From Octopus bimaculoides (lineage: Eukaryota), in the NCBI RefSeq assembly GCF_001194135.2, contig NC_068986.1, forward strand, positions 44,918,132 to 44,972,664: a stretch of DNA of 54,533 nt. The letters are read 5' to 3'. The translations under genes and the position numbers were made by a program. Below are positions 1-54,533 of this stretch, in pieces (position 1 is the first letter of the stretch; the number at the start of each line of letters is the position of its first letter). The notes beneath the pieces are model-generated. The model worked only from the letters and a program-made list of their open reading frames with translations. It was not told the DNA's origin and ran no database searches.

Positions 1-385
1 TAGCAGCTACACTTTCAGCGCACCCTCTCCCACTACTAACTTGGTCACCTAGATAGCGGAAGCTATCAACTACCTCTAGTTTTTCTCCCTGGAATGAGAC
101 AGAAGTTGTTTCCTGTTTGTTTACAGTTTTTATTGCACCTGAACATCTGCCACATACAAAAAACTAACTTCCTAGTTAACTTGCCTTTGATATTGCTGCA
201 CCTCTTATGTGTCCATAGCTTGCACTGGGTACATCTTATAGAGTTTCTACCTACACCTTTTCTACAGATCGAGCAGGGTCATCTACCTGGAGGGGTCTGT
301 GTTTTGTCTACCTTCCTACTTATTAGAACTTTGGTTTTAGCTAAGTTGAAATCACAGTGAGTTATTGTCAGATATCCTGAAGTTT
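1..385 (-). mobile_element. Decayed non-LTR retrotransposon ORF2 fragment (RT C-terminal part with a Cys/His cluster), RTE-like; runs off the window start
   Basis: Minus-strand reading gives NLAKTKVLISRK..PCSICRKGVGRNSIRCTQCKLWTHKRCSNIKG..CGRC..LEVVDSFRYLGDQVSSG, with a stop and a frameshift; KTKV and F-x-YLG are late RT motifs. Confidence 0.85.
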
Positions 386-2227
386 AACTATTGAAGTAAG
401 TTGGAAGGTTTTATTTGCAATATTTTTTCCATATCTGTAGCATGAATAGAAACAAAAATCTCTTAGGACACAAAATGAAAATGCAAGTATCTGGTGCATA
501 TATATGTATGCAAGTATATGCACCAGTTTAGTTTGACAATATAGTAAACAAATTTAGAAAATTATCAATCATTCATATGGATGATTTTTTTTATTGAATA
601 TTCTTTCTCGTTTTTTCAAGAAAGTGAAAGATAATACAAAATCCAAGTTCATTTTATTTTCATCTAAGCAAATTACTCTCAGCTAAAATTTTAACTAATA
701 GAAGTAAAATCTGTCAACTGACCAAGCAGGTCTAAGTTTAGCTTTTCTTAATTGTCAAGATCCAATTGAGCAAAACATATCTGCAGCAGTCACCTTGTTT
801 GATAACAAAAATCAAATTTCCATCAAAGCATGTGAATTAATTTGATGGAAAAGGTTAATTTCTTGAAATTATCTTGCCATGTTTTACTGTTTTAAGAGTT
901 GCTAACAGCACTAGATTTTTATTTTCTTCCTCCAACTCAGATATAAATGTCAAATAACTGAGAATTTTTTGCTTCCATCAGGACTCTATAATTGAGTCCT
1001 ATAGGTATTAGTTTGTTTCCTATGTACAATACCACCAAATTAATTTCGAAGTCAGAAATCCAAATCCACCCTTATTTGATTGCCTTATTGTACAAGACTC
1101 ATTACTCAGCTTCCGTATTTTTCAGTAGTTTCTCATATCCCCTTCTCTAGATAAGCATCAATTTTAATATTTTTAGGGAGAAGGTAAAGTGCAATAATTG
1201 TGACATTGGTCACACGAGAGAAACAGTTACAACTAAGATTCAAAAATGTGTTAGAGACTTAATTTCTATTCTACAGTGCTTGCATATATTTAGTTTACCT
1301 AACTGAAGAATGGGTAATATTTGTGAAGAATAGGTGCAAAATCCAACCCATCTGTATGCATGTGTGTATGTAAGCAATTTGTCATTTTTACAGAAGCAAG
1401 AGCTGTGAAATTGATATTTGCCAGTAACAAGTTTAAAACCTGCTATTGTTTGATTCAAATCCTGTCAAAATCAATTTAGCCTTTCATCCATTTGGGATTA
1501 ATAAAATAGATATTAGGCTGACTAATATAAAGCAGATGCAGTTGTAGGAGTGAGAATGTTCAAGTGATTAGGTGATACCTTGATGTAGGAGCTTTGAACT
1601 GAAATCATTTGCTACAGATTAACATCTTATCCAAAAAAGACATTCCTGTCTTTCCATCATTTAACCCTTTTAATACCAACCCACCTAAGACCATCCACAC
1701 TAAAGTACTCATATTTAGATTTAAATTTCAATCAAAATCTCATTATAACTTGAATGATATTATGTCGTTACAGCTGGAGAATAACACTAACATAATGTAC
1801 ACAAATATATAAAGTTAACAAGTATTTTACTAAACCTCTCCCAAATGTTGATTATGTTGTAAATTAATTGAAACACAGGCAGCTTACTCATTAGAAATGT
1901 AGTCACAAAAGTGTTAAAGCTATAAAGCGATGCACAAATTATAACTTTAAGAGCAGTTCTTTGCTCATAGAAGTAAATGAAAAAAACAGAAGGAGAAGGA
2001 GAAAGAGGAGGAGGGAGATGTTAGCACACACACACACACACACACATACCTACTGAATTGTTAAATGGAAGATGTTTCAATATACATACACATTTGTAGA
2101 ACAGAAAATGAAACAGAAAATTAATGAAGGTAGAACTGACATTCCTTGGTTCACAATAATAAACTGTATTTAATGTCTTAAAATGATAGTCTAATAGCTA
2201 TTTCTCATTTACATTTAAGTTCAACAA

Positions 2228-2416
2228 TCTTGAAGGGAGGTGGTTAGTTGATTACATCAGCCACAGTACTTGACTGTTATTTTATTTTATCAAAATCAGA
2301 TGGATGTAAAGCAAAGTTAACTTTGACAGGATTTGAACTCAGAATGTAAAGAGCCACAAATACAGCAAAGCATTTTTTTTTATCTCTATATACTCTAACA
2401 ATTCTCCCAATCTACA
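2228..2416 (-). mobile_element. tRNA-derived SINE, family A (decayed)
   Basis: Reverse complement matches the family A copies at 7885, 13151 and 36436 (ttctgagttcaaat, aactttgc motifs). Confidence 0.7.
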
Positions 2417-2420
2417 ACCC

Positions 2421-4415
2421 TTATGGTGTGTCTTTCTCTGTAAGTCTGCAGTGAAGCTCCATGTCTCACATGCATACAAGGTGAAAAATATCAGTACATA
2501 CAAGAGATTAATCTTGGTTTTCATGATGATGTTTCTATCCTCCATATTGGTTTGGTCAGTTTGGTTAGTGCAATGACAGTCTCTGGAGTTCTTGTAAGGA
2601 TTTCTACTATTGATACTGTATCATTAATGATTGCCTCCAGCACTAATCTCTCCTTAACTGCACAAGTGTTCATGTACACTCATTTCATAGCCAGCACATA
2701 AAAGAAATTAATATGTTCACAAAAAATTAATGTCTGACAAAAAAGTTAGTTGCCTAAAATAGTGTAATAATTAATATTAATTGTATACTCAATGGACACA
2801 TACTTTAGTCATGAAAAACATTTACACAATGTAATGTTTTTGAGTACACTGACAATAAGAAGGAACATTAGAACAACCCATTCACCCACATAGACAGATA
2901 TCTGTACTATCTCTAGTTTCTGTCCTTGGACAGATCGCTTGCTGTGATGACACTATTAGCATTTATCATGAATTTGATTTTTCAGCACTGACTTTCATTC
3001 CAAGCTTAGTGGAGGCTCTGTCAAGTTGAATGTCTAAGTCTACTGATTCATCTCTTTCTTTCAACTGGTGAATGTCATCAGCAAATCTTTGATGATAACT
3101 GTACTTTTATGATCCTTGAAGACATTACTTAAGATCTGCACTAAGACAACATTGAAGAGAGTGCAGACCAAAATGTTACCCTGACAGACTTCCATTGGTG
3201 ACATGGAACCACCCAACAACGTGACCTTGTGTGAGTATTACACTGGTTGCCTAGATATAAAGATGCTGGAACAAAAAAGTTAGCTTTTTCCCACCATGAA
3301 ATCCTTCATAGGGGCTCATAAAGCATCATGTCAGACTCTATCAAATGCCTTCCTGAAGTCTATGAAGTCATAACTCTCTTCAGTACTGACTGTACTCCTT
3401 GCAGAGGATGCAAAGGTTGAAGATCTGCTCTCTAGAGCTTCTACATTTGTAGAAGTCAACTTGTTCTTTGATAATATCTTCTATTGAAGTTTCAGTCTAT
3501 TCAGAATGTCTCTAAATCTTACCTTGCTTGCATGACTAATCTTGATGGTATGATAATTTTGGCATAATTGAAGACCACCTTTCTTGGGGAGTACTATGAT
3601 CAGTGACCAAGTCAAATGTGTTGGCTACTCACCAGCCTGCTACATCTTATTACAGCAGATTGTGAGGATGTCTATTGTAGCCTCTCATCTGTACTTTAGC
3701 AGTTTAGCTGGGATGTTGTTAATTCCTATTAACTTTCCAACTTTCAGTAATCCTACAGTAGCTTTGACTTCTTATAGTGTGATTGTGTAAATATCCCTGT
3801 TTGAAAATTACTGTACATTCAACAGTTCAGATTTGTGATGGCTTTCTCCAAAATTTCACTTATATTCATTAAGGTAATGTTTAACTTGCTTATAGTAGTC
3901 TCAAGATTATTTTCACGAAGAGTGGTGATACAAATTTCCCTCTAAGTATTGTTACTTGAAGTTCTTCAAATATTAGTTGTACTTTTTTTAAAAGTTTAAT
4001 GAGTCAAATCCAAGCCAGTTGCTTTAGACTAGTTGATTCTCCTCAAGTGCAGTTCGAAGATTGTCCTGATATTGTCATGTTCACAACCTACATTTGCTCT
4101 TGAGAATGTCCTCGTCTTTTGCTTTGTTTACTCTATTTTTGTACCAACTTTCTATTAAAATATAATAACTCTAGTGACACAATCTGTTGGGTTAAGTTGG
4201 GTCCATGCATAGGCTAGTTTATGCTTACAAAGGCTATATGACAAAAACACAGTCTGTTATAACTGGCAAACTCCTGTAGATACAGTTCCCTCTCATAAGA
4301 GGTACAATTGCACGAAGACAATAAAATCAACCAGCTCAGTCATCTTCTACTTCCATACCCACTTTGGCATTCCAGTCACCCTGTATGATGAGTGTCTTTC
4401 TTGACTGTCTTGTTA
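2421..4415 (-). mobile_element. Decayed RTE-clade LINE (endonuclease, RT and C-terminal region)
   Basis: Minus strand: GDWNAKVG endonuclease motif near 4360-4380, FIDFRKAFD RT motif near 3340-3365, LYACETW C-terminal motif in ORF 2339-2545; many stops. Confidence 0.85.
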
Positions 4416-4439
4416 ATGATGTTTTCACACCCAAAAAGA

Positions 4440-4808
4440 TGAATGACATTGCCACCCTCGGCAGAATTTGTATTTGGAATGTAAAGATTACCTGATGCGC
4501 TAATGATTCTGCCAGCTCGCCATGTTAATGTTCTCTAATACTAATATGAGTTTGTTGTTATAATTCTGTAAATTTGAGACTTAGTTAGACAAAATTTGAA
4601 ATTGTATGGTCCTATGTTTGAGTGCTGTCGTATTCTTTAGATTTAAGAAGCATTTTTATTGTGCTACGTGTTATCTTAAGGTGTTGATAGTGACCCATCT
4701 TTGTCAAGCACCTCAAATAAAAAATTTTTTAAATAAAATAATCTTGTTATTGGAGTGTCACATTTGACATGTATTTTAGTTTCAAGTAAATGCTTATAAA
4801 TAAGCAGC
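4440..4808 (-). repeat. Left copy of an inverted duplication (~290 bp non-SINE segment plus family A SINE head)
   Basis: Reverse complement aligns with 7590-7990, e.g. gtgacccatctttgtcaagcacctcaaata vs tatttgaggtacttgacaaagatgggtcac. Confidence 0.85.
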
Positions 4809-6277
4809 CCCATGATGAGTTGTTAATTTCCAAGCAAGCTTCTTACCACACAGCCATGCCTGTAAAATGTTTGAAACATCAATTGATGATGTCTGCCATT
4901 TTTAAGTGTTAGTATCACCCCACTATCATGGTTATACCCACCAGCTGACATAGTTTATGAATGTATGGCACTTAGATAGGCACATGAAAGATTAGGGAGA
5001 TGGATTAGGACCACTGATGCCCATCTACCTGAGAATTAAAGAGCACCATTTCAGGAATTTAAACTCATTATGACAAAATTAATTAATTATGCAAAACAGT
5101 GGAAAACAACATCAACAATATATAGCATGAACAACAGCATAACAAGAACAAGTTTGCTTTGATGCTGTGATTTCACCAATGTCTTATATGTTCAATTTGG
5201 TACTATGACTTTGCCAGTACGCAACACTAAACAAAAATAATGAAGAGTTGAAAATAGATGATGAGAAATTCACAAAAAAAAAAAAAAAATTACAAATTGC
5301 TTTTAGAAGCAGAGTGACTTGGACAAACAAAACTAGAAATTTTGATTTCTATTTTTAATACTGTCTCTCTTCCCATTTCTTTTTTTCCACAAATTTGGTT
5401 ATTTACATATTTATGTGAGGTTGTTCTTTCAGAAATGTCTTTCTTATTGCTTGTACACTCAACCAAAAGTACAACAGTATGAGTGGAACCTGTCAGACAG
5501 GCAGACTACCATCATCACCACCACCACCACAACCCTCCTCCTACTCCTCCTCTTTTTATGCATGCATAGACCAAGCAAAATATTTGGAGCAGTGCTTCCT
5601 ACAGCTGGATGCCCTCCTTAATTCCAGTCTAACAATACTAAAAATAAGAATTAAATGATGAAGAAGGGAATGTAGCCAATTGTAGCAGTATCAATATGCC
5701 AGAGATATATGTATAAATTATTTGAACTTGTTTTGCAAGAAACTTTATTTTTTTTTTAATTCATCATTTCCAAATTTGTACTCAACTAATTTAATTATTC
5801 TAAAATTCTTAATTTCTAAATTTACTCTGTCAATGAATAAGCAAATTGAAAACTAATATTTTGTTTTATAAATTTGTCATGTAAGCAAAATCAATGATCA
5901 AAAATATTTTCCCTATTTTAAACAGTAGCAATTTCAAAATTCTATGTAAACTGTGATTTCATTCCATTTAATTGCATTTACTTTTTAATTATCTAATTGG
6001 AATTTTCTTTTGTTTCTTATTCATTAATAATTTTTAATAAGTGTCAGTGCATGTTACAAGATAATTTTCCAGCAAAACCAATTCACTTTCTGACACTGAT
6101 CTCATCTGAAGCAGTTTTATTTCACTGATTTTTATAAAAATCTTAGGAAAGGCATGAGGCTCACAACATCTCATTTACTATTTTTAATCAAAGAAAATCA
6201 GTAACTGATCACACAAAGTAAGGCTGTAGAACATTAAATTTTAGTGTTGATATATTTAATGCATGTTACCTTTATTT

Positions 6278-6875
6278 TATACTTGTTTCAGTCATTAGAC
6301 TGTGGCCATGCAGTGGCACTGACTTGAGAAATTTTAGTTGAACAAATTGACCAGTATTTATGTTTTTTAAAGCCTAGTATTTATTCTATCATTTGCTTTT
6401 GCCGAACCACTAAGTTATAGGGATGTAAAGAAACTAACACTGGTTATCAAGTGATAGTGTGGGGACAAACACAGTCACACACATACCACATATGCACAGA
6501 TACACACACACACGTATGTATGTATGTTATAATTAAAGTTTAGATTTGAAATTTAAAATTTTAAATTTAGCATTCAAACTATATTTTGGGTATGTCTCTA
6601 ATAGTGTACTCACAGAGTACATTCACCTGACATCATCCACAGTAAATGCATAGCATACTCTGTCTTTCATATCAATTATTTAGAATACACACACACACAC
6701 ACAACAACAACAGTCTTCTTTCAGTTTCCATCTACCAAATTCACTCACAAGGCATTGGACAGCTCAAGGCTATAGTAGAAGACACTTGCCCAAGGTGCTA
6801 CACAGTAGGACTGAACCCAGAACCACATGGCTGGGAAGCAAAACTTCTTACCACACATTCATGCCTGTTGATATA
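6278..6875 (-). mobile_element. Composite SINE, family B/C (tRNA-like head, CORE-like accttgggcaagt segment, internal CA microsatellite, tail ending tgactgaaacaagta)
   Basis: Head at 6715-6875 and tail at 6278-6475 recur at 15012-15420, 17787-18165, 30105-30450 and 31545-31885. Confidence 0.75.
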
Positions 6876-7589
6876 TTTAATGTATGGAGCATTTAAATGT
6901 TAAACAAGCAAAAAAAGAAAAAGACTTCACTGATGGGGTTAGAATAGGAATGAAACATGTTCACAGTTTTCTTTTATGCTTTCAAAACAATTTAAATGTT
7001 ACTAGTTATTGACTAATCTTGCTTTTACATCATTGATTATTTATTTTTAATTAGCATTTGAAGGCTAACAAGTAAAATATTACTATTCGAAGACAAGTAG
7101 GTAATATTATATCTTTTTCTGACAAGTACGAAAGAAAACTGAACATATTTCAGTCCTATTCTGATCCCTTCGGCAAAGCTTATAACTCTCTTTGTCCATT
7201 TTTCATGGCTTAGTTGAAAGATGATGAGCAGTGTGTATGACTTTTATTAACTGAAATAGTGATGAATAAATCACTATATATACAAGATTGTACATTTGTC
7301 AGTGTAGGGAAATTCGAAGAAATTGTTTGAAAATTAAATAAATCAAAGACTGCACCCATGTGAAAAAACAGCAATTTTCAGGTGACATGTTGTAGACTAT
7401 GAAAATTCAAACAAACACACATTCCCTGCAACATCATATTATAAAAATCTTGCTAAATTTGAGAGGGTATTTTTAAAGTTTAGCAGTATTATTCTAAAAA
7501 AATTGTGTTTTGCAGTAATATCAAATGATGTGACACTATATATTATAATATGCAAATTTAAAGTTGCTTGGAAATTAACTTACCTTGAA

Positions 7590-7990
7590 GCTGCTTATCT
7601 ATAAGTATTTACTTGAAACTAAAATACATGTCAAATGTGACACTCCAATAACAGGATTATTTTATAAAAAAAATTTCATATTTGAGGTACTTGACAAAGA
7701 TGGGTCACTATCAACACCTTAGGATAACATGGGGCACAATAAAAATGTTTCTTAAGTCTAAGAATATGATAGCACTCAAACTTGGGATTACTAGATTTAA
7801 AATTTTGACCTATTATTAAGTATCAGGCTTATAGAATTAAAGAATTATAACAACAAACTCATATCAATATCAGAGAACATTAAGATGACGAGTTGGAAGA
7901 ATCATTACCATGCCGGAAAAAATGCTTAGCATTTCTTCCGACTTTTACATTCTGAGTGAAATGCCACTGGAGTCAACTTTGCCTTTTATT
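7590..7990 (+). repeat. Right copy of the inverted duplication
   Basis: See 4440-4808; homology continues into the SINE head at 7885. Confidence 0.85.
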
Positions 7991-8316
7991 TTTTCTGGAT
8001 TGATAAAATAAGTACTAGTTTAGCACTGGGGTCAATGTAATTGACTTACCCACTTCCTCAAAGTTGCTGGCCTTGTACCAAAATTTGAAACCAATATTGG
8101 GGAACATTAAAGGTAGAGGATTGGCTGAATCATTAGCATACCAGATAAAATGCTTAGCAACATTTCTTCTGGCTTTATATTCTAAATTCAAATTCTGCCA
8201 AGGTTTCCTTTGCCTTTCATCTTTTTCAGGCTTGATAGAATAAGTATCAGTTGAGTACTGGGGACGATATAACCGACTAACTCCTTTCCCCAAAATTTCA
8301 GGCCTTAGAAAGGAAC
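7885..8316 (+). mobile_element. Two head-to-tail family A SINEs (7885-8098 and 8110-8316)
   Basis: Both have the gaatcattagc..aaaatgcttagc head, a ttctga(g/a)ttcaaatt B-box-like segment and a ggcctt tail. Confidence 0.8.
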
Positions 8317-9920
8317 GTTTGAGAACATTATCCCAGTTTAATATCTAATAATATAAATATTTTCTTATTTGGATGTGATTTCAAAGCTGAGTTTAGTAAT
8401 ATGTTTGACGTTCATAAAGTAATTCTTAATACCATACAATTATTGTAAGGTAAGCTGTTGAATTAATGATCACATACTGTTAGAAGCCATGGCAAAGCAG
8501 ACACTGGAGTTTGGTGCAGTCCTCTTGCTCACCAGTATTTGATGAACCATCCAACTCAAGCCAGCCTTGCAAACAAGCTAAATGATGATGTTTTTTATGA
8601 ATTTAAATATTACTTTGCTACCATTGTGCTATTTTCCTGGAAAAGGGTCATAGCCATTTGAATCACTCTTCCCGACAATCAGGTTCCACTCCTATGTTAT
8701 GTTTAGCATTTGGAAGAGTATTTTTAAAAGAATTACTCCAGCAATATGCAAATATCCAAATTCACAAAACCTATTCCAACCACATAACCATACCAGAATA
8801 GATTAAAAACAAAAAAAAACAAAAAACAAAAAAAAGAAAATGTATGTCACTATATTATAAATAGAATTTATTAAAATATTACTGAGAAACTAATTAAATA
8901 TTATGCTGAAGTAGTATATATACTAATATTTATTAAGTAATTGCTTATGATGAAAATATGATGATGAAAAAGTATAATTTTTATAATGTTGATGAAGAAT
9001 AATGTTTTCTTCAAAACCTTCATATTTAGTTTCATGGTTTTCAGCATTTCAGAGATATTTGTGCCCCTAATTATGACACCAGTCTTTTGCAGAATGCATA
9101 TTCCCTTCACCTGAGTCAAAGCATCTAGAATTAAGTACATTGTCCAAAAACACAACAGAATGCTTGCAGCAGATTTGAACTTAGGGACCCCCAAACTAGT
9201 AGTTCATTCTTTTGTTACTCAGCTGCTATTTTGCCTCTAATGAGGTGACATAATAAACATTTCCATCACCAAATTCAAAAATCTATATGGAAAGATACAA
9301 AAATCAACATTCATTTCAGTTTAAAAACAACAAATTTCTTAGTGAAAATGAAAGGATTTAAATTAATTTATTTTTGCCTGAAATAGACCAAGGTTTAAAT
9401 ATGGAAGACAGAATGTTTCACATCTTGAAACCAAACATCTTTACTCAGTGTTGGTGAGGAAAGGAGCGAAAAATTTTCAAACCAACATCTAAAACAAATC
9501 AAATAAAAAGGGATACTAGTATTGATTCCGTTGTAGATCAAAAGCAAGTTTATTTACTTCAATTTTTTTTTTTTATTAATGGTTGGGTAAAGAGACCTGG
9601 TAAGAATAATATAATGGGTTGCTTGTTAATGGGTTGATGATTTATATCTCTTCACTAATACTACACTGTCCATGAGCAAAACACTTAACTATCACTGACT
9701 CCCTATCTAGCTGAACTACAGCTTGGTTGAGCACGAAGAATTCTTTACATTTGAACAACATTATTGATTGCAAGCAATTATAGTATCTGGCATTTGTTGC
9801 TACTCCTTTCAGTCATTCTGTTATCAGTAATTTTTTTGTTCTGCAAATTGATAATTTGGGTGCTATCAAGTTAACGAGTGCTTTGCTAGTTTGCAATGCT
9901 AAGTAGGTTCCAGTCTTCCT

Positions 9921-10125
9921 TTAACCCTTTAGCATTTAAACCAATCATATCTGGCCCAAATATACTACCTCATCTGGCTTCTCAGACCTATCCTACAATC
10001 TCATTCTAAAAATAAAGTCACATCATCAAAATCTCTAAGCTACAAGTCAGTGCATAATTAATTCAAAATAATGTGAATAAATAAGCATTACACTTGACAG
10101 AGTAATCTGAATGTTAAAGCTTTAA
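9921..10125 (+). mobile_element. piggyBac-like MITE (TTAA-flanked), uninterrupted copy
   Basis: TTAA-CCCTTTAGCATT start, AATGTTAAAGCT-TTAA end; homologous to 11994-12382 and 50190-51038. Confidence 0.75.
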
Positions 10126-10190
10126 GTTGGTAGCATAAAAGCATTCCATTGTTTTATTCATAAAAGTGTCAAAAATTGGTGGGATTGATG

Positions 10191-10240
<50 letters not shown>

Positions 10241-10540
10241 CCTTTCTACTATAAGTACAAGGTCTAAAATTTTGTGGAAGGGAGCAAGGCAATTAAATCA
10301 ACCTCAGTGCTTGACTGGTACTTTTTCATCAACCCCAAAACGATGAAAGGCTAAGTCGACCTTCTTGGAATTTAAACTCAGAACATGAAGACAGACAAAA
10401 TGCTGCCAAGCATTTTGCCCAGTGTAGAAACGATTCTGCCAACTTGTTGCCTTAATAATAATAATAATCCTTTCTACTATAGGCACATGGCCTGAAATTT
10501 TTGGGGAGAGGACTAGTCAATTTCATTGACCCCAGTGTAT
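10191..10540 (-). mobile_element. Two tandem family A SINEs with (ATT)n tails
   Basis: (AAT)n tracts at 10191-10240 and ~10455-10468 are each followed by cctttctactata; head gattctgccaacttgttgcc at ~10433-10452. Confidence 0.8.
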
Positions 10541-10566
10541 TTCTCTCTCTCTCTCTCTCTCTCTCT

Positions 10567-11481
10567 NNNNNNNNNNNNNNNNNNNNNNNNNNNNNNNNNN
10601 NNNNNNNNNNNNNNNNNNNNNNNNNNNNNNNNNNNNNNNNNNNNNNNNNNNNNNNNNNNNNNNNNNNNNNNNNNNNNNNNNNNNNNNNNNNNNNNNNNNN
10701 NNNNNNNNNNNNNNNNNNNNNNNNNNNNNNNNNNNNNNNNNNNNNNNNNNNNNNNNNNNNNNNNNNNNNNNNNNNNNNNNNNNNNNNNNNNNNNNNNNNN
10801 NNNNNNNNNNNNNNNNNNNNNNNNNNNNNNNNNNNNNNNNNNNNNNNNNNNNNNNNNNNNNNNNNNNNNNNNNNNNNNNNNNNNNNNNNNNNNNNNNNNN
10901 NNNNNNNNNNNNNNNNNNNNNNNNNNNNNNNNNNNNNNNNNNNNNNNNNNNNNNNNNNNNNNNNNNNNNNNNNNNNNNNNNNNNNNNNNNNNNNNNNNNN
11001 NNNNNNNNNNNNNNNNNNNNNNNNNNNNNNNNNNNNNNNNNNNNNNNNNNNNNNNNNNNNNNNNNNNNNNNNNNNNNNNNNNNNNNNNNNNNNNNNNNNN
11101 NNNNNNNNNNNNNNNNNNNNNNNNNNNNNNNNNNNNNNNNNNNNNNNNNNNNNNNNNNNNNNNNNNNNNNNNNNNNNNNNNNNNNNNNNNNNNNNNNNNN
11201 NNNNNNNNNNNNNNNNNNNNNNNNNNNNNNNNNNNNNNNNNNNNNNNNNNNNNNNNNNNNNNNNNNNNNNNNNNNNNNNNNNNNNNNNNNNNNNNNNNNN
11301 NNNNNNNNNNNNNNNNNNNNNNNNNNNNNNNNNNNNNNNNNNNNNNNNNNNNNNNNNNNNNNNNNNNNNNNNNNNNNNNNNNNNNNNNNNNNNNNNNNNN
11401 NNNNNNNNNNNNNNNNNNNNNNNNNNNNNNNNNNNNNNNNNNNNNNNNNNNNNNNNNNNNNNNNNNNNNNNNNNNNNNNNN
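10567..11481. other. Assembly gap flanked by (CT)n and (TA)n microsatellites
   Basis: Run of N. Confidence 1.
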
Positions 11482-11572
11482 ATATATACATATTTATATA
11501 TATATATATATAAGTATGACATATATATATATCATACATATATAGATATATATATGTATATGATATGTATAT

Positions 11573-11615
<43 letters not shown>

Positions 11616-11674
11616 TATATGATATATATATTGTATATAGATATGACACACACATATATATATATATATATATA

Positions 11675-11900
11675 CTAGCTGGTGTACCAGGTAATTCCCA
11701 GGGGTAAAGATGTTCTTTTGAAACGCCTTATTACACTGATATAAGAAACCAATTCCATTATAACTGCCATGAAAGGTGTATTTTCCGTCGTGAAAAAGTA
11801 CAAAAACTGCCAGCTATAAGAGGGAGAGATTGTTGAAGGTTGGCGAGAGAAGTTTTGAGAGGTTGGTGAGAAGATTAAATTCATGGGAGCAGAGTAGAAG
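11675..11900 (-). mobile_element. Probable decayed Helitron 3' end
   Basis: Reverse complement of 11674-11704 is cccctgggaattacctggtacaccagCTAG|T, a degenerate version of the hairpin-plus-CTAG end at 48697-48724; upstream extent uncertain. Confidence 0.45.
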
Positions 11901-11993
11901 AAGCGAATGAACAGAAGTAATATCTAGTGATCTGCCACTCATCCATTAATGCATTTTGTAAATGACCTGCAGATCTGGTCATTGGATTTTTTC

Positions 11994-12382
11994 TTAATCC
12001 TTTAGCATTCAGATTACTCTATCAAATGCAATACTTATTTATGTTGTTTTGAATTAATCATACATTATCCTGCAGCTTTGAGATTTCAATGATATGATTG
12101 TTTATTTTCAGAATGACATTTTAGGGTAGGTGTGAGAGGCAAGATTTGACTGGTTGGAACATAAAACAAGTAGAATATTTGGACTGAATATGGCCGGTTT
12201 AAATGCCAAAGAGTTAGGGGTGGACTGACAGTATTAAGGGCCCTTGGGTGTAACTGTTTACCCCGCCCCTTTGAATGTGTATTTTAGTAGAGTTAACATG
12301 TAGATTGTGGGCCCCACAGAACTCCGGGCCCTTGGGCAGTGCCTGATTGACCAACGGCTCAGTCTGCCCTGAAAAAAGTTAA
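11994..12382 (-). mobile_element. piggyBac-like MITE with a hAT-like MITE nested in its terminal repeat
   Basis: Reverse complement of the 9921-10125 family; the terminal TTAA lies at 12379-12382, after the nested insert. Confidence 0.7.
12215..12371. mobile_element. hAT-like MITE
   Basis: Ends taggggtggactga and tcagtctgccctg; flanks caaagagt and aaaaaagt match 6/8, as expected for an aged 8-bp TSD. Confidence 0.6.
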
Positions 12383-12574
12383 GGGAATTCAGAAACATAT
12401 GAGCATGGTTGCTAGATTAATTTCATTGATGTAATCAACTTAACATCCCACCAGAAAAAAGTAAAATTGCTGGTCTTGTGCCAAAATTTGAAACCATTCT
12501 TCTTCTTATTATTATTATTACTATTACTATTATTATTAACCTATATACCCTTGAAACTACTGAAGTCCAAGCTA

Positions 12575-12870
12575 GGTCTATTCTTGGTCCAGATCATCTT
12601 CATTGAAACTATGAACTGTCCTTGGAATGTTACTTTACCAATGACACCACTTCAAAATTTATTGGATGCTTGATTGTGAAATTCCTTTTGCTTGGTGGGC
12701 TTCAACAATGTCCACAGTTTTCCAGAACACTTCTTGAGAACATACTGAACAGTTCCATCTATTTCAAACTTAACCTTAATTTGAATGATGTGTTTGGTGG
12801 ATCTGTTTGAATCTCCTGAAACTGTCTTTGCACTTTGCATTTTCTAATCTTCAGTATTACTTTTGGATAA
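12575..12870 (-). mobile_element. Decayed Tc1/mariner (rosa/DD41D-like) transposase, N-terminal fragment
   Basis: Minus strand: VQRQF..TDPP, KFEIDGTVQYVLKKCSGK, GISQSSIQ*ILK, PRTVHSFNEDDLD; stops and frameshifts. Confidence 0.75.
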
Positions 12871-12959
12871 ATTTCCTTTGTTCAAAGCTTCATCTGGCTC
12901 CCTTCGTTATGTCTAATGGATTATGGCAGAGAGCAGGAAGAATCATTGGTGCTTTGGAC

Positions 12960-13365
12960 AAAATACTCAGTGGTAAATTTCTAGCTCCCTATGTTCTGAG
13001 ATCAGATATGACGGAGGTGGTTAATTTTGTCTTTTATCCTTGTTGGGGGCCAATAAAATAAAACACCAGGATTAATGTAATTGACTTAACCCTCCCCTAA
13101 CATTGGTAGCCTTATGTCAAAATTTGAAACAATTATTTCTAATGAATTAAAGGTGGCGAGTTGGCAGAATCATTAGTGTCGGTCAAAATACTTAGCAGCA
13201 TTTCTTCTAGCACTCTATGTTCCGAGTTCAGATATCTCCAAGGTTAACTTTGCTTTTCATTTATTCAGGTTAATAAAACAAAGCACCGATCAAGTACTGA
13301 GGTTGATATAATCGACTTGCTCCACCCACTAGAACAGCTGGCCTTGTGCTAAAATTTATAACAGT
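12960..13365 (+). mobile_element. Two tandem family A SINEs
   Basis: Tail ggccttgtg-c-aaaattt at ~13110 and ~13340; head ggtggcgagttggcagaatcattag at 13152. Confidence 0.75.
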
Positions 13366-15011
13366 TATTTCCGATGAATTAATTCTAAAAAGAAATGAAA
13401 ATTGACTTATCAGTTGTAAAAGTGTGTATGCATTTTGTGTGTGCGTGTGTACGTGTAACCAAGTGCACTTTTCATGGGTGAATGTAAATACTAACAGTTG
13501 TCAACTTTAAAGTATACTTTGAGTGTACGAAAAGCTTATAGTTGCAACACGACTGGTATATTTAAGTAGTGTCTTCGTCACCAAATGATTCCGTTGTCCA
13601 AGTGAAATAACAGTTGTCAACATAAGGCAAGTTCGAAGAACATGAAATCATAAAAATGTAAAAGACAACATCAATTTTTTCAGTTAAAAATCTCGCATTA
13701 TTACGTTTTAAGTTCAAATAACGCCGAGATCAACATTGACTTTTCACTTTGCTTTTCACAGTCTATATAATTAAGTAAAAGTCAAGTACTAGGTGCCAAT
13801 GTAATCGTCTAGCCACCTCACTGCAAAGTTACTTTCCTGGTACCCAAATCAGAAGTTATTTTTCTATCTAACCACTGAGAAGAGTCAATCGAAGGAACCT
13901 CGACGTCAGGTACGGGCAATCTTTTCTTCAAGATGCGGCAGCACTAGATATAATTTATCTTCAGGCGAGCCGCGCACAAAAATTTAAGGTAATTTTTAGT
14001 TAGGTGAACCACTCAGAAAGTCCCACGGACCGCACGTTGCCCACGACTATTCTACATGGTCACTCGATCTGTTAGAAATAGCAGCTAGATTCCGCATCAA
14101 CACCATGCCATCACATCCGACACTTAACGAGTGGTCACTGGTTAATAAACATTCTCAAAAAAAAAAAAAATGGTATATTTTACGGCAGGAGTAATGCCTT
14201 TTGTCACATGCCTACTTTGATCGAGCTTGCCTTAGGCTACAACTCCTCACTTTATATTTTAAAATTTATGTAGCTCAAGTAAAAAAAGAAAGAAGAAAAT
14301 AAACCTACATGGAAACAATCGTTATTAACAGTGCGGAGTTAATATTGTGAGTGAAAAATTTACCAGTAATAGGGATAAAGTTGTTCGTTGTCGCGAACTT
14401 GTTCTGCAGTTCAGTAGTTGTTTAGTGTGATGGAAGGCGGCAAGCAGGCAACAAGATATACAAGGTGAGAGAGTAGAAGAAGCACTGTCATGTCGACTCA
14501 TATTAGGTAGGAAAGAGATGGAAGATACATAAGGAGAAAGCGAGGGGAGCAGTAAAGTGGGAAGAAAGTCTTTCATCTATGAAATGGTTTGTAAAATACT
14601 AAAAGAAGTGCGAAATGAAATAATGCGATGTTTACATACATGCATACACGTACGTACGTATGTACGCATATATGTGCGTGCGTGCGTAATTATATATATA
14701 TATATAGTGAAAATTTACAAAAAAAAAAGACGAAGACGGGTGTGTACACAACAAACAGATGTATTAGTTTAACGCTAGGGAAGTGAGAGAGTCTTTTACG
14801 TTTCGAGTCTACGCTCTTCGACAGAAAGGAACACAGAAATAAACAGGGAGAGAAAATTAAAAAAAGGTTTAGTGGTTAGCGATATATATATATACACACA
14901 CACAAATATATATATGTATATATATATATACATATACATACATATATAATTGTATATGTAATATACGTACACATGCACAAGTTTATGTACATAATATAAT
15001 AATGTAAATAT

Positions 15012-15420
15012 ATCTTATCTTTTACATGTTTCGGTTATCGGACAGCAGCGACGTTGGGGCACCGCCTTGAATGGTTCAGTCGCTTAAATCGACTCCATTC
15101 TATAGTTTTAAGCTTAGTACTTATTCCACCAGACTCTTTTGACGAGCCGCTAAGTTACGGGGATATAAACAAACCAACTCAGGTTGTCAAGGGGTGGTGG
15201 AGCATAAACACAAACGCAAAGATAAACATACACATAAATAAATACATATAGATATACATACGACGAGTTTTTTTTTTTTTTCAGTTTCCGCCATTAAATC
15301 CATTTACAAAGCTGTGGTCAGCCCAGGGCTATAGTAGAAGACACTTGCCAAAGGTGTCATGCAGTGGGACTGAACTCAGAACAGTGCGATTGGAAAACAA
15401 ATGTACTACCACGCAGCCAC
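15012..15420 (-). mobile_element. Composite SINE family B/C, CpG-retaining copy
   Basis: Contains gccgctaagttacgggga (15146-15163) and ggctatagtagaagacacttgcc. Confidence 0.75.
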
Positions 15421-16485
15421 ACCAGCGCGTAGCACACGTCTTACCACACGGCCAAATCTAATACTACACATACACACACACATACATACACATCCTTTTA
15501 TCTTTCTACTTGTTTCAGTCATTAGACTGCGGCCATGTTGGGGCACTGACTTGAAGAATCCAAAGCTGGGTGAGAAGAAAGCAGAAGGTGCACAGGTAGT
15601 GTCTCTTACAGCTGTTTCAAGAATAGAAGCGCAGATGGTGCATTTCCCTGCAAGCAGTTGGCAGCCAAAATTATGCAATCTATTCTATCGTCGGAGTAGA
15701 TTGCCACAATGACATACCGAGACACTTATGCCGTAAGTGTCTAGAGAAGCTTTTATCGTTAGAGATATGACTGCATGCTAGCCAGATAACTATTTCTTCG
15801 TGTTGTAAGAGGTGGGAAAACTCATTATTTATTGTAGACAAATGATTTCTATTAACCCAGCGTCGTGCAACGACCAAGAAACCTGTCTTCTGAAAGACTT
15901 CTGTTGTCCCTGACTCTGTCTCTCTAGCGCGCATCTCAATTTATAGCCATGTTTTGGCAGGAAATTCATGGAAAATTCCATCGATTGTATGATAACCGCT
16001 GAAATACTATTTGGTCAGAATTCGGGGCAAATCACCTGATAGTGGCCTATTTCTCGTTATTGTACTAATGCAATTTCAAATCGAAGTCCTGCTACAACAT
16101 AAAACCAGTAATGTGGACCTACAGCATAACTGCTCTGGGAGAATAGTGACATATACCATAACCATTATGAATATTCCTCAACTAATTTTTTATCAACCTC
16201 TTGTGATCTAAACTCCTGTATTATTTAATTCCACCGTCATGTTTAAATATGTCATAATTTAACTTACTACCGGTTGTTTGCTTGTTGATACCTTTATTCT
16301 ATCGCACATACACACACATACATAACAGAAAAAGAGACGACACTGGAAAAAACAAAGGTTATGTATTGTTTTTTTCCGGTATCATCTCTTTGTTTTTATT
16401 ACCTCTTTATACTCCTCTAACATTGAGTTCTGAAACATGCGTATATTGAGTTTTACACCAGGTTATTAGTCTTGCTATGCCTAAA

Positions 16486-16525
<40 letters not shown>

Positions 16526-16533
<8 letters not shown>

Positions 16534-16855
16534 GAAGAAAAGAAAATAGAGATAAGGAAGTTAGTTATTTAATATTAACAAATTGGTCATCTTCGCATCT
16601 TACAGCCGTTTTAATTAATACTCAATAATTTAATTTCTATTGAAATGAATTGATAGGTCCACAAATAACACCCCAAGGTACATCTTTTTTTCTCTGATGA
16701 AATTATGCTCATGTCACATAAATGCAAATTTGATATACAAATTTGTAATTAAATTATTGAGTATTAATTAAACGGCTGTAAGAAGCGAAGATGATCAATT
16801 TGTTAATAATAAATAATTAACTTCCTTATCTCCATTTTCTTTTCTTCGTTTAACT
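16526..16855. mobile_element. MITE/foldback element with ~110-bp inverted arms
   Basis: 16526-16635 is the near reverse complement of 16746-16853 (e.g. catcttcgcatcttacagccgttttaattaatactcaataatttaatt); abuts a (TA)n tract. Confidence 0.8.
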
Positions 16856-17129
16856 GGTATAAACTATATGCTTAATATATCTCTATTGTTTTAAGGGAAT
16901 TTCATTTTCCAACAATACTAGGTATTGAACCAGTATTTCCTTGGATGCAACCATCCCTTCACGAAGATAACATATCGTCTAATTAAATTTTATAAACATA
17001 TATACACATACATACTTGTTCATACGCACACACATCACATATATATATTATGGAGTGAGAGAGAGAGAGAATCAGAAGTAGTCGAGGTATAACTGGAAGC
17101 TTTTCAGCAAGTGCCTAATTCATATTAAG

Positions 17130-17340
17130 TTGCTAGTCAGCCCTGATCAAATAGACCTGTGATCGAAAGTGTTTCAGCTATGACCATCCTGTCTTATTGT
17201 TTATTCTGAACTTCATTGCCTACAATGTATCTTTCACTTATTTTTTAAAAAGAAATTAGGTTGTAATTTGAGGAAGGTTGGGGTACTATTTCTAGTAAAT
17301 CAAATGACCGTGTGCAGGCTTTCTCGTTGACTCGTACGAG
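17130..17340 (+). repeat. Dispersed repeat, family D (gctatttctagcaggtcgagcgac-type)
   Basis: Related copies at ~14030-14260, 18880-19040, 22010-22190, 25680-25880, 36000-36160 and 48800-48960. Confidence 0.6.
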
Positions 17341-17437
17341 ACGAGTGGTGGAAAAACAATTTTTGCTGCTCTCTCCAAAAATTGAAACTTATTGGTGTGT
17401 AATCGACTATTTTAGTTGACAACAAAATGGACTTATA

Positions 17438-17589
17438 CATTATTTTACATTTGACGGATATTTGTCCTCATCTTGTTTGTTGTTAATACAACGTTTCGGC
17501 TGATATACCCTCCAGCTTTCAGATGAGGACAAATATCCGTCAAATGTAAATAATGTACATAATTCCTCATCTCTTAAATGTAGAACCGT
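17438..17589. mobile_element. Short retro-type insertion with a 14-bp TSD and an internal 37-bp inverted repeat, possibly Penelope-like
   Basis: TSD aaaatggacttata at 17424-17437 and 17590-17603; inverted arms at 17436-17473 and 17521-17557. Confidence 0.75.
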
Positions 17590-17786
17590 AAAATGGACTT
17601 ATAATATAGAATATAACAGGAAAATTTGGACTGTAACATCAGAGAAATCATTAACAAAGTATACGTGAACGTTTTCACCAAACCGTCTTCTCGAGTGTTG
17701 CATGTTAACGTAACTTAACATGCTTTAAAATTTCCCTTTAGGTTTCCACAGTTACAATTTTGTCGACTATCATACTTTAGGTTCAG

Positions 17787-18165
17787 TCATGGCTGTGTAG
17801 TGAGAACTTTGCTTCTCAACCACATAGTTTTGGGTTCTATCTATCTATCTATCTAGAGACAGACAGACAGAGACAGAGAGAGCGGTATTAATTAACCTAG
17901 CTGTTACTTAATATCCGGTTTTAATACCTCGTGCAAAACTGATTGCTAAGATCGATTAATATGATTAGTTTGTGTGTGCGTATGTTTATGTCCTTATCCC
18001 CAATCCTAGACAACCGGTGTTGGTTTGTTTATGTCCTCGTAAACTAGCGGTTCGGTAACAGACACCGATAAAATAAGTACCAGGGACGATTTTTTTTCAA
18101 TTAAACCCTTCAAAGTGGTGCACCAGAATGGTCGCAGGCCAATGACTGAAACAAGTAAAAGATAA
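17787..18165 (+). mobile_element. Composite SINE family B/C (partial head and tail)
   Basis: Head tggctgtgtagtgagaactttgcttctcaaccacat; tail aatgactgaaacaagtaaaaga. Confidence 0.65.
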
Positions 18166-18221
18166 ATGATTGCAATGTATACACTACTTTTTATAAAATA
18201 CACACAACTCTAGCATACGGG

Positions 18222-18500
18222 GGTACTACTAAAGCAGTGCGGACCCGAACGCGCAGTCGCGCGTCCGCGCTAGCTAGTCGTGAGTGGTCTATCCTAACCC
18301 TAAACACGTATTCATTTGCACACGCGGGTTAGGGATAGGGTTAGGGTTAGCGATAGGGTTAGGGTTAGGGACAGGGTTAGGGCTAGGGTTAGGGTTAGCG
18401 ATAGGGTTAGGGTTAGGGTTAGGGTTAGGATCGACCACTCAAGACTAGCTAGCGCGGACGCGCGACTGCGCGTTCGGGTCCGCGCTGCTTTAGTAGTACC
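18222..18500. mobile_element. 279-bp MITE with 82-bp TIRs, a 9-bp TSD and an internal telomeric-type array (Mutator-like by TSD length)
   Basis: TSD gcatacggg at 18213-18221 and 18501-18509; TIRs 18222-18303 and 18419-18500 differ at 3 of 82 positions; termini GG..CC. Confidence 0.9.
18329..18430 (+). repeat. Interstitial telomere-like array of 17 hexamers (9 perfect TTAGGG)
   Basis: Variants ATAGGG, TTAGCG, ACAGGG, CTAGGG and TTAGGA, read directly. Confidence 0.95.
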
Positions 18501-19644
18501 GCATACGGGATCGAAAGAAATTAACTGTAGTTTTATATGGACTCTCAACCACTCTACAACTGCTAGAAGTCAGATTTTCAGTAACCATTCTAGGAAGCCA
18601 CATAAAACACCTTTAGATAGACTGGGTATCTAGTTACCTATTGTTTTTACATTGCGCGCGCGAGTATGTATGTCATTATTCAGTTTATTTCAAGATTTCT
18701 TGCCAATAAAAAACCGGTTTCTAACCTAGATCCAAAGTTCCTTCATGTATGTATGCATGTAATATATACCCCTCATAACAGTCATGTTCTTGTATCAGGA
18801 CCGACTCACTCTCTTTATTCCTAGAAAATATTCTGAGGAAAGCAATTTGCAGGATCGATAATTCCGTACTCACTGACAACTTTCTGATTTTAGTCACCAC
18901 CTTCTGTCTTCCGGAGCCTCTCTGTGGCCGCACGGCCTGCTAGAAATAGCAACCAAATCTCCCTAAAGCAACTCCCTACCGTCTTAAAAAATAGACATAG
19001 GATAGTCTGAATAGAAACACGTAATGATCACTTTTAGAATGTCTTTCATCGTAAGTTTTCTTCACCAAAGCTGACTTACGATTAAACAACTGCCAAAACT
19101 CTTCCGAATCTGCAGGTTATCCGCATTCCTCAAATGTAGTTTGTACAAACCGTCCACTTTTCGTTGCGCACATTGTGTCTGTTTCTAATTTCCGCAACAA
19201 ATATATCGCACAATCCTTCAGTCCGAAGTCCAACTTCTATCCTGTTCGAATATATCCTCGCCAAACAGCAATCTCTCCTCTCTTTGTAAAGTACAAACGT
19301 ATTAACGACAATGCAAATGTCATTTTAATACTGAGAAGCATCAGCAAGACTATGAATCATTACTTCTCTCGTTCGACTTGCGGTTGAGAAACACTAAAAA
19401 GTTACACGGGATTTCAACAACAAAATTACATACTATGAAGCAGTTATTATTTTCCCAAGGATAGTTAGTTATTGTTGTTGCAGTCGTTTACCTACGGGTC
19501 AGCTCTAGTCGAGGAGAACTCTGATCAAAGTCTTTCCAGCCACGACCATTCGTCTTTTTTCCTAAATGCAGGGAACGCAGTACCACGTCATACAATGTTT
19601 ATCGTTCTAAGATGTTCAGATGTAAGTTGGTGCAAGTTTAGTTA

Positions 19645-19680
19645 TTGTTTCTAGTAAGTCGAGCGACTTACTAGAAACAA
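19645..19680. repeat. Perfect palindrome, 17-bp arms and 2-nt loop
   Basis: ttgtttctagtaagtcg-ag-cgacttactagaaacaa. Confidence 0.95.
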
Positions 19681-20660
19681 GTCAGTTCTAGTGAGCACTG
19701 TAGAGGTGGGTGAATATTTGAGTCTAACTATTTAGTACCTTTTCTACGTAAAGCTATGTTACTTTACCCAACCATGAACATCCTACTTATTTCTACGTAG
19801 CTATTCGAACACCGTGTGGCGAAGTGTTGAAGTCGGCAAGCTTTATTTGCTCTGGTTATGTATAGGTTGTATGGGGTTGTGGAGTAATTTATTGATGAAG
19901 GCATAACAAAACATCAGTGAAGCGATTTAACTTACGGGGATAGGGAACAAAGAGTGCCACATCTAAGAGAAGTTGGATTGTTGTCATCCACTGTCTTCAA
20001 ACTAAACGATCTGTATTTCCTCTGCATACGTTGGATAGAATTTTCGTGTTCGGTGAAAGGTACATATAGCTTTGGAGTGTTTCGAAGTATTTGATGTAGA
20101 CCATCTCGAAGGTACATTATCTTCGTTGACAAAAGTGAAAGTGATGTGCTAAACTCTAAGAAGCCCCCCACCCCATGTGACGCTTAGATCTATTGGAAAA
20201 CGTTTTGGTGGCGAATTCACTAATCCTCCTCATCATTTTAGGGTCTGGTTGACTCAGAATTAAGTTAAGAGTTGAGAGTATTGGTATTAAACATCAGTTT
20301 CCTGCCTGTCGTCGTCATAGCCGAAAGTATAAACAATATTTATACTAATGTTGACAAACGCATTTGGAGGATTCAGGAAGCTGAATCCGAGTTCGCCGCC
20401 AAGAGAGTGGCGTGACGAATTTCACAGAAATATATAGTAGTATTTTTAAAATTTATTGTTGTAATTTCACTAAGAAATAAATATCAATATTTCATTTTAT
20501 CCTGTAATTTAGCAAAAATTGCGCGACGCTTATCGGAAATTTTCAGTTTTCCAAAAACCTAACGGGGTGAATCAGGATTGTTAGGCAGGCTTCTTCTTTT
20601 TTTCACTTGTATGGCTTTATATTATGGTTTGTATCGTTTATTTAGAAGAGACAATACACA

Positions 20661-20775
20661 CACTAGCGTAACTTGGGAGTGAGGCGGATGGTCCCGGATG
20701 GCACTTTTGGGTCTGCTGTGGGCAATATGTTTTTTGTGGGGTCCGGAAGCGGCACACACTCTAGCTACGCTAGTG
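20661..20775. mobile_element. 115-bp MITE with an 8-bp TSD (hAT-like)
   Basis: TSD aatacaca at 20653-20660 and 20776-20783; TIRs cactagcgta(a/g)ct match 12/13. Confidence 0.75.
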
Positions 20776-21519
20776 AATACACATGACTCTGTACAGAACT
20801 TCCGAGACTGATGGGGTGAGGGGAAAGTTTTCCTCAAACAGTAGACCTATTTCGAATTTGCAACAGAGTCGACTCCGCTAAGGGCTCCGAAAGATCAGGT
20901 GATGGTGTAACAGATTAAGTCCTTCTTTCAAGTAGATCACGGCCAGATTTTTAACGCAAAGAGCCGGAACAAATTCTGAAATGACAATCGTTCTACGCTT
21001 TAAGCGCCAAATACCGTCCAATACTGGTACTTTATTTATCGACCCTGGACGCTGTTGTGAGAAACAGAGATGAACTATTGCGCACAAATTTTATAAGGAC
21101 TTCATATCTCCAAAACTGTTAGAAATCTATACAGTCTATACCGTAAATTCTACTTGTTCTAATGTAAATGACACTGCTGAAGAGAAGCTGCAGCTTTTCA
21201 TATGATGTTAAGTATTAAAACCATACTTAAATATGCTTGGTTTTATCATCATTACTTGTTTATTTTGGTGGGGATTCGTGTTTAATTTTCATCTGGGAAG
21301 TTTAGTTTACTTTTCCCCATGTCCGCCAATAGCTGTTTTACATTGTCTGCCCAATTCGTAATTCGTGCTTCCCAATTCGTAATTTAAATGTCGGGTATCA
21401 AAATGTCTCAACTATATTTCGTAACGATGATGGTAGTCTCTCGTAGTCCGAGAAAGACGGCTCTGCGATTTCTTGCGGAACAAGCTGCACAAATAATTAA
21501 CCTTCATCAAATCAATATT

Positions 21520-21685
21520 GCCTGCACAAGTGTACGGTGTACATGTCAGCTATCGAAGTGATCGCAGAATAACGTGAGATAAGTGTCTTGCTCAAGAACA
21601 CAACGTACCACCTGGCCCAGAAAATGAAACCATGATCTCGCGATCGTGAGTGTAACACTAACCACAAGGTTATGTGCCTTCACGA
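21520..21685 (-). mobile_element. tRNA-derived SINE (head shared with the 49487-49775 element)
   Basis: aagtgtcttgctcaagaacacaac is shared with ~49682; tRNA-like head ends ..ctaaccac..gtgccttcac. Confidence 0.6.
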
Positions 21686-23619
21686 TAATAACAAAATAGC
21701 TTAGAAACAACACTTTCCGCCGAAGTTATTTCATATCACAGAAATTACCAATTCTTTTGAGTTATATTTTATCCTATATTATTTCAAGTATTCTATCATA
21801 AAACATCGAATAGAAATTAAAATTAAAGTGTAAAATATTTAAAACTTAAAACGTGTTGTTTTTTTTTTACTACAGCAAAAGAATTCCCGTAATATGTGAA
21901 AGTTCGAAAAATCATAGTAAAAACTTCGGTTAGCTCAGATAATAGGAAAGTATCATGTAGATGAATGCATAAACGACAAGAATAAACTTGCTCTTAATTG
22001 AGGGAGCCGCTACCCGGTCAATCTATCTGCAAAAAATAGCAGCTAAATTTCCCTCACACCACAGCTTACTTAAAAAAAAGCAAAGTAAGATTAGATAATG
22101 TAGTCCAAGATATACATAAAACAGAATGGTTACAACTGGAACGCCTTTGATCCTAGATTTGCTCGATGAAGGATGACTCAGGGCTAAACAACAATAACAG
22201 TCATCACCACAACCAGAAATTATCTGAGATTAGGCTGGATGCAGCAATGCACATCTGACAGTCAAATTTGTCTGGCGATAAGAGAAAGGTAGTCCCATTC
22301 TGGATTGGGCTCAGATTACTATTTTAACATTCCTTTAGTTGTCATAATCCTGATTGGGGTTATTCAGACTGAGGGTATTCCCTATATAAACTTTTCCTTG
22401 CGTCAACGGTATGATCGTTCGAAAAAGGACAAATTTTTCACTGTTCTGTTTGGGGTAACAAGCGCCAAATGAAATTCCCTCTATTATTTGAAGGTCAGTA
22501 TAATTTGTCCATTTTCCCACCTTCGGACGTACTAAGTTCTGTAAGCCAGATCTGCATGACATATTTGATTGTATTTAGTCTATTTCCCTCCACATATCTG
22601 TTTTATTTACAAGTATGCAAGAGAAAGTGGGACATCAATAGTCCAATAGCTCACTAAAACGCAAAACATTTGCAGACTAATTCGTTGACACAACCAAGAA
22701 GTAGAGACCGATTCATCTGTCGTTTCAACTATCTTTGTCTCGATGGTGTTAACGAAGGCTTTTGTCATTTAATCGGCGATACTAGTCTGTCTGTTGCTGT
22801 CGGTTCATAGTGACTCGTAATTGTGCCGACTGCCATTCTTGGCCATCGTCACAGCGCATGATGAGCGGATCACAACTTCCGAAATGTTTCAGAACCATTA
22901 TTTAAAAAGAAGCTGAGGCAAAAAACAACAAAAAATATTCTTCAAGGTAAAAGGAAACGGCCAAAGGGAAAATATTAACGACTGGAAAAACAGAATAAAC
23001 GGAATGTCAATACGCATTTTAAAATAATAGTTTTTCAGACATTTAAAACAAACAAGCTCATATTTTGATGATGTCATTCGTTCATGAGTAGTACTCCGAT
23101 ATCAGCCGTTTTTAATGATAGTAAGAAGGAAATAATGGAAAATACACTCTACGAATTTCAACTGATGATCAATTCAATAAAGACGCACACACAGACTTAC
23201 AATAACACTTACTGAAACAGGAAACTAATTTATTGATGTATATTTGTGTTTTGAAATTGAGAAGTGTGAAATAAGTTTCTCTGTAAGCTTTATGATCCTT
23301 AAATTATTCAGTCAGACTAATTTTTCTATATCGTCACAGATTTGCTTATTTCTTTTCTATATACGTACATTGAAAGCATTTTTTTCTCCTCTTACTCTCT
23401 GAAAAACCTCATACAATGTTTGTCGCATGAAGCACACACAACCCACGCAGCTTCTATATTCATTTTATTACTCCCACTACTACGACAATACACGCTATGG
23501 GAAGGGGGAAAAAAAAGCATCATTTTTTTTTCTTACTACTACCATTCACCACATTTCTGTTCGTCTATCTCTTACTGCTATTCCTTTACTCATCAAGTCA
23601 ACCATAGTTTAAGATAACG

Positions 23620-24230
23620 CTCGAAATATGCTTTCTGACCGCTCCGCTTCCCTTTTCCAAATCACCAATAGCAACAACTTTCCACCTTCCTCTCTCTGTT
23701 GGCCTTATGACATCATTATATGGGCGTTAACGTATGACGTAGTACACATTGCCAGCTATCAGACCAAGGTGCGCTTACGAGCCTGTTTTGAACAATCTCT
23801 TTCTCCTTCTCCTCTTAATTTCCCCTTCGTTTTCTTCAAACTTTTACTCGTTTTTGCCTTCAATATTTTCTTTATTTAGTCATTTTCATTATCATCTATA
23901 CATACATACATTTATATATATATATATATATATAAACATATGCATGTAGCCAAGTTTCTGTATGTTGCTTTGATATATATGTTTTTGTCTCTTCTACTTC
24001 AACTTTTTAGTTACCTATGTCTATTTCTGCTATATTCGCCTTATCCTCTGAAAAGATGTGTGTATATAGATAAATCAATATGTACATAGAAACAATTATA
24101 TAGTATATATATATATATGCATACCGATGGTGGAAAGGGAGAGAAAAATGGCGGACATTCACACAAATGTATGGAGGAGGGAGTCTATGAAGGCTGTGCA
24201 CGTCTACACTCCGTGTGGGTGTGCCAAAGT
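23620..24230. promoter_or_regulatory. Candidate promoter/enhancer region
   Basis: CCAAT at ~23665, TGACATCA at ~23708, TGACGTA at ~23735 and a YY1-like AAAATGGCGG at ~24146, in non-repetitive CpG-containing sequence; motif-only evidence. Confidence 0.3.
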
Positions 24231-24733
24231 ATGTATGAATTGTTCACATTGAGGTTTCGTTTCTGCTAAATTTATTCTTACAATTTTTTTTTTCTCACAT
24301 CAATTATCTCGCAATCCTACCAACTAGTTACGATTTATACAAAAATCTTTACACCCGCATCTCTGTTTAAATCTATCGATCATTCTATCTATTTAGCCAC
24401 ACACACACACACACACATATAAATTATATAATATATATGTATATATATAATATATATATATACATGTATAGCCACATTTCTATCCATTCATATGTAGTCA
24501 TTCCATCCATCCAATATACATCTGTCAATCGATCCATCTGCCCATCCTTCTGTTAGTCTATCATCTTTCGCCCTCCCTCTCATAAATAGGCATTTATCTA
24601 ATCCATATTTTCTACCCATTCATATATAGTCATTCCATTTAGCCATATACTTCTATCTATCTATCTATCATCTCTGGCCACCACTCTCACACACACACCA
24701 CGCGCACACTCATCCTATCTATCTATCTATCTA

Positions 24734-24777
<44 letters not shown>

Positions 24778-26543
24778 TACATACATACACACACACATGG
24801 CAGGCGCTGAATGTTTATACTGATTTTAAAAAAAATAATTTGAGCATCAAGTTTAAGGTGTATATAAACGTATGTATAAGCTGTATAAACCAGTTTCTTT
24901 CTCTTTCATTATGTTTATTTTCCTATCGTGTATTTTGTGCAATTTTTATAGTTGCTGCAGGCGCGATATCTGGTTAGGTAATTCATATTTTTTAACGAGA
25001 ATAAGTTTCACAAAATTTTTGATTATGTGTACATCATATTCAAAATACGTCGCAGAAGCTCAGGCGTTATCTTTATAATTGTCTCCCTAATGTTATACAA
25101 TTGAAGAGATTTAGCATGTTCATATTCCTGTGTACGTATTATTGCACTTGTTTGCATGTATGTTTGTGTCTGCTGCATATATGGTTATGCGTGTGTAAAT
25201 CTATTTGTGTTTGCTTGTGTGTGTGTCTGCATATGTAGTATGTAGTCATTGGGTAACTTGTTTGTCGTTCTTCCCTGCAGGTCGGATTCTACCAATATCT
25301 GCCCTTCCTCTAACCGACTAGTGACCGTGTGCCAATAAAAGAAATCATTATTAGCACTGCCGGGTTACAAAAAATTGTTACCGTTTGTACCACATTCCTT
25401 GTAATAACGTCAATTAATTTCTTCCAGGTCTGCAATTCTTTTGACTGTTTTTCCTTATTTATTATACTTCATAATCTCGTTTCCTAAGTTAAGTTAAAAA
25501 AAAAAAAACAGCAACAAAATATTCCAGCTGTAACTGTCTTTTCTGACAAAGTGTAACTAAGACAACATTATTCAGTGAATCGTCTTGCCTTTTTTAAGGC
25601 GATAAAATGTGATTATTAATTTTAACTATGTATCGTAAGTTAGTGACTTCGTCTTTTCCCTGGTACTTTCTCTAATCAGTTGTTTAACCTCAAGATACTT
25701 TTTATAGATTGGATATATATGATCAACGGCATTTCATCCGTGACCACCCATTGTTTTTTTCTATGCAGGGTTCTCAGGATCACATTCTGCAAATATGTTC
25801 TTTTTTAAGATGCAAGGTGTGATTTAAGGGCGATTTGGCTGCTATTTTAGCGGGTCGAGTGACCATGTAGATGCTTCCTCGTTGGTGTGTATGTGTGTAG
25901 CATAAATATTGTACAAACTGTATATAGTAATCATTCTTTCCTTCCATACCTTGTCCCCAACTCCTTTATTTTCAGTGCTGACCAGCTACATTGAAGGTTA
26001 GTCTGAAAAATATTCTAAATGTTAACCTGAACACGTATGCAAGAGGATAATAACAATGGCCTGATTAAAAACAATCCATACTCAACGCGTGTATATAAAA
26101 CATACATCATGCAGTTTGTATCTATATATATGTGTGTGTGTGCATTACGTAGCAAAGAGAGAGACAGCTGTGTCATAGATGACCTTAAAATCAGTATAAA
26201 CAAACAATATATATATTATGTGTGTGTGTGTGTGTGTGTGTTTGTAGTTAAATAGATATGTACATACATGTGTGTATGAGGAGAAGGGATGATAGCTAGA
26301 TGAGAGAGATAAACGCTGCATTGAAAATCTCTGGATAAACCAATTTCTCATTTTTCGATTACTACCAACCTCAAAACGGCCTATGAATTACTTCTAACAT
26401 AATGGCAATAGTGATTTGTTAAAAAAGCTGCTAATGGGACTCAGGTGTGTACCTTACAAAGATTATAAACAAATACTTTTTAATATTCCAATATCCCAGT
26501 TATTACACTTATTCTATCCAACACAATCTCCCCACTTTCTCTG

Positions 26544-26582
<39 letters not shown>

Positions 26583-28226
26583 ACAAAAAGTACTCAATAA
26601 TAGAGATACACACGTGTGTGTGATTCACGGTGCTCGTTGAAATATTCTGGGTGGTGCTTCAACATCTACCTTTGGATAATTTTTATCCTGTATTCCCTCT
26701 TGACTATTCCAGTTGTGAAAGCTTTAATTAATTATCTTTGCTTGAATATAAAAATGTACTTGATACTTAGATGACAAACAGCCTAACGACTTGTTCTCAG
26801 TTCGAACGATGACCGTTTCATCCGTCTGTGGTCAGTCATGTATTTGTGTGTCTAACCAATTGGGCCGTTGAAGTTCACTGTCTGGCATCGGTGACTTGAG
26901 ACAAACTATCATCTGTTTGGTTAGTAAGCCTGACAATCCTCTTTGGTTCAGCCATTGGGTTGCAATGAGATTCTGTTGTTTTATATCACTTTCACTTTAA
27001 TGAAAGTATTTTGAAAAGGGAATCGATATTTGTTAAATAATATTAGGTCAAAGAAGGTTTTATATCAACTCTTGGCTGGAAGGAATATATAGCAAGGGAC
27101 TGGTGTGGTTATTTCTCCTCCAGCTCCTTCATTGTATAGTATTCCATTGTTTCAGACAATAGGAATTATGGTTCTGATAGAATTTTTTCTAAAAATTTAC
27201 ATTTGTTATCTCATTCCTACCCCCAATTATTTCTTATTTCCTTTCCCCTTCTGTATCAGGTAGTGATAACTGTTCCAAAGTAATGTTCAACCCTTCCTTC
27301 AAACGTCTATGTCTATATATATGTTGAGAAAGTTCATCGTTTCCCAAAGCATAATGCTGGCTTTTTACATCTGAGTCTAGTGTCAAGGTGGTGATGGATA
27401 AGTCTTGTTTCTCTGGATAGGACCTTATACTATTTATGTATATTTATCAAAATGAAGCTGCCTTTATACCTATTCCAACAATTAGGTGAACTGGAGAAAA
27501 AATGGATATGGATAGTTGACATTTAACTTGAAGTCAGCTCTGATTAAACAGACCATCCATTCATTTGACTGTTTAAGTAGGCTGAGCAACCACATAGAAG
27601 TTCCTACATTAGGTTGATGTAAGGACAATCTCTATAACTCTAGGGTTTAGTGGTAGACTATATCAGTCATAGACAAATTGCCACCTGCAGTACTTTTGAA
27701 TGGTTTACCTTATTATACGAAGAAATTAATATTGCAAACTGCCTGATGAGCCATGTCTCTTGTGACCTGCTTCTAGAAAAAGGTTGCTCATACCTGGACA
27801 ATAATCAAATTCAAATTGAAAATATAACCTAAAATCATGCTTGTTGTTCCATGATACAAAATAGTGACTTATATTTGGAGCAGTAACCTTTGATGAAATA
27901 AAGCATTGAATGTCCTGTTCAGAGACAAAACAATATGTCTGTCAAGAAACTGAAAGGCTGTCATAATACTAGATTATGTGGCCTCTTTTCCATGTATCAT
28001 TGCACAGTGGCAGCTTAAATGATGCCCCAGAATCCCAGTAGGTTGTGTGATGTTTTATGGGATACTGTGGAATTGTACAGTGGAACTGCACATAGAACTA
28101 ACTATATTGCAGGGTGATTTACTGCCAGACAATGGTCTAGAATTTTGTTTGGAATATTTCAGGAAGCCTGTTTCACATAAAATGTGTGTGTATGTTTGCA
28201 TGCACAAATGTGCCCTGATCTTTATA

Positions 28227-29547
28227 CAAGATGTTTCAGAAAAATGATATTTTGTAATCAATAACTTGACCAATTCTCATTCAGATGATCTCATATTTTA
28301 ACAACATGTATAGAAACAACTCAAAATTCTGTTTTATGGTGGTGAGGTTCTGGTGTAGAGATGCTATTTAGTAGAAATGAAATGGTACTTTGCATATTAG
28401 AGTATGTTTGAACACAGTTGAATAACACTGTGCAGCATGCATTTGTGAAAGAATTCACTAAAAATGCACCAACTGCAATGCAGTTTTGTACATAGCACAA
28501 AAAGATCAAAGAGGAAGGCTGTCCATGAAGGTCAAAAGAGTCTGGATGACCACCTGTATTGGTTGAGTGGGTTTGGGTAACATCTTTGCAAAGCCCCAGG
28601 GATTCCATTAGAAGAGCAAGTCTGGAAGCCCAGATTCTTCCAACTACAGCTTGGTGTGTCACAAGAAAATGCTTGCAAATGACACCGTACAAGCTGCAGC
28701 TCGTTCAGTCCTTAAGACAGGTGACAAGCAAAAGCGTAAGCCATTCAGTGTCAATATCCAAGAGAAGTTTGAAGAACATTTTGTTTTCAGTGATGAAGCC
28801 ACATATATGAATGGCAGTCAACAAGCATAATGTTCACATTTGGGTGAAGAAAATTCCCATGCTACAGTTGAGCACATGAGGAACTCACCAAAAGTGAATG
28901 TGCCATCCCCAAGAATCAATTTCGTGGCCCATTTTTCTTTGAAGGAAATGTTACTGGTGATGTTTATCTGTAAATGCTTCAGGACTGGCTAACTGAGAAG
29001 CTCATTGCTAATGAACATGAACACTTCATTTTACAACAGGAGGGGGCTTTACCTTACTGGATGCTCACTGTGTGGGCTTATCACAATGAGAATCTGTCAG
29101 GGAGATGGATCGGGTGTGTAGATGATGAAGACTATGTGCAATTGAAATGGCTGGCATGGTCACCTGACCTGATACCTTGCAAATTTTTTCTCTGTGGCTA
29201 TGTGAAGGGACTGGTCTCTGTCCTCACTCTTCCTACAAGCTTAGAGGAACTCAAGTAGAGAATCACTGCCACACTGGAGACTGTTACCCAAGATGTACTG
29301 CAGCATGTTTGGCAGGAATTGAACTACCAAATTGACAGCCATGTCATAGACAGTGCACACATTGAAAACTTGCAAAATCTTGTGATATCATTTATGAAAT
29401 TCACATGCCTTTGAATTTCTCATTCAAATTTTGATGAGTAGATCCTATTTTGCCCAACATTAAATCTGTTTAGTTTCATTTGCCTAGACTATGTGGTTAC
29501 CCAAATATTTGCATTTCAAATAATATCAAAGTTTTTGAAACAGCCTG
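28227..29547 (+). mobile_element. Near full-length decayed Tc1/mariner element of rosa/DD41D type
   Basis: Imperfect TIRs (TA-caagatgtttcagaaaa and tttttgaaacagcctg); transposase motifs SPRDSIRRAS, PYKLQLVQ, FSDEA, GPFFFE, QQEGA, RWIG, WSPDLIPCKFFLCGYVKG, LEELK; stops and frameshifts. Confidence 0.88.
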
Positions 29548-30104
29548 CATATTCCACCTTTATTACTGCTTATGCTGGTGTTATGACTAGTCACACTATT
29601 TTTGAAAACTTTGGAATATGAGTATCCTTTACTTGTAAAATTAGTAGTAGTTGGTAACAGGAAAAGCATTGCCTCAATTAAATATCATTAATTTCTTTTG
29701 CAACCAAAAAGACCTTGTATTGACAGTCAACTTTGCAGGGAAAGTTACAATTCTGTTCTATTTAGTTCATTTTGCTGAGGATTTGTTGTTTTAGAACTTA
29801 TACTTTTCCTTTGTAGATTGTTGAAGTTTGACCAGTACCATTTCTAATTTAATTTTATTCTGCATATTTTGACTTTTTTTCTTTTTAAAATATCAAAAAA
29901 AAAAAAATCCCCAGTAAGTTGTAAATGTGTTTTCCCATTTCCCATGCTGTGAATTAAACCTAGAAAATGTTACACGAAAAAAATAGTTTTAAAATATTTT
30001 CTTTGGCTTATGAAACCAGAGAGAATATTTAAAATTTTGTGTTTGTTTTTTCTTCATGGAAAAATTCAACATGTAAATTACAATATGTATATATATATAT
30101 ATGA

Positions 30105-30450
30105 CTGGTTAAAAAACTTGCTTTGCAGTCACATGATTACAGGTTCAGTCTTACTATATGGTACCTTGGGCAAAAGTCTTCTACTATAGCCCTAGACAAA
30201 CCAATGCGTTGTAAGTGAATTTGGTAAACAAGTTATGGGGAAAACAGTGTACATGTATATATGTGTGTGTGTTTGCATATGTACCCACCTCCCCTGGTAT
30301 TGGTTTGTTTTTGTCCCTGTAACATAGCAGTTAGGCAAGAAAGACTGATGGAATAAGTACCAGACATAGAAAATAAACACTGGGATTGATTTGTTCAACT
30401 AAACCTTTCAGGGCAGTGCCCCTATTTGATCACAGTCCAATTGAAATCAG
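30105..30450 (+). mobile_element. Composite SINE family B/C, CpG-decayed
   Basis: Head ggtaccttgggcaaaagtcttctactatagcc; tail gtccctgtaacatagcagttagg. Confidence 0.7.
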
Positions 30451-30521
30451 TAAAACATTAAATATATACAAATATGTGTATGAATATATGTGTGTTTATG
30501 TATATATATATGTATGTGTAT

Positions 30522-30650
30522 CTTTTATCTTTTACTTGTTTTGGTCAGCCCAGGGCTATAGTTGAAGATACTTGCCCAAGGTATCACACAGTGGGACTAA
30601 ACCCAGAGTCATGTGGTTGAGAAACAAACTTCTTAACACAGCCACACCTG
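30522..30650 (-). mobile_element. Internally deleted family B/C SINE, inverted relative to 30105-30450
   Basis: The tail end tcttttacttgtt is fused directly to ttggtcagcccagggctatag from the head. Confidence 0.7.
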
Positions 30651-30672
30651 TGCATATATATATGTATATATA

Positions 30673-30727
<55 letters not shown>

Positions 30728-30918
30728 NNNNNNNNNNNNNNNNNNNNNNNNNNNNNNNNNNNNNNNNNNNNNNNNNNNNNNNNNNNNNNNNNNNNNNNNN
30801 NNNNNNNNNNNNNNNNNNNNNNNNNNNNNNNNNNNNNNNNNNNNNNNNNNNNNNNNNNNNNNNNNNNNNNNNNNNNNNNNNNNNNNNNNNNNNNNNNNNN
30901 NNNNNNNNNNNNNNNNNN
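30728..30918. other. Assembly gap within (TA)n
   Basis: Run of N. Confidence 1.
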
Positions 30919-30951
<33 letters not shown>

Positions 30952-31544
30952 GATATATATATGGGGAGAGAGAATTTTCTGAATTATAAACAACTCATTA
31001 AAAAAAAAATGCCTTGGAATCCATTTATGTTGTGCAATTGAAACTTATCAATGTTATGAAGTATTTCTGTTCCATTTTATATGTTGACTAACAAAAGTTA
31101 ATTTCACTTCAGTAAGTGTGTCAAGCTACTTGTTATGGAACTCTTAGTGCTCTAGATTTTTTCATCCCACCACCACTTGGTAAAGGATGGAAAAAAGTTT
31201 TTTTGAAAATTTTTTTTATCTTTCTTTCTTCAGTCATCAACAACCTATGGATTTCTAATGTTCAGAAAAGATGTTAATATTTGTGGCATGCTGGATTATT
31301 AGTCGGTAGATAAATGCTGAGATTTAGGCTAAATTCTGTGTATACAGCATTTCTCAAATTGACAAATACCAGCTCCTACTCTTTTCCCTCCACAAATATT
31401 AGTGAAATTTGCTGACCTTTCTCTTAATGAGATAACAGAATTGAGTTTGTAACCACATAATTCTTCTTTCTTTATCACAATGTTGAATAAGTTTAAAAGA
31501 TTTAATGAAAAAACCTCTTGTATTAAGCATGGTGCAGGTATGCC

Positions 31545-31885
31545 TGTATAATAAGAAATTTGCTTTCAAACCTCTTGGTCCTATGTTCAGTTCTAACTGC
31601 ATGTTACTTTGGGCAAAGCATTTTCTTCTATAGCTTTGAGTTAACCAATGCCTTGTAAGTGGATTTGGAAAGTAGAAACTGAAAGAAGCCTGTTGTGTGT
31701 GTGATCACTGCTTGACAACTAGTGTTTGTTTGTCCCTGTCACCTAGTGGTCTGACAAAAGAGACTGATAGAATAAATACCAGGCGTTAAAAAGATAAGAA
31801 CTGGGGTCAATTTGTTCAATTAAAAACCTTTGTGTTGCTCCAGTTTGATCACAGTCTAATTACTAAAACAAGTAAACGATAAAAG
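31545..31885 (+). mobile_element. Composite SINE family B/C, CpG-decayed
   Basis: ttactttgggcaaagcattttcttctatagc..gaaactgaaagaagcc..aaacaagtaaacgataaaaga. Confidence 0.7.
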
Positions 31886-32449
31886 ATGGCAATTTACCTA
31901 CTCCTTTTCAATCATCACATCCTCCCCTTCTTAAGAGAAACATTGCCATAGTCTTTGTATCACTGATGTGGGTCTTTTGTTCAAATATCCCTGAGGGACC
32001 ACTTTGTTTTTGTTCTTCTAAGGACAACAGAAGTAACATCCAATAATATGAGTACAAACATGGCTATATGATTAAGAAGTTTGCTTTGCAACTACATGGT
32101 TTCAGGTTCATTCCTATTGCACAATAACTTGTGTTAGTGCCTTCTACTGTAGCATTTTAAGAGAAATTCATTTGATGAAAACTGTTCCATTGAACAGCTC
32201 TTCCTTGGGTGTCTTATAGCAGAGTCTATTCAGTTGCATATTCAGACTAAGTCCCAGTTCTTAGTCCTTGCATTCTGCCTACTAATCTAGGAGGTCCTGA
32301 AAGGATCATAAATAGGCCTTATTCATCTAAGTGACAAAAAGAAAATACTGAATAGGGTGTACATATTTTTGTAACTTTTGAAAATTTATGTCATTCATGT
32401 CTTTGAAAATGTTTATTGTTTTGTGTTCCAAATTTGTATAATGTTTGCA

Positions 32450-32549
32450 NNNNNNNNNNNNNNNNNNNNNNNNNNNNNNNNNNNNNNNNNNNNNNNNNNN
32501 NNNNNNNNNNNNNNNNNNNNNNNNNNNNNNNNNNNNNNNNNNNNNNNNN
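32450..32549. other. 100-N gap, probably unsized
   Basis: Run of N. Confidence 1.
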
Positions 32550-32599
32550 ACTTTCATAACCTGATCTAACAGCTTGATGCCTCTGTAATTATTTGTGTT

Positions 32600-33123
32600 T
32601 CAAGCGTCACCTTTACCTTTGTAGCAGTTGACTATGATGCTGCACCAGTCATTGTGTATGACTCCATCGTGTATCACCTGGTTCGTAATACGGGTGACTA
32701 GGCTATAGCCAACACTGCCAGATATTTTGAGCATCTCTGCAGTGATTCCTGATGGGCCGGGGGCTTTCCCGGTCTTCATACTCTTAATTGCTTTATCTAC
32801 CCTGGTACTATCAACTCGGATAGCTGGTCCCTCTATTGGGTCGACATACGGCAGGCTCTCTTTCTCCCATTCATTCTCTTTATTAAGCAATCTATCGTAG
32901 TGGCATCTCCAGACCTCTTTCTTTGCATCCTCATTTAATGCAAGCGTACCATCATCCATGCGAACACATTTCTCTCCTACAACATCACTATTCTCTCTCC
33001 TACACTGTCTTGCAACACGAAATACCTCGAGTCTTTGGTCCTCACGGCGCAGAACATTGGCAAATCTTTCCTTATCTGCTTCCCCTCTGGCTAAATAAAC
33101 CTGTCGCCTAGCCTCCCTTCTGG
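32600..33123 (-). mobile_element. RTE-like LINE ORF2 fragment (linker and start of RT), relatively young
   Basis: Open frame ARREARRQVYLARGE..KKEVWRCHYDRLLN..MKTGKAPGPSGITAEMLK..DWCSIIVNCYKGKGD; CpGs retained. Confidence 0.92.
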
Positions 33124-33128
33124 CACAT

Positions 33129-33219
<91 letters not shown>

Positions 33220-34714
33220 TATCTTACTTTTAATGGTTGAATTTGAGGTAGACAAGTTATAAATAATAGCATGTAAATATTGGGTTATTGTTTATAGCTT
33301 TTCTACTTAGTGTTCAACTGTTGAAGATAAATTATTTCATGTTCTCTCCAAGTTTCTAAATTCTTATGATATCACATATATATATGCACAACAACCACAT
33401 GGTTATAAGTTCAGGTTTGGTCCCACTGCATAACACCTTGGGCAAGTATTTCCTTTTATAGTCTCCTGTTGAGTAGAATTTGCTTGACAGAAGCTCTGCA
33501 GGTGCCTGTCATGCATAATGTGTGTACATGTGTTTAAGGCTTCCTTCACTTTACAATTCAATAAAATAACTTGTTATATTCAATGCAATTGACTAAACTC
33601 TTGAAGGCAGTGCCCTAGCATGGCCATAGTCCACTGAATTAAACCTGTGAAAAAATAACAGAATTTTGTAGACCAATCAGCTGCAGTGAATTATCTTTTT
33701 TTGTTGTTTGGCTGGATCAGCATGAATGAATTTCTTTTTGTTGTGAAATTTTGTCTGATATTAGTTTAAATGGAAACTGGCTATCTTAAAGAATTTATTT
33801 CTAAGTAGATATATATATTAATTTTTTTTTATTGTCAAAAATTAGTTGTAGCATAAGTATTTAGTGCTGGATTAATTTATGAAAAGATTAATAAGGATTA
33901 AGCTTTTAAACCCATAGTATGTTCTGGGTCAGTTGGTTCTTATATTGAAGTTACACAGGGTTTGTTGTGTGCTCTCAAGAATGGGGTCATGATTAGCGTA
34001 GAGTTTTAATTGGACACTCATATCAAGTTGTAAAACAAATGATCGACCGTGTCTTGATGTTGATGTCTATACAGCATTTCTGTAGGTGTGTTCTGCCGTT
34101 GTTTTTTAGAAATCCTATTTCTATATGTAAACAAATCTTTGGCTTTCTTCTTATAAGTTAAAGAAGGGGGCATTACTTGTGACTTTTACTCGGATATATG
34201 ATGGGCTTATGCACAGTTTCCATGTGCATAAAGGAGTGTACTGGAGACCTTGGAGTACTCCAGGGTTAGTGAATGAGAGAGAAACACTGTTAACACACCT
34301 CAATGGAGTTTTTTGAAAGGAATCTCATTTCAAGTGATAGGAAAGAGGTTATTGTATCTCACAGTTGAAAAGTTTGCTTATATGCAACAGCATTGCTTTG
34401 ACTGAAATTCTTAAGGGTAAAGACTATTGGTAAATGTTACAAGTTGCAAATCATCAGTAGATCTGACTCTGTGGAAGCCAAATTGGTGGTTCGTGAGAAG
34501 GTAAAGAAGGAAGTGACTAACTGTTTTCACCACTTTTGACATCATTCAAGATATCTGCAATGGGTTGCATAATCTTGAATTTTGATGACTCAATAATTAT
34601 ATCTATATCTGTAAATATAATTGATTTAACATTGGTCATTTTATGAAATATTAATTTCAGAGCTTTAAATTAAATGTATAAATTTATTTTTTTCCTTTCA
34701 GTTATATGACTTTT

Positions 34715-34945
34715 ACACATAAACTTAATATTGGTTTCAAATTTGACACAAGTCCAGCAATTTTAGGGAACTGAGTAAGTCGATTACATTGACCCCAGTG
34801 TTCAACTTGTATTTATTCATTGACCCTGGAAAGATGAAAGACAGTGTCAATCCTGATGGCATTTGAACTCAGAATATAAATTCAGAGGAAATGCTACTAA
34901 GCATTTTGCCTGGCATTGTAATAACTCTGCCAGTTCAACACCTTG
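34715..34945 (-). mobile_element. Family A SINE
   Basis: atttgaactcagaat and aagcattttgcctggca match the family A reverse complement. Confidence 0.75.
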
Positions 34946-36435
34946 CAAAGATTTAATATTGGCAACAAAATTTGTATATTTTCACATGAACTAATATTGC
35001 TTGGTACTAACTCTTAAATTGCCAGATTCTGGGCTTGGTCTGGTTTATGGGCTGTGCATAAAATGCTGTTAGCAGCTGTGAATAATTGATCTTCAATCAA
35101 TTAATACATTTACTCATTATTGTGTAGTACTGCTTCATTATATAAAGAGTAAATTAAACGACCTGCAACACTAAATAGTAATTTTAAGATTTACAAAGAT
35201 AAAAAGAAAAAAAATCTGTTTGGATATAACATGTTTCCATCAGTTGGTTGCATATAAATCTTTCCTCAAGCTGTATGATCTAACTTAGCAAATTATGAGA
35301 CTTATTTGACTTTATTTGGATGATTATGTGCAGACATTTAAACTAGTAGGACCACAGAAACATTATTTCTGGTGAGCTGACTGGTTAACTGTTGAGGATA
35401 GTTCAGGCCATATATAAGAGCTTATGACAAAATTGAAGGAACTGATCTTAGAGCCTGAAGATATTGCACAATGGGGAAAATAGTCATGCTTAGTTTGCAG
35501 GAAGTGATTAAGCAGAGCACTTAAAATAGATATCAGTTACTAGATGACCAATCAGGTATTGGAGGCAAAAGAGTGTGTTGCATGCAGATATGTTCCTGTT
35601 ACTTAGGTAGCTATGTTAATTTTGAAAAGGAGACAATAACATAATGTCCAGAATATAAGGTGTAAGAATTTTTGGAATTTTTTTTTGCAGTGGGGGGTTT
35701 CTGTTTAAACAAAGAACAGATGAAACAATTGGTGTGTTAAGTGCGATGATGGCTACAATTAAGATGTAATTGATGGAGAAATCATAAAGAAGTTTTGTGA
35801 TGATGTGTAATGATAACTTGGAAACATCTTGAGAAACGGTCTTGGTATTAAAGCTATAATCAACAGATAACAGTGTTGATATGAACATATAATGCAAATA
35901 GAGGGTGTAAGTTGAATGAAAAATTGATTTGAATAGTATGAGATACATATCTTAACAGTCAATGATGACTTTGGTTGAAAATTCGATTTTAGACAGGGTT
36001 GTTTTTGTTCAGCTTCAAATCAGCTCTGATTTAAGGCATTCAAATCATGACTACATTAGCCAATTTGTTCTTAGTTTTTAAGATGGTGGAATGTTATTTC
36101 AGGGAAATTTGGTTGGTTTTTTTTTTTACCTGCAGGTTGAACAGTATTTCCTGAGACTTCTAATGTTGGCTTGTTATGATAAAGGTTCATAGATAAGTTG
36201 CTTTACTGAAAATCTGAACTAAAATATAAGATAGAGGATTATGGATGCAGTGGATTTCTTTCCACCAGTGCTACATTGTTAGGTATCTTAATCAAGGCAC
36301 AGTTTGCATTTTAGATACCTTTAATGGGATATTTATATAAAAATACATTATTTTAATTGCAAAGTTGTTCTTATTTTTAGTTAGTTGTTTCTATGAATGA
36401 ATATACAATAGTTCTTGTAATATTGTGGGTATCTT

Positions 36436-36655
36436 TAAGGCAGCAAGCTGGCAGGATTGGTAGCATGCCAGGCAAAATGCTTAGTGGCATTTTATCTGTC
36501 TTTACGTTTTGAGTTCAAATTCTGCCTAGGTCAACTTTGCCTTTCAACCTTCCAGGGTCATTAGAATAAGTACCATTTGAGCACTGGGGGTTGATGTACC
36601 CCCCCCCCCACCGCAAAAAAAAAATTTGCTGGCCTTGTGCCAAAATTTGAAACTA
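36436..36655 (+). mobile_element. Family A SINE
   Basis: aaggcagcaagctggcaggattggtagc..gagttcaaattctgcc..ggccttgtgccaaaatttgaaac. Confidence 0.85.
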
Positions 36656-38236
36656 TTTTAAGCATCTTGATCATAATTGTCCTTGTTTTCAACTAGCTCT
36701 TAATTCCTACATTGACTAGATGAATTATAAGATCAAGCATATGTTAAAACATCAAAAGTAGGTTCCTTGTTATGTCAATTGTTGGAGCTGATTGTGACCA
36801 CTCAATAAATATTAAGATGGTTGCTTTTGTAATTACTGCAACCTAACAATACAACTGGTCCCAGTGCAAGATCTTCCATTATCTTCAAACAGTATGCTGC
36901 AGAGCTAGCTGCTATTTTCATCAGTATTTCTTTCTCTATAGAGACCTGATACAAATAATCACCATCCTATTGCCTACATTGTCATCATTTAATGTCCGTT
37001 TTTAATGCTGGCATGGTTTGAACAGGCAACACTTCCAACATTTCTCAAATGTGATAGAAATATTGGTAAACAACCACCTACTTTATTATCTTGCTTTTTG
37101 CTCTCTTACATTACACATCAGTGGTCTCTTATTGTTAAGAACTTTAACAAAGACTTCTTAATTCAGTTATCACTTATGAATCTCATCCATCTCATCTCTT
37201 GGAATTTTCCTACACTTCTGGGGCATATTTAATTAATTCTGGTATAACCCAACTACCGTTTATACTTTCCACTCTTTATGTAATGACATCTTATAAAGGG
37301 CCTAATTGCTGTCATGTTAGGAGTTTGCTGACTCAAAGAGGTTACCCTTTTTGGATATACACTGTTGCATGCTGAAGAGAAAGAAGGATATTGGAATGTT
37401 TATTATTATGGCTATTCACACTGACTTAAGTACTTATTTCAAAATGAGGAGTTTGAAGAGTAGTATTGGAAGGAAAATGCCCATCAAATAGGGTGACTTT
37501 GTCTAGATGACTACCAAAAGAGTTGTGCCATGTTGTGTGGTAACAAATAGGAGGGAGGATACTGCAAACCTGGATGAGATATTTTTGGCAACAGGGTAGA
37601 GTGCATTGAAGATGGAGCTTGTTTGATATGTCACAGAAAGGGATGTCTTATCGAAAGCACACTCTTGCAAGAGTTGTGATTTGCATATAAATGTTTCTCT
37701 CTTGGATGTAATGAGTTTTATCTACAGTGAATTTGACCATTTCAGCAATGACACAATATTTGGTGAATTATTTGATGATTGTTATAGGATTACATTGTGT
37801 GTAACACACAAAGGAATACATTGTTGCTAATTTAGCTTAGATGAGTTGCTGTGGAAGTAAAGGCCATTCATGGGCAACTTATGGCCTGCCTGATGTTGAG
37901 TCATGTCTCAAGTGGCCCACTTCTCAGAAAAAGGATGTCCATGCCAGTTTTAGGCGAAGCTGAAAACACGTTATTTTGACGGGAAAAAACAATATTACTA
38001 CTCACATTTTATAGATGAGTGATTTGTGTAATCTAGACCTTTGAAGTATAAGAGTATTTGCACCAATACACACATACACATAAATTTATCGACATTTTCA
38101 GAATTATCCAGTGTCTCAGTATGGAATGATAGTTGAAATGATGTTCTATATTTCAGTGTTGATCCTGAGGATGTGAAATTGTATGTATAATGGTTCCTTT
38201 CAGTCAACAGGCAAACCGTTGGAAATATAAATTCTA

Positions 38237-38470
38237 CATCATCATCGTCGTTTAACGTCCACTTTCCATGCTAGCATGGGTTGGACGATTTGACTGAGGA
38301 CTGGTGAAACCAGATGGCTACACCAGGCACCAATCTGATTTGGCAGAGTTTCTACAGCTGGATGCCTTTCCTAACGCCAACCACTCAGAGAGTGTAGTGG
38401 GTGCTTTTACATGCCACCGGCACGAAGGCCAGTCAGGAGGTACTGGCAATGGCCACGCTCAAAATGGTGT
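38237..38470 (-). mobile_element. 3' end of a LINE or LINE-tail-derived SINE with a (GAT)n tail
   Basis: catcatcatcgtcgtttaacgtccactttccatgctagcatggg..tacagctggatgcc; related pieces at ~5500-5630, 8480-8590, 39440-39760, 41815-41965 (+), 46010-46205 and 51580-51715. Confidence 0.7.
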
Positions 38471-39958
38471 AAATTGATTCTTCAGTTACTTCTTTGATAA
38501 TTCACAACCTTAAATTATTCAGGATTCCTTTCTATCAATGTATTATTTCTTAAAATATGCAAGGATTCAAACCTTGATTGATGTAGGTTGTGACAAGCTG
38601 GAAATATTACTCGTGGATTTTTCTTTCTGATATTTTTCCAGAAGAAAACAAAATGGTCTGCATCATTGTAGAAGAGTGATTTTCTTTTACTTTTTTTTGT
38701 TTTGCTCTTGTCAGTGTCCCTCACCTATGTTGTAGCAGATATATGTGCCATAATTTAAGAGTTATCATTAACCCAAATTAGGAATGAGCCATAATGTGTG
38801 TCATTGGTTCATGACTACTAAATTTAGTCCATACTGATTATCACATTTTAGTGTCATGTGAGCCTAGTTCTTATAATCATTTTATTTTTACTATTACTCA
38901 TATGCACACATGTGTAAGCTCTTCATATATTGAGCCCTCTGTATATCAGTATTATATATATATATGTATATATACATATAGATTATTTATGTGTGTGTAT
39001 ACATAATTACTTTTTTTATACCAGAATATGAAGATTATTAGGGATTAGTAATATCCACACAAACATTAATTTCTAAATAGTGGTTACCTAAATCTTAGAA
39101 GTAATTGTAAATACAATATAAGGTTTTATATATAGAAAACTACTTCCAAACAGTTTTTTATAAAGCAAAAGTAAAAAGTTTTAAGCAAGTACAAACCCTT
39201 TTAAATGACAAAATAATAAAAATAATGCCGTCTAAACTGTTGGTGTTACAAAAATCTATAAATTTTTGGTGATTTTTTTTTCCCTAATCATTGAAAAAAT
39301 ACATTTGAGTACAGTCCAAACAGAATCATGATTGTCTACTCTACTAATTATTATTTCCGTAACCACTATAACTCATTAAGCTATTGTAGTAGTAATAACC
39401 CAATGAGTTGTTATTGCATTGTGTGTGAGCTGGTAATCCTGAGGCTGTGCCAAACACTGCTTTGGGATGGTTTTTTGCAACTGGATGCCCTTCCAAATGC
39501 CAACCACTTTATAAAGTGGACTGGGTGCTTTACAAGGTATCACCACATAACTTGCAAGATAGCTCCCTCAACTGGAAGGGGTATTGAAGGAGGTGGCTTT
39601 GTGCCAGGCAATGAAAGATTAAACTATGATAGAGGGACAGAAACTGGTGTCTTGCTGTAGAGGATACACATAGTTCACCCATTGGAAAGAGAGAGAGGAT
39701 GGCAATGTATCAGGGCATACTCTCAAGGTACAGGGATGTGAATATAAATGGAATGGTAAGAGGATTGTTCAAAGTGTGTGAGTAGGGAGTTCATGAAGGT
39801 GCAAAAGTAGTGGGGAGAGGGAAAGTGGGTGATGAAACAACATGGGTATATAAAGGTACAACAGGATAGCAATGTTAGTTTTATGTATGTATATATATAT
39901 ATATCTCAGCTTGGTTATAATTATTATTAGTGAGTGTTATAACTGCATCACACATATA

Positions 39959-40925
39959 CAGTGACCCACAAAAGTTTATAATACACAGTCAGAAATCCAG
40001 GTTTATATATATTGAGTTAATGCAGGTTAATGAAATTTCCACCATTTATTATGTTTTTTGTAATAAATTCAATACAACAATCAGAATTACAAAATAACAA
40101 ATCGAAAAAATTTTATATGGACAAAAGTTGAAATTCAAAGTACAAAAACTTTACTACACATTTAACTCAATTGAACAATTTTCCAGATATTTTGAATAAA
40201 AATGATTTGTTTTTTCTAGGATATCTACAGTGTTCTAAGAGATTCAGGAAGTTTCATATGTGAGCATTTACAGTCATTACATCAGTTCTGACAATATCAG
40301 TGAGTGAACATCATCATCTTGAGTAAAAATAAACAAATTAGTCAAGACCTTTTGTGAGCATATTGTTGACCTTCATAAGAGTGGCAATGGGTACATAAAG
40401 ATCTCTGCACAGCTTAATGTACCTTTGAGTTCAGTTCATATGATATGTAACTGGAAATCTTGCAATTCCATTCTCCCTCTAGTCTGCTTAGGTTGCCCAC
40501 ATAAGTTAGTAGAGTGTACAGCAAGAAAACTTGCAAGAACAGCTAATAATAGGCCACAGACTATGTTTAGACCTGGAAGCATGTGAAGTACATGTGAGCA
40601 AGGATAAAATTAGTAGATTACTTTGCTGTTATGATCTCTTTTCTCATTGTCTAAAAAAGATCCTCATTGCTTAAGAAATGTCATGTTAAAGCTTGTTTGG
40701 CCTTTGCAAAAAACATCTAAATGAACCAGCAACACATTGGGAAAACATAGTTTGGTCTGACAAAACTGAGATTGAGCTTTTCAGCAGAAATTCAATCAAC
40801 AAGGTTTGGAGAAAGAATGGCATGGAGTATGTGCCAAAGAATACTATCCCTACACTCAAAGATGGAGGCGGATCAGTTATGATGTGGGTTTGTTTTTGCT
40901 CATCAGGTGTTGGAAGACTATATTT
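39959..40925 (+). mobile_element. 3'-truncated decayed Tc1-family (DD34E-type) element
   Basis: TA|CAGTG left end; KQISQDL..IVDLHKSGNGYIKISAQLNVP, KKHL..WENIVWSDKTEIELF, IPTLKDGGGSVMMWVCF..GVGRL. Confidence 0.88.
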
Positions 40926-41169
40926 GTGTATGTGTATATAACTGCAATGTATGTGATAAGCTTCCTAAAGTTAGTATTTGAAATACCTTGTTGATTTGCA
41001 AAACTAACTTTAGGAAACGTACCAGCCACCTATTCACCTATCAATCTGGTGGGCACACAAACAACATTCTTACTCGGAAATGGGATAGGTAGGTGCTTGT
41101 GAATGCAAAGTCCTTTCCAAGCAAAGAATGTAGTATACAACATAGTTTAGCAGTTAGTAGCTTCAGACT

Positions 41170-41515
41170 TAAGAGCTAGAAGATCTAAGAGACAGGCTGA
41201 TCTGGAATAGAAAGATATGGAAGCTTAAGGATCCTTTAAACTGTTAGAGATTGCATACTTTCTAAATGAAGCATTTGATGAGAAGGAGGAAAAGATAAAT
41301 ATTTATGGCATAGAGGACAACTGGAAGTTCTTTTTGAACAACTTACTGAAGGCTACAGATCAAGAGTGATGTGGTAGTGGAACTGGGAAGTACACAGAGC
41401 CAAAAAAGCAAAGAGGCAGACTTGGAAGGGTTGGAAGAATGGGGCAACTGAGGACAACTATACCAGATAGCTAGACAAAAAATTAGGAGACAGGTCTATT
41501 TGGCAAGGGGAGAAG
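41170..41515 (+). mobile_element. Decayed fragment of the same RTE-like LINE family as 32600-33123
   Basis: attaggagacaggtctatttggcaaggggagaa encodes IRRQVYLARGE, matching ARRQVYLARGE. Confidence 0.75.
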
Positions 41516-42528
41516 TCTCCACTTCAATCCTCATCTCTCTATCTCTGAACATCTATCATATTCTTTTTACACTTTCATAAACTTATTTATCCTTTCTTTT
41601 CCTCTATTCTCTCTCTTATCTGCCTTGTACCTTGAGGATGTGCCCTCACCATTTCTCTCTTCCTAGTTGGAGAAGCATCCTCTTCAGCAAACACTTGTTC
41701 TTGTCCCTCTATCACACTTTCACCTCCTTCAATACAATACCCAACTCAGTTGAGAAGTCTTGCCTTGCAAGTACTTGATATGAAAAAAAAGAAGTATTTG
41801 TTACACTCAGTAAAAGTGGTTGGCACTAGGAAGGGCATCTAGCTGCAGAAACCATGTCAAAGCAGGTACTGGAGCTTGGCACAAGCTTCTAGTTTGTCAG
41901 TTCCTGTCAAACTGTCCAACCTATGCCAGCATGGAAAAAAGGAATGTTACTGATCATGATGATGATATTTCCTTCATTTCTCAGCGAAGATATGTTGGAT
42001 TTATTATATAATTGGCTTTAAGTGGTAGGAGTTCTATTAGATTCTCAATGTTAATGGCTCAACATTAATATCTTAGGTATGCTATATAATTTTACTTCCT
42101 TTTGTAATTTCATTGTACATACATCACCCTGTTTCTATTGCATATTTTTTTAACCTTTTGACATACATTAAGACTTGGAAGCAATTCATATCAAATTTTC
42201 TTTGATCCTTCTCAACTATATTCTAGTTTTTCATTGACATTTAGATGTCTCAAGTCTTCTGCCTGGCCAGCTCCTGTCAAACCCTCAAACCCATGAAGGG
42301 TAAATGTTAAACAGCAATGATATATATATGTCTACTTAGTTTTTCTTATATATAGATATGTATACACATATCTACCTATCTAATGTTTCTTTATATAAGT
42401 ATGTGTGTTTCTTTAGTTGTCTCATAAGAAAGATAACATCTATTTGAAAGATGGACAATCTTTTGGGTTTGCTATTCTCTTGTAATGTATTAAGTCAGAC
42501 TGGTGTAATCTTCTCCATCTGATAATGT

Positions 42529-42906
42529 TTGTTTGTTGGCACTCTGTCGCTTACGACGTCGAGGGTTCCAGTCGATCTGATCAACGGAACAGCCTGTTCG
42601 TGAAATTAACGTGCAAGTGGCTGAGCACTCCACAGACACGAGTACCCTTAAAGTACTTCTCGGGGATATTCAGTGTGACAAGGCTGACCCTTTGAATTAC
42701 AGGCACAACAGAAACAGGAAGTAAGAGTGAGAGAAAGTTGTGGAGGAAGAGTACAGCAAGGTTCGCCACCATCTCCTGTCGGAGCCTTGTGGAGCTTTAG
42801 GTGTTTTCGCTCAATAAACACTCACAACACCCGGTCTGGGAATCGAAACCGCGATCCTATGACTGCGAGTCCACTGCCCTAACCACTGGGCCATTGCGCC
42901 TCCACT
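42529..42906 (-). mobile_element. Full-length young tRNA-derived SINE with a 12-bp TSD
   Basis: TSD atctgataatgt at 42517-42528 and 42907-42918; A box TGGCCCAGTGG and B box GGTTTCGATTCC on the minus strand; (AAAC)n tail. Confidence 0.92.
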
Positions 42907-43766
42907 ATCTGATAATGTACTTCTACATCAAATACACTAAAGTGACTATATAATCCTGGAAATCACCTGCCAGCTGAGAGCTTCAATGCAGATCCATCTA
43001 ACCATGGCACTGTTGTTTAAAACTAGACAGTTTAAGTCTTTAACATTTAGTTTTTACTATCAAAGAATAAAAGTACTACAGATATAAACATAACTTTGGT
43101 TCATCAGGATAGGAAGTATTATGTTTGGTAAATAACAGTTGGTTTTTAAATGGCAATATTAAAGTCTTGTTTAGTAACACAAATACTTGTTTTACTATGT
43201 TGTGTTATCTCATTTGAAAGATTAAACATTTTTTATTCAGTAATGTTCTTGTCTTTTTTTTCCAGTGTTTAACTCTGCATGTTGAAAATCCTCAAACTTA
43301 CTGACAACATAAAACAAGTTTATTGCATCATTTTACTGCATAGTTTCAACTGAGCCACAATTCCTTACAAACTTTGTAGGAAATGGACCAAATATGATGT
43401 GAAGAGACTATTTCTGAGCATACAGGATGCATTGGTTTCAAGAATTCCCAATGAAAATTTGCATTTCATAGATTAAGAGAGGAGAGATTAGCATCAGCTA
43501 TAGCAAGTGACAAACTGAAGCTATTAGTTGAAGAGAAGCCAGACTTAATTTTCTAAGAAACAACTTTTAGGAGTAGTATTTTGCCAGTTCACATCATCTG
43601 TAATAAAGGGGAAAAGAGAAGCTTGTCCAATGAATTGTACAAGGACTTCACATTTAAAACTGTCACTGTACATACCGGCTTGATATATCACCTATCATAT
43701 TCCTTAGCATTTACAGTAACTGAACAGCTGTACTGATAAATTTCAATCTATCCAGAAAATTTGTTT

Positions 43767-45520
43767 GGCTGTAGGAGAGTTCGCCACAGGAAATTTTGCC
43801 GCAAAACAATTTCACCGAAAAAATGATGAATTGCTCCCTTGGTACATAATTGTTTCAACCAACCTAACTTTTATTAGAGAAACCAATAGGAAGGGGTAAA
43901 GTTATTGCATAACATTTAAAATTTCTTTATTCATTTGACAATATTTTTTTGTGTAGCCAACCCATTACAATAGTCTATTAAGTGGGAACTAGCAGAGGCA
44001 GTTTGAAATTAGTTGATGATCTTAACTTTGTTTATAGGATAGATAGAAAATACGGTGAAAAATCATATTGGAAATGTGAAAATAGAGAATGTAAAGCAAG
44101 AGTGCATCCCATGCTGGAGAACAATAATTTATCTATACGTAAAACATTCAGCAAGCATTGCTGTCCTTCTCAGCCTTCAAAGCTGAAAGTTTACATAGTG
44201 AAAATGAAATTGAAATCACTAGCCACTAATTCACAAACTTCTGCATGGTCATTAATTGCAGAAATTTCATCTAGTTTAGATGATAATGCATGGTCACTGA
44301 TGCTGATGCCATCGCATTTGTCTCGCAATATCAGAGGTTGGAGGCAAAAGAAAAGCCAAGCTCACCCAATCCCAACTGGAAGAAGTGGGTGTATAATACC
44401 TGAAGAATATAGATTTCTTGAAAATGGTGAGAAGTTTTTATTATACTATATTGGTGAAGATAATCCAGAGAGACTGTTAGTATTTGGCACACAAGTTGGG
44501 TTAGATGACCTTGAGAATAATAAGGATTGGCCTTGTGATGGAACTTTTAAATGCAGCCCAGATATCTATTATCAGTTGTTCACGTTACATATTGTCATAT
44601 GAAATATTAACATACCACGTCTTTTTGTTTTGCTACAACATACAGAAGGCTTAGCGCTTTGAAGGACTTACACCCATCATTAGAGCCTGAAATCTTAATG
44701 GTTGATTTCGAGAAAGCAATTATCAATACCTTTTGTGATATATTTCCAACAGGTTGTTTATTTCATATGGCTAAGAATATCTATCACGACATTGTGAATA
44801 TAAGTATAAAACCTTGTTATCAAACAGATGCAGAATTTAACAATGCTTCACTGCATTAGCATTTCTTCTAGTGCGTGATATTATTGATGGTTTTCTTGAA
44901 CTGATGATGATGATTTGCTTCAAGAATTTGTATCATACTTTGAAACTCATTATATAGGAAGAGAATGAGGTTGAGGTGAGCAAAGACGAAGAATGCAACC
45001 AGCTTTTCCTATCTAAGTGTGTGTGGAATGTCTTCGAAAGAACCCAGAATAATACGATGAGAACAAACAACAGCGTAGAAGGCTTCCACATTGCAATGCA
45101 AAGCTCCATTACTAACATGCACCCAAATTTGTGGAAACTTGTTACATATTTGAAAAAGGAAGAGACATTACTGAAAAAGAAAAAGTGTCATTTAGATTGA
45201 GCAAATGCAGTCCTAATAAAGAAAATATATATTGATATCAATGAAAGAATTTAGTGGAAAACACTTCATTATAAATATGAAAATGCTTCAATATAAACGT
45301 TTACAAAGAACAAAAAGAAAACAAAAAAACAGTTACATCTAAAACAGAATTATAAAAATCATTTATATATAAAGCAATTTTTTTCAGAGCTGCAATTTCT
45401 CTAAATCAGGTTGCCTGCCATATCTTCGAAATTACCTATATGACAAAGTTTCCTATGATGATAATTCCTGAGGTGAGTTTTCTTGCGGTAAAAATGTTTA
45501 TAGCGAATATTCCAAGAACC
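43767..45520 (+). mobile_element. Decayed Mutator-like (MULE/Phantom-type) DNA transposon
   Basis: Degenerate TIRs ggctgtaggagagttcgcca and (reverse complement) ggttcttggaatattcgcta; internal transposase pseudogene; no clean TSD. Confidence 0.8.
43982..45200 (+). pseudogene. FLYWCH plus MULE DDE transposase pseudogene
   Basis: YWKCENRECKARVH (FLYWCH-like), CDGTFKCSPDIYYQLFTLH, MVDFEKA, GCLFH, RTNNSVEGFH; split over three ORFs by stops and frameshifts. Confidence 0.9.
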
Positions 45521-45787
45521 AAATTTCAAGGATATTAAAGAAGTCTAGGACTCTGGTTATTTTTGGGTAGTCACAGATAATTGTGTTCTTCATTGGTAAA
45601 AGTGATTGATGTTTCTTGTACTTGAATTTATTGATTAATAAAGTTGAACTGACTAATCTGATTTATTTTCTAAAAACCAAGAGTTCTTTAAATTTCTTCC
45701 ATACCGACCAAACTCTTTCAGGAACAGCATCAGAGCTATTGCTGCTAGTAACAGTAAACCACTTAAAAGGTTTCTCTGCTTACAACC

Positions 45788-45937
45788 AAGTACCATCTTA
45801 AAGCATGAGTACACTGGGCAGTTGCCCTTGGGCCCTGTGGATCTAGGACCCAATCATTATGTAGATACTAGTTGTGTATATAGGGGCTTCAGTGCAATGC
45901 TTTGCCAAGGGCCTATAATGTTGCTAAGACAGCCCTG
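45788..45937. mobile_element. Possible decayed hAT-like MITE
   Basis: Right end aagacagccctg and internal gggccc motifs resemble 12215-12371; left end weak. Confidence 0.4.
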
Positions 45938-46224
45938 CATACAGTGAATTTCTTTGAAGAGGGTAATATTGGGGTTTGGTTTCAGCTTATTTACAGAAAT
46001 CATCATTTTAACAACCACTTTTCCATGCTTGCATGCAGCAGACAGAATTTGTTGAGACATTTTCTACAGCTGGATGTCCTTCCTGTTGTCAACTCTTCAC
46101 TTGATTCTAAGCAAGGTAATATTTTTCTTATAGCTAGACATGATCTTGTGGAAATGAATAACACTGCTTGTGACCATGACAATCATTTATGACTATCATG
46201 ATGTTAAGACAAGACACACACATT

Positions 46225-46375
46225 ATGGGCTTCTTTCAGTTTCTGTCTACCAAATGCACTCATAAAGATTTGGTGAGGCCATTGGAGAAGTAAAAGACAT
46301 TTGCCAAAAGTTCTACATAGACTGAATCTGAGACCATATGATTGGGGAGCAAATTTTTTAACTATACAGCCATGC
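46225..46375 (-). mobile_element. Family B/C SINE head
   Basis: ttcagtttctgtctaccaaatgcactcataaag..gacatttgccaaaag. Confidence 0.65.
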
Positions 46376-47250
46376 CAATGTTTAGAATAATACATTTCTA
46401 TGGATTATTACCACTATGGGAATGTTGCCATTACCCTACTCTTGCAAATCTAGCACAAAGTCAACCAATTGAGAATGTGACAGAAGCTGGATGACTGAGA
46501 AATTAGTTGCAAAATCTTCATAAATCAAGAGCACAATTGTATTTTTATATAATGTGAATTTTTAACATGTTGCACAAATATTTAGCTCTGAGTGCACTGC
46601 ATCTTATAGCAGAAACAGTTATAAGCTAATGAAGTTGATTACTTATATAATTCCCATTCCCTTGTCATCCAATAATTTATATTATTATCTGTATTTTCCT
46701 AATGCTTTATTCTAAAGCGTATGTATATTGAGTTTTAATGACTGATTATTAGTATTGCTATGCCTAAGTGAAATCATAAAATACTTAGTGTGAATATTTT
46801 GGTTCATATGTATGAGTAGCTATGTTGTTGATGTGTGTGTATGTGCATTGCATTGTTGGTAGGTGATTCTGTATGTTTTAGGTGTTGTAACTCTATGAAG
46901 AGCAAACATAGGCTTTGATATCTTCTTTTACTATTAGTGACAAGTGCTGCTGTGTAGTACCATCAAGTTAGTTGTAGTGGTGAGCACATCATTCTCTTCT
47001 CAGGATTGGCACCTTGGCTACCAGCCACCATCATATTACTAAATGTCCAATTTAAAAAGTTGGTTAACCAATTTAACACAATGCAGTTATTAATGGTACA
47101 ACATATCCAGCAGCCAATCTCACAGTGAGAGCTCAGTAGATATATTCAGTGTTATTAATTACAAAATCACTCTAACTCATCACTCTACTCGCTTAAGGTT
47201 ACAATTTCCAGATAATGGATAGAAGTATATTCTATCAAATATCTGGATAA

Positions 47251-48724
47251 TCTATATATATAAAAATGAAAATGTATGTCTGTCTGTCTGTGTGAATCCC
47301 TAAAACTCGAGAACTACGCAACCAATTTCATTCAAATTTTACACATGCCTTACTTAGGGTTCCAGTTGTGTTTTAGTCAAAAAAATTTATTAACTTCTTG
47401 CAGAGTTCGAGCACACGGCAACATAATATCTCCTCCACTATTTAAGTATTACGTGTCAAAAGTGAAACAAAAACACTCATGTCAAATACTTTCACTTTAA
47501 AAATGAAACTATTCCACTAACTGAAACAATCACATTTCGATACTGTAGTGACAGATACTTTCACAGAGAGAGAAAGAGAGAGAGAGAGAGAGATGTATAT
47601 GTATACATATACATGTATATGTACACCATTTCGATACCGNNNNNNNNNNNNNNNNNNNNNNNNNNNNNNNNNNNNNNNNNNNNNNNNNNNNNNNNNNNNN
47701 NNNNNNNNNNNNNNNNNNNNNNNNNNNNNNNNNNNNNNNNNNNNNNNNNNNNNNNNNNNNNNNNNNNNNNNNNNNNNNNNNNNNNNNNNNNNNNNNNNNN
47801 NNNNNNNNNNNNNNNNNNNNNNNNNNNNNNNNNNNNNNNNNNNNNNNNNNNNNNNNNNNNNNNNNNNNNNNNNNNNNNNNNNNNNNNNNNNNNNNNNNNN
47901 NNNNNNNNNNNNNNNNNNNNNNNNNNNNNNNNNNNNNNNNNNNNNNNNNNNNNNNNNNNNNNNNNNNNNNNNNNNNNNNNNNNNNNNNNNNNNNNNNNNN
48001 NNNNNNNNNNNNNNNNNNNNNNNNNNNNNNNNNNNNNNNNNNNNNNNNNNNNNNNNNNNNNNNNNNNNNNNNNNNNNNNNNNNNNNNNNNNNNNNNNNNN
48101 NNNNNNNNNNNNNNNNNNNNNNNNNNNNNNNNNNNNNNNNNNNNNNNNNNNNNNNNNNNNNNNNNNNNNNNNNNNNNNNNNNNNNNNNNNNNNNNNNNNN
48201 NNNNNNNNNNNNNNNNNNNNNNNNNNNNNNNNNNNNNNNNNNNNNNNNNNNNNNNNNNNNNNNNNNNNNNNNNNNNNNNNNNNNNNNNNNNNNNNNNNNN
48301 NNNNNNNNNNNNNNNNNNNNNNNNNNNNNNNNNNNNNNNNNNNNNNNNNNNNNNNNNNNNNNNNNNNNNNNNNNNNNNNNNNNNNNNNNNNNNNNNNNNN
48401 NNNNNNNNNNNNNNNNNNNNNNNNNNNNNNNNNCAAGAGTGGGCAGCAACAAAAAACCTATTTGTATATGCTCCACAAGGGAAAACAAGGAACATAGTTT
48501 ACAATGAGGTGTTATAATCACAACAGCAAGAAAGTATGTACATGATCACCTTTTACGAAACTTCATTGACTTTCATATATTTATATTGATATACATATAT
48601 ATACGTGTGTTTGGGTGCGTGTGTGTATATACATCTCTATATATAAAGATGATGCGTAGTCTAGACGGCGTTTTTAGATTTCATTATTCTCTTTAACCCG
48701 GGCAACGCCGGGTGTTTCTGCTAG
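47251..48724 (+). mobile_element. Helitron (gap inside) with a RepHel C-terminal remnant
   Basis: A|TC 5' start at 47251; 3' hairpin cccgggcaacgccggg at 48697-48712, then CTAG|T; 48434-48517 reads RVGSN, then after a frameshift KNLFVYAPQGKTRNIVYNEVL*, resembling a Helitron PIF1-helicase end. Confidence 0.8.
47640..48433. other. Assembly gap
   Basis: Run of N. Confidence 1.
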
Positions 48725-49486
48725 TATTTATTTATTTTTGCTACTTTATTCTGGTGAAAGATTTTGCAGACAAATTAATCTTCTGGATGAACTATTGAGG
48801 GAAGTCATATATATTTCTCTTGTTACACTCTATTATCTTAAAAAATAAAGTAGGACATACTTGATTATAGTCATGGAAAAAAAGATGGGATAGTCAAAGC
48901 TGAGGTGCCTTTAATCAGAGGTGATTTAGGTTAAATAAGAACTGATGATCCTACAGATTTCCTTCCTGCTTTACTGCTCCCATAATGTTGACTGATGTGT
49001 ACCTTAGCTTGAAGTGGTGAAGTCAGTCATTTGAACATACAAAGTTTTCTTGAATGTTAAAGTCACCCCAGAAATACTCTCACCATCATCACAAAACTGT
49101 CACCTGTTTTTGATTTACTTTCTTTGAAAAAAATTTCTGTTTCAGATACTTTCATTTCCAGAGCAAGGATGTCATTATTTTCTCTTGTTTCTTAAAATGA
49201 CTTGGAAACAGCTTGATGTGCAAGTGCAGTCAGTTGAAACTTGGTATACTGGATGCCAGTAGGTTTCAGGGGTCATCAGGAGAGAATGTGCACTGTTTCA
49301 GGGCCTTCCTCATGATGGTTTTACAGCCCCACTCACTGATGTGAGGCTCCTACCTACTGGTTTGACTGACTAGTATTCAACCTCAAGTCTATTTTGAGTT
49401 CATCATCTCTCCAGCCAGGTTTCATCATGCTGTCAGTAATCCAACACTATTCTGCATGCAAGGCTCTTACTGATGCACCATTTCTG

Positions 49487-49775
49487 GCACTCTGTTGGTT
49501 ACAACATGGGTTCCAGTTGATATGATCAACAGAACAGCTTGCTCATGAAATTAACGTGCAAGTGGCTGAGCACTCCACAAACATGTGTACCCTTCTCAGT
49601 GAGATTCAGCATGACACAGAATGTGACAAGGCTAGCCCTTCGAAATACAGGTACTACTCATTTTTGCCAGCAATGTGAATTAAAGTGTCTTGCTCAGGAA
49701 CACAATGCATCACCAGGAATTGAACTCACAATCTTACAACTGTGAGCCAAATACCCTAACCACTAAGCCATACGC
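49487..49775 (-). mobile_element. tRNA-derived SINE sharing its 3' module with 42529-42906
   Basis: Shared gaaattaacgtgcaagtggctgagcactccaca..gtaccctt..gtgacaaggct; different middle segment. Confidence 0.75.
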
Positions 49776-50189
49776 TGTCTGTACCATTTCTAGCTTTTTC
49801 TGTATTGATACTTTTTGTAACAGTTAATGTTACACATTTGCTGCATTGTCACCTTCAGTAGTAGCTGGTTGTTTAGATGGTACATTTAAGTATGAAATAT
49901 CAGTGAAAAGAGGTTATATATTTGCCTCTGTAACAGTATCAACCATTGTAAGTCCACTGTGGTAGATACAAAGAATATGAGGCACTGGGCAATCATGCAA
50001 ACTAATGATCACCAGATTCAAATTACTGTTTCAAATTTTAGAAATTGCTGGACTAGTGAATTCTAGATTAATGATGTCAACATGCAGAAGAGAGGGAACA
50101 CATAGTTTGCCAATGAGAAAAATAAATTATTTAAAGTATTTAGAAAATATATTCTGGCAGAACTGCCTGTATTCTTATGAAATTTTAAT

Positions 50190-51038
50190 TTAACCCTTTA
50201 GCATTAAAACCAGCCATATGTGGCTGAAATATCCTACCTGTTTTATGTTTAAACAGGCTGATCCAACTGCTCACAGCTATACTAAAATGTCAGTCTAAAA
50301 GCATATGCTCAGATTGTCAAAGTCTCTAAGCTGCAAGATAGTGTATGATTAATTGAAAATAATGTGAATAAATTATTATTCACGGTGAACTAGAGGATGT
50401 AGCCGAGTTTACGTATTTAGGTAGTAAGATAACATTCTCAGGCGGCACCGACGAAGATATTAAGACGACGCTTTCCACTTGTTAAAAAAAGTATGGAGCG
50501 CAAGTGTAATTTCAATAAAGAACAAAATAAGAATTTTTAACACTAACGTAAAAGCGGTGTTATTGTATGGGGCTGAGACATGGAGAACAACAGTTAAGTC
50601 AAATAAGCAAATACAATCATTCATCAACAGGTGCTTGTGTAGTATACTTAAAATCAGATGGCCCGAACACATAAGCAATATGGTGCTATGGCAAAGAACG
50701 AATCAAGTTCCGATTAGGGAGCAAATATTTAAGAAAAAGTGGAAGTGGGTTGGTAGCACAATTAGAAAGGACACACCAAATGCAGCGAAAAGTGCTTTAC
50801 AGTGGAATCCAGATGGATATAGAAAGGGGTAGGCCTAAGAACTCGTGGCGTAGATCAACACAAAAGGAACTAGAGAAAGGTACATTCATGGCAGAGTATA
50901 AGTACAGAAGCAAGAAATGCGACATGGAATTCAATTATAAGTGGCCTATACTCCATGTTGGAGGGTTAAAGGCAAGAAGAAGAATGTGAATAAATAAGCA
51001 TTACGTTTAACAGAGTAATCTGAATTCTAAAAGGTTAA
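50190..51038 (+). mobile_element. piggyBac-like MITE split by an RTE insertion
   Basis: TTAA-CCCTTTAGCATT at 50190 and AATTCTAAAAGG-TTAA at 51038; the two halves rejoin to match 9921-10125. Confidence 0.8.
50374..50982 (+). mobile_element. 5'-truncated RTE LINE with a 13-bp TSD
   Basis: TSD aatgtgaataaat at 50361-50373 and 50983-50995; FTYLGS, NVKAVLLYGAETW, KKWKWVG, LQWNPDGYRK; (AAG)n tail. Confidence 0.92.
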
Positions 51039-53088
51039 AGATTAAGAATTCTTTAGTTCAATGTATAACCACTTATAGAAGAAAAGTAAGATGTAACAAA
51101 TAAAGATATATATATATATATAGTCTTGTCTCGCATATTCTTTGAATATATCTCCAGAATCTTGGGTCTTTTAACACTCCAACATAACTAGATGACCAAA
51201 AAGAATGTATGCTTTCATGTTTTTATCTAATGAGTTTTCATGTTGGTAGAAAACTGCAAATTCATAGGAGAGGATTTCCATTGAGATAATTGACCCAGTT
51301 ACATGATTGGTATTATAAACCTGCTTCTTTATGAGGAGAATGGAGCACCATCTATCTCAATTTTTGACAATGAATCATAGTTGTTCCCAGATGTAGCCAC
51401 CTATCAGTGACTCAGTTTCTGTGGACCTTTTCCATGTTTTTGGTCTGCTGTGCTTGCATCTCCTTTACAGGGAAAAAAGTAGAACTTGGAACTTGAATTC
51501 AAGATGTAGTGAGGAAGGAAAGGTAAAACTGTAATGTCTTCAGTTATTACTCTGCTGTCTGATACTTTAGTAAGCATCATCATCCTCATCTTCATTCTTC
51601 AACATTTGTTTTTCCATGCTGGTATGTGTTGGACTGTTTAACTAGAGCTGGCAGACAAGAGAGCAGAACCAGGTTCCAGTCTGATTTGGCTTGGTTTCTA
51701 TGGCAGGATGTCCTTTGGTGAGGATTTACATATTAAAATTGATAGAAAGAACAAAGCAGAAAGGAAAAGAATATAGAACTAACAACACTTAGTACCATCA
51801 AGTTATGTTCTGTTCAAATCATGCTTGAATTGATTTTTAGTTATCTTAACTCCACGGAGGTCAATAAGTACTAGCAAAAAATCTATAAATACTTCAGCAA
51901 TATGGATGTAACCAAGTTTACAAAATCCATCCATATTGTCAAGGAAAAATGAGAGTAAAGTCATATAAAAGAAAAAAAAAGCAAACTTCTTAATCTTATA
52001 TACAAAGCAAAATGTTGTCTCTATACATTGTGTTACTTGGATTTTTAGTCAGTTGGCAACCTCTACATTTTATATAAATTTCTATTGCATAATATAATTT
52101 GCACCTACCACACATGAAATATTGGAGCTGCTGTAGTCTATTGAACTGGATAGAATAAATAGTTCCTGCAAACCAACAGTGGGATAAAATGCAATGTCAA
52201 AGCTGAGTGTCAGGATTTGAACTTGTCATTAACCAAAGTAACTAATTACTGTTCAGCACATTACCATCTATGCCAACCTCACAGAACTGATAATAATAGC
52301 ACATATTATATCAAGATAATAGTAGTAATAATAAGGGTTATAAATTTTAGCACAAAGCCAGAATTTTAGGAAGTGGGAGTTAGTCTTATGGTTATATATT
52401 TTATGATTTTAGTTTGCATGTTTTCAAAATAACTAGGGGTGGGTGGGATATAATGGGTCATTTGCCAGAGTTACATCATTTTCTCCCAACTCCAAACCAG
52501 GAAGTATGATGTAGCATCATTCCTCCTACTAATACAAATGTTGTATACAAATGGTGACTCCTTTTCAAGTTCCTCATTTTGAATCACAAACCTCTGTCAC
52601 TAGACCAACCAATTTTTGATCATCAAGCAAAACTTTGTGGTGCTGCAGGAAGTACTTCAGATTTGGATTTTTTTGTTCAACAGATATGTTCAGAGTATCT
52701 TCTTTGCTTATGTTATGTTGGGATAGAGGGAATATCCTTGGAAGTTCATAAATTGAAGGAAATTCAAAAGTGGGGCATCATGAGACACTTGTCAGTTTGC
52801 AAGGTAGGGCGTAATAGCACATAGGCTTCTGTAAATAGAAGAAAAGAATTACAGTCTTCCATTACCTACAAATATGTGCCAGTATCTGAAAGTGTTTTAG
52901 CAGCATTGTTCATGTAATTATTGATATTTACACCAAATCAGAATTGATACAGAGGTGTGTGCTGCAGAAAATGCACCAAGGAAGTAACAAAGTCTTACAG
53001 TGGAAAGGACAGATGGTTACTTGCTTCAAAATGGCAGGAATGCACACATTCATACATAACACACACACATATATTTATATATATATAT

Positions 53089-53700
53089 TTTGGGTCACCC
53101 CATAAATAATGTGGTTTTTTTCAATTGCATGAAATAAAAGTCAGAGGTGGAGAGAATGAAATACCTGCATCAACTTGCTATAAAAGCAGGTAGTAATTTT
53201 ACCTTGTCCTTATTGTTAGTGCAAGTTTTGAAGAGTGCAGTTCGATTTTAACAGTCATTTTTTTCAAAGTTATAATGAAAGTGACAAAGGAGCATATTCG
53301 GCATACTTTGCTTCATGAGTTCAATAAAGGCAACAACGCAACGGAAAGCGTGAGGAATATTAATGCAGTATATGGGGACTGGACAATAAGTGTAAACTAG
53401 TGTCAATGGTGGTTTCAGAAATTCCGAGGTGGAAACTACAACCTAGAAGATGAGTCTTGTCCTGGAAGATCTGTAGAGCTTGATGAGGATTTTCTGCAAA
53501 CCTTGGTGGAACAAAATCAAATCATAACTGCTGAGGAACTAGCAGAGAAGCTTGGATTTGGTAATTCAACCATTCATTGACACCTGCATGCCATGGAAAA
53601 AGTCAGCAAATTGGATCAATGGGTTCCTCACAAAGTTTCCGAGTCTAATTGCATGCAGAGAGTGAATGTATTCTCATCTTTGCTGTCACGTCTCACGAAA
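53089..53700 (+). mobile_element. 3'-truncated mariner (DD34D-type) element
   Basis: Left TIR ttgggtcaccccataaataatg; from 53275 MKVTKEHIRHTLLHEFNKGNNATE..WFQKFRGGNYNLEDE..GR..ELAEKL..KLDQWVPH with stops. Confidence 0.9.
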
Positions 53701-54189
53701 ATTAACCTTCCATCAACACTATCTAGATTTAAGTCTAAATTCTGCAATAGTGTAGGGTTCAAAGGCCCATGGCTTTCAATGTTCTGCCAAAGGATTTAAG
53801 AGACCTATGTGGTATGGATGTAGATGTCTTCAAAATGCAGCTAGAACTTCAACAGTCTAGAGTTCTAGAGTTCCAGATGAGTCTACTTTGCAGCAAGAAA
53901 CACAAATGAGGGCAGCATCTTCTAACTCCACTTTTAACTGAATACCAACTAACGGCGTGACACAGTATGATCACAGCTTACAGGCTGAAGTAAAAGAAAA
54001 GGGAAAAAAAAGTAGATACATCATGATGACAATGATGAACGCTATATTCCTCGTATATACATAATGATATATACATATATATATATATTTATATATCTAT
54101 GTATATATGTATGTATGTATGTATGTATAGATATGTATGTATATGTGTATTTATACATCCATATGTATATATATATAAAGTGTAGTATA

Positions 54190-54400
54190 TTGCCACTTAA
54201 GTGTGGCTGACCCCTAGGGGTGGATGTTACTGTTGCTTTTAGCCCCAGGAGGACATCTCCTCCAGCTGGCTTATCGACACACGACTGTGTCCTGTTTGCC
54301 AAGGGAGTTATCCGTCTCACCGCGACCAGCAGCACGAACGTATCTGGATTTCAGGGTTATTTCCCTTCGTCGGCGTTCGACAGCTGATGACCTTGGTGAG
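54190..54400. repeat. GC-rich island, probably a retroelement fragment
   Basis: Abrupt rise in GC and CpG next to a (TA/TG) microsatellite; no motif identified. Confidence 0.3.
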
Positions 54401-54533
54401 AGAGACAAATCTGGCAAAACCTTATATCTTCTTTTCCAGTGACATTCTTCACTGATATTGAAAAGGTGAAAACAAGCAATGTTAATTCTCTAAATGAAGT
54501 ATTAACAGTAACTGCACGATAAAGTGTAGTATA

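Follow-up and report, generated by a model that had tools for sequence, protein, structure and literature searches.

A young-looking, non-coding DNA transposon insertion with the host telomere hexamer inside its inverted arms in Octopus bimaculoides

We describe in Octopus bimaculoides a 279-bp element that is a genuine cut-and-paste DNA-transposon insertion, non-coding and foldback-like in form (a MITE), and whose two inverted arms each end internally in telomeric sequence. The element occupies positions 18222-18500 of the window (the whole stretch of DNA that was analysed, 54,533 nucleotides long) and lies between two exact 9-bp direct repeats, GCATACGGG, as seen both by direct reading and with repeat finders. 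The explanation of the whole that we favour on balance is that of a young, non-coding cut-and-paste MITE, foldback-like within the MULEs, derived from a parent element that carried inverted arrays of the hexamer.

Anatomy, coding capacity and age of the insertion

The element and the duplication around it can be divided into the following parts, given in window coordinates:

18213-18221, left target-site duplication, GCATACGGG; an exact direct repeat with a spacing of 288 that adjoins the arm, with no extension possible
18222-18303, + strand, left inverted arm, 82 nt; an inverted repeat 96% complementary to the right arm
18222-18292, unique GC-rich part of the left arm, 71 nt, starting with GGTACTACTAAAGCAG
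18293-18303, telomeric C-strand part of the left arm, 11 nt, CCTAACCCTAA
18304-18325, central spacer, a unique 22 nt, ACACGTATTCATTTGCACACGC, by direct reading
18326-18429, + strand (G-strand), imperfect (GGGTTA) array of about 17 units, of which the last 11 nt (18419-18429) also form the right arm's inner end
18419-18500, - strand, right inverted arm, 82 nt, composed of 11 nt of telomeric sequence, TTAGGGTTAGG, and a 71-nt unique part ending with CTGCTTTAGTAGTACC
18501-18509, right target-site duplication, GCATACGGG, adjoining the right arm

When the two arms are aligned to each other, 79 of the 82 positions are complementary, and both arms begin with GGTACT at their outer ends. Outward extension of the arms is blocked by non-complementary bases (positions 18221 and 18501 are both G); since neither the arms nor the direct repeat can be extended by a single base, the length of the duplication is fixed at exactly 9 bp and that of the element at 279 bp. 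The 9-mer occurs twice in the 54.5 kb scanned, both times bordering the element, with no third occurrence, and given the composition of the window the probability that all 9 of 9 bases next to the two arm ends would agree by chance is ~8e-6. As single-stranded DNA, the element is predicted to fold into one long hairpin of -106 kcal/mol, compared with -41 +/- 3 for shuffled sequences (z = -20). The structure of the element is thus not explained by chance. The exact 9-bp repeat and the 82-bp GC-rich TIRs with three differences, as described in the initial annotation made from the sequence, proved correct almost to the base.

A length of 279 bp, arms of 82 nt and a 9-bp duplication give the element the size and structure of a MITE (below ~800 bp, with TIRs and a target-site duplication). 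Its open frames are read-through of the repeats only. A peptide derived from two open readings of the arms was compared with 5.8 billion proteins; this search returned 17 word-sharing candidates, none of which scored. The earlier view of the element as non-autonomous agrees with its lack of coding capacity, its open frames being repeat read-through and its peptides having no relatives. No RNA family matched the element, and we rejected the possibility that it is an RNA gene; vector contamination was likewise rejected, as there was no plasmid or vector match.

The composition of the element differs from that of the DNA around it. The ratio of observed to expected CpG is 1.26 in the element and reaches 1.54 and 1.62 in the unique parts of the left and right arms, as compared with 0.40 in the window, and each of the three mismatches between the arms (arm positions 17, 59 and 69) falls within a CpG dinucleotide of one arm. 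The element has been spared the CpG loss of the DNA around it, and this, together with the intact duplication, suggests that the insertion is recent. It looks young, either as a recent insertion or as a member of a recently arrived family, with decay only beginning. The initial annotation had called the family young, a description with which the perfect duplication, the CpG content and the placement of all three arm mismatches in CpG agree.

The window as a whole is 35% GC and microsatellite-rich, and contains four N gaps and decayed transposons of several classes. The left flank of the element is a SINE-like repeat whose other copies end ~20 bp before the insertion point, so that none of them can serve as a paralogous empty site. 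An ORF with a PHD finger was also observed at 69-278 on the - strand, 18 kb from the element and beside an ORF that resembles a retrotransposon tail. In a separate observation, a protein search with a LINE reverse transcriptase returned flatworm and gastropod proteins, none of them from octopus.

Superfamily assignment and the search for relatives

Superfamilies of cut-and-paste transposons differ in the length of the duplication that they leave, which is 8 bp for hAT, 2 bp for Tc1/mariner, 4 bp for piggyBac, 3 bp for PIF, 2-3 bp for CACTA and 5 bp for Transib. A 9-bp duplication therefore excludes all six of these and leaves MULE and Merlin. For hAT in particular, the repeat is exactly 9 bp and an 8-bp duplication that abuts both arm ends is impossible, so that membership was rejected.

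A MULE of the foldback or Rehavkus-like type is the most likely superfamily. The 9-bp duplication falls in the 8-11 bp class of MULEs and is accompanied by inverted arms of 82 nt; MULE arms measure 18-640 bp across groups (PMC6446971 Table 1). Rehavkus and foldback elements are known for 9-bp duplications, long arms and inverted subterminal tandem repeats (PMC6446971; bioRxiv 10.1101/2024.12.02.626372). We base the assignment on the 9-bp duplication, on the long arms with their putative inverted subterminal repeats, and on the finding that the same window holds a genuine MULE, likewise flanked by a 9-bp duplication. In O. vulgaris the recently active families include 21 of Mutator and 2 of Merlin (PMC13282606), which shifts the prior toward MULE. 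As an estimate, we would give the MULE type somewhat over half of our expectation and Merlin about a quarter, the remainder going to other or unknown superfamilies.

The same non-autonomous cut-and-paste element could, as a real but minority possibility, belong to Merlin, whose transposase is an IS1595-like DDE enzyme. Merlin is defined by duplications of 8-9 bp, arms of 24-462 bp and a terminal 5'-GG in all described families (PMC8101967), and the present element has all three features (9 bp, 82-nt arms, a start with GG), as do non-autonomous Merlin elements. Merlin has also been recently active in O. vulgaris, with the two families mentioned, and internal tandem repeats are found in some Merlin copies (PMC8101967). 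Against this assignment, recently active Merlin families are ~10x fewer in octopus than those of Mutator (PMC13282606), and inverted subterminal tandem arrays, a hallmark of foldback/Rehavkus-type MULEs, are not a defining feature of Merlin. In addition, the terminal 12 nt of the element resemble the terminus of a MULE from the same window, as detailed below. The window showed no sign of a Merlin transposase: its ORF list contained no evident Merlin-like ORF (14 ORFs scanned against Pfam), and no DDE_Tnp_IS1595 partner was found there. The initial annotation had taken a 9-bp TSD with long TIRs as characteristic of Mutator/MULE elements; MULE is indeed the most likely source, but these features are not diagnostic, as Merlin fits them equally.

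The MULE in question is a decayed 1,774-bp FLYWCH+MULE element at 43747-45520, flanked by a perfect 9-bp duplication, AAATTTCAA. A protein search with this FLYWCH-MULE yielded one O. sinensis protein and through it a 20.8-kb locus, which was the source of our octopus comparison. Relatives of the FLYWCH+MULE, in Macrobrachium and two other assemblies, have 9-bp duplications as well (GCTCTGGAC, GGTTTAGAC), and arms of ~200 bp built of ~13-nt tandem repeats. This 'Phantom'-like element and its crustacean relatives thus share with the MITE both the 9-bp duplication and arms that contain short tandem repeats. Their arms are nevertheless unlike those of the MITE, as they are AT-rich, consist of ~13-nt repeats of the GGAAAATTCGCC type and show no BLAST similarity to it. 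One terminus of the FLYWCH+MULE family, GGTTCTAGGAAA, matches that of the MITE, GGTACTACTAAA, at 9 of 12 positions, a comparison made post hoc that serves as a lead only. We considered the element at 43747-45520 as the autonomous partner of the MITE and rejected it in view of the lack of arm similarity. No autonomous partner was found in the window, the sole MULE there being without the arms of the element.

We also searched for further copies. Within the window, the terminal 16-mer (allowing up to 3 mismatches) matched only the element's own two ends, and a crude scan of the whole window for other elements with TIRs and a duplication gave none that was convincing. The arm sequences had no match in four fetched loci, one of them the 20.8-kb O. 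sinensis locus. Between that locus and the window there are 29 separate repeat matches, at 67-88% identity, whereas the non-octopus loci, three in number, gave 1-2 matches each and have only the MULE itself in common with the window; the host is therefore an octopod or closely related to one. Two arm patterns of 22-24 nt had zero matches in JGI metagenomes, IMG/VR and GTDB genomes; these collections are essentially without octopus DNA, so that absence there is uninformative on the octopus genome. Literature searches, among them one for the arm sequence as a string, turned up no account of a TIR transposon that carries TTAGGG in its arms, and a paper on the repeats of O. vulgaris (PMC13282606) leaves telomeres unmentioned.

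The telomeric array and its origin

The element carries the same hexamer as the telomeres of its host. The initial annotation had named TTAGGG as the ancestral animal telomere repeat, and octopus data bear this out for the host: as cited in PMC13218726, the only experimentally determined telomere motif of cephalopods is TTAGGG, from the octopus Amphioctopus areolatus (Adachi 2014). Elsewhere in the 54.5-kb window there are no TTAGGG dimers.

The centre between the arms is 115 nt long and consists of a unique 22-mer and telomere-like hexamers. It had been described as almost entirely telomere-like, which is true of ~80% of it but not of the 22-mer. Neither the window nor the four fetched loci gave a significant match to this spacer, ACACGTATTCATTTGCACACGC, which probably either is left over from the interior of the parent element or represents filler DNA.

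As characterised by TRF, the array at 18326-18429 has a period of 6, 17.3 copies, 83% matches and a score of 152. GGGTTA accounts for 12 of the 17 units, the others being the variants GGGATA, GCGATA (twice), GGGACA and GGGCTA, and the longest perfect run of the hexamer is 4 units. The array further contains a higher-order duplication of 48 nt, or 8 units, in which 18326-18373 and 18374-18421 are 94% identical and the motif GGGTTAGGGTTAGCGATA is present in both copies. Telomerase would write perfect units; an array that is degenerate and contains a duplicated 48-nt block therefore points to slippage or duplication, not to fresh telomerase synthesis. This argues for an already degenerate 8-unit block having been duplicated, as ordinary tandem repeats evolve. 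We accordingly rejected the idea of an interstitial tract inserted by telomerase during break repair. Tracts of that kind have near-perfect hexamers and lack both inverted arms and a target duplication, whereas this array has 83% matches and a 48-nt block duplication, and is enclosed by arms and a 9-bp duplication.

The telomeric sequence is unevenly distributed, with 1.8 units in inverted orientation on the left side and ~17 hexamers that run into the arm on the right side, so that the C-strand is read on the left and the G-strand on the right. The 11 nt CCTAACCCTAA form the inner, internal end of each arm, and both arms pass from unique to telomeric sequence through one and the same junction, TC[T/G]ATCCTAACCCTAA. 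It follows that the element, when it inserted, already had the hexamers within its inverted repeat; they are neither a later local expansion nor a piece acquired in the middle alone. That the arrays were once symmetrical and subterminal is what we infer from this 11-nt match, the left array comprising 1.8 units.

We propose the following origin for the element. A longer relative would provide in trans a transposase that binds the unique terminal sequence and excises the element, which would then integrate at a 9-bp staggered cut, gap filling giving rise to the duplication. In the parent, the host telomere hexamer would have formed inverted subterminal arrays, with the C-strand on the left and the G-strand on the right, and internal deletion or array contraction may have left 1.8 units on the left, ~17 on the right and the 22-nt remnant between them. 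The right array may then have been altered by slippage or unequal exchange, which would have produced the duplicated 48-nt block without telomerase. By analogy with the subterminal repeats of foldback elements, the hexamers could serve as extra low-affinity transposase sites, or they could be a tolerated, expandable microsatellite.

It is also conceivable, and in our view unlikely, that the telomeric DNA is a one-off, acquired by Pack-MULE-like capture or as gap-repair filler in a family that is otherwise without telomere repeats, the 11-nt symmetry having arisen by hairpin-templated repair. The arrays are indeed very asymmetric (1.8 versus 17 units), the unique 22-nt spacer resembles a deletion or filler junction, and one copy is available from which to judge a family-wide feature. 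The identical junction on both arms argues against such a capture, as does the 11-nt match at the exact register, for which the chance is ~4^-11. The degenerate array with its 48-nt block also appears old relative to a fresh capture of perfect telomere.

A different question is whether the hexamers have a function. The broadest form of this idea is that they are a conserved working part of the family's ends, bound by the transposase or by telomere-binding proteins, and that the family has scattered many interstitial arrays in octopods; we hold this to be quite unlikely. We consider it very unlikely that the hexamers act in telomere biology, through shelterin-like or TRF-like binding or telomerase healing, or that they are specific transposase sites. 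The repeat does correspond to the telomere motif of the host, and its polarity, C-strand on the left and G-strand on the right, is that of real chromosome ends and of the tips of telomere-bearing elements in Oxytricha (PMC4724952); the polarity carries little weight, since only two symmetric orientations are possible. By analogy with foldback-type elements, subterminal repeats may enhance transposase binding: a higher number of them is associated with stronger transposase binding and excision, as reported by Liu and Wessler 2017 in the citation given in bioRxiv 10.1101/2024.12.02.626372. On the other side, mutations are present in 5 of the 17 units and no perfect run exceeds 4 units, the arrays, at 71 nt from the ends, are unable to act as termini, and any short tandem repeat could fill a subterminal role. 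The initial annotation had offered shelterin-like or TRF-like binding and telomerase healing as possible consequences. These found no support, as the array is degenerate (5/17 units variant), carries a 48-nt duplication and has the character of an ordinary subterminal tandem repeat. Its further suggestion, that the transposase may read the hexamers, is plausible by analogy.

Finally, that the element is not a transposon but a product of misassembly, of local inverted duplication around a telomeric tract or of vector contamination, with a coincidental flanking 9-mer, has a negligible probability: although the window belongs to a draft scaffold and contains four N gaps, and palindromic chimeras occur in some assemblies, the exact 9/9 repeat abuts both arm ends (P ~8e-6), a chimeric read copy would not show the three arm mismatches, plasmid and vector matches are lacking, and the nearest gap is >6 kb from the element.

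Comparison with known systems and significance

Foldback-type MULEs (Rehavkus, Drosophila FB/Tetris-like and Muta1-like elements) have, like the MITE described here, a 9-bp duplication and long inverted arms in which a unique tip is followed inward by repeats, and their non-autonomous copies show a small central loop and a variable number of repeats between the arms (PMC6446971; bioRxiv 10.1101/2024.12.02.626372). Their repeats are element-specific mini- or microsatellites, whereas here the repeat is the host telomere hexamer and the left array is almost gone; no PHD-finger (as in Rehavkus) or MULE transposase partner was found in the window.

Short, non-coding elements with a variable core of central tandem repeats are also known among the MITE-like elements of molluscs, such as pearl in oysters and DTC84 in Donax. 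These have been associated with Helitron-like elements and are without long perfect inverted arms and 9-bp duplications, and their repeats are non-telomeric.

The telomere-bearing elements of ciliates are the closest conceptual precedent for telomere repeats in transposon arms, and include Tel-1 of Tetrahymena along with the TBEs of Oxytricha. TBE1-3 of Oxytricha are DNA transposons with the host telomere repeat in their inverted arms and, as here, the C-strand at the 5' end (PMC4724952). They differ from the octopus element in being Tc1/mariner transposons of ciliate germlines that encode three proteins, produce a 3-bp ANT duplication and carry the repeat at the outermost tip (PMC4724952). 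We rejected membership of the octopus element in this group, as its repeats begin 71 nt from the ends and it has a duplication of 9 bp. The mechanism and architecture of the octopus element are thus already known, being those of a MITE, foldback-like, from a superfamily with 9-bp duplications; what is unusual is the identity of its subterminal repeat.

Interstitial telomeric sequences are usually explained by chromosome fusions or by telomerase activity at sites of break repair, and such tracts are fragile, recombinogenic sites. A mobile element with telomere repeats in its inverted ends would represent a third, self-copying route by which interstitial tracts could be seeded. An abundant family in octopods would provide a countable and datable set of interstitial telomeric tracts, as well as a natural system in which to ask if a host motif can replace the subterminal repeats of a DNA transposon. 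Should the hexamers prove constant in a multi-copy family, that family would document how a transposon can disperse interstitial telomeric sequences in an animal; should the element be a single orphan copy, it would be a mere curiosity. Either way, it is a clean and apparently recent insertion, and hints at recent activity in this lineage of a transposase that makes 9-bp duplications.

Base composition and other repeats of the window

CpG is strongly depleted across the whole window, with an observed/expected ratio of 0.40 at 35% GC, and the sequence is interrupted by four assembly gaps, all of which are bordered by AT/TA-type microsatellites:

10567-11481, assembly gap
30728-30918, assembly gap
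32450-32549, assembly gap
47640-48433, assembly gap

Short SINE-like repeats that also occur in Octopus sinensis, with 67-88% identity between the two, are present in many copies (for example at 6707-6857, 15088-15431, 17968-18191, 30540-30727, 36437-36589 and 42713-42905), and one of them stops about 20 bp upstream of the insertion site of the MITE, the 279-bp non-coding element. The window also carries fragments of LINEs and relics of Tc1 and mariner elements:

2-278, minus strand, LINE fragment at the window start: PHD-finger ORF and an adjoining reverse-transcriptase-tail-like ORF
32550-32976, minus strand, LINE fragment: N-terminal piece of a reverse transcriptase, running into the gap at 32450-32549
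40323-40938, plus strand, Tc1-type transposase relic with an HTH domain of the Sleeping Beauty type
50464-50986, plus strand, LINE fragment: RTE-type 3' end with DUF6451
53197-53796, plus strand, Mos1-type mariner relic with an HTH_48 domain

The proteins closest to the RTE-type fragment come from Schistosoma and gastropods. Downstream of the Tc1-type HTH lies a DDE-like ORF, recognised by eye and without a Pfam hit.

Palindromes in the MITE arms

Each MITE arm contains a small GCGGAC...GTCCGC palindrome around a CG-rich core (18239-18268 and its mirror 18454-18483; repeats I7 and D3), and the palindrome CTAGCTAG is also present in each. Both may serve as protein-binding motifs.

A decayed FLYWCH+MULE transposon

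43747-45520 (43738-45529 including flanks), plus strand, decayed FLYWCH+MULE transposon of 1,774 bp

This element is bracketed by a perfect 9-bp duplication, AAATTTCAA; its ORF is not intact but carries several stop codons and frameshifts. Comparison with relatives at four loci (L001-L004) showed 81.6% DNA identity to the O. sinensis copy and 75-76% to those from two ENA assemblies and from Macrobrachium rosenbergii, a prawn whose copy retains an intact ORF of 467 aa. Further protein relatives occur in Palaemon and sea lice. Because the distribution is patchy and the identity high, these comparisons suggest horizontal transfer of the element between cephalopods and crustaceans.
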